Shown here: piece after piece, positions 1 to 13,993 of the stretch
Layout: each line of letters begins with the position of its first letter
Numbering within the stretch: position 1 is the stretch's first letter
IMG/VR virus record: IMGVR_UViG_2654587792_000016
DNA from: a virus
Lineage: Duplodnaviria; Heunggongvirae; Uroviricota; Caudoviricetes
Reading direction: 5' to 3' (one strand)
Length of the DNA stretch: 13,993 nt
The notes under the pieces: generated by a model
What the model was told of the DNA's origin: nothing
The model's database searches: none
What the model saw: the letters and a program-made list of their open reading frames with translations, nothing else
Position numbers and translations under genes: made by a program

Positions 1-30
1 TCACTGTCGGCGAAGGTAAGTTGATGACTC

Positions 31-507
31 ATGATGAACCCTGTTCCATGGCTCCAGATGACAAACATGATCTCATATCAGGGACTTGTTCGCACCTTCC
101 ATAGGCGTGCTGGCCTGATTTTGTGGAGAAAGTTGATGCGTGATATTCAAATGGTTCTTGAACGTTGGGGGGCATGGGTGGCAAATAATCACGAGGATGT
201 GGAATGGTCATCTGTTGCTGCAGGTTTTAAGGGATTAATTTCTTCGAAAGTAAAATCCCGCCCGCAATGTAGCGATGACGATGGCCTGATCATTAGCTCT
301 GCGATGACAGTTCTTAAGAAAAAGGAACCGTATCAATACGAATTACTGGAAATGTATTATGTGTATGGGGTTACATTACGGGCGTTGGGGGTAAAACTGG
401 GGATATCACTTAATCAGGTTGTTATCAGACTGCAGAAAGCTGAAGGGTTTATTGACGGTTGTCTGGCAATGTTGGGGGTATCTTTAGAAATTGATTGTTA
501 CATATAG
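31..507 (+). CDS. Q: Late-gene antitermination protein Q (Q82/QuuD-like family)
   Basis: 158-aa ORF with ATG ATG at 31-36 and TAG at 505-507. The stretch MRDIQMVLERWGAW...VAAGFKGLI...RPQC.DDDGLI..SAMTVLKK matches what I recall of E. coli prophage Q/QuuD antiterminators. It sits directly upstream of the cargo slot and lysis cassette, as Q does in lambdoid phages. True start (31 or an internal Met) is uncertain. Confidence 0.8.
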   Translation: MMNPVPWLQMTNMISYQGLVRTFHRRAGLILWRKLMRDIQMVLERWGAWVANNHEDVEWSSVAAGFKGLISSKVKSRPQCSDDDGLIISSAMTVLKKKEPYQYELLEMYYVYGVTLRALGVKLGISLNQVVIRLQKAEGFIDGCLAMLGVSLEIDCYI

Positions 508-541
508 TAATAAATTCAATCAAAGTAAATAATCATATTTT

Positions 542-584
542 ATAATAACCTCCTGATGATACCTGTTCATTGGGAGGTTATTAT
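542..584 (+). promoter_or_regulatory. 12-bp perfect inverted repeat (ATAATAACCTCC-N19-GGAGGTTATTAT) spanning a TATAAT hexamer, the Shine-Dalgarno and the start codon of the downstream CDS
   Basis: Read directly: 542-553 ataataacctcc is the exact reverse complement of 573-584 ggaggttattat, with a 19-nt spacer. The right arm holds GGAGG (573-577) and the A and T of the ATG at 583-585; the left arm contains an anti-SD-like CCTCC and overlaps a perfect TATAAT at 541-546. It is either an RNA hairpin sequestering the ribosome-binding site or a DNA operator for a dimeric protein. Confidence 0.5.
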
Positions 585-1200
585 GGATAAAAATGTAGAG
601 CATGTATTAGTTGATGCAATTGAAAATAAGCAATCTTTAACAGTCGTTTACTTAGGAGGGAGCCAGCCCGGAACATTAAGGAATATTTCTCCGATTAGTA
701 TAAATGGGGATAAGTTGCGGGCAAGATGCCATAGTTCTGGAGCAGTAAAGGTTTTCAATCTTGGGAAAATACAGTTACCCAGTAACTCCTGCGCGGTATC
801 TATGCACTATGGAGATTTAGAAGTTAAAGCTTATGAGACGATGCAGAGCGTAAATGACAACTTTCATGCCCTTTATCCTGAAGGACGATGGGGTGTTGAT
901 TTTAATGAGCATCGCTTTGCTTTATTTGATTTTTTTAAAAACGGGAAACGAAAAAAAACGGCATTTATGGCAATTGAGTTCAGGGAAAGAGATGAAGAGA
1001 AAATAATAACAGGTGTAACAATTGATATTGGTATATCTGGAACAGTGATTTCTGAGAAATCCCGAATCCCAAAAAGACGACCATGGGTAGTGGTTGGTCC
1101 CGAACACGGAGAATACAGTACTTATTCAACTTTGGACAAGGCTGCTACAGCGTTTTTTGAGAGACTTTCGTTGATAGCATCCGGCCTGGAAGATAATTGA
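583..1200 (+). CDS. Hypothetical protein, 205 aa, AT-rich cargo (moron) gene between Q and the lysis cassette; N-terminal third loosely WYL/SH3-like; function unknown
   Basis: ORF 556-1200 in the track; preferred start is ATG 583 because GGGAGG at 572-577 sits 5 nt upstream. Stop TGA 1198-1200. The region is visibly AT-rich compared with the flanking phage genes. Residues about 15-70 (SLTVVYLGG...TLRNISPISINGDKLRARCHSSGAVKVFNLGKIQL) have an alternating hydrophobic/basic pattern reminiscent of WYL-type beta-barrel domains; this is pattern recognition only. No HTH or catalytic motif recognised. Confidence 0.6.
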   Translation: MDKNVEHVLVDAIENKQSLTVVYLGGSQPGTLRNISPISINGDKLRARCHSSGAVKVFNLGKIQLPSNSCAVSMHYGDLEVKAYETMQSVNDNFHALYPEGRWGVDFNEHRFALFDFFKNGKRKKTAFMAIEFRERDEEKIITGVTIDIGISGTVISEKSRIPKRRPWVVVGPEHGEYSTYSTLDKAATAFFERLSLIASGLEDN

Positions 1201-1329
1201 TTTTATGTTTGGTATTCAGAGTTCGCCGTGCTTAAGAAAGTCAAGATTCTAAAAATACTGAATGAGCTACTTGTGTTATAACAAAAATGCTATTAGTGTG
1301 TTAAGAGTGGTTACTTCGCCACACAACTT

Positions 1330-1355
1330 AAACCCGCCACTGAGCGGGTTTTTTG
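1330..1355 (+). terminator. Rho-independent terminator after the cargo gene
   Basis: Stem acccgc (1332-1337) pairs with gcgggt (1344-1349), loop cactga, extendable by A-T pairs at 1330-1331/1350-1351, followed by a T run at 1349-1354. Confidence 0.6.
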
Positions 1356-1476
1356 TACCTGTAAACTTGGTGCAGTACAGTAAACACGCTGGTGGTCGTG
1401 AATACTGACTTTTTATCTTGCTGGCTTTTTAGACAAGAGTTATTGGTATGTCATGTTAACCAGAAGGGAAAAAGAC

Positions 1477-1680
1477 ATGCTAAAACAGCAAGATATGACA
1501 GAAACCGCCGCCGCAGTCCTTCATTTCTTACCTGCTGACAAGTGGGTAACGCCACGCATGATGACGAGAACTACCGGAGTAAGCGAAGCCCGGTGCCAGT
1601 TAATACTGACTCAGTTAGTTCTGGCGGGGCTGGCGAAGGATAACGGCGGGTACGGGAATAAATTCAGACGCTGCCAGTAA
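1477..1680 (+). CDS. Small winged-helix/HTH-like DNA-binding protein (67 aa from ATG 1477; 75 aa from ATG 1453)
   Basis: ORF 1453-1680; AGAAGGGA at 1462-1469 lies 7 nt before the in-frame ATG at 1477. The segment VTPRMMTRTTGVSEARCQLILTQLVLAGLAK reads as a helix-turn-helix with a recognition helix. It lies directly upstream of the methyltransferase on the same strand. Confidence 0.5.
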   Translation: MLKQQDMTETAAAVLHFLPADKWVTPRMMTRTTGVSEARCQLILTQLVLAGLAKDNGGYGNKFRRCQ

Positions 1681-1830
1681 TGGCGGTTTCCTGCTGTGAA
1701 AATGGGCGGCTGGTGGGTGTTGGTAGCACCTGCCAGCCATTCGCTCATGCTTACTGGTCACAAGCGAACCACGGCCCACTGCTTTAGCGCAAAAGCAGAG
1801 TGAGCCTACCAGAGTTACGCTTACTGATCC

Positions 1831-2883
1831 ATGAAAAATACTGTAAAAATAAACAGTGTTGATTTAATCAACGCTGATTGCCTGCATTTTATTCAGTCCC
1901 TGCCTGATGATTCCATTGACCTGATTGTTACCGATCCGCCGTACTTCAAGGTGAAACCCAACGGTTGGGACAATCAGTGGAAAGGGGACGAAGATTACCT
2001 TAAGTGGCTGGACCACTGTCTGGCCCAGTTCTGGCGGGTGTTAAAACCTGCCGGAAGCCTTTATCTGTTCTGTGGGCATCGCCTGGCATCTGATATTGAG
2101 ATCATGATGCGTGAACGTTTCAACGTGCTTAACCATATCATCTGGGCGAAGCCGTCCGGACGTTGGAATGGGTGTAATAAAGAAAGTCTGCGCGCATATT
2201 TTCCTGCCACAGAGCGCGTTCTGTTTGCTGAACATTACCAGGGGCCATATCGCGGCAAAAGTGACGGCTATGCAGCAAAAGAAAGGGAACTCAAACAGCA
2301 CATAATGGCACCGCTGATATCGTATTTCAGGGATGCTCGTGCCGAACTGGGTATAACGGCAAAACAAATTGCCGAAGCCACAGGTAAGAAAAATATGGTT
2401 TCCCACTGGTTTGGTGCCAGTCAGTGGCAGTTGCCGAATGAGGCTGACTATCGGAAGTTACAGGCACTGTTTTCCCGTATAGCGGCAGAGAAGTTTCAGG
2501 AACAACAACTGGAACAACCACACCACCAGCTGGTGGCATCTTATGATTCACTGAATCGCAAATATTCTGAATTGCTGGATGAGTTTAAATCTCTCCGGCG
2601 CTATTTCTCCGTATCAGTCTCCGTGCCTTATACCGATGTCTGGACGCATAAACCCGTTCAGTTCTACCCGGGTAAACATCCGTGCGAGAAACCGGCGGAT
2701 ATGCTCCGGCAAATAATCAATGCCAGTAGTCGCCCTGGTGATATGGTTGCTGATTTCTTTATGGGATCCGGTTCCACAATAAAAGCAGCAATGGCGCTGG
2801 GGCGTCGGGCGTTAGGTGTTGAACTTGAGTCAGAGCGGTTTAATCAGACGGTGAAAGAGGTAAGTGAACTGGTGGGGAAATAA
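1831..2883 (+). CDS. DNA amino-methyltransferase (N6-adenine or N4-cytosine), beta-class, apparently orphan
   Basis: 350-aa ORF. Motif IV DPPY (LIVTDPPYF) is near the N-terminus and the SAM-binding motif I (FFMGSGST) near the C-terminus, the circular permutation typical of beta-class amino-MTases (CcrM/HinfI/PvuII-like). The roughly 250-aa region between them contains an HTH-like stretch (ITAKQIAEATGKKNMVSHWF). No restriction endonuclease ORF is adjacent. Confidence 0.85.
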   Translation: MKNTVKINSVDLINADCLHFIQSLPDDSIDLIVTDPPYFKVKPNGWDNQWKGDEDYLKWLDHCLAQFWRVLKPAGSLYLFCGHRLASDIEIMMRERFNVLNHIIWAKPSGRWNGCNKESLRAYFPATERVLFAEHYQGPYRGKSDGYAAKERELKQHIMAPLISYFRDARAELGITAKQIAEATGKKNMVSHWFGASQWQLPNEADYRKLQALFSRIAAEKFQEQQLEQPHHQLVASYDSLNRKYSELLDEFKSLRRYFSVSVSVPYTDVWTHKPVQFYPGKHPCEKPADMLRQIINASSRPGDMVADFFMGSGSTIKAAMALGRRALGVELESERFNQTVKEVSELVGK

Positions 2884-2959
2884 TTCTGGTGGCCACGTTG
2901 CGTGGCCTTTTTATTTCCAACACAGCACCCGCAAATATCGCGAGGTGAGAGATGACGAA

Positions 2960-3295
2960 ATGCCTCATAACCCAAATACCTGGCCGGACTGGCTGGAGTT
3001 GTTTCAGAGCTGGTGGCGTGGAGACACGCCGCTGGGTGCAGTGATTATGTCGATCGTTATGGCTGGTTTGCGCATCGCCTATTTTGGCGGTGGTGGTGGC
3101 TGGAAGCGAAAAACGCTCGAGATTTTGCTCTGTGGCGCTCTGACGCTGACCTTTGCATCCGCTCTTGAGTATGTCGGATGGCCTAAATCACTTTCTGTTG
3201 CCATTGGTGGCGGTGTGGGGCTGATCGGTGTCGATGCTATTCGTGGGGCTGCAATGCGAGTAATCGGTAACAAGTTTGGTGGCTCTAAGGAGTAA
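2960..3295 (+). CDS. S: Holin, lambda S-like class I (three predicted transmembrane segments)
   Basis: The track ORF 2864-3295 begins at a GTG inside the MTase 3' end; the preferred start is ATG 2960 with GAGGTGAGAG at 2942-2951. The hydrophobic segments and C-terminal VGLIGVDAIRGAAMRVIGNKFGGSKE align in pattern with lambda S ([20 protein letters not shown]). It lies immediately upstream of R. Confidence 0.8.
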   Translation: MPHNPNTWPDWLELFQSWWRGDTPLGAVIMSIVMAGLRIAYFGGGGGWKRKTLEILLCGALTLTFASALEYVGWPKSLSVAIGGGVGLIGVDAIRGAAMRVIGNKFGGSKE

Positions 3296-3298
3296 TTT

Positions 3299-3775
3299 AT
3301 GCAGGTACTAAATTCCCAGCGTAAAGCTTTCCTCGATATGTTGGCGTGGTCAGAAGGAACGGATAACGGGCGACAGCCAACCCGCAATCACGGCTACGAC
3401 GTTATTGTAGGTGGTGAGTTATTCACGGATTACTCCGATCATCCTCGCAAACTTGTCACGCTAAACCCCAAACTCAAATCAACAGCCGCCGGACGTTACC
3501 AGCTTCTTTCACGCTGGTGGGATGCTTACCGTAAACAGCTTGGCCTGAAAGATTTTTCTCCAGAAAGCCAGGACGCTGTAGCTCTGCAGCAGATTAAAGA
3601 GCGTGGCGCTTTACCGATGATTGATCGCGGTGATATTCGTCAGGCTATCGACCGTTGCAGCAATATCTGGGCTTCACTACCGGGCGCTGGTTATGGTCAG
3701 TTCGAGCATAAAGTTGACAGCCTGATTGCAAAATTCAAAGAAGCAGGCGGAACGGTCAGAGAGATTGAGGTATGA
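3299..3775 (+). CDS. R: Endolysin, lambda R-type lytic transglycosylase
   Basis: 158 aa, near-identical over most of its length to lambda R as I recall it ([82 protein letters not shown]). AAGGAG at 3287-3292 precedes the start. Stop TGA 3773-3775 overlaps the Rz ATG (ATGA). Confidence 0.95.
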
Positions 3776-4239
3776 GCAGAGTAACCGCGATTATCTCCGC
3801 TCTGGTTATTTGTATCATCGCCTGCCTGTCATGGGCTGTTAATCATTACCGTGATAACGCCATCGCCTACAAAGAACAGCGTGATAAAAAAGTCAGTGAG
3901 CTGAAGCAGGCGACCGCCACCATCGCTGACATGCAGCAGCGTCAGCGTGATGTTGCTGCGATCGATGCAAAATACACGAAGGAGTTAGCCGATGCGAAAA
4001 CTGAAAATGAAACTCTGCGCGCTGATGTTGCCGCTGGTCGTAAGCGCCTGCGGGTCAATGCCAGTTGCTCCGCAGCCGTGCGTGAAGCCACCGGACCCAC
4101 CAGCATGGATAATGCAACCAGCCCCCGACTGGCAGACACCGCTGAACGGGATTATTTCACCCTCAGAGAACGGTTGATGACGATGCAGAAGCAACTGGAA
4201 GGGGCGCAGGAATATATCCGCACCCAGCGCATTAAGTAG
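3772..4239 (+). CDS. Rz: Spanin, inner-membrane subunit (Rz)
   Basis: 155 aa. The N-terminus [32 protein letters not shown] and the C-terminal [27 protein letters not shown] closely match lambda Rz. Confidence 0.95.
3992..4177 (+). CDS. Rz1: Spanin, outer-membrane lipoprotein subunit (Rz1), embedded in Rz in the +1 frame
   Basis: 61-aa ORF wholly inside Rz. Signal peptide with lipobox (LVVSAC) and the Pro-rich [30 protein letters not shown] match lambda Rz1. GGAG at 3981-3984 is 7 nt before the ATG. Confidence 0.9.
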
Positions 4240-4623
4240 ATGGAGAAAAAACACGAATCTGTGGTTTTTACTGAGCGCGGTGTACACGGTGGAACATATG
4301 GCGGGAAGTTTGTTGCTTATGATTATGCAGCATGGCTAAACCCCGGATTTAAATATGCAGCCTATAAAGTCCTGGATGACTACTTCACCGGAGAACTTCA
4401 GCATCGCAACAGCTTAAGTGCGCAGCTCAATATGAAGTGTCATGAGTTTGATCAGAAAAAAGATATGGCGAGCTTCTGTGGACAAGGGCTGGCGGCATGG
4501 CGCTATACGAAGCCAGTGTTGGTCGCTGAGATTAACTCCCTGGCTAACCAGCTGCAGATAACGATCCCCGGGCTGTCCGGTATTTGCCGGTATGAAATTA
4601 CCGGAAGGCGCGCTCGTTACTGA
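4240..4623 (+). CDS. Hypothetical protein resembling the C-terminal half of a KilA-N domain; possibly a truncated remnant
   Basis: 127-aa ORF whose ATG directly abuts the Rz stop (TAGATG). GGTYGGKFVAYDYAAWLNPGF resembles the conserved C-terminal KilA-N motif (GTWVHPDLAIHFAQWLSPEF-like) from memory. The N-terminal half of the domain is absent and no strong SD is present. Confidence 0.4.
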   Translation: MEKKHESVVFTERGVHGGTYGGKFVAYDYAAWLNPGFKYAAYKVLDDYFTGELQHRNSLSAQLNMKCHEFDQKKDMASFCGQGLAAWRYTKPVLVAEINSLANQLQITIPGLSGICRYEITGRRARY

Positions 4624-4887
4624 GTAACAGCAGGCATTACAGCAGCCCTTCACTGAGGGGCTGCGATAATGTGAGGAATAAAAAACCGGCAGGGGAAATC
4701 CATTGAAGATTTGCCGGTGGCAAAAGATGGCCATGCTTTTAACCTTAGTAGCAGAGTTACGGAGTTCAACAACGACCGTCGCCGTTATCTTGCTGAAAGG
4801 CGTTTCAATGATTTTCATCAATTTATTCATCAGCAATGGTGATAATCACTCTCATTTTGGCGGGTCCTTCCGGTGGGGTGGCCTGCC

Positions 4888-4907
4888 ACGGGGCGGGAGC
4901 GTCGCGG
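4888..4907. other. Candidate cosN (cohesive-end nicking site)
   Basis: ACG|GGGCGGGAGCGT|CGCGG at 4888-4907 against lambda ACG|GGGCGGCGACCT|CGCGG: identical flanks and 9 of 12 positions in the presumed 12-nt cohesive end. It sits about 185 bp upstream of the terminase small subunit start, as in lambda. Confidence 0.6.
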
Positions 4908-4953
4908 AAAAAGGCTAGTTTTTGCATTTCCATGGCGGCGGCAACATGTTTAG

Positions 4954-5070
4954 TAATTTATTGATAATTAAAAGTTATTTCTCTTTTCACCTGTACAATA
5001 TTTTTTTCTCCCTGTCATTAGACCAGTTTGCAATTAATTGAAATATATAAATAAACCTGATTTTCACCTG
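4954..5070. promoter_or_regulatory. Candidate cosB: IHF consensus match plus direct repeats that could be small-terminase binding sites
   Basis: AT-rich segment between cosN and the Nu1-like gene. The minus strand of 4954-4966 reads TATCAATAAATTA, fitting the IHF core WATCAANNNNTTR. TTTTCACCTG occurs at 4984-4993 and 5061-5070, with a degenerate copy TTTTCTCCCTG at 5004-5014. Confidence 0.35.
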
Positions 5071-5086
5071 CCAGATGGAGTTGCTT

Positions 5087-5614
5087 ATGTCAAATGTGAG
5101 TGGGATCGGTGATGCTTATTACTGGAGTGTTTTTAAAATCGCCGAGGCCTTTGGGCTTCACCGGGACACAGTAAAAAAACGGCTCCTCGCGGCCAACACT
5201 CCTGTGGCTGCGACTGTCAGGGGGAACCCCGTTTACGCCCTGCAGCATGTCGGGCCAGCCCTGTTTAGTGTGAAGCATGAGGCAGCAGACTCTGTTCATG
5301 ATCCATCCCGTATGGAGCCGAAAGAGAGAAAGGACTGGTACCAGTCTGAAAATGAAAGGATCAAGCTGGAAAAGGAGCAGCGAAAACTCATCCCAGTTGA
5401 TGAAGTAGTCATCGTCTATTCGTCCATGAGAAAGGCTGTCGTCCAGGTTCTGGAGACAATTCCGGATGTTCTTGAACGCGATTGCGCCCTGACTCCTCAG
5501 GCCGTCGGCGTTGTACAGCAGGCCATTGATGACCTGCGATACACTCTTCAGGAAAAATCCTACGAGGCTTGTGCTGCTGAATTAATTCCTGATGAGGAAG
5601 GAGAGAGTCTCTAG
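5087..5614 (+). CDS. Terminase small subunit (Nu1-like DNA packaging protein)
   Basis: ORF 5075-5614; preferred start ATG 5087 with GGAG at 5077-5080. N-terminal HTH-like segment (FKIAEAFGLHRDTVKKRL), a central charged region resembling lambda Nu1, and a position between cos and the large terminase. Stop TAG 5612-5614. Confidence 0.7.
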   Translation: MSNVSGIGDAYYWSVFKIAEAFGLHRDTVKKRLLAANTPVAATVRGNPVYALQHVGPALFSVKHEAADSVHDPSRMEPKERKDWYQSENERIKLEKEQRKLIPVDEVVIVYSSMRKAVVQVLETIPDVLERDCALTPQAVGVVQQAIDDLRYTLQEKSYEACAAELIPDEEGESL

Positions 5615-5622
5615 GAGGAATA

Positions 5623-7722
5623 ATGGGTTTTTCATCAGCCCGAAATTTGGGAAGGGACATATCGGCAGGATTTTCCCCACCACGTCGCATGCCGATTTCG
5701 GAGGCTGTTAAAAAATTCATGCGTGTTCCCAAGGGGGCTGGTAACTCGGTGCCATGGGATCCTGAACTGACACCCTACATCATTGAGCCCATGAACTGCC
5801 TGGCATCGCGTGAATACGATGCGGTGATTTTTGTTGGTCCTGCGCGAACAGGGAAGACCATTGGTCTGATCGATGGATGGATTGTCTATACCATCGTTTG
5901 CGATCCTTCGGACATGCTCGTTGTGCAGATGACCGAAGATAAGGCCCGCGAGCATTCTAAAAAGCGCCTCGACAGAACGTTCAGAAGCAGTGCGGCGGTA
6001 AAGAAAAGAATGAGTCCACGTCGTAACGACAATAATGTTCATGATAAGACGTTCAGGGATGGCTCGTTCCTTAAAATTGGTTGGCCCTCGGTCAACATTA
6101 TGTCGTCGTCGGATTACCGGTTTGTCGCCTTAACCGATTACGACCGTTTTCCGGAGAATATCGACAGCGAGGGTGATGGTTTCTCCCTGGCCTCAAAACG
6201 TACCACCACATTTATGTCCGCCGGGATGACTCTGGTGGAGAGCTCGCCGGGACGTGACATCTGCGACAGCAAATGGCGACGTAAGTCGCCTCATGAAGCG
6301 CCACCGACGACTGGTATTCTTTCCCTTTACAATCGTGGTGACCGCCGCCGCTGGTACTGGCCATGTCCGCACTGCGGTGAATATTTTCAGCCAGCCATGG
6401 ATGCCATGACCGGCTACCGTAATGAACCGGATCCCTTTAAAGCCAGTGAGGCGGCGTATCTACTTTGCCCGCACTGCAGCGGCATTATCACTGCGGAGAA
6501 AAAGCGTGAGCTCAATAGTGCAGGAGTCTGGTTGCGTGAAGGTCAGGTCATTGATCGTAACGGCAACGTTTCCGGTGAACCGCGCCGCTCCCGTATCGCC
6601 AGTTTCTGGATGGAAGGGCCAGCTGCTGCGTATCAGACCTGGGCGCAACTGGTTTACAAATTACTGACTGCAGAACAGGAGTATGAAGCGACAGGAAGCG
6701 AAGAAACACTCAGGGCGGTTATCAATACCGACTGGGGATTACCTTATCTTCCCCGCGCCAGCATGGAGCAACGAAAAAGTGAACTGCTTGAGCAGCGGGC
6801 AGAGCCAGTTCCTTCCCGCAGTGTGCCGGATGGCGTTAATTTCCTTGTGGCGGCAGTGGATGTGCAGGCGGGACGTCATCGCCGTTTTGTGGTTCAGGTA
6901 ACGGGCTATGGCAGCCGTGGCGAACGCTGGATTATTGATCGTTACAACATCACGCAGTCATTGCGCGGTGACAGCGACGGGGAGAGCCAGCGAATTGATC
7001 CGGCCAGCTATCCGGAAGACTGGGATGTCCTGCTGACGGATGTTTTTCATAAAAGCTGGCCGCTGGCCTCCGATCCTTCTCAACAAATGCGACTGATGGC
7101 AATGGCGGTGGACTCCGGCGGTGAAGACGGGGTCACTGATAATGCCTATAAATTCTGGCGTCGTTGCCGTCGTGATGGCCTTGGTAAACGTATTTACCTG
7201 TTTAAGGGCGACAGCATCCGGCGCGCAAAACTGATCAGCCGTACATTCCCTGATAACACCGGACGAACGGGCCGACGGGCGCAGGCCGCAGGTGATGTGC
7301 CGCTCTGGTTTCTTCAGACGGATGCCCTGAAAGACCGGGTGAATAACGCGTTATGGCGTGACTCGCCAGGTCCCGGCTATGTGCATTTCCCTGACTGGCT
7401 GGGGAGCTGGTTTTACGACGAACTGACGTATGAAGAGCGGAGCAGTGACGGGAAATGGAGTAAACCGGGTCGCGGTGCCAACGAAGCTTTTGACCTGATG
7501 GTGTATGCCGAGGCTCTGGTCATTCTGCATGGATACGAAAAGATCCGCTGGCCGGATGCACCGGAGTGGGCGAGCCGGGAAACCTGGCTGGAGTGTGTCC
7601 CGGACAGTACCGAACCGTCACCCTCACCGGAACCGGTATCCACGCCTGTTAAAAAACAAAAACGGAAGAAAACAGTAACTGACGATGTTAACCCCTGGCT
7701 GACTTCCGGAGGATGGTTATGA
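5623..7722 (+). CDS. Terminase large subunit (lambda gpA family)
   Basis: 699 aa, AGGAGG at 5614-5619. Walker A-like VGPARTGKT, and size and position between the small terminase and gpW. Proline-rich, basic C-terminal tail (PSPSPEPVSTPVKKQKRKK). Confidence 0.9.
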   Translation: MGFSSARNLGRDISAGFSPPRRMPISEAVKKFMRVPKGAGNSVPWDPELTPYIIEPMNCLASREYDAVIFVGPARTGKTIGLIDGWIVYTIVCDPSDMLVVQMTEDKAREHSKKRLDRTFRSSAAVKKRMSPRRNDNNVHDKTFRDGSFLKIGWPSVNIMSSSDYRFVALTDYDRFPENIDSEGDGFSLASKRTTTFMSAGMTLVESSPGRDICDSKWRRKSPHEAPPTTGILSLYNRGDRRRWYWPCPHCGEYFQPAMDAMTGYRNEPDPFKASEAAYLLCPHCSGIITAEKKRELNSAGVWLREGQVIDRNGNVSGEPRRSRIASFWMEGPAAAYQTWAQLVYKLLTAEQEYEATGSEETLRAVINTDWGLPYLPRASMEQRKSELLEQRAEPVPSRSVPDGVNFLVAAVDVQAGRHRRFVVQVTGYGSRGERWIIDRYNITQSLRGDSDGESQRIDPASYPEDWDVLLTDVFHKSWPLASDPSQQMRLMAMAVDSGGEDGVTDNAYKFWRRCRRDGLGKRIYLFKGDSIRRAKLISRTFPDNTGRTGRRAQAAGDVPLWFLQTDALKDRVNNALWRDSPGPGYVHFPDWLGSWFYDELTYEERSSDGKWSKPGRGANEAFDLMVYAEALVILHGYEKIRWPDAPEWASRETWLECVPDSTEPSPSPEPVSTPVKKQKRKKTVTDDVNPWLTSGGWL

Positions 7723-7931
7723 ATCAGAATGATATTGAAGCCATGATTCAGCGTTATACGGAAGCTGAAATGGCGGTGCTGGACGGAAAATCCGTCACTT
7801 TTAATGGTCAGCAGATGACCATGGAAAACTTATCTGAGATCCGGCAGGGGCGGCAGGAGTGGGAGCGCCGCCTTGCGGCTCTGATTACACGACGACGGGG
7901 GCATCCCGGGTACCGGTTGGCGAGGTTCTGA
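7719..7931 (+). CDS. Head-tail joining protein (lambda gpW-like)
   Basis: About 70 aa. ATG 7719 overlaps the terminase stop (ATGA), with GGAGG at 7708-7712. The C-terminal RRRGHPGYR resembles the lambda W C-terminus (RRRGPAGF); synteny A-W-B. Confidence 0.75.
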   Translation: MNQNDIEAMIQRYTEAEMAVLDGKSVTFNGQQMTMENLSEIRQGRQEWERRLAALITRRRGHPGYRLARF

Positions 7932-9439
7932 TGGCAATTCTTGATGATGTGATTGGCGTTTTTTCACCAGGATGGAAAGCGGCAAGGCTGCGTTCCCGTG
8001 CGGTGATCCAGGCTTATGAGGCCGTAAAAACGACGCGGACACACAAAGCCCGACGGGAGAACCGAACTGCCGACCAGTTAAGCCAGTACGGGGCCGTGTC
8101 GTTACGTGAGCAGGCCCGTTACCTTGATAACAACCACGATCTGGTCATTGGTGTATTTGACAAGCTGGAAGAACGGGTGGTGGGGAAAAACGGGATTATT
8201 GTCGAGCCACATCCGGTATTACGCAATGGGGCCATTGCCCGTGATCTGGCAGCGGAGATACGCACCCGATGGAGTGAATGGTCTGTCAGTCCGGAAGTCA
8301 CCGGGCAGTTTACCCGTCCGATGCTGGAACGTCTGATGCTGCGTACCTGGCTGCGCGATGGTGAGGTGTTTGCCCAGATGGTTTCCGGGCGCATAAACAG
8401 CCTGACGCCTTCTGCCGGTGTTCATTTCTGGCTGGAGGCGCTCGAGCCGGACTTTATTCCCATGACCAGTGATGAGAGCAACAGGCTGAATCAGGGCGTG
8501 TTTGTTGATGACTGGGGGCGTCCCGAAAAATATCTGGTGTATAAAAGCCGTCCCGTATCCGGACGGCAGATGGAAACCAAAGAAGTGGATGCAGAGCGAA
8601 TGCTGCATCTTAAATTTGTTCGCCGTCTGCACCAGATGCGCGGGACGTCTTTATTGTCCGGTGTGCTGATCCGCCTCAGCGCCCTGAAAGAGTATGAAGA
8701 TTCTGAGCTGACTGCAGCAAGGATCGCCGCTGCTCTGGGGATGTACATCCGGAAAGGCGACGGACAGAGCTATGAAACGGATGGTAATGACAGCAAGGAG
8801 AATGAACGCGAGCTTACCATTCAGCCAGGCATTATTTACGACGATCTGAAACCCGGCGAAGAAATCGGAATGGTGAAGTCGGATCGTCCCAATCCTAACC
8901 TGGAAACTTTTCGTAATGGTCAGTTGCGTGCCGTGGCGGCGGGCAGTCGTCTGAGTTTTTCCAGTACGGCACGCAACTATAACGGCACTTACAGCGCCCA
9001 GCGTCAGGAACTGGTTGAGTCTACTGATGGCTACCTGATCCTGCAGGACTGGTTTATTGGTGCCGTCACCCGTCCGATGTATCGTGCCTGGCTGAAACAG
9101 GCTGTGGCATCCGGTGTTATCAGGCTACCCCGCGATCTTGACCGTTCTTCACTGTATACCGCGGTGTATTTCGGACCAGTGATGCCGTGGATTGACCCTG
9201 TTAAGGAGGCTGAGGCCTGGAAAATCCAGATTCGTGGTGGAGCGGCGACAGAATCAGACTGGGTACGTGCTGGTGGTCGTAATCCGGATGATGTCAAACG
9301 TCGGCGCAAGGCCGAAATTGATGAAAACCGCAAGCTGGATCTGGTATTTGATACCGATCCGGCCAGTGATAAAGGAGGCAGCAGTGCCGCAACGAAACGA
9401 CAGGAGCCGCAGCACACCGACGACCAGTCCGAAGAATAA
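7931..9439 (+). CDS. Portal protein (lambda gpB family)
   Basis: 502 aa from ATG 7931, which overlaps the gpW stop (TGATG); GAGG at 7922-7925. The track ORF from 7859 is an upstream extension. Size and synteny fit, and SLREQARY resembles lambda B SLREYAGY. Confidence 0.85.
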   Translation: MAILDDVIGVFSPGWKAARLRSRAVIQAYEAVKTTRTHKARRENRTADQLSQYGAVSLREQARYLDNNHDLVIGVFDKLEERVVGKNGIIVEPHPVLRNGAIARDLAAEIRTRWSEWSVSPEVTGQFTRPMLERLMLRTWLRDGEVFAQMVSGRINSLTPSAGVHFWLEALEPDFIPMTSDESNRLNQGVFVDDWGRPEKYLVYKSRPVSGRQMETKEVDAERMLHLKFVRRLHQMRGTSLLSGVLIRLSALKEYEDSELTAARIAAALGMYIRKGDGQSYETDGNDSKENERELTIQPGIIYDDLKPGEEIGMVKSDRPNPNLETFRNGQLRAVAAGSRLSFSSTARNYNGTYSAQRQELVESTDGYLILQDWFIGAVTRPMYRAWLKQAVASGVIRLPRDLDRSSLYTAVYFGPVMPWIDPVKEAEAWKIQIRGGAATESDWVRAGGRNPDDVKRRRKAEIDENRKLDLVFDTDPASDKGGSSAATKRQEPQHTDDQSEE

Positions 9440-9452
9440 TTCCTGGTTCAGG

Positions 9453-11411
9453 ATGCAGGCTGGTCACCAGAGTGACGCGGATATTTATATTTATGACGAG
9501 ATTGGTTTCTGGGGTGTTACAGCGAAGCAGTTTATCAGTGATCTGAATGCACTGGGCGATATCACCCACATTAATCTTCATATTAATTCACCGGGTGGCG
9601 ATGTCTTTGAAGGCATCGCCATTTTTAATGCACTGAAAACACATGGTGCGTCCATTACCGTTTATGTCGACGGTGTGGCGGCGTCAATGGCGTCGGTCAT
9701 TGCGATGGTGGGAAACCCGGTCATTATGCCGGAAAACACTTTCATGATGATTCATAAACCATTTGGCTTTACGGGCGGTGATGCGGAGGACATGCGCACC
9801 TATGCCGACCTGCTCGATAAAGTTGAGGCGGTTCTGTTACCCGCTTATGCACAGAAAACCGGGAAAACCACCGATGAAATTGCTGCCATGCTGGCGGATG
9901 AGACCTGGATGTCCGGTGCCGAATGTCTGGCACATGGATTTGCTGATCAGGTAACGCCAGCCGTTAAGGCAATGGCATGTATTCAGTCAAAACGTACAGA
10001 GGAATTTAAAAAGATGCCGGAATCCATTCGAAACATGATTACTCCGCCACGCAACAGTGCTCCACGCGTACAGGATGATGAACCTGCAGCCTCCCGGACG
10101 CCAGTGCAGGCAGCAGCACCCGTGGTGGATGAAAACAGTATCCGTGCGCAGGTACTGGCAGAGCAAAAAGCGCGTGTAAACGGTATTAATGATCTGTTTG
10201 CCATGTTTGGCGGGCGTTATCAGACGCTGCAGGCTCAGTGTCTTGCCGATCCTGAATGTTCGCTGGAGCAGGCCCGCGAAAAGCTGTTGAACGAGATGGG
10301 GCGCGAGTCCACGCCATCCAATAAAAATACCCCGGCTCATATTTATGCCGGTAACGGTAATTTTGTGGGGGACGGGATCCGCCAGGCGCTGATGGCGCGT
10401 GCCGGATTTGAAAAAACCGAACGTGATAATGTCTACAACGGGATGACCCTGCGTGAATATGCCCGTATGTCACTGACTGAACGGGGTATTGGGGTTTCCG
10501 GTTATAACCCGATGCAGATGGTCGGTGCGGCGTTCACACACAGTACGTCTGACTTCGGTAATATTCTGCTGGATGTTGCGAACAAAGCCATTCTGCAGGG
10601 CTGGGAAGATGCCCCTGAAACCTATGAACAGTGGACGCGGAAAGGTCAGTTGTCTGATTTTAAAATTGCCCATCGTGTGGGTATGGGGGGCTTCAGTGCT
10701 CTGCGTCAGGTGCGTGAAGGGGCGGAATATAAATACGTCACCACCGGAGATAAACAGGCCACTATTGCACTGGCGACCTATGGCGAGCTGTTCAGTATCA
10801 CCCGTCAGGCCATTATCAATGATGATCTGAATATGCTGACCGATGTCCCGATGAAACTGGGCCGTGCGGCGAAATCCACCATTGCCGATCTGGTTTATGC
10901 CATTCTGACGTCTAACCCGAAAATCTCCACAGATAATGTAAGTCTGTTCGATAAAGCGAAACATGCAAACGTACTGGAGAGCGCTGCAATGGACGTGGCA
11001 TCGCTGGATAAAGCCCGCCAGTTGATGCGCGTTCAGAAAGAGGGGGAGCGTCATCTGAATATTCGTCCTGCGTTCGTACTGGTACCGACGGCGATGGAGT
11101 CTGTTGCTAACCAGGTCATTCGCTCCTCAAGTGTCAAGGGGGCTGACATTAACGCCGGTATTATTAACCCGGTGAAAGATTTTGCGACCGTTATTGCAGA
11201 GCCTCGTCTTGATGATAACAGCCAGACCACCTTCTACCTGGCTGCGTCCAAAGGCTCCGATACGATTGAAGTGGCTTATCTCAACGGTGTGGATACGCCA
11301 TATATTGATCAGATGGAGGGCTTCAGTGTGGATGGCGTGACAACGAAAGTGCGTATTGACGCCGGTGTCGCGCCAGTTGATCACCGCGGTCTGGTGAAAT
11401 GTACGGCGTAA
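9453..11411 (+). CDS. Fused head maturation protease (ClpP/S14-like) - scaffold - major capsid protein, a tripartite capsid gene
   Basis: 652 aa from ATG 9453; the track ORF from 9192 overlaps the portal in another frame. The N-terminal roughly 170 aa is ClpP-like (IYIYDEIGFWGV, INSPGGDVFEG, catalytic-Ser context GVAASMAS, His context MIHKP). The middle is a charged, Ala/Gln-rich linker; the C-terminal roughly 300 aa is capsid-like. The domain boundaries are estimates. Weak SD. Confidence 0.85.
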   Translation: MQAGHQSDADIYIYDEIGFWGVTAKQFISDLNALGDITHINLHINSPGGDVFEGIAIFNALKTHGASITVYVDGVAASMASVIAMVGNPVIMPENTFMMIHKPFGFTGGDAEDMRTYADLLDKVEAVLLPAYAQKTGKTTDEIAAMLADETWMSGAECLAHGFADQVTPAVKAMACIQSKRTEEFKKMPESIRNMITPPRNSAPRVQDDEPAASRTPVQAAAPVVDENSIRAQVLAEQKARVNGINDLFAMFGGRYQTLQAQCLADPECSLEQAREKLLNEMGRESTPSNKNTPAHIYAGNGNFVGDGIRQALMARAGFEKTERDNVYNGMTLREYARMSLTERGIGVSGYNPMQMVGAAFTHSTSDFGNILLDVANKAILQGWEDAPETYEQWTRKGQLSDFKIAHRVGMGGFSALRQVREGAEYKYVTTGDKQATIALATYGELFSITRQAIINDDLNMLTDVPMKLGRAAKSTIADLVYAILTSNPKISTDNVSLFDKAKHANVLESAAMDVASLDKARQLMRVQKEGERHLNIRPAFVLVPTAMESVANQVIRSSSVKGADINAGIINPVKDFATVIAEPRLDDNSQTTFYLAASKGSDTIEVAYLNGVDTPYIDQMEGFSVDGVTTKVRIDAGVAPVDHRGLVKCTA

Positions 11412-11434
11412 ACGTCGCAGACAACAACTCTGAT

Positions 11435-11454
11435 GGCCCGTAAGGGCTTTTTTT
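11435..11454 (+). terminator. Short-stem intrinsic terminator after the capsid gene, probably partial
   Basis: GCCC (11436-11439), GTAA tetraloop, GGGC (11444-11447), then seven Ts (11448-11454). A 4-5-bp stem would allow read-through into the downstream head genes. Confidence 0.4.
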
Positions 11455-11497
11455 GTACCTGAAATCAGCCCCTGAACGGGGCTGTGCGGAGACAGTT

Positions 11498-11821
11498 ATG
11501 GCAAAGAATTTTGTAGAAGAAGGAAAAACGGTGGCGATTGTTGCCAGTGCAGCCATCAGCAGCGGAGATCTGGTGCAGGTGGGTGATGTTTTTGCGGTGG
11601 CGCTGACCGATATTCCACAGGGTGAAACAGGCGACGGCATGACCGAAGGTGTGTTTATCCTGCCTAAACTGAAAACGGATGACATGAAAACGGGTAAGAA
11701 GGTTTATCTGAAGTCCGGAAAAGTTCAGCTGACTAACAGCGGCTCTGATCCGCTGGTCGGGGTTGTCTGGGCAGATGCCGGAACCAGTGCAGAAGAAGTG
11801 CCGGTAAAACTCAATGTCTGA
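11498..11821 (+). CDS. DUF2190-like small head protein (putative decoration or cement protein)
   Basis: 107 aa from ATG 11498 with GGAG at 11487-11490; the track ORF starts at an upstream TTG. The motif pattern (GKTVAIVASAAISSGDLVQVGDVFAVAL...GVFILPK) is typical of the DUF2190 family found next to capsid genes. Stop TGA 11819-11821 overlaps the next ATG. Confidence 0.65.
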   Translation: MAKNFVEEGKTVAIVASAAISSGDLVQVGDVFAVALTDIPQGETGDGMTEGVFILPKLKTDDMKTGKKVYLKSGKVQLTNSGSDPLVGVVWADAGTSAEEVPVKLNV

Positions 11822-12089
11822 TCCCTTTTCCCGGCTGGCAGCGCGTATGGATGCGATCACGGTCAGAAAGATGGGAAAGACAGCCTCGATTAATGATGTC
11901 GATATGGCTGTGATCCCGGGCGAAACACTGGCAGAACTGAATGCTCTGTCCGGACCTGCGGTCTCTCTGGTGGTGTTTTCTTCGGGATACCGCCCACGGC
12001 GCGGGGATCGCGTTGTTTATGACGGACAACAATGGACGGTCACACGGCATGAACGTTTTAACGGTAAGCCAATGATCTTTATTGAGTAA
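11814..12089 (+). CDS. Head-tail connector / head completion protein (lambda gpFII-like)
   Basis: 91 aa. PRRGDRVVYDGQQWTV resembles the lambda FII C-terminal region (RRGDTLTIGEENFWV). It sits immediately upstream of the Z- and U-like genes. Confidence 0.65.
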   Translation: MSDPFSRLAARMDAITVRKMGKTASINDVDMAVIPGETLAELNALSGPAVSLVVFSSGYRPRRGDRVVYDGQQWTVTRHERFNGKPMIFIE

Positions 12090-12100
12090 AGAGGTGTGGG

Positions 12101-12679
12101 ATGAAGGGGCTTGAGAATGCCATCCGCAATCTGAACAGCCTTGATACCCGTATGGTGCCACAGGCCAGCGCATGGGCGATAAACCGTGTGGCACAGAAAG
12201 CGGTCTCGGTTGCCACCCGGCAGGTTGCCGGGAATACCGTTGCGGGAGATAACCAGGTGAAAGGGATCCCCCTGAAACTGGTACGTCAGCGTGTCCGGGT
12301 GTTTAAAGCCAGTCCGTCAGGAAAAATGACGGCCAGGATCCGCGTTAACCGGGGCAATCTGCCCGCCATTAAGCTGGGGACAGCCCGGGTCAGACTGGCC
12401 CGGCGTGGTGGAAAACTGCAGTACCGTGGCAGTGTGCTGAAGGTGGGTAAATATCTTTTCCGGGATGCGTTTATTCAGCAACTGGCGAATGGTCGCTGGC
12501 ATGTGATGCGGCGTATTGATGGCAAAAATCGTTACCCCATTGATGTGGTGAAAATCCCGCTTTCCGGACCGCTGACACAGGCATTTGAAGATGCCCGCGA
12601 CCGCATCATTGCTGCGGAAATGCCGAAACAGCTGGGGTATGCACTGAAACAACAACTGAGGTTATGGCTGACCCGATGA
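12101..12679 (+). CDS. Tail completion protein (lambda gpZ-like), assigned by synteny
   Basis: 192 aa, the same length as lambda Z, with GAGG at 12091-12094. It lies between the FII-like and U-like genes. The assignment rests on size and position, not on residues I can align from memory. Confidence 0.6.
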   Translation: MKGLENAIRNLNSLDTRMVPQASAWAINRVAQKAVSVATRQVAGNTVAGDNQVKGIPLKLVRQRVRVFKASPSGKMTARIRVNRGNLPAIKLGTARVRLARRGGKLQYRGSVLKVGKYLFRDAFIQQLANGRWHVMRRIDGKNRYPIDVVKIPLSGPLTQAFEDARDRIIAAEMPKQLGYALKQQLRLWLTR

Positions 12680-13077
12680 ACCGACATACACAAATCCGCC
12701 TGGTCGTACTGGCACGCCTTCGGGAGCAGTGTGGAGACAGCGCCACGTTTTTTGACGGGCTTCCGGCATTTGTTGATGCGCAGGAACTGCCTGCCGTGGC
12801 GGTGTGGCTGAGTGATGCTCAGTACACCGGAAAAATGACGGATGAAGATGACTGGCAGGCTGTTCTGCATATTGCTGTCTTCATCCGGGCACAGGCACCG
12901 GATTCAGAGCTGGATATGTGGATGGAGAGCACCATTTTCCCGGCCCTGAATGATGTACCGGCACTTTCCGGACTCATCGACACCCTGATCCCACTCGGTT
13001 TTAACTATCAACGTGATAATGAGATGGCCACCTGGGCGATGGCGGAAATCACGTACCAGATCACGTACACGAATTAA
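12664..13077 (+). CDS. U: Tail terminator protein (lambda gpU)
   Basis: Strong match to lambda U as I recall it (GATFFDGRPA.FDEA.FPAVAVYLTGAEYTGE..D.D.WQAELHIEVF...DSELD.WMES.I.P....IPALS.LI). The start may instead be ATG 12676, which overlaps the Z stop (ATGA). Confidence 0.9.
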   Translation: MADPMNRHTQIRLVVLARLREQCGDSATFFDGLPAFVDAQELPAVAVWLSDAQYTGKMTDEDDWQAVLHIAVFIRAQAPDSELDMWMESTIFPALNDVPALSGLIDTLIPLGFNYQRDNEMATWAMAEITYQITYTN

Positions 13078-13087
13078 GGAGGTGGTA

Positions 13088-13831
13088 ATGACCACACCAA
13101 ATCCACTGGCAAAGACGAAAGGTGCGGGGACGACGTTCTGGATGTATACCGGCAAGGGCGATGCGTTTGCGAACCCTTTGTCGGACACTGACTGGCTGCG
13201 TCTTGCGATGGTGAAGGATCTGCAACCTGGCGAAATGACCGCTGATGCAGAAGATGACACTTATCTCGATGATGAGGATGCAGACTGGAAAACGACAACC
13301 CAGGGGCAGAAATCCGTTGGTGATACTTCGGCGACGCTGGCCTGGCGTCCGGGTGACAGCGGGCAGAAAAAACTGGTTCAGTTGTTCGACTCCGGTGAAG
13401 TCTGCGCGTTTCGTATCAAATATCCCAACGGTACTGTTGATGTTTTCCGCGGCTGGCTGAGCTCACTGGGTAAAACCATTGCCTCAAAAGACGTGATGAC
13501 CCGCACTGTGAAAATCAGCGGTGTGGGGCGTCCGTATCTGGCAGAGGAAGGCACTGAAACCGTGAGCGTTACCGGGCTGACGGTGGCACCGGCATCTGCC
13601 AGTGTAAAAGTGGGAGCAACCACCACGCTGACCTTTACAGTAAAACCTGACGGAGCCAGTGACAAAGCGATCAGTGTGCATTCGACAGATCCACAGACTG
13701 CCACGGTGACCCTGAACGGGCTTGTGGCCACGGTGAAAGGCGTGAAGCAGGGCAGTGTCAGCATTGTGGGCATGACTTCTGACGGCGATTTTGTGGCAGT
13801 GGCTACGGTGGCTGTCAGCGCCGCAGGTTAA
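13088..13831 (+). CDS. V: Major tail protein (lambda gpV) with C-terminal Ig-like domain
   Basis: AAGGAGG at 13076-13082 precedes ATG 13088. Close match to lambda V (PNP...KGAGTT.W.Y.G.GD..ANPLSD.DW.RLA.VKDL.PGE.TA...DD.YLDDEDADW..T.QGQKS.GDTS.TLAW.PG..GQ, FPNGTVDVFRGW). The C-terminal roughly 90 aa is Ig-like as in gpV. Confidence 0.95.
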   Translation: MTTPNPLAKTKGAGTTFWMYTGKGDAFANPLSDTDWLRLAMVKDLQPGEMTADAEDDTYLDDEDADWKTTTQGQKSVGDTSATLAWRPGDSGQKKLVQLFDSGEVCAFRIKYPNGTVDVFRGWLSSLGKTIASKDVMTRTVKISGVGRPYLAEEGTETVSVTGLTVAPASASVKVGATTTLTFTVKPDGASDKAISVHSTDPQTATVTLNGLVATVKGVKQGSVSIVGMTSDGDFVAVATVAVSAAG

Positions 13832-13851
13832 CAGGACGATACTCATCATTT

Positions 13852-13876
13852 GCCCCGGTTATCCGGGGCTTTTTTG
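13852..13876 (+). terminator. Rho-independent terminator after the major tail gene
   Basis: GCCCCGG (13852-13858), loop TTAT, CCGGGGC (13863-13869), then six Ts (13870-13875). Confidence 0.7.
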
Positions 13877-13888
13877 CAGGTGGAGAAC

Positions 13889-13993
13889 ATGATGTTTCGT
13901 AAGCGTGCAGCAAGAACCGTATTGACGGGGATGTGTTATTCAGTCGGCAGTGCTACGCGCCAGGGGAGCAGTTCGCCGACCCGGTTTATCGGC
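13889..13993 (+). CDS. 5' end of the next late ORF, running off the window (possibly a tail assembly chaperone); partial
   Basis: GGAG at 13882-13885 precedes ATG ATG at 13889-13894; the frame stays open to the window end (MMFRKRAARTVLTGMCYSVGSATRQGSSSPTRFIG). No similarity to lambda G recognised. Confidence 0.3.
   Translation, partial: MMFRKRAARTVLTGMCYSVGSATRQGSSSPTRFIG

Follow-up and report, generated by a model that had tools for sequence, protein, structure and literature searches.

The stretch of DNA analysed here (13,993 nt, hereafter called the window) comes from an E. coli lambdoid prophage. Its first part carries the end of a DUF968 gene, the antiterminator gene Q, a gene encoding a WYL-domain protein, a block of promoter-like and terminator elements, a short ORF and a DNA methyltransferase gene. 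Downstream of the latter lie holin, endolysin, Rz, terminase, portal and head genes. The features on which the present analysis relies are the following.

1-100, minus strand: end of an IS5 element (context only), interrupting the DUF968 gene within its final codons, 35 bp ahead of the start of Q
136-507, plus strand: antiterminator Q, Q21/933W family, 123 aa (PF06530, E 1.4e-47; phmmer against the solved phage 21 Q, E 2.5e-9)
539-587, plus strand: predicted 21-bp RNA hairpin around the Shine-Dalgarno sequence (SD) and start codon of the WYL gene (dG -26.9 kcal/mol, z -6.9)
572-577, plus strand: Shine-Dalgarno sequence GGGAGG, 5 nt upstream of ATG 583
583-1200, plus strand: coding sequence of the WYL-domain protein, 205 aa by translation (phrog_8498)
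583-777, plus strand: WYL/Sm-like beta-barrel domain, aa 1-65, with the motif Y23-x-GGS27-x-PG-xx-R33
820-1197, plus strand: C-terminal alpha-beta5-alpha sandwich domain, aa 80-205, with conserved FKNGK (118-122) and RPW (166-168)
1271-1308, plus strand: putative late promoter pR' (-35 TTGTGT 1271-1276, 17-bp spacer, -10 TAGTGT 1294-1299, -10-like AAGAGT 1303-1308)
1330-1354, plus strand: intrinsic terminator, AAACCCGC-CACTGA-GCGGGTTT plus T run, probably tR'
1453-1680: 75-codon ORF after the terminator (phrog_331)
1831-2883: N6/N4 DNA methyltransferase

The product of 136-507 is named 'antiterminator Q family protein' by PGAP. A longer ORF at 31-507 (158 aa) was rejected as an artefact, its frame running from the IS5 end into Q. 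This IS5 end is an insertion proper to the window: among the 44 related IMG/VR loci, it is found upstream of Q only in the window's own contig (L025), and the DUF968-Q junction is uninterrupted in L001. An IS5 end adjoining nmpC in a K-12-like genome matches positions 1-104 of the window at 98%. In the window's prophage, the insertion should disconnect Q and the WYL gene, and thus late-gene activation, from the early rightward operon, and this prophage may therefore be defective for induction.

Two observations concern the region past the terminator. The 75-codon ORF is the first gene past the putative tR' and is kept upstream of the methyltransferase gene in Stx phages. It bears a weak winged-helix signal of the MarR-like kind, and its homolog in O157 carries the annotation 'TrmB family transcriptional regulator, frameshifted'. 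Just past the methyltransferase stop codon, a strong terminator-like hairpin (2891-2907, GGCCACG-TTG-CGTGGCC then TTTTTATTT) falls within the holin ORF of the mechanical list, in its 5' part, so the true holin start is probably located downstream of it.

Conservation of the WYL gene and its linkage to Q

The WYL gene extends from ATG 583 to TGA 1198-1200, as given in the preliminary description, and PGAP places the start of the same gene at the same codon in other genomes. The SD that had been attributed to it can be read in the sequence, 5 nt before the ATG. An alternative start at 556, which would yield 214 aa, was ruled out, as both the homologs and the PGAP annotation start at 583 and as the SD precedes 583.

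The base composition of the gene is distinctive, but only on one side. Its GC content is 0.393 (39.3%), with a GC3 of 0.316, as compared to 0.524 +/- 0.027 in downstream windows of 618 nt, none of which is as low (minimum 0.445). The Q gene, however, has a GC content of 0.422. The AT-richness that had been noticed relative to the surrounding genes is thus confirmed with respect to the downstream region and does not hold with respect to the upstream neighbour; the low-GC tract is made of Q and the WYL ORF together.

The ORF is intact in 40 of the 44 near-identical IMG/VR viral contigs. The non-intact copies are three with premature stops (L058, L059 and L064) and one with an IS5 inside the ORF. 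IS insertions are present in L044 (~2463) and L063 (~2500): in one of them the loop of the SD hairpin contains the end of an IS1, and in the other the ORF is broken near codon 78 by the end of an IS5. The locus with IS1 in the hairpin loop keeps its ORF intact. When the ORF is compared to a diverged, 72%-identical copy, dN/dS is 0.24 at a dS of 0.77, and the gene is under purifying selection. The (near-)identical protein is found in 314 database sequences, under the names 'hypothetical' or 'WYL domain-containing', and the 72%-identical copy in 22 complete E. coli genomes. No confident match to a known phage housekeeping protein was found.

The WYL gene is tightly linked to Q. Among 5,426 complete E. 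coli genomes, this Q allele is present in 74 and the WYL ORF in 72, each being found with the other. In all 44 IMG/VR loci, the end of the DUF968 gene, Q, the gap, the ORF and the promoter-like/terminator block occur together, and it is the sequence further downstream that varies. Furthermore, dS between the two lineages is virtually the same for Q (0.80) and for the WYL ORF (0.77). This equal divergence, together with the constant co-occurrence, indicates that both genes have travelled together since the lineages split. As judged from these sequence comparisons, the WYL ORF was not acquired independently of Q. The gene had been described as an independently acquired and regulated module; its co-inheritance and co-divergence with the Q allele, the lack of a promoter-like site upstream of it and the backbone nature of the terminator behind it (see below) all argue against that description.

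The slot between Q and the putative late promoter

The terminator located 3' of the WYL gene had been taken as the gene's own. It has a G+C-rich stem (1330-1337/1344-1351) followed by a run of six T, and belongs to a block of about 85 bp that is part of the phage backbone: block 1282-1355 is present in 3,692 of the 5,426 complete E. coli genomes, as against 72 for the WYL ORF, and it directly follows Q in phages devoid of the ORF. In the K-12 prophage DLP12, it lies between nmpC and essD. Besides the window, the block was compared in L002, L004, L005, L069 and L070. In these six prophages, the promoter-like hexamers, the AAGAGT element and the terminator are kept in the same register irrespective of what stands between Q and the block, namely the WYL gene (two lineages), a CPBP/Rce1-like protease gene, nothing, a reverse-strand 148-aa gene or nmpC. 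The slot is therefore variable in related prophages, being empty or filled with other genes in some of them, and the sequence immediately after Q is not conserved among the six.

The sequence between the hexamers varies with the helix-turn-helix allele of Q, as would be expected if a Q-binding element were located there; in phage 21, the Q-binding repeats lie between the -35 and the -10 (PMC6606751). According to a published definition (10.1101/651190), a Q cassette comprises Q and, behind it, pR', a -10-like pause element and a terminator. From the constant register of the block, its Q-allele-dependent spacer and this definition, we infer that 1271-1354 corresponds to pR' plus tR', with the WYL ORF inserted between Q and pR'. 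The terminator at 1330-1354 is then probably tR' rather than an element of the ORF, and the pR'-tR' leader RNA would probably be only ~50 nt long.

This arrangement bears on the position that had been assigned to the gene. It does lie between Q and the lysis genes, as proposed, but upstream of the conserved terminator block and hence not in the slot occupied by Shiga toxin genes; nor does its place upstream of the probable pR' fit the proposed expression from the late promoter. Stx-type cargo stands downstream of the late terminator, whereas the WYL ORF stands upstream of the block in which pR' and tR' are inferred. Phages carrying both genes illustrate this point. In JNE181771 and in O113:H21 FWSEC0010, the order is Q, WYL gene (72%-identical copy), a small ORF, the methyltransferase gene, three tRNA genes and stx2AB, so that in Stx2a phages with this copy stx2 is found ~2 kb downstream of the WYL gene. 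A UPEC strain has the same arrangement with an empty stx slot. The 72%-identical copy starts with GTG and corresponds to L003 4381-4998 and L065 4201-4818, in the Stx2 prophages of JNE181771 and FWSEC0010 (Stx2a). It is also present in O104:H21 and O43 strains, and in none of the deposited phage genomes of the phage collection.

The WYL gene resembles the lambdoid morons found next to Q, i.e., nmpC in DLP12 and the gene for a CPBP/Abi-type protease in O157 prophages. It occupies the same gap between Q and the block and, like them, is accessory, deviant in composition and present in only some phages; it thus combines the deviant composition and the patchy presence among related phages by which morons are recognised. 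It differs from autonomous morons in that neither a promoter nor a terminator of its own was detected, the sole terminator being the backbone element. It also differs in its orientation: it lies close behind Q, on the same strand, and has co-diverged with it, whereas nmpC and the PhiR40_1 gene have the opposite orientation.

The start codon of the WYL gene is overlapped by an inverted repeat whose arms span 542-559 and 567-584. The preliminary description had reported a 12-bp perfect palindrome over the translation start; the 12-bp perfect core does exist, but the whole is an interrupted inverted repeat with 7 nt between its arms. In the predicted RNA fold, the hairpin sequesters both the SD and the AUG. 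It is kept in the 79%-identical lineage (dG -21.6 kcal/mol, z -4.6), and more distant homologs are devoid of it. Across 5 variants, pairing is kept in 95% of the cells; one change is compensatory and five are one-sided, 5 sequences being too few for significance. The compensatory change is a U-A to C-G change coupled to the replacement of ATG by GTG. In Rfam, only sub-threshold matches were obtained, to STnc130 (minus strand, E 0.14) and fstAT.

A consensus scan of the plus strand upstream of the WYL ORF retrieved no sigma-70-like promoter, even though a weak or non-consensus promoter could escape such a scan. The hexamer TATAAT at 541-546 was considered as a -10 of the gene's own and not retained: it has no -35 partner, most copies read TATTAT, and its sequence is dictated by its pairing with the AT-rich spacer between SD and AUG. 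The simplest reading is that the WYL gene is co-transcribed with Q, that its translation is limited by the hairpin and that transcription stops at tR'. As for the effect of the hairpin, a functional analogy could be drawn with the fold-back or RNase III-type translational control of the IS10 transposase mRNA and the lambda N leader; as in these systems, the stem is long and perfect, and an upstream segment pairs with the SD and the AUG. By this analogy, read-through transcripts would give little translation as long as the stem is present and uncut.

Domain architecture and relatives of the WYL protein

An AlphaFold (AF2) model built on 91 homologs has a pLDDT of 86.9 and displays two domains. 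The N-terminal one is predicted to fold as an Sm/SH3-like, five-stranded beta-barrel preceded by a helix. The window's protein matches Pfam PF13280 (WYL) with 16.5 bits (E 0.0085), below the curated cut-off of 21.8 bits, and this profile is matched at E<=0.01 by 42 of the 91 family members, with a best E of 1.2e-5. When the family profile is compared to the PDB, the WYL domains of DriD, BrxR and CapW are retrieved at 1e-4 to 1e-2. In the alignment with the DriD WYL domain (~1e-4), 'VVYLGGSQPGTLRNISP' aligns with 'FRYEGGSTPGRTREVTP' following the pattern 'Y-GGS-PG--R'. The name given by PGAP alternates among genomes between 'WYL domain-containing protein' and 'hypothetical protein'. The WYL/SH3-like barrel that had been suspected in the N-terminal third is thus backed by both profile and predicted fold. 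Also in agreement with what had been proposed, neither Pfam nor the AlphaFold model reveals any helix-turn-helix, the protein beginning directly with its WYL domain.

The profile alignment gives clues on the possible ligand. Tyr168, Ser172 and Arg178 of DriD contact single-stranded DNA (ssDNA) (PMC9186387), and they correspond to Y23, S27 and R33; the equivalent of DriD Arg176 is T31. Y23, R33 and K56 are invariant in the 91 family members. The conserved positions of the family comprise seven K/R and several aromatics, and no D, E or H, in keeping with the absence of a catalytic motif noted earlier. This pattern of basic and aromatic residues without any acidic residue or histidine suggests that the protein binds a ligand rather than catalysing a reaction. 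ssDNA has been reported as the ligand of DriD, PafBC and CapW, and DriD also binds ssRNA, more weakly (PMC9186387). On balance, it is rather probable that the WYL protein is a non-enzymatic single-stranded nucleic-acid binder acting via its WYL surface.

The phage protein has a predicted WYL barrel of the DriD/CapW/BrxR type in common with the wHTH-WYL-WCX regulators (DriD, CapW, BrxR, PafBC), from which it differs at both ends: these regulators have an N-terminal winged HTH and a C-terminal WCX dimerisation domain, and it has neither. WYL1, the accessory protein of Cas13d, is a protein of ~390 aa with an N-terminal ribbon-helix-helix and acts together with a Cas effector whose gene is adjacent; the phage WYL gene, in contrast, has no conserved partner gene. 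A profile search with the C-terminal domain retrieved only the same architecture, WYL plus C-terminal domain, and no other arrangement. The full-length match in PHROGs is phrog_8498, and only families of unknown function were obtained there. NCBIfam has no family for the protein, PADLOC-DB 2.0 returned only weak generic 'WYL, CRISPR-associated signalling' models (E 0.0015 and 0.0085), and a Foldseek search of BFVD gave no match at E<=0.001. Literature searches retrieved no publication on the protein. It is a WYL-domain protein in a new, HTH-less architecture and otherwise an uncharacterised member of a known domain class.

The family is large. An exhaustive search yielded 482 clusters at 50% identity, nearly all of 185-210 aa and matching over their full length. 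Eight homolog contexts were inspected, and no conserved partner gene was found in them. In a Leucothrix mucor MAG (L014 1929-6946), a homolog with 39% identity is surrounded by FRG, GmrSD_N, HEPN (RiboL-PSP), glyoxalase and NERD-plus-zinc-ribbon genes, a neighbourhood that looks like a defence island. A 30%-identical one (L068 1-10756) is one cassette of an integron-type array with 14 attC-like repeats, which start with TAACAAA and end with GCGTTA; other cassettes of this array encode Phd/ParE, DUF4365, DUF2441, AbiTii and several acetyltransferases. Other homologs adjoin a Rha gene behind tail genes, lie close to a serine recombinase at the end of a prophage, or stand among unrelated genes. 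The homologs at 30-40% identity are not adjacent to Q, and their varied settings indicate that the protein works alone and moves as accessory cargo. Regarding variants of the architecture, a hydrophobic segment and a basic/coiled linker precede the WYL domain in P0134 and P0031, which suggests membrane-anchored forms, and P0137 and P0095 have a C-terminal extension of ~170 aa (phrog_31886) that matches only PHROGs of unknown function.

Possible roles of the WYL protein

All these results can be brought together in one tentative model, to which we give a probability of about 0.4: the WYL protein would be a stand-alone, non-enzymatic binder of ssDNA or another single-stranded nucleic acid, encoded by a gene of the Q operon and likely masking its ligand during lytic growth. 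The gene would be transcribed with Q from the early rightward operon, up to tR', and its translation would be restrained by the hairpin in which the SD and the AUG are buried. The protein would bind single-stranded nucleic acid, most likely ssDNA, via the barrel residues Y23, S27, R33 and K56. In DriD, ssDNA is clamped between the WYL and the WCX domain, and the basic FKNGK and RPW loops of the C-terminal domain could possibly clamp it in the phage protein. As the protein has a sensor domain and no output domain, it most likely acts by occupying or masking its ligand, and could be a sink for the ssDNA signal that is read by host WYL regulators and damage responses. Such a sink could in turn result in counter-defence or in a damping of the damage signal in lytic growth, which is the weakest step of the model. 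Two points weaken the model as a whole, namely the PF13280 score of 16.5 bits against a cut-off of 21.8 and the presence of T31 at the position of DriD Arg176. A third one is that distant homologs occur as independent units, in a defence-island-like locus, in an integron array with toxin-antitoxin and AbiTii genes, and near prophage ends. A decoy role is weakly favoured by the absence of an output domain in this sensor and by the operon-like position behind Q. Its most specific version, in which the protein soaks up the short ssDNA alarm of host WYL regulators (CapW-CBASS, BrxR-BREX, DriD/PafBC-like) and keeps inducible defences off during lytic growth, appears quite unlikely.

One alternative is that the gene is expressed in the lysogen and provides anti-phage defence or superinfection exclusion, the WYL domain sensing the ssDNA of an incoming phage or another nucleic acid and the C-terminal domain delivering the effect (e.g., a block of replication, or action on a host partner). 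Taken by itself this reading is on the unlikely side, but the company kept by the homologs and by the slot-mates makes it nearly as likely as the decoy role; the distant homologs away from Q, along with the porin and the CPBP/Abi-type protease as slot-mates, fit lysogen-expressed defence at least as well. The gene is AT-rich accessory cargo in a variable slot, and the NmpC porin and the CPBP/Abi-family protease are of the kind that typically serves lysogenic conversion or exclusion. GmrSD, HEPN, NERD and FRG genes surround one homolog, and another is a cassette of the 14-attC array with ParE/Phd, DUF4365 and AbiTii; some have divergently oriented neighbours, implying promoters of their own, and a few members have an N-terminal membrane anchor. 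The knock-out of 5 of the 44 copies by IS or stop codons would also fit a dispensable, possibly costly gene. What speaks against this alternative is the lack of any recognisable effector domain or conserved catalytic residue, the merely generic WYL models retrieved by PADLOC, the absence of a promoter-like site upstream of a gene whose SD is held in a -27 kcal/mol hairpin, and the tight, operon-like linkage to Q. This very linkage, i.e., strict co-occurrence and equal divergence with one Q allele, could instead suggest a developmental regulator tied to Q: an Sm/Hfq-like RNA-binding protein that would target the Q mRNA or the short leader RNA of pR', or tune the early-to-late switch. The weaker binding of ssRNA by DriD (PMC9186387) and the role of the pR' leader of other Stx phages as a functional sRNA that binds Hfq (PMC7547250) would be consistent with such a role. 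Its prospects are nevertheless slim. Homologs at 30-40% identity are found in bacteria and integrons without any Q nearby, so the function of the protein cannot depend on Q; related Q alleles work without the WYL ORF; and adjacent genes can stay linked simply through a lack of recombination between them.

The two remaining readings concern the gene itself rather than the activity of its product. The preliminary description had viewed it as an independently acquired cassette in a Stx-type slot of the late operon, under the control of pR' and Q and with its own terminator. The location between Q and the lysis genes, the deviant GC content and the terminator downstream do agree with this, but it has become very unlikely: the terminator and the promoter-like element are backbone components that directly follow Q in phages without the ORF, stx lies ~2 kb further down in phages that also carry the ORF, and Q shares both the low GC content and the dS of the gene. 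That the ORF is decaying or non-functional, as its premature stops in 3 of 44 loci and IS insertions in 2 of 44 might suggest, is largely refuted by the purifying selection acting on it (dN/dS 0.24 over a dS of 0.77) and by the breadth of the family, with motifs and length conserved over 482 clusters at 50% identity; the confident AF2 model also goes against decay. What stands of the first view of the locus is an accessory gene of unknown function, AT-rich, without catalytic motif and in a variable slot.

The WYL gene, as found, is thus an uncharacterised accessory gene, less self-contained than first proposed. If its product binds ssDNA without any output domain, it would offer a simple test case of how phages handle the ssDNA alarm in defence and damage responses. 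If the decoy role holds true, the family would represent a new class of anti-defence proteins spread across phages, integron cassettes and islands, and also located just upstream of the late promoter in the Stx2a phages of O113:H21 and O104:H21 STEC. The gap that separates Q from the probable pR' is, in E. coli prophages of the Q21 family, a variable cargo site, distinct from the Stx slot. In the Stx2a phages of LEE-negative STEC, this gap holds a diverged copy of the WYL gene, whose effect on prophage induction and toxin output can be tested.

Follow-up and report, generated by a model that had tools for sequence, protein, structure and literature searches.

The transposase genes of IS10 and IS50 are reportedly protected from outside transcription by what is known as fold-back inhibition. 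The 3' (distal) arm of an inverted repeat is said to lie over the SD sequence and the AUG codon, the resident promoter to fire between the two arms, and only transcripts that come from outside to carry the inhibitory arm; accessibility of the RBS is said to differ greatly between the two kinds of transcript. Long helices near a start codon or the end of a gene are also found in phage lambda, in the RNase III hairpins of the N leader and sib and in the mRNA switch of cIII. In these cases, the helix sets translation or decay according to which transcript carries it. Accessory genes of phages have reportedly been described as morons, and a classic moron has its own promoter and its own terminator.

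A strong, consensus-like SD is locked in a stable stem in IS200 tnpA, where a stem-loop of the 5'UTR sequesters the SD and blocks 30S binding (PMC4513863). The IS200 stem lies within the gene's own 5'UTR and repression is permanent (PMC4513863); in IS200, an antisense sRNA and a terminator further upstream are present as well. The late control region of phage 21 has the layout pR'-QBE-SDPE-tR' (Shi et al. 2019, PMC6606751). In the phage 21 record OL657228, the Q stop codon is followed after 6 nt by the −35 hexamer TTGACA, a spacer that contains the QBE (two 8-mers), the −10 hexamer and the start, with the sigma-dependent pause element (SDPE) TAAGCTG at +2 and a distance of 49 nt from the start to the end of the terminator.

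Here, we describe a known type of control, a cis-acting and probably promoter-dependent hairpin that sequesters the SD, at a new place, in front of a WYL-fold cargo gene of a lambdoid prophage. The whole stretch of DNA that was analysed (IMGVR_UViG_2654587792_000016; 13,993 nt) is referred to as the window.

Results

The window is a lambdoid Escherichia coli prophage that is present, for example, in strain S88. It was contained over at least 80% of the query in 51 to 52 of 5426 complete genomes, and the full-length genome matches were all at least 99% identical among the matches listed. The antiterminator gene Q (136–507, + strand; the longest ORF is 31–507 and the RefSeq start corresponds to 136) belongs to the Q21 family. 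Its product, named 'antiterminator Q family protein' in RefSeq, matches Pfam PF06530 (E = 3e-47) and the structures of phage 21 Q (PDB 6P18/6JNX; E = 2.9e-9). A mosaic junction lies within Q at about position 295: in some 400 other E. coli genomes, the match is confined to the 5' part of the gene (84–96% identity), and the 3' half, including the recognition helix, co-travels only with the hairpin described below, the cargo gene and the 17-mer TTGTGTTATAACAAAAA. Q ends 32 nt upstream of the hairpin on the same strand. The cargo gene (583–1200, + strand) is followed by a 75-aa ORF and by genes for a DNA methylase, a holin, Rz and head proteins, and the neighbouring genes are all on the + strand.

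The cargo gene encodes a stand-alone WYL-fold protein of 205 aa that lacks an HTH. The protein is a member of phrog_8498, a family that has no assigned function; its Pfam WYL match is below the cutoff and RefSeq labels it as hypothetical or as 'WYL domain-containing'. Literature searches on the cargo protein, on the sequence of the conserved block and on fold-back inhibition yielded nothing usable. RefSeq places the start codon at 583. The in-frame ATG at 556 was rejected as the cargo start because a 1-nt insertion puts its equivalent out of frame in the second lineage of the hairpin. We note that an RNA beginning at A556 would open with AUG in a leaderless-like manner; in the window, this AUG is in frame with the cargo and would add 9 aa, and in the second lineage the equivalent AUG is out of frame.

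The genome, viral and metagenome collections that we searched yielded just two hairpin lineages. The second one (lineage 2; loci L004, L059–L063 and L066) has a cargo protein with 72% aa identity to that of the window. In the scans for further lineages, the genomes gave relatives of 30–52% identity in unrelated contexts and without the hairpin, the viral collection gave the same two lineages only, and the metagenomes gave only copies 99–100% identical to the window.

As first noted, the 12-mers ATAATAACCTCC (542–553) and GGAGGTTATTAT (573–584) are exact reverse complements. A repeat search showed that the inverted repeat is longer than this, with arms of 18 nt (542–559 and 567–584) that are 89% complementary. 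The perfect 12-bp repeat is the core of an RNA stem of 21 bp, formed by a left arm at 539–559 and a right arm at 567–587 (+ strand). The folding-energy check with RNAfold gave this stem a ΔG of −26.9 kcal/mol, with a 7-nt loop (560–566), four G·U pairs and zero mismatches. The hairpin had a z-score of −5.47, and none of 200 shuffles folded equally well. The anti-SD CCTCC is located at 549–553 in the left arm; the right arm contains the SD GGAGG (573–577) and the start codon AUG (583–585).

The inverted repeat is real and exceeds chance, in agreement with the original prediction. For perfect inverted repeats with arms of 12 bp or more and loops of 3–40 nt, we obtained 0.053 per dinucleotide-shuffled 14-kb window; when only the local 160 bp were shuffled, 0.18% of the shuffles contained such a repeat. 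Another perfect inverted repeat (8922–8934/8966–8978; 13 bp with a 31-nt spacer), within the large + strand ORF 7859–9439, is likewise unexpected by chance. A comparison with Rfam gave no family at the gathering score, only sub-threshold hits to plant miRNA hairpin models (20–23 bits against cutoffs of 65–135). We rejected the hairpin as an intrinsic terminator: the stem is followed by GGAUAAAAAUG, with no U-run, and the terminator scan did not list it on either strand.

To describe the accessibility of the ribosome site, we calculated the cost of unpairing positions 571–588, at 37 °C unless stated. It had been proposed that in + strand RNA the CCUCC pairs with the SD and buries the AUG, an arrangement suited to translational repression. 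The computed fold bears this out, and the opening costs lend the repression reading further support in silico. For RNAs with 5' ends at 136, 400 or 520, opening of the RBS was predicted to cost 17–19 kcal/mol; for 5' ends at 553–556, the predicted cost fell to 2.5–3.2 kcal/mol. The RBS of the cargo gene was the most occluded of the 12 gene starts in the window (17.8 versus 4.4–13.9 kcal/mol), and its opening cost falls between the 95th and 99th percentile of those at arbitrary positions. For lineage 2, we predicted costs of 10.3 kcal/mol with an upstream start and 6.2 kcal/mol with an internal start, and the modelled gain from an internal start is thus weaker there.

The helix has a polarity. 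Each of its non-Watson–Crick positions, four in the window and a further two in lineage 2, is a G·T on the + strand, and A·C does not occur. For this reason, the + strand RNA folds 7–8 kcal/mol better than its complement in both lineages (−26.9 versus −18.6 kcal/mol in the window; −17.7 versus −11.1 kcal/mol in lineage 2). With transition-type mismatches distributed randomly over the two strands, six out of six on one strand would have p ≈ 0.016, which is our own estimate for events that are not fully independent. The strand bias favours a role at the level of + strand RNA over a protein-binding DNA palindrome.

The perfect 12-mer is the minority allele. The allele 544T (TATTAT), in which the outer pair 544·582 is broken, occurs at 33 related loci, compared with 13 for 544A, the allele of the window. 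Two further alleles of the E. coli type were seen: 571 T>C (6 loci) converts a G·U pair to G-C, and 577 G>A (3 loci) breaks a pair and weakens the SD. Lineage 2 retains a stem of 12 + 3 bp over the SD, with an internal mismatch and with the AUG immediately outside the stem. Using an alignment of seven rows, we found 93.9% of the alignment cells paired, compared with 36–56% when the partners were slid. Thirteen of the 21 pairs were invariant, five varied one-sidedly via G·U, two were broken in some rows, and a single two-sided change (U-A to C-G) occurred, in L062/L063. At these two loci the cargo start (position 3001) is GTG, not ATG, and through this G the pairing with the left arm is re-established as C-G. 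Shuffle controls on the same alignment gave no significant covariation.

About half of the observed substitutions disrupt pairing (544 A>T; 577 G>A; 556·570 in lineage 2; 543·583 in L060/L004). At the nucleotide level, the stem-loops of the two lineages are 80% identical and the coding sequences 76%; the DNA immediately upstream is 46% identical. As judged by these comparisons, conservation of the stem-loop is hardly above the level of the CDS, and the structure persists across the lineages with thin support from covariation. At one locus (L040; IMGVR_UViG_2563366940_000006, 2191–3001), an insertion of about 0.77 kb is located at the base of the right arm, just after the loop. The insertion has the end sequence GGTGATGCTGCCAACTTACTGAT and a target duplication; it is presumably an IS1, to judge from its end. 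It parts the left arm and the −10 hexamer from the SD, making this locus a natural uncoupling mutant.

The left arm overlaps a perfect TATAAT (541–546, + strand), as had been pointed out, and we regard this hexamer as a putative −10 element with a predicted start at about 553–556, between the anti-SD and the SD. A PWM scan placed a weak −35-like hexamer, ATCAAA (519–524), 16 bp upstream of it. The candidate promoter ranked 172 of 139,620 positions, with three of six matches in the −35, and on sequence grounds appears mediocre; a first promoter scan of the window did not list it. The equivalent promoter of lineage 2 ranked about 16 and has a −35-like hexamer (TGAACA/ATGAAC) at the same distance from the −10, the spacing across the lineages being 16–17 bp. 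The −10 itself (window, TATAAT; major allele, TATTAT; lineage 2, TACAGT) keeps the pattern TAnnnT, and this conservation is confounded with the requirement to pair with UUAUUAU. If TATAAT does act as a promoter element, transcription is expected to start downstream of 553, and such a start would define a two-transcript switch rather than argue against a function of the repeat. A terminator scan of the interval between Q and the hairpin gave no terminator-like site.

Two other promoter-like matches overlap the hairpin. A + strand match, ATGATA-17-TATTAT (556–584; PWM rank 12), was dismissed because it would initiate transcription within the ORF and because lineage 2 does not retain its −10 (TATTTA there). 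On the minus strand, ATGAAC-17-TATTAT (−10 at 547–542; PWM rank 30) may simply follow from the symmetry or may be a paQ-like promoter.

The original prediction viewed control by the repeat as acting on top of Q antitermination. This is probably wrong, given that the element that covaries with the Q helix, a promoter, TAAGAG and a terminator are all located 3' of the cargo gene, at 1271–1355 (+ strand). The 17-mer TTGTGTTATAACAAAAA (1271–1287) would comprise the −35 (TTGTGT) and the candidate QBE of pR'. It is identical at 17 of 17 positions in the two lineages, which share the Q recognition helix (the recognition region of lineage 2, GISLNQVVIRLQKAEGF, is identical to that of the window), and its flanks are only 26% identical between them. 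The 17-mer was absent from phages with other Q C-termini, which have other sequences at that position. The candidate pR' −10, TAGTGT (1294–1299), lies 17 bp from TTGTGT (PWM rank 45 of 139,620), and four phage types retain xAnnnT here (TAGTGT, TAATCT, CAGTAT and TATGCT). TAAGAG (1303–1308) bears a resemblance to the SDPE of the phage 21 record and is conserved in all aligned phage types. The tR'-like intrinsic terminator (1331–1355; 8-bp stem and T-run, −12.0 kcal/mol) follows the predicted pR' start by about 50 nt, is conserved in cargo-less phages and would also end the cargo transcript. A simple terminator scan missed it, probably because the stem consumes part of the T-run.

Related phages with other Q C-termini share the block from TGTTAAGAGTGG onwards, including the terminator AAACCCGCC...GCGGGTTTTTT; their cargo slot holds nothing (1720a-02) or a reversed gene (PhiR40_1). 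We found no cargo-less phage that carries TTGTGTTATAACAAAAA, as all 51 pR'-like hits have the cargo or a remnant of it, and the placement of pR' therefore rests on co-variation and layout. On this basis it is likely that pR', the candidate QBE and tR' lie at 1271–1355. Since the cargo gene sits between Q and pR', it is probably not under Q antitermination from pR'. TATAAT (541–546) was rejected as the site of pR' in favour of 1271–1299, where the fully conserved 17-mer occurs in a phage-21-like layout. The region 508–587, at 80% conservation, has no adjacent terminator and no island of identity of the kind that marks a Q21 late promoter, and the hairpin (539–587) is outside the pR'-QBE-SDPE-tR' module.

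The layout is like that of phage 21 in its Q21-family Q and in the succession of −35, conserved spacer element, −10, TAAG motif and terminator about 50 nt on. It differs in that a cargo unit of 0.76 kb separates the module from Q, as opposed to 6 nt after the Q stop in phage 21, and in that the candidate QBE is a near-palindrome, whereas the phage 21 QBE consists of two TGAGCA direct repeats.

Some further observations concern this region. The best + strand σ70 match in the window, TTGTAC-17-TACAGT (1353–1381; fourth of 139,620 over both strands), is located directly 3' of the tR'-like terminator, and its TACAGT is conserved in 1720a-02 and PhiR40_1. On the minus strand, 1322–1458 gave an Rfam match to the enterobacterial sRNA STnc130 that stays below threshold (30 bits; gathering score, 55; E = 0.05) and overlaps the conserved block downstream of tR'. 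In a relative of lineage 2 (L105; IMGVR_UViG_2872174743_000006, reverse strand, ~2451–2470), the cargo is truncated: all except its last ~20 nt has been replaced by sequence ending in GATTCAGGGGGCCAGTCTA, which we take to be similar to an IS2 end. This relative retains TTGTGTTATAACAAAAA and the pR' block.

Discussion

Our best reading of the locus, which we hold tentatively and at somewhat below even chances, is an IS10-like fold-back inhibition in which an RNA from the cargo gene's own promoter is translated and read-through RNA is silent. In an RNA started upstream of about 539, positions 539–559 would pair with 567–587 and lock the SD and the AUG in the 21-bp helix, and ribosomes would be unable to initiate. 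During the lytic cycle, such RNA is expected to arise by read-through from Q, which closes the early operon. A σ70 −10 element in the left arm, in turn, would start an RNA at about 553–556 that is devoid of the inhibitory arm and has an open ribosome site. Under this scheme, the cargo would be translated on a transcript from its own promoter, made for instance in the lysogen and ending at the tR'-like terminator (1355), and would stay silent on read-through transcripts of the phage. The hairpin half of this model is likely. The promoter half, which we infer from the −10 and −35 hexamers, could be correct but falls a little short of an even chance, and it is weaker in lineage 2.

The comparison with IS10 and IS50 can be made point by point. 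Here, too, the 3' arm of an inverted repeat covers the SD and the AUG, and the predicted opening costs of the two transcripts differ by a wide margin (17–19 versus 2.5–3.2 kcal/mol). In place of the resident promoter between the arms, we have a −10 in the left arm with a weak −35 and an internal start that, unlike in the insertion elements, is a predicted one. Transcripts from outside would come from Q, 32 nt upstream, the scan having given no terminator in between. The gene concerned is an accessory gene of a lambdoid prophage and not a transposase gene, and the 'outside' transcription is that of the phage's own early operon.

The same hairpin and opening-cost data also fit with a constitutive damping of translation. 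If the cargo gene had no promoter of its own, it would be transcribed only together with Q, and the hairpin would hold translation to a very low level or make it depend on a helicase, a standby site or the rare opening of the stem. The weakness of the internal promoter in the window agrees with this, and permanent SD sequestration is known from IS200 tnpA (PMC4513863). However, a barrier of 17–19 kcal/mol would leave a conserved, intact ORF with a consensus SD almost untranslated, and it would be a coincidence that TAnnnT places the start exactly between the anti-SD and the SD in both lineages. We regard damping as unlikely. The helix might also be a substrate of RNase III, for which the lambda N leader and sib are precedents in lambdoid phages. 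Cleavage of the read-through RNA would either separate the Q and cargo mRNAs and destroy the RBS of the cargo gene or remove the inhibitory arm and turn translation on, and it could coexist with fold-back inhibition. In the window, there are indeed 21 uninterrupted pairs, about two helical turns. In lineage 2, however, only 12 + 3 pairs with an internal mismatch are left, and the major E. coli allele 544T interrupts the helix as well; what is conserved is pairing of the SD and not helix length, and a role of RNase III appears quite improbable.

The two remaining alternatives belong to the original prediction. In a DNA operator, a dimeric or tetrameric regulator would bind over the cargo promoter and start, and might also control a leftward paQ-like promoter. 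The perfect 12-bp half-sites, with centres 31 bp apart, were thought to suit a dimeric regulator; they overlap the −10 hexamer, and the minus-strand match ATGAAC-17-TATTAT could be read in the same way. On the other hand, mismatches that are all G·T on the + strand are relevant to RNA and not to DNA, the major allele and lineage 2 have lost part of the symmetry, and half-sites three turns apart are unusual. An HTH is missing from the cargo protein, and we found no candidate binder within the module. The repeat thus has neither the strand-independent symmetry nor the cognate DNA-binding protein of an operator, and the idea is disfavoured to the point of being very improbable. For an RNA thermometer acting at host temperature by opening of the RBS, the topology is right, with the SD and AUG in a stem facing CCUCC. 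The cost of opening fell from 22 kcal/mol at 25 °C to 17.8 at 37 °C and 16 at 42 °C, but was still about 15 kcal/mol at 45 °C, which rules against a thermometer. Known RNA thermometers are short, imperfect helices, and melting would be expected between about 30 and 42 °C, whereas the 21 pairs found here have no internal loops or bulges. This variant is hardly credible.

Against the other described systems, the locus resembles IS200 tnpA in that a strong consensus-like SD is locked in a stable stem, and departs from it in that we found neither an antisense sRNA nor an upstream terminator and in that fold-back inhibition would not be permanent. As with the N leader, sib and cIII of lambda, the effect of the helix would depend on which transcript carries it. 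Unlike those helices, it is not conserved in length in lineage 2, and a role of RNase III or of alternative conformers is only putative here. Like a moron (PMC3594210), the cargo is an accessory gene between conserved phage functions, and in other relatives the slot is empty or holds a different gene. It differs from classic morons in that it appears to borrow tR' and adds a translational insulator.

A further, more speculative and rather doubtful step is to view the hairpin and the promoter buried in it as a gate between lysogeny and lysis, by which a stand-alone WYL sensor is made only from the quiescent prophage and is off in the phage's own lytic cycle. The WYL cargo is possibly an anti-phage or DNA-damage-sensing accessory gene. 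If the gate is real, it would be a phage example of the 'fold-back insulation' of transposons.

If fold-back inhibition with two transcripts operates at this locus, a prophage can house an accessory gene in its early operon without expressing it during lytic growth, and translation of a moron would be tied to the promoter that made the RNA. The probable placement of pR', QBE and tR' 3' of the cargo corrects the expectation that genes adjacent to Q are controlled by Q, an expectation that matters for toxin-type cargo in related Stx phages. The uncharacterised stand-alone WYL family, with about 950 sequence clusters, would then be regulated prophage cargo, worth testing for a function in defence or DNA-damage sensing.

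Follow-up and report, generated by a model that had tools for sequence, protein, structure and literature searches.

The question raised by this locus is how phages silence, and then deploy, a methyltransferase of the M.EcoGII type. M.EcoGII serves as the standard case of adenine methylation without sequence specificity, and is a widely used reagent for Fiber-seq, DiMeLo-seq and MadID-type chromatin mapping; to our knowledge, phage silencing followed by deployment of such a dangerous enzyme has not been described. The window, that is the whole stretch of 13,993 nt of viral DNA that was analysed, had been predicted to contain a small protein gene coupled to an orphan methyltransferase gene, with a possible operator or attenuator between the two. 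The region is a self-contained late-operon cassette of a lambdoid prophage, composed, in this order, of a terminator, a small winged-helix gene, a hairpin/terminator, a 135-nt leader, the methyltransferase gene and a last terminator (Table 1). The kind of enzyme is already known; neither the leader nor the small protein that accompanies it has been described. Throughout, promoters, transcript ends and translation of the cassette are predictions from sequence.

Table 1. Features of the cassette, in window positions.
Feature	Position	Strand	Remarks
Strong intrinsic terminator	1330..1360	+	AAACCCGC / GCGGGTTT, then T run
Promoter-like box	1418..1454	+	consensus CTTGCTG, ~17 nt, TATCTGTATGTCAC; window, TATTGGTATGTCAT
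Shine-Dalgarno of small ORF	1463-1467	+	AAGGG
Small ORF	1477..1680	+	67 aa; winged-helix protein; PHROG 331
Hairpin across small-ORF stop codon	1670..1687	+	GCUGCCA-GUAA-UGGCGGU (folding)
Structured leader RNA of methyltransferase	1693..1835	+	about 135-143 nt; covariance model 155 bits
Leader helix A	1703-1707 / 1774-1778	+	
Leader helix B (inverted repeat)	1708-1719 / 1727-1738	+	GGCTGGTGGGTG / CACCTGCCAGCC; 12 nt, 83% complementary, 7 nt apart
Leader helix C	1740-1745 / 1763-1768	+	
Loop C segments	1746-1749 and 1756-1760	+	complementary to 1825-1833 (UGAUCCAUG), start codon included
Leader hairpin D	1779-1785 / 1792-1798	+	
Methyltransferase ORF	1831-2883	+	350 aa; M.EcoGII-family beta-class N6-adenine methyltransferase
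DPPY (motif IV)	1933-1944	+	residues 35-38; read from translation
TRD with HTH	about 2308-2541	+	central insertion of methyltransferase
FxGxG (motif I), here F-M-G-S-G	2758-2772	+	residues 310-314; read from translation
Intrinsic terminator	2891..2915	+	GGCCACG-TTG-CGTGGCC, then T run; closes cassette, upstream of holin gene

An M.EcoGII-family gene in a late-operon cassette

The methyltransferase had been assigned to the beta class, with DPPY before FxGxG and an HTH-containing insertion, and this assignment is borne out. In the profile search, PF01555 is matched with 145.7 bits (cut-off 26.7) over residues 29-341; PADLOC MTase_II is matched with 505 bits, and the relatives found in the PDB are M.RsrI, CcrM and M.MboIIA. 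The order DPPY, TRD, FxGxG makes the enzyme a beta-class methyltransferase, in agreement with the M.EcoGII alignment. The central insertion, which contains a weak HTH_3 match (residues 167-193), corresponds to the TRD of M.EcoGII, modelled at residues 160-237 as an HTH-containing four-helix bundle (PMC11551740). When the two enzymes are compared over their full length, TRD included, 282 of 349 residues are identical (81%, with 2 gaps), the M.EcoGII reference being that of Table S1 in PMC11551740. By sequence, the window enzyme thus belongs to the M.EcoGII family.

M.EcoGII is a prophage-borne, non-specific m6A methyltransferase of E. coli (PMC5778455). The reconstructed ancestors of its clade are also non-specific, and the window allele is, as judged by eye, nearer to one of them, Anc291 (PMC11551740). 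By extrapolation from M.EcoGII at 81% identity, we infer that the window allele would methylate adenines non-specifically as well. M.EcoGII is silent during normal growth and lysogeny, its constitutive expression is harmful and induction is thought to activate it; both M.EcoGI and M.EcoGII are reported to be inactive in normal growth (PMC5778455). Of the two roles initially proposed for the enzyme, host epigenetic modification in the lysogen is therefore unlikely, as the cassette lies behind late-operon terminators and M.EcoGI and M.EcoGII are reported inactive; anti-restriction self-methylation of phage DNA would fit, by analogy, the published biology of M.EcoGII (PMC5778455).

In the window, as in every relative inspected, the antiterminator gene Q precedes the cassette and the lysis genes follow it. 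Its neighbours in the window are Q, a WYL-like ORF and the holin, endolysin and Rz genes; the upstream neighbour varies between relatives, and the order Q, cassette, holin/lysin is the same whichever of three Q families or of several holin families is present. The terminator at 1330..1360 is the left edge of a cassette common to SfV, Ayreon, mEp460 and Stx2c phages, the phage matches beginning at query position 132, i.e., position 1331 of the window. Terminators are annotated in SfV and Ayreon at the places equivalent to those at 1330..1360 and 2891..2915. Among 5426 complete E. coli genomes, 1720, about one third, have a match to cassette DNA (window positions 1200-3000), which extends over at least 80% of its length in 1091 of them; Stx2c phages carry the cassette too. 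There is no restriction gene in the cassette, and no nuclease is conserved beside it in the window and the relatives inspected: the methyltransferase is, as predicted, an orphan of phage origin, with no restriction partner in the cassette or conserved next to it. The window contains neither tRNA nor tmRNA.

The hairpin that spans the stop codon of the small ORF is weak, U-poor and terminator-like in the window. Its counterpart in M.EcoGII-type loci is a genuine intrinsic terminator, as found in scans of L004 and of L019 (GCCTTCCGCAGTGAAGGC followed by T6), the latter being an E. albertii locus whose enzyme is 95% identical to M.EcoGII and which has the same leader and small ORF upstream. A hairpin with a T-rich tract was also seen by eye in the loci inspected, a subset of 45, several of them devoid of the small ORF.

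A structured leader RNA before the methyltransferase

The predicted inverted repeat is present between the two genes. As also predicted, it is not a terminator: the hairpin exists, the U tract is missing (the next sequence is AUUCGCUCAUG) and the repeat is absent from the terminator scan output. A single 12-nt repeat in 600 nt is unremarkable alone; this one recurs in 68 distinct homologous sequences, with compensatory changes that maintain its pairing. Its predicted role as an operator or attenuator can be narrowed. The attenuator-like direction is upheld, the repeat being helix B of a leader RNA, and the DNA operator is not, as the repeat behaves as an RNA helix.

The leader is present in exactly one copy per locus according to the covariance model, and the gap between small ORF and methyltransferase is fixed at 147-154 nt. 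Leaders from different genera are 78-92% identical by BLAST. Over 780 locus pairs, mean identity reaches 86% in the leader, as compared with 48% at third and 83% at first and second codon positions of the methyltransferase, and these comparisons indicate that purifying selection acts more strongly on the leader than on the silent sites of the enzyme. An exact 21-nt leader core occurs in 118 copies in 120 viral contigs, and in all but 4 of the copies that can be judged downstream (about 114) the methyltransferase ATG lies 130-132 nt 3' of it. In the sequences searched, the leader is found solely before the M.EcoGII-type methyltransferase family. It is absent before 76-78%-identical methyltransferases of Erwinia endophytica and one Pantoea, and is thus not indispensable; the covariance model detects no leader upstream of the diverged methyltransferases of these two, of Catenovulum and of a Chlorobi MAG, and locus L036 retains only its last ~25 nt.

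A search of Rfam 15 (4227 families) gives nothing at gathering thresholds across the whole window and, at E <= 10 over 1300-1900, terminator-type or chance matches only, none of them on the + strand of the leader. The small RNAs HnrS and EcOnc are different elements. In the full-text literature, we found no account of the leader, of the regulation of M.EcoGII-type genes, of prophage small RNAs at this site or of structured RNA before phage methyltransferases. The leader may constitute a new RNA family.

The structure derived from the alignment has 96.1% of its cells paired. Its covariation score, 0.087 against a shuffle mean of 0.057, is reached by none of 500 shuffles. Most leader positions are invariant, and the covariation comes from a small number of pairs, of which one is strong and four or five are rare. 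The covarying partners of helix C, 24 nt apart, are CG in 30 leaders, AU in 18, UA in 15 and UG in 4, and are never broken. Compensatory changes are seen in helix A (L030), in helix B (L042) and at several places in L037; the strands of the junction are variable, the helices and loops invariant. When the 5' leader domain is folded alone, its MFE structure is a three-way junction. Backed by the compensatory changes in the alignment, these results indicate that the leader forms a three-way junction.

It could be argued that positions 1693-1830 are conserved as DNA, i.e., as a recombination joint of mosaic phages, a protein-binding site or a promoter. Such a reading would suit the E. coli alleles in which different small-ORF types stand beside 100% identical leaders, the four viral contigs that switch to foreign DNA precisely behind helix B, and the mosaic small ORFs, which combine a type B N-terminal with a type A C-terminal part in P0052-P0057. 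The leader is, however, conserved even between genera in which the silent sites of the methyltransferase have reached saturation. Four pair types, with none broken, occur at the paired positions that covary at a distance of 24 nt, helices A, B and C show compensatory double changes, and no sigma-70-like promoter is predicted inside the leader. Conservation at the DNA level is thus very unlikely.

A coding or trans-acting function of the leader, as a small peptide gene or as an independent small RNA, is highly improbable. The AUG at 1702 is invariant and opens a reading frame (MGGWWVL...) closed by a common UGA; its product would have 33 aa in the window, as in 18 of 68 distinct leaders. In 29 of the 68, however, the frame stops after 7 codons, the remainder being of many other lengths, and direct reading reveals no Shine-Dalgarno at a usable distance; a peptide-coding leader was rejected for these inconsistent lengths. 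As for a small RNA, no terminator follows hairpin D, so that no discrete 3' end is predicted, and the element never occurs away from the start of a methyltransferase gene.

The 3' part of the leader includes the start of the methyltransferase, whose ATG is not preceded by a Shine-Dalgarno. The pairing between loop C and the start region is canonical in 97-99% of cases, one of its pairs being GU, GC, AU or UA, and the 5 nt before the AUG have an unpaired probability of 0.1-0.3 (averaged over 40 orthologues). An alternative fold exists. The two folds of the full-length leader are, in the window, about 1-1.5 kcal/mol apart (-55.4 vs -56.9; 1.1 under slightly different constraints). Among the orthologues, the energy gap between them is +3.4 kcal/mol on average with a standard deviation of 4.6, and lies within 3 kcal/mol in 15 of 40; this scatter does not bear out a tightly conserved bistable energy balance. 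Nor was the thermodynamic MFE fold accepted as the structure under conservation: the stems in its interior (GGC/GCC, CAC/GUG and AAGCG/CGCUU) are broken without compensation, and the fold as a whole does no better than shuffles. The GGUCA/UGAUC pairing is the only part retained from it, and the alternative helix A' is backed solely by one-sided changes.

A minimal winged-helix protein beside the leader

The predicted 67-aa ORF was confirmed at its coordinates, directly upstream of the methyltransferase and on the same strand. It ends at 1680 and has two candidate starts, 1453 and 1477; the latter is favoured, because a conserved AAGG stands 9-10 nt upstream of it, the ATG at 1453 is unconserved and RefSeq calls an ORF of 204 nt. 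The promoter-like box upstream is conserved in an alignment of 29 distinct upstream regions, and also between E. coli and Kosakonia; its -10 match is poor in the window, and it is regarded as a putative promoter.

The comparison of homologues reveals both a coding signal and selection, and the AF2 model of the protein is a bare winged helix of 67 aa. The third helix (RCQLILTQL) is nearly invariant among alleles that otherwise differ by 50%. A profile search among 1.84 billion representatives retrieved only the small family of the protein itself, with no fusions found; the PDB sequence search gave chance matches only (E about 1), NCBIfam and PADLOC gave none, and no HMM relation to any characterised winged-helix family was detected. 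The small protein is thus a real, selected, minimal winged helix of a tiny orphan family. Databases name part of its homologues 'TrmB family', a name that no profile backs. The sole profile match is MarR_2, at 14 bits for a cut-off of 27; a MarR/TrmB-type factor was rejected on account of this score and because the protein has only 67 aa, without flanking dimerisation helices.

The conservation of the small ORF, on which its significance had been made to depend, is partial: it is coding and under selection, but is absent from 13 of 46 species-level loci that retain leader and methyltransferase. About 33 of the 46 have the gene immediately 5' on the same strand, as do 109 of 113 viral copies with the methyltransferase and enough upstream sequence to judge. 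Conversely, the protein lies upstream of leader and methyltransferase in every context inspected. A search with the small ORF alone returned 80 viral loci, 78 with the methyltransferase and 2 cut by contig ends, and has little power since all are 100%-identical copies.

In the original prediction, the small protein held the place of the controller protein of a restriction-modification system. Its DNA operator would be the repeat at 1708-1738, and binding there would set the timing or level of methyltransferase transcription. The frequent upstream position on the same strand agrees with this, and the near-invariant third helix would suit a conserved nucleic-acid target, e.g., the invariant leader. 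The model is nevertheless unlikely. The fold is a winged helix rather than an Xre HTH and, when the protein was compared with controller and other HTH families as had been suggested, HTH_3 was not matched and MarR_2 remained below its cut-off. The restriction gene is missing, and a simple pattern test found no C-box-like palindrome, GACT-N(2-6)-AGTC, in 1300-1900. The repeat varies as an RNA does, being G-U-tolerant, strand-asymmetric and compensatory, and is part of a larger junction. Finally, a terminator-like hairpin separates the two genes, 13 loci lack the protein but retain repeat and methyltransferase, and the commonest allele of the latter has a net charge near -1 by manual count and is thus not basic. 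The controller analogy is not supported.

One possibility, which we retain tentatively, is that the small protein is a trans-acting partner of the leader RNA, repressing in the lysogen or activating late. Its target could otherwise be the methyltransferase itself or methylated DNA, with a role as a cofactor, a binder of m6A-DNA or a shield against m6A-dependent nucleases; the idea as a whole is speculative. Its strict co-location with leader and methyltransferase is in favour of such a partnership. So are its own conserved promoter-like box and Shine-Dalgarno, and the terminator before the methyltransferase, with which the small gene could be expressed independently. Furthermore, RNA binding (SelB) and m6A sensing (DpnI, HhiV4I) are both known among winged-helix domains (PMC11037411). 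The protein is however dispensable in a quarter of the species-level loci, and has no detectable sequence relation to characterised winged-helix families.

Proposed mechanism and relation to known systems

With moderate confidence, we favour a late cassette that methylates progeny phage DNA and in which the leader RNA gates translation of the methyltransferase. The gene would be transcribed only once Q-modified RNA polymerase passes the flanking terminators, in late lytic growth, and the adenines of progeny phage DNA would then be methylated in most sequence contexts, so that restriction would be blunted in the next host. As the enzyme would be harmful to the cell, the leader would hold leaky transcripts untranslated: the start codon, devoid of a Shine-Dalgarno, and the 6 nt preceding it would pair with the loop that is conserved in helix C. 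In the alternative fold of similar energy, the start region would instead pair with GGUCA in a long-range stem. Some trigger would then refold the RNA and so free the start site. This could be: (i) high late transcription, (ii) RNase processing of the long A'/B hairpin, (iii) the small protein, (iv) a metabolite, or (v) RNA self-methylation. The winged-helix protein would be an optional accessory of the cassette, regulator or cofactor, and not a controller protein. No published evidence for hypermethylated virion DNA of these phages was found.

A bolder version, which seems to us improbable, is that the leader is a bistable switch RNA reserved for m6A methyltransferases without sequence specificity, sensing a signal linked to enzyme activity to set the dose of a methylase that acts genome-wide and is potentially lethal, with the small protein as a Z-alpha-like reader of RNA or modified DNA. 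The signal may then be SAM/SAH, the winged-helix protein, or methylation of leader adenines by an RNA-active enzyme, in an 'm6A switch' feedback.

The leader, which precedes the enzyme family across Enterobacterales, offers a concrete handle on the regulation of these genes, and the small protein represents a winged-helix family of orphans whose genetic partner is defined. If phage DNA is hypermethylated, the cassette would bear on escape from restriction-modification and BREX-type defences, and on sensitivity to m6A-dependent type IV nucleases.

The closest known systems are M.EcoGII and M.EcoGI, non-specific N6-adenine methyltransferases of DNA and RNA from prophages of E. coli O104:H4 (Murray et al. 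2018, PMC5778455). The window gene, a different allele, shares with M.EcoGII 81% identity extending to the TRD, the beta-class order, a length of 349-350 aa and the prophage location, and the same small ORF and leader stand upstream of the 95%-identical M.EcoGII-type allele of L019. Neither the upstream ORF nor the leader is described in that study, where the term 'upstream' has 0 occurrences (PMC5778455).

The C proteins of type II restriction-modification resemble the small protein as small proteins of nucleic-acid-binding type encoded just upstream, on the same strand. The latter differs by its winged helix in place of the Xre HTH, by the absence of a restriction gene and of any C-box found, by the terminator-like hairpin and 135-nt leader that separate its gene from the methyltransferase, and by its dispensability in many loci. 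In the model, its fold of ~65 residues resembles the winged helix of Z-alpha domains (ADAR1, PKZ, ZBP1, poxvirus E3L). Structural matches to Z-alpha, IclR, TrmB and ArsR are 8-25% identical to it, those to Z-alpha 8-17% among the matches listed, with no HMM relation to these four families. In a manual alignment anchored on the invariant Gly, the Z-DNA contacts Asn173 and Tyr177 of Z-alpha are replaced by Gln41 and Thr45; the wing aromatic alone is retained (Trp195, here Phe63/Tyr), by manual alignment and not by structural superposition.

The leader is reminiscent of riboswitches and of translation-gating leaders, such as those that hide the initiation site of toxic or phage genes, as a conserved, structured 5' UTR placed directly before the regulated gene, with a start region complementary to a conserved upstream segment. 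Like riboswitch-type switches, it is predicted to have two mutually exclusive folds that share nucleotides and are of similar energy in the window, their energies being scattered across orthologues. It differs from known leaders and riboswitches in matching no Rfam family even at E <= 10, and is a putative switch.

As a whole, the cassette resembles the morons of lambdoid and Stx prophages, of which Juhala reportedly wrote in 2000, in being a terminator-insulated insert that follows Q/PR' and precedes the genes for lysis. Typical morons benefit the host through expression in the prophage state. In EHEC prophages, the same position downstream of PR', a convergent site of small RNAs, carries stx and the anti-sRNAs AgvB/AsxR (PMC4104026). 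The M.EcoGII-type enzyme differs from morons in that it is reported to be silent in the lysogen and harmful if expressed (PMC5778455).

The methyltransferase and its prophage setting

The window comes from a lambdoid E. coli prophage, of which it is the late region; there, the cassette lies between the antiterminator gene and the lysis genes (see table). The original prediction of a beta-class methyltransferase with DPPY ahead of FxGxG is borne out, and the "long insertion" that it described is the TRD, whose HTH-like segment gives a weak HTH_3 match (residues 167-193); for the TRD of M.EcoGII, a published model shows a bundle of four helices that includes an HTH (PMC11551740). The enzyme aligns with M.EcoGII (reference sequence from Table S1 of PMC11551740) at 81% identity over 349 residues, and an E. 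albertii allele (L019) with the same upstream elements is 95% identical to M.EcoGII. From these alignments, the enzyme very probably belongs to the known, characterised M.EcoGII family, and it is thus not novel. M.EcoGII acts on adenine regardless of sequence context, in DNA as well as RNA; its gene is carried by a prophage, is silent during normal growth and is deleterious under constitutive expression, and its authors have suggested that expression is turned on at prophage excision (PMC5778455). By homology, the window allele would also be non-specific.

As anticipated, no restriction gene adjoins the cassette, and its upstream neighbour varies among relatives. The surrounding 1.8 kb are 90-99% identical to SfV (orf47/orf48), mEp460, phage cdtI, Ayreon and Stx2c-converting phages, and the same region is matched in 1720 of 5426 complete E. 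coli genomes. The matching records label the small ORF and the methyltransferase only as "hypothetical protein" and "DNA methyltransferase", and terminators are annotated on either side of the cassette in SfV and Ayreon.

Features of the cassette and its surroundings (window coordinates)
Feature	Coordinates (strand)	Description
Antiterminator Q	31-507	PF06530
WYL-like ORF	556/583-1200 (+)	205-214 aa; RefSeq start equivalent to 583; between Q and terminator 1330-1360
Small ORF	1477-1680 (+)	67-aa winged-helix protein
Leader	1693-1835 (+)	covariance-model match
Helix A	1703-1707/1774-1778 (+)	UGGGC/GCCCA; one compensatory G-C to A-U, in L030
Helix B	1708-1719/1727-1738 (+)	G-U-tolerant changes; compensatory G-C to A-U in L042
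Helix C	1740-1745/1763-1768 (+)	UUCGCU/AGCGAA; several compensatory changes in L037
Hairpin D	1779-1798 (+)	invariant
Methyltransferase ORF	1831-2883 (+)	DPPY residues 35-38; FMGSG residues 310-314
Downstream of cassette		lambda-type holin, endolysin, Rz/Rz1, then terminase, portal, head genes

Several other elements were observed around these genes. The WYL-like ORF has a weak match to phrog_8498 (WYL-domain), and all that it matches otherwise are WYL profiles, weakly and below threshold (Pfam E = 0.0096, 16.3 bits for a cut-off of 21.8; PADLOC E = 0.0013). A promoter-like site is predicted near 556-584; if this is PR', the lysogen would constitutively transcribe the ORF, which lies upstream of the terminator. 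Other cargo occupies this slot in relatives, e.g. an opposite-strand AAA_15/AAA_21 ATPase. Immediately before the strong terminator, a CACAAC motif (1300-1360, +; CGCCACACAACTTAAACCCGCC...) resembles the AgvB-type prophage anti-sRNAs of the same "moron" slot, in which a CACAACA mimic of the GcvB seed is joined to a conserved terminator part (PMC4104026). All that Rfam yields here is a sub-threshold STnc130 match to the minus strand of 1322-1458 (30 bits, E = 0.016). Within the methyltransferase coding region, a predicted terminator-like hairpin with a T-rich tail (2029-2056, +) is probably a chance match.

Conservation and structure of the leader

The leader is under selection and exclusive to this methyltransferase family. 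The spacer between the small ORF and the methyltransferase is of constant length (147-154 nt) and 78-92% identical from E. coli to Kosakonia, Mixta, Buttiauxella, Mangrovibacter and Rosenbergiella, whereas nucleotide identity among the methyltransferase genes is only about 70%. Averaged over the 780 pairs formed by 40 species-level loci, identity is 86% for the 135-nt leader, against 48% at third and 83% at first and second codon positions of the methyltransferase. An exact 21-nt core, AATGGGCGGCTGGTGGGTGTT, is present in at least 120 viral contigs; of the 118 copies that extend far enough downstream for an assessment, about 114 have the methyltransferase ATG 130-132 nt 3' of the core, and in the four exceptional copies the element is truncated past helix B, where foreign DNA begins. 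Each locus gives exactly one match to a covariance model (155 bits in the window), and nothing resembling the leader is found in Rfam.

Leader alignments, made with MAFFT (40 sequences) or model-based (68 distinct sequences), support a three-way junction, in which 96.1% of alignment cells pair. Its helix B is the 12-nt inverted repeat noticed originally, which includes two G-U positions and lacks a T tract. One helix C pair is found as C-G (30), A-U (18), U-A (15) or U-G (4) and is never broken. The covariation score is 0.087, compared to 0.057 in shuffles (0 of 500 reach 0.087) and 0.02-0.06 for slid controls. The compensatory changes in the helices are hard to reconcile with a purely DNA-level cause of the conservation, even though the leader clearly plays the part of a mosaic joint too. 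It is likely that the leader is a functional cis-acting RNA. A coding leader was rejected: the invariant AUG at 1702 opens MGGWWVL, and the frame is 7 codons long in 29 of 68 leaders and of many different lengths in the others. In the window, this upstream ORF (1702-1803, +) encodes 33 aa, with two adjacent Trp codons.

The helix C loop is composed of two conserved halves, CAUG (1746-1749) and GGUCA (1756-1760), separated by 6 nt of variable sequence. As a pair, the halves are complementary to contiguous UGAUC-YAUG (1825-1833), i.e. the start codon and the preceding nucleotides; this pairing is 97-99% canonical, one pair being G-U (52), G-C (11), A-U (3) or U-A (1). No Shine-Dalgarno sequence precedes the methyltransferase, the upstream sequence reading GAGTTACGCTTACTGATCC-ATG, and the 5 nt that precede the AUG are largely base-paired (unpaired probability 0.1-0.3, orthologue average). 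In the first 16 codons (1840-1879, +), ACTGTAAAAATAAACAGT and a 14-nt inverted repeat, AAACAGTGTTGATT/AATCAACGCTGATT, give predicted hairpins just 3' of the start codon in most orthologues; these may belong to the initiation-region structure.

A competing helix, mutually exclusive with helices A and C, pairs the invariant AUGGGC with GCUCAU (1743-1748) and is 99.6% canonical, with one-sided changes only. For the 5' domain alone, the MFE of the window sequence is the junction; at full length, the two folds are about 1-1.5 kcal/mol apart (-55.4 vs -56.9; 1.1 under slightly different constraints). As their energy difference over 40 orthologues is +3.4 kcal/mol on average (sd 4.6), a switch is no more than plausible. 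Finally, AAUGGGCGGCUGGUGGGUGUU (1700-1721, +) is invariant across genera and its pairing partner varies; it contains four closely spaced G tracts (GGG-C-GG-CU-GG-U-GGG), so that folding into a two-tier RNA G-quadruplex, which would be a third conformation, is conceivable.

At an Erwinia endophytica locus (L036:2680-3000), a methyltransferase 78% identical to that of the window follows a terminator and a ~125-nt spacer that is similar in length to that of the window and unrelated in sequence; only some 25 nt at its 3' end (GCGTTTACTGGCCTATGG) are like the initiation region of the window. This spacer may be a second leader type.

The small winged-helix protein

The small ORF predicted directly upstream is real, as 2-4 synonymous codons are used at invariant residues (T8, L18, R39, L42, L44, T45, L47 and others; 28 distinct genes), and its start at 1477 is favoured by a conserved AAGG Shine-Dalgarno sequence and by the alignment. 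AlphaFold2, given a 31-sequence alignment, confidently predicts a minimal winged helix (pLDDT 88; H4-17, H26-33, H37-49 and a two-strand wing). The suggested profile search returned no Pfam family above cut-off, and the protein falls in PHROG 331 (function unknown). The analogy with controller proteins does not hold: the fold differs, there is no nuclease, a C-box-like palindrome was looked for and not found, and a hairpin straddles the stop codon; in M.EcoGII-type loci this hairpin is clearly an intrinsic terminator, and in the window a weak one. Z-alpha domains are 8-17% identical to the protein, and other listed winged-helix matches up to 25%; in a manual alignment, the Z-DNA-contacting Asn and Tyr of Z-alpha are replaced by Gln41 and Thr45, and we do not claim Z-DNA binding.

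The family is tiny, with 96 cluster representatives among 1.84 billion, all of about 110 aa or shorter and none a fusion. Its alleles are mosaic and differ by about 50%, MLKQQDMT and the third helix RCQLILTQLxxAGL being kept. Homologues P0052-P0057 join the N-terminal half of the 63-aa "type B" to the C-terminal wing of the 67-aa "type A" at the invariant RCQLILTQL segment, a pattern suggestive of intragenic recombination. Wherever its context was inspected, the same gap and then the methyltransferase lie downstream of the small gene. It is present in 33 of 46 species-level leader loci (with one premature stop and one internal deletion) and absent from the other 13, where the methyltransferase and the conserved sequence before it are kept. 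Two further observations concern this region. A box 5' of the small ORF, CTTGCTG-N17-TAT(C/T)TG-TATGTCA (1418-1454, +), is strongly conserved in all 29 distinct aligned loci; it is promoter-like with a poor -10 and contains a short CAGA/TCTG palindrome. One IMG/VR contig (2698536677_000006, L116) has two copies of the small ORF, leader and methyltransferase start, 3 kb apart, one methyltransferase being disrupted after about 57 codons, at an N in the sequence.

Proposed mechanism and relation to known systems

The cassette, insulated by terminators, would be transcribed late in infection, and by Q-modified polymerase only. The leader would sequester a start site lacking a Shine-Dalgarno sequence, so that stray transcripts stay untranslated, until some trigger opens it; the enzyme would then methylate progeny DNA broadly, ahead of packaging. 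The winged-helix protein would be an optional accessory with its own conserved promoter-like box, and possibly the leader's partner. Our results show the enzyme family, the genomic position and the leader helices; we lean slightly towards the composite mechanism for the whole cassette, and consider the chances of translational gating by the leader specifically to be even.

The enzyme has been described before, and the cassette is widespread and has been annotated. The conserved structured leader, which has no Rfam family and was not found in full-text literature searches, appears to be undescribed, as does the dedicated orphan winged-helix partner protein. The finding would matter far more if the leader turned out to be a switch that responds to a ligand, a protein or methylation. 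The whole is best described as a known enzyme in a new regulatory variant, and not as a new kind of system.

Follow-up and report, generated by a model that had tools for sequence, protein, structure and literature searches.

The window analysed here is a stretch of 13,993 nt (IMG/VR record IMGVR_UViG_2654587792_000016), and its genes are the late genes of a lambdoid E. coli prophage. From Rz onward, phage cdtI and phage phi458 are at least 99% identical to it. The ORF under study (ORF127) lies directly behind Rz, in the following neighbourhood.

31-507: Q antiterminator
556-1200: ORF matching phrog_8498, without a Pfam domain, between Q and the holin gene
1831-2883: N6/N4 DNA methyltransferase, between Q and the holin gene
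ending at 3295: lambda-S-type holin
3299-3775: R-type lysozyme
3772-4239, plus strand: Rz i-spanin gene (Pfam PF03245, E 7e-50)
3992-4177: Rz1, embedded in Rz (PF06085, E 1.4e-18)
4237-4239: Rz stop codon TAG, left boundary of the remnant
4240-4623, plus strand: remnant ORF of 127 aa with an ATG start (ORF127)
4635-4671, plus strand: two-tier hairpin, CATTA-CA-stem-loop-stem-GA-TAATG (RNA fold z = -3.8)
4891-4902, plus strand: probable cohesive end (cosN), GGGCGGGAGCGT; the boundary of the phage cdtI record lies here (last base 4890, first base 4891)
from about 5075: DUF1441 small terminase, then gpA-type large terminase

The original prediction had placed the ORF between Rz and cos, which is reasonable, as the cdtI record starts at 4891 and the gpA-type terminase genes come next. 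Of the 12 bases of the putative cohesive end, 8 are the same as in lambda cosN. The small terminase gene (5075-5614) is more likely to start at ATG 5087, which has GGAG 5 nt upstream and an anti-Shine-Dalgarno pairing of -5.9 kcal/mol, than at ATG 5075, which has no Shine-Dalgarno sequence (+0.6 kcal/mol). No tRNA was found in the whole window, zero Rfam families matched positions 4100-5200, and consensus scans of positions 3700-5200 gave no terminator and two promoter-like sites, both on the minus strand and no more than expected by chance. An antisense ORF at 4414-4836 and small ORFs at 4703-4964 were rejected as spurious because their family matches were not convincing.

ORF127 contains a complete ORF11CD3 domain (PF10549), which had been missed in the original prediction. 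Residues 58-110 (4411-4569, plus strand) match profile positions 1-54 of 54 at E 1.7e-13, and with 51 bits against a cut-off of 25 this is the only Pfam domain whose threshold the ORF passes. The original prediction had described the ORF as half a KilA-N domain, matching only the C-terminal conserved block, and had proposed a profile search to locate where the alignment begins. In this search KilA-N (PF04383) aligned from residue 15 and profile position 71, covering residues 15-50 (4282-4389, plus strand) and profile positions 71-106 of 107, with E 0.012. The restriction to the C-terminal block was thus borne out, while "half" was too generous: the N-terminal strands and helices are missing, about the last third of the domain is left, and the score of 15.9 bits is below the gathering score of 23.8. 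That this weak match is no product of chance is shown by HkbK from phage HK620, whose residues 52-165 share 97% identity with residues 1-114 of the ORF. NCBIfam gave no meaningful match to the ORF.

Using tblastn, residues 1-114 were found to be 93-97% identical to KilA-N domain proteins of phages. HkbK of HK620 (NP_112071) is a full-length version of the kind that the original prediction had proposed to look for in homologous prophages: it has 165 aa, with both KilA-N (58.5 bits, profile positions 6-106) and ORF11CD3. In HK620, 342 nt separate the end of Rz from hkbK, hkbL comes next, and the match to ORF127 begins 153 nt (51 codons) into the gene. A consensus scan of the HK620 region between Rz and hkbK revealed an intrinsic terminator and no sigma-70 promoter. 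The HkbK equivalents of Ss-VASD, of the Stx phages 2851 and 1717 and of many E. coli, Salmonella and Enterobacter prophages occupy the same slot, with Rz upstream and terminase genes downstream, and carry the same ORF11CD3. BLAST alignments with the hkbK genes of HK620, pPE4, Ss-VASD and E. coli cS100a ran from 4238 to 4583 every time, and DNA identity to full-length hkbK genes was 93-98% (97.7% for Ss-VASD, 98.0% for cS100a). On these comparisons the remnant demonstrably descends from a bona fide KilA-N gene.

Some observations concern the HkbK family at large. It is a domain mosaic: in the protein alignment some members have a near-identical ORF11CD3 half together with a divergent KilA-N half, and others have the KilA-N half in common and a different C-terminal half, the switch lying at the linker DDYFTGEL. 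The hkbK of PP818812 (L004), deposited as Actinobacillus phage vB_Apl-pPE4, is 93% identical at the nucleotide level to the E. coli copy and is accompanied by the same hairpin; the stated host of this record looks doubtful, or the transfer very recent. Literature searches for hkbK found no relevant paper, and those for ORF11CD3 only a domain list in a satellite paper, where it stands with KilA-N, Bro-N, Rha and ANT (PMC10111431).

The original prediction had regarded an independent family matching all 127 aa, unrelated to KilA-N, as evidence against a KilA-N origin. A profile that matches practically the full length does exist: positions 2-126 of the 126-position PHROG 10441 match residues 3-127 at E 2.4e-76. 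This argument does not apply, however, since the ORF is demonstrably KilA-N-derived. The same residues match positions 64-175 of 273 in phrog_129, a "transcriptional regulator" family, as well as the C-terminal part of HkbK, and among phage records the full 127 aa occur only in cdtI, its RefSeq copy and phi458 (n = 3). PHROG 10441 probably represents this same truncated clade. An exhaustive phmmer search of 1.84 billion representatives gave 53 matches, and no divergent full-length 127-aa relative was found. The distant matches (28-49% identity) mostly belong to proteins of 160-230 aa with 55-70 extra N-terminal residues, and query residues 11-14 align to positions 64-79 of these relatives. Seven divergent short matches that might have represented a bona fide short family were checked and proved to be singletons or, in one case, an alternative start call for a 193-aa protein. 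An independent 127-aa family without relation to KilA-N therefore deserves practically no credence.

The internal parts of ORF127 and the sequences at its two joints (the slash marks the left joint, round brackets the microhomology at the right joint) are given below.

4238-4239, plus strand: left joint, AG common to the Rz stop (TAG) and hkbK codon 51 (GAG)
4240-4242, plus strand: ATG start codon, derived by C-to-A from an ancestral CTG (HkbK Leu52)
4240-4574, plus strand: hkbK-derived body, HkbK codons 52 to about 163
4568-4574, plus strand: right joint, 7-nt microhomology CCGGGCT, common to the hkbK 3' end and a 98-aa phage gene
4575-4623, plus strand: ORF tail, residues 113-127 SGICRYEITGRRARY and stop, 3' end of the 98-aa phage gene
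left joint, window: ...CGCATTAAGTAG/ATGGAGAAAAAACAC...
left joint, hkbK: ...TTAGCCGAG/CTGGAGAAAAACCAC...
left joint, phi467 after the same type of Rz end: ...TGCATTAAGTAG/CCTTTTT...
right joint, hkbK: ...GATCC(CCGGGCT)TCCGGGATGA
right joint, 98-aa gene: ...GCCAT(CCGGGCT)GTCCGGTATT...

The left joint was compared side by side in the window, HK620, pPE4, Ss-VASD and phi467. The Rz homology of other phages stops at 4236-4239 and hkbK homology begins at 4238, so the joint falls on the Rz stop codon, where the two parents overlap by AG (2 nt). Missing from the window are codons 1-51 of hkbK and the 342 nt between it and Rz. The proposal that a recombination joint at the boundary of the lysis cassette had clipped a KilA-N gene is supported by these alignments. 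What did not stand is the idea of a single joint, because at 4568-4574 a second one adds the 3' end of a gene unrelated to hkbK, which is read out of frame.

Structure models were obtained with AlphaFold for a full-length relative (pLDDT 83, pTM 0.67) and for the remnant (pTM 0.38). In the full-length model two strands (2-6, 9-13) and three helices (21-28, 36-41, 43-54) all precede the cut; past residue 54 come a poorly defined hairpin, a helix at 74-84 and two long ones (86-130, 132-156). Truncation at residue 52 is thus predicted to take away both N-terminal strands and three helices of KilA-N. In the model of the remnant only the ORF11CD3 helices are confident (pLDDT 86-94), and residues 1-17 and 121-127 have pLDDT below 50. 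A Foldseek search of the PDB with the full-length model yielded no significant hit (the APSES protein Mbp1 ranked 5th, E 0.34), so the fold gives no independent support for KilA-N.

The right joint was located by alignments with loci L023, L024 and L025 on one side and with HK620, Ss-VASD and pPE4 on the other. In the window, hkbK sequence lies to the left of the heptamer and the 98-aa gene (WP_000415821; phrog_1935, E 1e-59) to its right. Positions 4568-4671 correspond to the 3' end of this gene and its hairpin with 93% identity (L023 2485-2585). The reading frame of the donor was computed from the annotated CDS at 2248-2544 of L023: its codons start at 4568 and those of ORF127 at 4567, and the donor TAA falls at 4625-4627. 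Because of this offset the tail of ORF127 is an out-of-frame read, and on the aligned sequences its last 15 residues are junk and not hkbK. The right crossover took the last two hkbK codons and all of hkbL.

One strain carries the left joint alone. In E. coli 51008369SK1 (L028, NZ_CP029973 3118972-3119972) the joint reads TAG/CTG GAG AAA AAA CAC, and is followed by hkbK sequence up to the native ...PGLPG end and stop and by an intact hkbL; the 107-aa product is annotated as "protein KilA". The two joints are therefore separate events, and a single-step deletion that made the whole arrangement at once is ruled out by this strain. We infer that the left joint was formed first and the right joint second.

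In phages of several types the two-tier hairpin stands directly 3' of the stop codon that ends the last accessory gene, and it was found in 29 of 32 loci (for example L001 3101-3136, L004 2888-2924 and L023 2549-2585). Its outer stem and internal loop are invariant, and its inner stem of 7-10 bp occurs as three unrelated sequences, all of which pair. Pairing holds in 100% of cells and 5 of 12 pairs show compensatory changes, while slid controls reach at most 58%. The hairpin lacks a U-run and matches no Rfam family. Right after GATAATG the sequences of Ss-VASD, cS100a and HK620 part, with one shared segment relocated. The accessory slot has its right edge at this hairpin. Between it and cos, at 4685-4722, lies a second hairpin, CCGGCAGGG...TGCCGG; it is kept in pSTEC711_1 and bR_120 and could belong to the cos region.

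As originally described, the start of the ORF abuts the Rz stop codon without a Shine-Dalgarno sequence. TAG and ATG follow each other without a gap (TAGATG, 4237-4242), and the best anti-Shine-Dalgarno pairing in the 20 nt upstream of 4240 is -1.1 kcal/mol, a value equalled or exceeded at 79% of window positions, against -8 to -10 for R, Rz1 and terL by the same measure. Among 25 aligned copies of the truncated arrangement, 23 have C at 4240, phages cdtI and phi458 included, and A is confined to the window and strain JE86-ST05. When all 5426 complete E. coli genomes were searched with 41-mers spanning the joint, TAG/CTG was found in 98 and TAG/ATG in 2, both of them strains with a JE86 name. 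Since this is so, and since cdtI and phi458 have CTG, the abutment of stop and start is not a conserved property of the element, and the suggestion that ORF127 is a bona fide short protein coupled to Rz was not upheld. By this comparison the ATG of the window is a rare derived allele; coupling would concern this allele at most, with no sign that it is selected.

Copies of the cdtI and phi458 type are annotated from GTG 4261, because they have CTG where the window has ATG. Most CTG-type copies are annotated in this way, which gives a 120-aa product (one such variant is present on 626 contigs, and roughly 1000 contigs in the protein collection have the truncated form); this GTG lies 21 nt downstream of 4240, with GGAG about 14 nt away. 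The authors of the cdtI record themselves noted for orf60 that "Start codon is not identified". With CTG in 98 of the 100 joint-bearing genomes and no Shine-Dalgarno sequence before 4240, the translation signals are lost in the remnant.

TAG/ATG might instead be an adaptive gain of expression, with coupling to Rz selected in the window lineage. The C-to-A change does create a perfect stop-start junction, and this ATG is common to the window, the two JE86 genomes and 16 contigs with an identical 127-aa protein. However, a single point mutation in neutral sequence suffices to produce it, it has not recurred independently, it is limited to 2 of the 100 complete joint-bearing genomes, and the window copy also carries a private nonsynonymous change at 4613 within the junk tail. 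We consider an adaptive origin of the ATG very improbable.

Substitution patterns were compared between intact and truncated copies. The four full-length alleles examined, from HK620, pPE4, Ss-VASD and E. coli cS100a (L001 2499-2843, L004, L006 and L007), differ at 25 segregating sites, of which 25 are synonymous and 0 nonsynonymous, so that a single protein is encoded over the 108 codons compared. The changes counted in the double-joint clade were 6 nonsynonymous and 4 synonymous. The nonsynonymous ones are an N-to-K change on its stem, G14S, F37L, E52G, Q106R and G111V, and the residues G14 and F37 are invariant in the whole family alignment. The ratio in the truncated clade differs from that of the full-length genes (Fisher p = 1e-4), in a comparison whose numbers are small and whose sample is partly biased: the clade is young (at least 99% identical), and some loci were picked through protein variants, which favours nonsynonymous counts. 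The double-joint ratio does not differ from the neutral expectation (p = 0.23). When the left-joint-only copy was added the ratio became 6:7, below the neutral expectation (p = 0.009); the extra synonymous differences of that copy may be imported ancestral polymorphism. These few substitutions suggest that constraint is relaxed in the truncated copies, with weak residual constraint possible.

The hkbK-derived frame (codons 1-112) is open in 25 of 25 copies, as would be expected of so young a clade even without selection, and frameshifts are confined to the junk tail. Two genomes have lost 1 nt at 4576, and PGAP annotates a pseudogene "missing N-terminus" there. In two assemblies (L011 and L012) the Rz stop is changed from TAG to TTG at the equivalent of window position 4238, which fuses Rz to the remnant and may compromise the spanin by read-through; the gene caller gives a 146-aa product for this fusion (P0070). 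A further deletion joins Rz codon 50 to the middle of the ORF in P0024. Many one-off truncations and fusions of hkbK are present in E. coli assemblies, with R lysozyme, Rha and a host gene as partners, and hkbK is thus a frequent casualty of prophage decay.

The evidence bears on whether ORF127 might be a selected stand-alone ORF11CD3 protein, translated from GTG 4261 in most copies or, in the window, from the new ATG by reinitiation after Rz, and acting late in infection, for example as a dominant-negative partner that pairs with full-length HkbK-type proteins of co-resident prophages. The ORF11CD3 domain is complete and confidently helical in the model, and the frame through it is open in all 25 copies. 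The arrangement is present in the viable phages cdtI and phi458 and in about 100 complete genomes; E. coli genomes often have several hkbK-related places (up to 7), and PHROGs contains short ORF11CD3-only families (23489, 16011 and 20738). A selected protein is nevertheless hard to reconcile with copies of which 98% lack the ATG and a usable Shine-Dalgarno sequence, and whose C-terminal 15 residues read another gene out of frame. Nonsynonymous changes have struck family-invariant residues at a ratio compatible with neutrality, variants with frameshifts, fusions and further deletions occur, and the seven other short forms checked are singletons or alternative start calls. We regard a selected stand-alone protein as unlikely. 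Its more elaborate form, in which the ORF11CD3 module, rid of the DNA-binding KilA-N half, is kept through interference or co-assembly with full-length HkbK-type proteins of other prophages in the cell and the ATG is a step up in expression by reinitiation, is more doubtful still.

We infer that ORF127 lacks a selected function. With a probability of roughly 0.8, it is what is left of an hkbK-type accessory gene, a chimera that is neutral or without function and a decaying passenger in the late operon of cdtI-like prophages. This reading builds on things that the data show: the parents, both joints, the one-joint intermediate, how rare the ATG is, and the relaxation of constraint. In composition, as judged by the alignments, ORF127 is a three-part chimera of a start codon owed to a recent point mutation, hkbK codons 53 to about 163, and a frameshifted scrap of another gene.

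The remnant would have arisen by two illegitimate or short-homology recombination events from an ancestor in which hkbK, together with hkbL, stood between the lysis and terminase genes, as it does in HK620, Stx phages and many E. coli prophages. The first event would be a deletion from the Rz stop to hkbK codon 52 via the 2-nt AG overlap, which did away with codons 1-51, the start codon among them, and with the ribosome-binding site and the intergenic region (with a terminator in HK620). The second would be a crossover in CCGGGCT that exchanged the last two hkbK codons, hkbL and the sequence beyond for the 3' end of the 98-aa gene, which in the donor sits upstream of the hairpin, cos and the terminase region. 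The double-jointed form would then have spread with cdtI-like lambdoid prophages to about 100 of 5426 complete E. coli genomes, riding passively in the late transcript. In the window lineage, a C-to-A point mutation would happen to have made an ATG right behind the Rz stop, and for this reason the window copy could receive low-level translation by reinitiation. The product, if translated, would consist of a disordered KilA-N stub, an intact helical ORF11CD3 and a junk tail.

Compared with hkbK, codons 1-51 and the last two are gone from the window copy, as are hkbL and the intergenic region upstream, and an out-of-frame foreign tail has been gained. The same double-jointed remnant is present as orf60 of cdtI (BAF63393) and Orf23 of phi458, at least 99% identical in nucleotide sequence and in the same context of Rz, remnant, hairpin and cos. 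The 120-aa E. coli entries named "DNA-binding protein" or "protein KilA" (e.g. WP_000232224) are also this remnant, read from GTG 4261. All these copies have CTG where the window has ATG.

Accessory ("moron") genes, for instance bor of lambda and the rha region of P22, are found in lambdoid phages in the interval that separates lysis from packaging genes. The remnant resembles them in its slot and its dispensability, but a consensus scan found no promoter for it, and the window copy is stripped of all upstream sequence. KilA-N, Bro-N, Rha, ANT and ORF11CD3 reportedly belong to a "Bro network" of domain-shuffled phage regulators described by Iyer et al. in 2002. ORF11CD3 and KilA-N are shuffling modules there, and the halves recombine independently in the HkbK family too. 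The Bro network consists of intact domain combinations, whereas here the joint lies within KilA-N.

The object is ordinary, and its sequence is already in public records, partly marked as a pseudogene. To call it "DNA-binding protein", "protein KilA" or "hypothetical protein", as is now done, is misleading, and N-terminally truncated, C-terminally frameshifted hkbK remnant would be a better label; likewise, PHROG 10441 is best taken as a fragment of proteins of the phrog_129 type. Beyond such annotation hygiene the remnant matters little. The locus is a clean textbook case of lambdoid mosaic joints, since the parents, the 2-nt and 7-nt microhomologies and an intermediate with one joint can all be recovered. 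More interesting are two leads beside it: the covarying hairpin at the slot boundary, and the 0:25 conservation of intact HkbK, which is under extreme purifying selection with pS up to 0.34 among the four alleles.

Follow-up and report, generated by a model that had tools for sequence, protein, structure and literature searches.

Where is the DNA of this prophage cut when it is packaged, and what does its terminase recognize at the cut? The window (the whole stretch of DNA analysed here, 13,993 bp) contains a 450-bp non-coding stretch between a small Rha/ORF11CD3-domain reading frame and the gene for the small terminase subunit (TerS). The original prediction placed a candidate cos site there, with a lambda-like cosN followed by a cosB-like region. 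That reading is supported by the ends of the deposited cdtI and Tritos genomes, by the flanking genes, and by a conserved IHF site. Judging from the sequence, we put at roughly 0.88 the probability that positions 4862-5070 (Table 1) are a lambda-type cos site of a cdtI/Tritos-like lambdoid Escherichia coli prophage and work as lambda cos does.

Table 1. Features of the predicted cos region and its neighbouring genes; offsets (+) are counted from the predicted top-strand nick.
Feature	Sequence	Position	Offset	Strand	Remarks
Q-like antiterminator gene		31-507			
DNA methyltransferase gene		1831-2883			
Holin gene		2864-3295			
Endolysin gene		3299-3775			
Rz gene		3772-4239			
Small Rha/ORF11CD3-domain ORF		4240-4623			
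cosQ-like heptamer	GGGTCCT	4862-4868		+	Identical to lambda cosQ (packaging-termination signal in lambda)
cosN, predicted	CG/GGGCGGGAGCGT/CG	4889-4904			Predicted 12-nt 5' cohesive end, 4891-4902
Conserved post-nick block	CGCGGAAAAAGGCTAGTTTTTG	4903-4924		+	Kept across 13 cos regions spanning genera
R3-position element	GGCAACATGTTTAG	4940-4953	+50 to +63	+	At the lambda R3 distance; conserved island in the 13-taxon alignment
IHF site I1, predicted	TATCAATAAATTA	4954-4966	+64 to +76	-	Perfect match to consensus WATCAANNNNTTR
Repeat copy 1	TTTTCACCTG	4984-4993	+94 to +103	+	Exact; CACCTG core at +98; lambda R2-like position
Conserved block	CTGTCATTAGACCAG	5012-5026		+	Matches the +125 box of relatives, TGTCACCTC; box core lost in the window
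Second, weaker IHF-like match	TTTCAATTAATTG	5031-5043		-	8/9; TTGA conserved in the column block
Repeat copy 2	TTTTCACCTG	5061-5070	+171 to +180	+	Exact; CACCTG core at +175; lambda R1-like position
TerS gene (DUF1441/phrog_141)		5075-5614		+	Pfam DUF1441, 1.7e-44; phrog_141 'terminase small subunit', 8e-65
TerL gene (lambda gpA family)		5623-7722		+	Pfam GpA_ATPase, 4.9e-81; GpA_nuclease, 3.8e-86

The predicted site lies between the lysis and terminase genes, which is exactly the location of cos in lambda. Downstream of the gene for the large terminase subunit (TerL) follow genes for a gpW-like adaptor, a lambda-family portal, a ClpP-protease/major-capsid fusion, a decoration protein, and neck and tail-terminator proteins. 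Many E. coli chromosomes carry prophages that match the window at 98-99% identity over 13.9 kb. A scan of positions 4200-5300 for promoters and terminators finds nothing that would break up the late transcript, and an Rfam search of the region returns no match.

TerL combines an ATPase with an endonuclease and is the predicted enzyme that nicks cosN. The true start of TerS is probably the ATG at 5087, and all TerS relatives start at MSN.... Comparison of TerS with lambda Nu1 by BLASTP and with PDB sequences by phmmer gives nothing significant, and a Pfam search at E <= 10 returns DUF1441 only. Because these direct comparisons give no significant match, homology of TerS to Nu1 rests on PHROG cross-hits and hhalign. 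TerS hits the Nu1 family phrog_57 at 1e-9 and Nu1 hits phrog_141 at 6e-8, with both hits covering almost the entire length. When a profile built from 38 DUF1441 proteins is compared with Nu1 and the Gifsy-1 TerS by hhalign, the alignment is collinear and full-length, with an E value of 0.002 and a probability of only 12.8%. In this alignment, the recognition-helix region of Nu1 (residues 17-24, SIRTIQNW) falls on HRDTVKKRL of the window protein, and the GKGNEV wing falls on VRGNPV. We treat TerS as a putative remote Nu1 homologue with a predicted N-terminal helix-turn-helix.

The left part of the predicted site resembles lambda closely. A heptamer identical to lambda cosQ, which is absent from the original description, lies 29 nt ahead of the nick, compared with 30 nt in lambda. 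In a set of 82 E. coli sequences with essentially the same TerS, cosQ is unchanged in all 82 and cosN is identical in 81; the spacer between them is variable. The context of cosN is ...CCACG/GGGCGGGAGCGT/CGCGG, where the top-strand nick is predicted to follow 4890 and the bottom-strand nick 4902. Both flanks (ACG and CGCGG) agree with those of lambda, as originally stated. The cohesive end itself is identical to that of lambda, GGGCGGCGACCT, at eight of 12 positions, which corrects the nine that had been claimed. The left half matches at six of six positions, and all four differences (positions 7, 8, 9, and 11) are within the right half (positions 7-12). A search with the lambda 20-mer ACGGGGCGGCGACCTCGCGG allowing up to three mismatches returns no match, because the site carries four.

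These departures fit the natural variation described by Feiss et al., in which positions 7-12 of lambda-like cosN are variable and tolerant of mutation, and conservation covers cosQ, the left half, and the CG flanks. Feiss et al. define lambda-like cos phages by 12-nt 5' cohesive ends similar to those of lambda; of the features of this group, the window has the similarity of the end sequence, the CG flanks, an upstream GGGTCCT, and a TerL of the gpA family. The GC content is 63-70% from cosQ to cosN and 25-32% in cosB, in line with the AT-rich stretch that had been noted before the small terminase gene. A 'hypothetical protein' (4703-4918) of related phage records runs across the predicted cleavage site.

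The predicted nick coincides with the ends of deposited phage genomes. In a megablast search of phage records, those of phage cdtI (AB285204/NC_009514, 47,021 bp) and of Tritos, a phage of E. coli LF82 (OV696610, linear), start at window base 4891. Both records begin with GGGCGGGAGCGTCGCGG and end with ...CTGCCACG (...CCACG, corresponding to window base 4890). The TerS proteins of both phages are 100% identical to the window TerS, the DNA is 99.4-99.6% identical over window positions 4891-5700 (cos, TerS, and the start of TerL), and nothing material differs in cos. The DNA of Tritos upstream of cosQ is unrelated to the window, yet GGGTCCTCCCGGTGGGGGCCCCTGCCACG is retained; by its sequence, the right end of Tritos is mosaic. 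Analogy to lambda may have guided the choice of where the two records start. Termini are not addressed in the Tritos paper, neither record annotates cosB subsites, and a literature search with the cohesive-end sequence returns no phage paper. We infer that the physical virion ends of the window prophage lie at 4890/4891. The expectation that the virion ends fall inside the window is supported by the two records, which begin and end at the predicted nick, and by the lysis genes on one side and the terminase and head genes on the other.

If the site works as lambda cos does, the substrate would be concatemeric or circular phage DNA, on which TerS would bind the AT-rich cosB (about 4925-5070), and host IHF would bend the DNA at the predicted I1 site and aid TerS binding. 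Bound TerS would place the gpA-family TerL on cosN, where nicking of both strands would leave 12-nt 5' overhangs. Packaging would proceed rightward from the terminase genes and halt at the next cos, a step that would need cosQ. With such a cut and such a direction, the lysis genes would therefore form the right end of the virion DNA, and the terminase and head genes would form the left end.

In lambda, R3 occupies 50-65, the best match to the I1 consensus 79-91, the inverted R2 109-124, and R1 151-166, and Nu1 starts at 191. The window has the same layout, with cosB between cosN and the TerS gene, a TerS start at +185/+197, and an IHF site after the R3 position (+64, compared with +79 in lambda). 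The predicted I1 falls between the R3 and R2 positions, as it does in the complex cosB of lambda, 21, phi80, and Gifsy-1. The match to the IHF consensus reported in the original prediction has no mismatch and is unique within the window. Because 0.47 matches per window are expected by chance, the match alone is weak, and its position and conservation carry the weight. A perfect consensus is present at +64 on the minus strand in nine of 13 related cos regions and at +62 on the minus strand in phage phi458, and the IHF core is unchanged in all 82 E. coli copies. IHF probably binds at I1. A function of the second, weaker match would be speculative.

To compare cosB among relatives, we scanned one genome per species with the window TerS. 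TerS is 86% identical in Scandinavium and 51-68% identical in Buttiauxella, Edwardsiella, Yersinia, Providencia, Proteus, Rouxiella, Rahnella, and Xenorhabdus; relatives are also found in marine gamma-proteobacteria. We aligned 13 enterobacterial cos regions, among them the window and Providencia phage PSTCR8lys. They are collinear from cosQ to the TerS start within 1-2 bp, with 196-201 nt from the nick to the ATG. On the cosQ side, the conserved islands are the cosQ position, CCACG/GGGCGG.../CGCGG, and then CGCGGRAAACGGCTAGTTTT and ATTTYCATG. In cosB, the islands are CAGCAGCAGGTG at the lambda R3 distance, the IHF core, a box at +98, TGTCACC at +125, TCACCTGACAG at +174, and a GAGGTG Shine-Dalgarno sequence at +187. 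Boxes of the type CACCTS/SAGGTG are fixed at +55, +98, +125, +174, and +187, up to five in a region and in mixed orientations. Each cosB contains two to five of them, whereas dinucleotide shuffles would give 0.05-0.13 (P <= 0.0005 for 11 of the 13 regions).

The direct repeats of the window belong to this array. The two copies of TTTTCACCTG are, as originally described, the only exact ones in 14 kb, and both are within cosB, where two core hexamers are observed and 0.05 are expected (dinucleotide shuffles, P ~0.0005). A box at +97/+98 is present in nine of the 13 relatives, mainly as SAGGTG, that is, in the opposite orientation, and 11 of the 13 have a CACCTG box at +173 to +175. By alignment, the two copies are the +98 and +175 boxes of the conserved array, not a chance repeat. 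Of the +125 box, the window retains only the flanking CTGTCA. The 'degenerate third' copy (about 5003-5014) that had been proposed aligns with no conserved box in the relatives, and we do not retain it.

The proposal that small-terminase R sites flank an IHF bend holds in part. The copies occupy R2-like and R1-like positions, but both are downstream of the IHF site and in direct orientation, whereas lambda R2 is inverted relative to R1. The boxes are CACCTG and not the lambda R consensus, and a complex cosB with three R copies and an inverted R2 is not what the window presents. No copy of the repeat is found upstream of the IHF site, and no R3 copy is recognizable. The element at the R3 position is not a copy of TTTTCACCTG; its counterparts are CAGCAGCAGGTG in relatives and GGCAGCATGTTTGG in most E. 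coli copies. Around the window IHF site, a search for inverted repeats finds only AT-rich pairs at chance level.

Variation within E. coli bears on what the boxes do. Copy 2 is identical in 80 of the 82 E. coli copies. Copy 1 is altered in 24, with 58 exact, 11 carrying TTTTCAGCTG, and 11 carrying TTTTTACCTG. Diversity within this set is too low for a clean footprint, and copy 1 is among the more variable spots. The core is an E-box-like CANNTG, in which a flip of orientation changes the central two bases only, and the common variant TTTTCAGCTG preserves CANNTG. No covariation of protein and DNA is apparent across the relatives. In L005, the nearest relative outside E. coli, whose TerS is 86% identical and has the same predicted recognition helix (HRDTVKKRL), bases are changed in both boxes, and CACCTG is retained where the helix reads NRGTVKKRL; helix and box follow no consistent rule. 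Because copy 1 varies with the same TerS and no covariation is found, we go no further than calling the boxes plausible TerS binding sites. TerS most likely contacts the two CACCTG boxes (+98 and +175) together with the R3-position element at about +50-63, which itself would be a TerS site by position and conservation.

The same observations allow a real cos in which the TTTTCACCTG copies are not TerS sites, a reading that we consider possible but doubtful. Copy 2, which ends 5-17 nt ahead of the TerS start, would then be part of the translation-initiation region of TerS, where CACCU pairs with the AGGUG of the Shine-Dalgarno sequence in a sequestering hairpin. Copy 1 would be tolerated AT-rich spacer, consistent with its polymorphism alongside one TerS. 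TerS would act mainly on the R3-position element, as in N15. RNAalifold predicts the CACCU/AGGUG stem over the Shine-Dalgarno sequence in eight to nine of 10 relatives; R3 is the critical site in lambda, and N15 requires one R site only, at bp 48-59. The stem, however, is weak (consensus -5 kcal/mol), is invariant and so lacks covariation, and has a C-U mismatch in the window. The hairpin also leaves unexplained why the same hexamer occurs in relatives at four other fixed positions far from start codons. The simple cosB of N15 lacks the IHF/R2/R1 arrangement; a perfect IHF site with boxes downstream of it is retained in the window. N15 is a possible model for the window if the +50-63 element alone matters, and pairing with the Shine-Dalgarno sequence may be an alternative or additional reason for the conservation of copy 2.

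Comparison with named phages places the specificity determinant in cosB. Phages mEp213, LLS, mEp460, phi458, and Gifsy-2 have a DUF1441 TerS (~41% identity), a gpA-family TerL, and the same head module with a ClpP-capsid fusion. Between a point upstream of cosQ and +34 (4924), phi458 does not differ from the window, the cohesive end included. Beyond +34 it has a different cosB, in which CCACTGTAAT and ATTACAGTGG are inverted around its IHF site, and a TerS that is 42% identical. The cosB of Gifsy-2 has CACTGAA-type boxes. The differing boxes of phi458 and Gifsy-2 indicate, from sequence comparison, distinct packaging specificities. Lambda and phage 21 likewise have cosQ and cosN in common and a distinct cosB/TerS specificity (Feiss et al.). 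phi458 and the window mirror this pair, with cosB co-varying with TerS while cosQ and cosN are common, and the analogy places the determinant in 4925-5070.

The site is widespread. Of 5,426 complete E. coli genomes, 887 contain at least 80% of 4855-5090; for the cosQ-cosN part alone, the number is 2,189. Many prophages in those 887 genomes have likely decayed, and only 14 kb of this prophage is visible. The cos sequence could be intact in a defective or cryptic prophage, as a relic or dependent on a helper for terminase. We regard this as unlikely, since every late gene visible in the window is full-length, with 98-99% identity to its counterparts in other strains, and window positions 4891-5700 are nearly identical to phages cdtI and Tritos, as described above.

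The cut could also be made here with a stagger other than 12 nt, which would shift the ends by a few bases. Phage Cr-LKS3, whose TerS is of the same family (38% identical to the window TerS), reportedly has 5' cohesive ends of 9 nt whose flanks resemble those of lambda, and the left half of cosN is divergent in other members of the wider family, for example L005, L007, and L014. In the window, by contrast, the CG dinucleotides at the two predicted nicks enclose exactly 12 nt, which is also the case in lambda and for the cosN-like sequence of Salmonella Gifsy-1, and the left half is that of lambda. The record of LLS annotates a 12-nt cohesive site, GGGCGGCGCGCT. The Gifsy-1 record contains the cosQ heptamer GGGTCCT, then TTACG, GGGCGGCAGCGT, and CGCAGG; GGGCGGCAGCGT is 11/12 identical to the window end, one base off. 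According to Feiss et al., Gifsy-1 is lambda-like and departs from lambda at positions 8, 9, and 11, and the record agrees with that description. Gifsy-1 differs from the window in having lambda-type heads and a TerS of the Nu1/phage-21 type, and therefore a different cosB. A different stagger in the window is, on this comparison, very improbable. Headful (pac) packaging with a fortuitous resemblance to cosN is effectively refuted: we find no support for it, TerL is of the gpA family associated with 5' cohesive ends and not of a headful type, cosQ, cosN, and their spacing are all matched, and the ends of deposited genomes are defined and fall at the predicted nick.

The box array suggests a tentative and rather improbable extension, in which DUF1441-TerS phages would have their own cosB grammar of up to five fixed CANNTG boxes (CACCTG, CAGGTG, or CAGCTG) that flip orientation in place. 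The last pair brackets the TerS Shine-Dalgarno sequence, where terminase binding to cosB or an mRNA hairpin could tune TerS synthesis, and two boxes would be left in the window lineage. If so, with two boxes surviving, dependence would be reduced to few sites, much as in N15.

Deposited phage genomes begin and end at the same cut, and the site is of a textbook class; current understanding of cos packaging is left unchanged. What the comparison adds is only where the CACCTG boxes stand in phages with a DUF1441 TerS and the mosaic joint between cosN and cosB at +34. The box map and the exact joint provide ready constructs for work on packaging specificity in this poorly studied group. For annotation, the virion left end would be set at 4891 and the right end at 4890 for a prophage type present in about one-sixth of complete E. 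coli genomes.

Comparison with phage phi458 (L126) reveals a sharp mosaic joint at window 4924/4925, 34 nt past the predicted nick. Upstream of the joint, phi458 is identical to the window, including cosQ, cosN, and the same cohesive end. Downstream of the joint, phi458 is unrelated to the window, with a different cosB and a TerS that is 42% identical.

The true start of TerS is probably the ATG at 5087 (MSNVSG...), not the ATG at 5075 as in the annotation of phage cdtI. The codon at 5087 is preceded by GGAG, and the equivalent MSN/MST codon is the TerS start in 13 of 13 relatives. In addition, the CACCU of repeat copy 2 is able to pair with AGGUG, the Shine-Dalgarno sequence of TerS (window 5065-5084; equivalents in the relatives' loci L005-L016). 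The stem comprises 5-6 bp (consensus energy, -5 kcal/mol) and is seen in 8-9 of 10 relatives; the window's own stem has one C-U mismatch. Covariation in this stem was looked for across the relatives, and none was found.

Other open reading frames in the window, together with the putative variant cosQ of most relatives, are listed below.

Features of the window and of the cosQ position in related loci
Feature	Position	Strand	Remarks
ClpP-like prohead protease and major capsid protein domain fusion	9192-11411	+	single 739-aa ORF, TTG start
127-aa ORF	4240-4623	+	C-terminal ORF11CD3/Rha-like domain only; between Rz and cos
71-aa ORF	4703-4918	+	TTG start; spans cosQ and cosN
AAAGGTACTCC at cosQ position	~25-35 nt before nick		L005, L007-L013, L015, L016, L125, Gifsy-2 (L124)

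The protease–capsid fusion has the same arrangement as that already described in Gifsy-2, and ~250 nt of its ORF are shared with the 3' end of the portal gene. The 127-aa ORF lies at the far right end of the virion genome; it could represent either a moron or a truncated remnant. Its homologue in cdtI is orf60, for which the record remarks that the "start codon is not identified". The product of the 71-aa ORF matches phrog_17397 (2.7e-7). The homologous stretch upstream of cosQ in phi458 contains a shorter ORF, Orf24, labelled "hypothetical protein", and the matched stretches in mEp460-type records likewise overlie hypothetical proteins. In virion DNA, the 71-aa ORF would be severed, and it is probably an over-annotation.

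Two database matches deserve comment. The cos and TerS of this E. coli phage recur at 99% identity on a contig assigned to a Veillonella parvula MAG (L004, JAGZPX010000007.1), suggesting contamination during binning. The Halomonas match (L041, CAZZCJ010000009.1) is a false positive, a CRISPR array caught by a short peptide pattern.

In most relatives, Gifsy-2 included, AAAGGTACTCC replaces GGGTCCT at the cosQ position. Because natural variation of cosQ is not apparent in the published account, AAAGGTACTCC is read here as what looks like, from sequence, a second cosQ type in phages with a DUF1441 TerS. The left half of cosN is divergent at the nick in four relatives (L005, L007, L008, and L014); Scandinavium reads ACCGAG/GGGGCGAGGAC and Edwardsiella reads CTGCG/GGTCACGCGCC, the slash marking the putative nick. 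Therefore, the "invariant" left half of cosN varies across the wider DUF1441-TerS family.

Follow-up and report, generated by a model that had tools for sequence, protein, structure and literature searches.

The window, which is the whole analysed stretch of 13,993 nucleotides of the virus record IMGVR_UViG_2654587792_000016, very likely carries the gene for the head shell of a lambdoid prophage of E. coli from the cdtI/mEp460 group; in this gene, protease, scaffold and major capsid protein are fused as in Gifsy-2, and a second, nested product is probably made from it. Single-frame genes for protease, scaffold and coat were first studied in Salmonella phage Gifsy-2. This fusion gene type is already known, and the head gene of the window is an ordinary member of a curated family. 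The features of the gene and its surroundings are the following, with residues numbered in the 652-aa form, the 675-aa form or both.

7931-9439, + strand: portal gene of the lambda family (Pfam Phage_portal_2, E 5e-82; PHROG 21)
9372-9378, + strand: SD sequence AAGGAGG for the 675-aa product, with a 5-nt spacer to GTG 9384 (dG -11.6)
9384-11411, + strand: full-length ORF of 675 aa (ClpP-like protease, linker, scaffold-like helical domain, major capsid protein)
9477-9956, + strand: ClpP-like (S14-type) prohead protease domain (NF045542, Pfam CLP_protease, solved ClpPs)
9684-9686, + strand: catalytic Ser codon, Ser78 (652-aa) or Ser101 (675-aa), kept in 80 of 81 homologues
9753-9755, + strand: catalytic His codon, His101 or His124, kept in 82 of 82 homologues
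9900-9902, + strand: Glu150 or Glu173, at the position of the ClpP catalytic Asp in the alignment with 1y7o; Glu in 79 of 82 homologues
9999-10003, + strand: internal SD-like GAGGA, with the core AGGA at 10000-10003, 10 nt before ATG 10014
10014-11411, + strand: predicted nested ORF of 465 aa, scaffold and capsid without protease, beginning with Met-Pro
10044-10133, + strand: Pro/Ala-rich, partly charged variable linker, aa 198-227 (652-aa), conservation 0.29-0.37
10134-10313, + strand: conserved helical scaffold-like central domain, aa 228-287, conservation 0.50-0.66
10506-11399, + strand: major capsid protein domain of the Mu gpT/Phage_capsid_4 type with HK97 fold (Pfam PF25209, PF10124)
11435-11457, + strand: terminator-like GC hairpin with T-run, 24 nt past the stop codon of the head gene
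11498-11821, + strand: head decoration (cement) protein gene, 107 aa (Phage_cement_2, E 1.3e-20; PHROG 122)

The head-gene product matched the NCBIfam model NF045540 (ClpP-like prohead protease/major capsid protein fusion) with 985.9 bits against a cut-off of 475, and the match spanned residues 9-651 of the protein and 2-651 of the 652 model positions. PHROG 133 also matched the head gene over its full length. Pairwise alignment with STM1034.3n of Gifsy-2 revealed 70% identity over the whole length, and the downstream decoration protein was 61% identical to STM1034 of Gifsy-2. Both the profile and the pairwise alignments bear out the assignment, in the preliminary description, to the tripartite capsid genes of the Gifsy-2 type. 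The DNA identities between the head gene and those of cdtI, mEp460, Ayreon, Tritos, HannyBb and phi458, which are also NF045540 members, ranged from 98.6 to 99.6% and were above 99% for cdtI, mEp460 and Ayreon. The records of these phages start the protein to give either 652 or 675 aa and name it protease, Nu3, C or major head protein. Of 5426 complete E. coli genomes, 2125 (~39%) have a gene to which PGAP gives the NF045540 fusion name, and the exact 675-aa protein is present on at least 1000 contigs. A scan of viral contigs returned only loci that were 99-100% identical, which are uninformative for comparative tests.

The N-terminal domain matched NF045542 (Clp_rel_HeadMat) at aa 9-167 with 215.8 bits (cut-off 120) and Pfam CLP_protease at aa 23-168 (E 4.5e-36), and solved ClpPs matched it with an E value of 3.9e-16. 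The contexts GVAAS78MAS and MMIH101KP aligned with the catalytic Ser and His of solved ClpPs. Judged from the same kind of alignment, Glu150/Glu173 is the probable third member of the triad; Asp149 beside it was variable among the homologues. The models of cellular ATP-dependent ClpP (TIGR00493 and PRK) all scored below their equivalog cut-offs, the best of them with 79.6 bits against 249 and TIGR00493 with 59.7 bits against 308.6. By these profiles, the product is related to ClpP and is not a ClpP orthologue, and annotations as 'Clp protease ClpP' are thus misleading. The S49 model TIGR00706 (SppA_dom) scored 22.3 bits, which was below its cut-off of 155. The labels 'protease C' and 'Nu3' in phage records express function by analogy only.

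The linker had previously been described as charged; it does carry charges, but it is also Pro/Ala-rich and variable, with indels after residue 213 and without a Pfam match. Comparison of the central domain with the C-terminal (Nu3) part of lambda gpC by hhalign gave a weak, collinear match with a probability of 18%. Pfam Phage_capsid_4 (PF25209) matched aa 352-649 with an E value of 8.3e-55, and Mu-like_gpT (PF10124) matched as well. The conserved capsid region begins at about aa 298 (~10344), ahead of the edge of the Pfam domain. Moreover, the family profile matched the solved capsid proteins 8rkc/8rkx (E 2e-10) and 9jod. An AF2 model of the 675-aa protein, built on an alignment of 16 sequences that were at least 75% identical, had a mean pLDDT of 35.5 and a pTM of 0.22, and its sole helices at pLDDT 59-78 were those of the central domain. 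Given this mean pLDDT, the fold assignments rest on sequence profiles only. Both the ClpP-like N-terminal domain with its Ser and His contexts and the capsid-like C-terminal region, which is homologous to solved Mu-gpT-type capsid proteins, agree with what the first reading of the letters had proposed.

That reading also took the gene to encode one polypeptide. The ORF is indeed single, but this account is probably incomplete, as a conserved internal start predicts a nested second product. ATG 10014 lies in frame at the protease/scaffold boundary; its column was ATG in 84 of 84 homologues, each time followed by Pro (84/84). The AGGA before the boundary ATG was found in 62 of 63 dereplicated homologues, where it was kept through synonymous as well as non-synonymous codon choice, and no other SD-like 4-mer of the gene is as well conserved. 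Codon 183 ended in G in all 62 sequences (GAG, AAG or CAG), which was unique among 65 comparable columns that share their phylogeny with codon 183, and the Glu codons at the AGGA site were GAG in 67 of 67 cases, against 25.9 expected. The mRNA at 9990-10035 was the least structured in the gene (-2.6 to -3.7 vs. a mean of -7.8, sd 1.8; 63 homologues), and synonymous diversity had its minimum at 9981-10008 (0.52-0.70 vs. a mean of 0.888, sd 0.063). Moreover, all 63 boundary ATGs had an SD dG of -5 or below, compared with 10% of 1428 other in-frame ATGs. Homology between NF045540 and its sister family NF045541 begins at the boundary Met-Pro, and 18 of 20 distinct ATG contexts of the sister family had an SD dG of -5 or below, compared with 12% of 278 controls, which makes this family an independent replicate. 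These patterns suggest that the internal start at 10014 is probably functional and would give a protease-free scaffold-capsid protein beside the full-length chain. The head gene would then probably have two nested products like lambda C/Nu3. Nested protease/scaffold genes have precedents in lambda, HSV-1 (UL26/UL26.5) and HFTV1 (gp17/gp17.5). The long form may be dominant, because the upstream SD is much stronger (dG -11.6 vs. -6.0 for the internal start). No other conserved SD-like site was found in the gene for an internal start giving the MCP only. A programmed frameshift at T TTA AAA AAG beside the SD-like motif was considered and rejected: the A-rich heptamer is not conserved, whereas AGGA and ATG are. 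A search of the accessible literature found no statement on internal initiation in the fusion family.

It is unlikely, although this is the alternative that survives best, that the gene has a single product only, with every coat subunit made as the full-length chain, as the term 'tripartite capsid gene' is most plainly understood, and AGGA and ATG at 10000-10016 kept for another cause, such as constraint on the protein motif EEFxxMP, an SD-like pause that aids protease folding or an RNA-processing site. The stronger SD at the upstream start fits such a gene, as does the conservation of SKRxEEFxxMP as protein; further Met codons (M99 and M525) are invariant too, and a 465-aa product is named in none of the sources. 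The coding sequence does contribute part of the SD-like signal, because the Glu-Glu/Asp-Phe motif upstream is conserved as protein. Selection at the protein level, however, does not explain why G is the last base of codon 183 in all 62 sequences, be the residue Glu, Lys or Gln, nor does it explain the minima of synonymous diversity and mRNA structure, and the sister family retains SD and ATG at the same boundary although its upstream residues differ.

The 652-aa version given in the preliminary description is the ORF on the + strand from ATG 9453 to the stop ending at 11411, which has no internal stop and lies inside the 675-aa ORF. The uninterrupted frame stands, but its start is probably wrong: GTG 9384 (675 aa) is almost certainly where translation begins. 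The SD of GTG 9384 is the second strongest in the window (dG -11.6), and the column aligned to GTG 9384 held a start codon, GTG or ATG, in 52 of 64 homologues (median SD dG -8.4). The start called by PGAP also gives 675 aa. Translation of 652 aa from ATG 9453, perhaps by ribosomes that terminate at the portal stop at 9439 and re-initiate, is very improbable. This codon lies 13 nt past the portal stop, the 652-aa form is annotated in phage cdtI and 71 contigs, and the NF045540 model starts near the 652-aa Met1. ATG 9453, however, has no SD (dG -2.2) and lies in structured local mRNA (fold -9.8), and the codon aligned to it is no start codon in 31 of 79 homologues, Gifsy-2 among them, which have Ile, Leu or Phe at this position. 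In addition, an SW(F/Y) motif just upstream of this Met was kept in 78-79 of 79 homologues, PHROG profiles align upstream of ATG 9453, and the standalone protease of Vibrio phage K231 aligns with the 675-aa form from residue 1.

An artefactual fusion, produced by faulty sequencing or assembly or by loss of the stop between separate protease and capsid genes in a decayed prophage, is effectively refuted already. Although a ClpP-like prohead protease and a capsid protein do exist as separate genes, as in Vibrio phage K231, the single protease-capsid ORF proposed earlier is free of internal stops, is found uninterrupted in isolated plaque-forming phages, in 2003 complete E. coli genomes and in 80 loci of different species at 51-99% identity, and has a curated NCBIfam model of its own.

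The genes of the window are in the order TerS, TerL (GpA type), W-like adaptor, lambda-family portal, head gene and Z/U/V-like tail genes, and the portal gene extends 56 nt into the head gene, which is read in a different frame. The lambda-like order described before thus holds from terminase to tail, except that the decoration gene follows the capsid gene and belongs to Phage_cement_2, not to the gpD family; BLAST found no similarity between the decoration protein and lambda gpD (E 0.48). In mEp213, the site equivalent to the hairpin after the head gene carries the annotation of a rho-independent terminator. A pattern search for a cos of the lambda/mEp213 type found no match at the expected place, and the overlapping or antisense ORFs at 10470-11054 (-), 9987-10340 (-), 11323-11685 (-) and 10489-10830 (+) had no PHROG match. 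The DNA identities between the terminase-to-tail block and those of the NF045540 E. coli phages were 95-99%. The block moves as a coherent module of the cdtI/mEp460/Gifsy-2 type, so the window alone offers little evidence for recent mosaicism.

Initiation at GTG 9384, which overlaps the portal end, gives a 675-aa chain in the order ClpP-like Ser-His(-Glu) protease, Pro/Ala-rich linker, helical scaffold-like domain and Mu-gpT-type HK97-fold capsid. Ribosomes most likely also initiate at the SD and ATG 10014 to give the 465-aa, protease-free scaffold-capsid protein; the nested logic would be that of lambda C/Nu3, except that the coat protein remains attached. By analogy with Gifsy-2, HK97 and lambda, assembly may then proceed as follows. 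Both forms would co-assemble on the portal via their common scaffold-capsid part, and the resulting prohead would enclose protease and scaffold. We infer that the polypeptide processes itself: the protease would cut off all that precedes the capsid domain, with a probable cleavage site in the vicinity of the variable segment aa 285-297 (652-aa). The shell would expand while DNA is being packaged, and trimers of the downstream cement protein would bind it.

In the literature, self-processing to the mature coat, a T=7 shell and trimeric decoration are known for Gifsy-2 only. PMC12315714 refers to Effantin et al. 2010 (Virology 402:355) for precisely this fusion. The Gifsy-2 gene (STM1033/STM1034.3n) resembles that of the window in its domain order, in its position, with a lambda-family portal gene before it and a 107-aa cement gene after it, and in its internal GAGGAG...ATG. 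It differs in host and in the sequence and length of the linker, and its record annotates 696 aa with a longer N-terminus. Structural and biochemical data exist for Gifsy-2 only. The gp5 proteins of the Pseudomonas phages MD8, F10 and CF165a, which come from a different host clade, have a similar 3-in-1 architecture, 56% identity and an internal CAGGAG...ATG. The 3-in-1 gene of MD8 was described as one gene for one protein (PMC8508860).

Similar to the head gene, the lambda protease gene has an in-frame internal start that yields the scaffold, and lambda shares with the window the portal and terminase families and a trimeric cement protein. The lambda protease, however, is of the S49 type and that of the window of the ClpP S14 type; the Nu3 start lies inside the protease fold region, whereas the internal start of the window comes after the protease domain. 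Moreover, lambda coat E is a separate gene, unrelated in sequence and uncleaved, whereas the coat of the window is fused, and D, which is of another family than the cement gene of the window, lies between Nu3 and E. HK97 gp5 resembles the predicted 465-aa product in having an N-terminal scaffold domain, removed by protease, before an HK97-fold shell protein. Different from the window, the protease of HK97, gp4, has its own gene and belongs to another fold family, and the HK97 shell has covalent chainmail where the window type has a cement protein. Members of NF045541 (scaf_prot_MCP2), such as that of Ralstonia phage YO122_2, possess a homologous scaffold-capsid module from Met-Pro with an internal SD and ATG, but their N-terminal protease domain is different and non-ClpP; the protein of the window scored 402 bits on this model, below its cut-off of 525. 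In Vibrio phage K231, a related ClpP-like prohead protease has its own gene, which is followed by a separate capsid gene.

As found, the head gene matters little by itself, being a textbook member of a curated family. Many records, however, label the gene 'ClpP', 'protease C', 'Nu3' or just 'major head protein', and in many the annotated start probably lies 69 nt downstream of the true one. The fusion type can be missed by tools that search for stand-alone capsid genes; no HK97-fold capsid protein was retrieved for Gifsy-2 in PMC8814770. If the internal start is functional, a gene in which every subunit carries its own protease would become a tunable two-product system, in which the ratio of the two starts, not a strict 1:1 covalent linkage, would set the amount of protease per prohead. 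The signal in NF045541 would then point to a general rule for protease-scaffold-capsid fusions, and the nested scheme of lambda, HSV-1 and HFTV1 would be extended to genes that contain the coat protein. Such a gene would offer a clean system in which the control of protease dosage during prohead assembly could be tested genetically.

The reading frame that ends at position 11411 on the plus strand of the window was uninterrupted and encoded 652 amino acid residues when read from ATG 9453, as the preliminary description had stated. Unless stated otherwise, residues are numbered from this codon; numbering from GTG 9384 adds 23. As that description had also proposed, a ClpP-like domain and a capsid-like region were found at the two ends of the polypeptide: Pfam CLP_protease matched residues 23-168 (E 4.5e-36) and Phage_capsid_4 residues 352-649 (E 8.3e-55), with Mu-like gpT as a secondary match. 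A phmmer search against PDB sequences gave 107 matches at E ≤ 0.01, and 60 of the 60 among the matches listed were ClpP subunits. In the alignment with the best match, 1y7o (E 3.9e-16), the catalytic Ser and His of ClpP corresponded to GVAAS78MAS and MMIH101KP. Thus, the fused protease-capsid ORF is real, well beyond chance. The position of the ClpP catalytic Asp was occupied by Glu150 (codon 9900-9902). Given that 79 of 82 family members have Glu at this position and that the neighbouring Asp149 was not conserved, a prohead protease family with a Ser-His-Glu arrangement is suggested. The capsid domain is predicted to adopt the HK97 fold, from the Pfam match and the match of a profile built for the head family to solved Mu-gpT-type capsid proteins (8rkc/8rkx, E 2e-10, and 9jod).

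Column conservation varied substantially along the polypeptide.

Segments of the head protein and their column conservation
Up to residue ~187, protease, 0.63-0.92
Residues 198-227, variable linker with indels, 0.29-0.37
Residues 228-287, helical domain, 0.50-0.66
Residues 288-297, short variable segment with an indel, 0.51
Residue 298 onward, highly conserved region including the capsid domain, mostly 0.6-0.95

From this profile, the N-terminus of the mature capsid protein may be guessed to lie near residues 285-297. The AF2 model as a whole was unusable; only its helical domain reached pLDDT 59-78.

The head gene belongs to a known type that is curated and very common. NCBIfam NF045540 ('ClpP-like prohead protease/major capsid protein fusion protein') matched the protein end to end with 985.9 bits (curated cut-off 475), the protease-only model NF045542 was also above its cut-off, and PHROG 133 matched at full length. 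The cellular ClpP models and the SppA model in the same NCBIfam scan each scored below their cut-offs. [quoted passage not shown] Effantin et al. 2010 (Virology 402:355) is the source that PMC12315714 gives for this fusion, and the same 3-in-1 gene is described in Pseudomonas phage MD8 and relatives (PMC8508860). The DNA of the gene was 98.6–99.6% identical in phages cdtI, mEp460, Ayreon, Tritos, HannyBb, phi458 and others, and 2125 of 5426 complete E. coli genomes carried the gene, under the fusion name in their PGAP annotation. In Vibrio phage K231 (comparison locus L167, 2423-4349), a ClpP-like prohead protease of 240 residues, 43% identical, is encoded by a separate gene, and the capsid gene that follows has no detectable similarity to that of the window, showing that the protease module occurs in combination with unrelated coat proteins.

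The window covers a lambdoid late region.

Features of the window
31-507, Q-like antiterminator
556-1200, ORF without assigned function, low GC
1831-2883, DNA methyltransferase (350 aa), between the Q region and the lysis cassette
2864-4239, holin, endolysin and Rz
4240-4623, Rha-like gene
5075-5614, TerS
5623-7722, TerL, GpA-type
7713-7931, W-like adaptor
7931-9439, portal, lambda family
9384-11411, plus strand, head gene
11498-11821, cement gene (107 aa, Phage_cement_2)
11814-12089, 91-aa 'Gifsy-2' family protein at the lambda FII position

The lambda-like order reported previously held from TerS to the tail, except that the decoration gene comes after the coat gene. The cement protein was 61% identical to its Gifsy-2 counterpart. 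Module mosaicism, also claimed previously, had little support as a recent event in this window, because the whole terminase-to-tail block was 95–99% identical to those of cdtI and mEp460-type phages and hence a coherent module.

Several other features were observed. GC content was 0.38-0.40 at 1-1500, just downstream of the Q-like antiterminator, and 0.50-0.55 elsewhere; this stretch, with the 214-residue ORF at 556-1200 (PHROG 8498), resembles an accessory or 'moron' insertion. The 143-residue holin ORF (2864-3295) overlaps the end of the methyltransferase gene, and its start is in doubt as the holin profile covers only residues 32-142. The protein encoded at 11814-12089 matched PF13856 'Gifsy-2', whose description, 'ATP-binding sugar transporter from pro-phage', is probably a misnomer; it lies at the position of the head-tail joining gene FII and weakly matched Phage_attach. 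At 11435-11457, 24 nt past the capsid stop and ahead of the cement gene, lies a GC hairpin (GGCCCGTAAGGGC) with a T-run after it; the mEp213 record has a rho-independent terminator annotated at the corresponding place, and the hairpin could serve transcription attenuation or mRNA stabilisation inside the late operon. Finally, the linear record of cdtI starts at window 4891 (GGGGCGGGAGCG...), within 450 nt without genes ahead of TerS. Positions ~4885-4905 are probably the cos site; a pattern search for lambda/mEp213-type cos found no match there, and the sequence differs from both.

The single ORF of the preliminary description stood, but its start probably lies further upstream. ATG 9453 lacks a Shine-Dalgarno site (SD; dG -2.2), lies in structured RNA and is probably not the true start. 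AAGGAGG lies 5 nt ahead of GTG 9384 (dG -11.6) and is outranked in the window only by the SD of the major tail gene. The window, Gifsy-2, mEp213 and CF165a were compared together with 80 homologous loci that come from different species. At the position of 9453, ATG was present in just 48/79, and Gifsy-2 and the Pseudomonas phage have an Ile codon there. Two codons before this position, Trp was kept in 78/79, followed by Phe/Tyr in 79/79, and the 9384 column was GTG or ATG in 52/64 (median SD dG -8.4). PHROG profiles extended upstream of 9453 once the longer protein was the query. Met1 of the K231 protease aligned with residue 1 of the 675-residue form at 43% identity (MPNKT...NWYRIN and MPQRN...NSWFRMQ, respectively). 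The exact 675-residue sequence occurred on at least 1000 contigs and the 652-residue one on 71. Annotated lengths for the start region (9364-9455) were 652 in cdtI, 675 by PGAP and 696 for the Gifsy-2 homologue. The SD, homologue columns, K231 alignment and contig counts together make GTG 9384 a well-supported start, so that the gene would span 9384-11411 (675 aa) and share 56 nt with the portal gene.

A second start may lie at ATG 10014 (Met188; Met211 of the 675-residue form), ~20 residues past the protease domain in the motif SKRxEEFxxMP. This codon was ATG, followed by Pro, in all 84 sequences. AGGA at 10000-10003, ten nt upstream, was found in 62 of the 63 members left after dereplication at 95% identity and was the most conserved SD-like 4-mer of the gene, ahead of the SD of GTG 9384. 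By sequence comparison, AGGA is conserved as nucleotides, not merely as residues. Codon 183 was GAG in all 67 Glu cases (25.9 expected from each gene's GAG/GAA usage) and AAG or CAG when Lys or Gln. In a control on the same phylogeny, comprising 65 columns in which Glu, Lys or Gln codons are frequent, it was the sole one ending in G throughout (62/62; median 45%), followed by codons within the upstream SD (87% and 83%). Folding of 41-nt windows in 63 homologues gave the weakest structure of the gene at 9990-10035 (mean dG -2.6 to -3.7 vs. gene mean -7.8, sd 1.8), and synonymous-codon entropy was lowest gene-wide at 9981-10008 (0.52-0.70 vs. 0.888, sd 0.063). SD dG was ≤ -5 at 63/63 boundary ATGs vs. 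10% of 1428 other in-frame ATGs. A frameshift at the adjoining TTTAAAAAG was rejected because this string is not conserved.

An independent replicate came from the sister family NF045541 ('prohead protease/major capsid protein fusion protein'). This family differs in its N-terminal protease, and its homology with the window protein starts only at the Met-Pro boundary, which reads GAGAGGAAAACACC-ATG-CCT in Ralstonia phage YO122_2. Among 36 full-length sequences (the Ralstonia ORF and 35 relatives, 38–98% identity), the boundary Met was present in 35, and the residues upstream varied widely (REENT, RKDNT, IKEND, LKELS, QEHQR and others). An SD preceded 18 of 20 distinct ATG contexts (median dG -6.25), vs. 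12% of 278 other in-frame ATGs. The SD-like motif with its ATG is located at 1985-2012 of comparison locus L168 and in comparison loci L169-L209. Given that the SD is kept despite the varied upstream residues, the Met-Pro scaffold-capsid unit acts as a module that brings its own ribosome-binding site and to which different proteases have been attached.

The best-supported interpretation is that the head gene is a nested gene pair in which the internal start would be used. The long form would be protease-linker-scaffold-capsid (675 aa) and the short form scaffold-capsid (465 aa), organised like gp5 of HK97. Similar nested protease/scaffold genes are documented in lambda (C/Nu3), HSV-1 and, by Ribo-seq, HFTV1 (gp17/gp17.5). 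Both forms would co-assemble via their common part, the protease would remove all residues ahead of the shell domain, and the cement protein would bind the shell after expansion. The only parts that are perhaps new are the revised start codon and the evidence from sequence comparison that a nested scaffold-capsid product is made, which is strong and is repeated in NF045541, suggesting that nested initiation may be general for protease-scaffold-capsid fusions.
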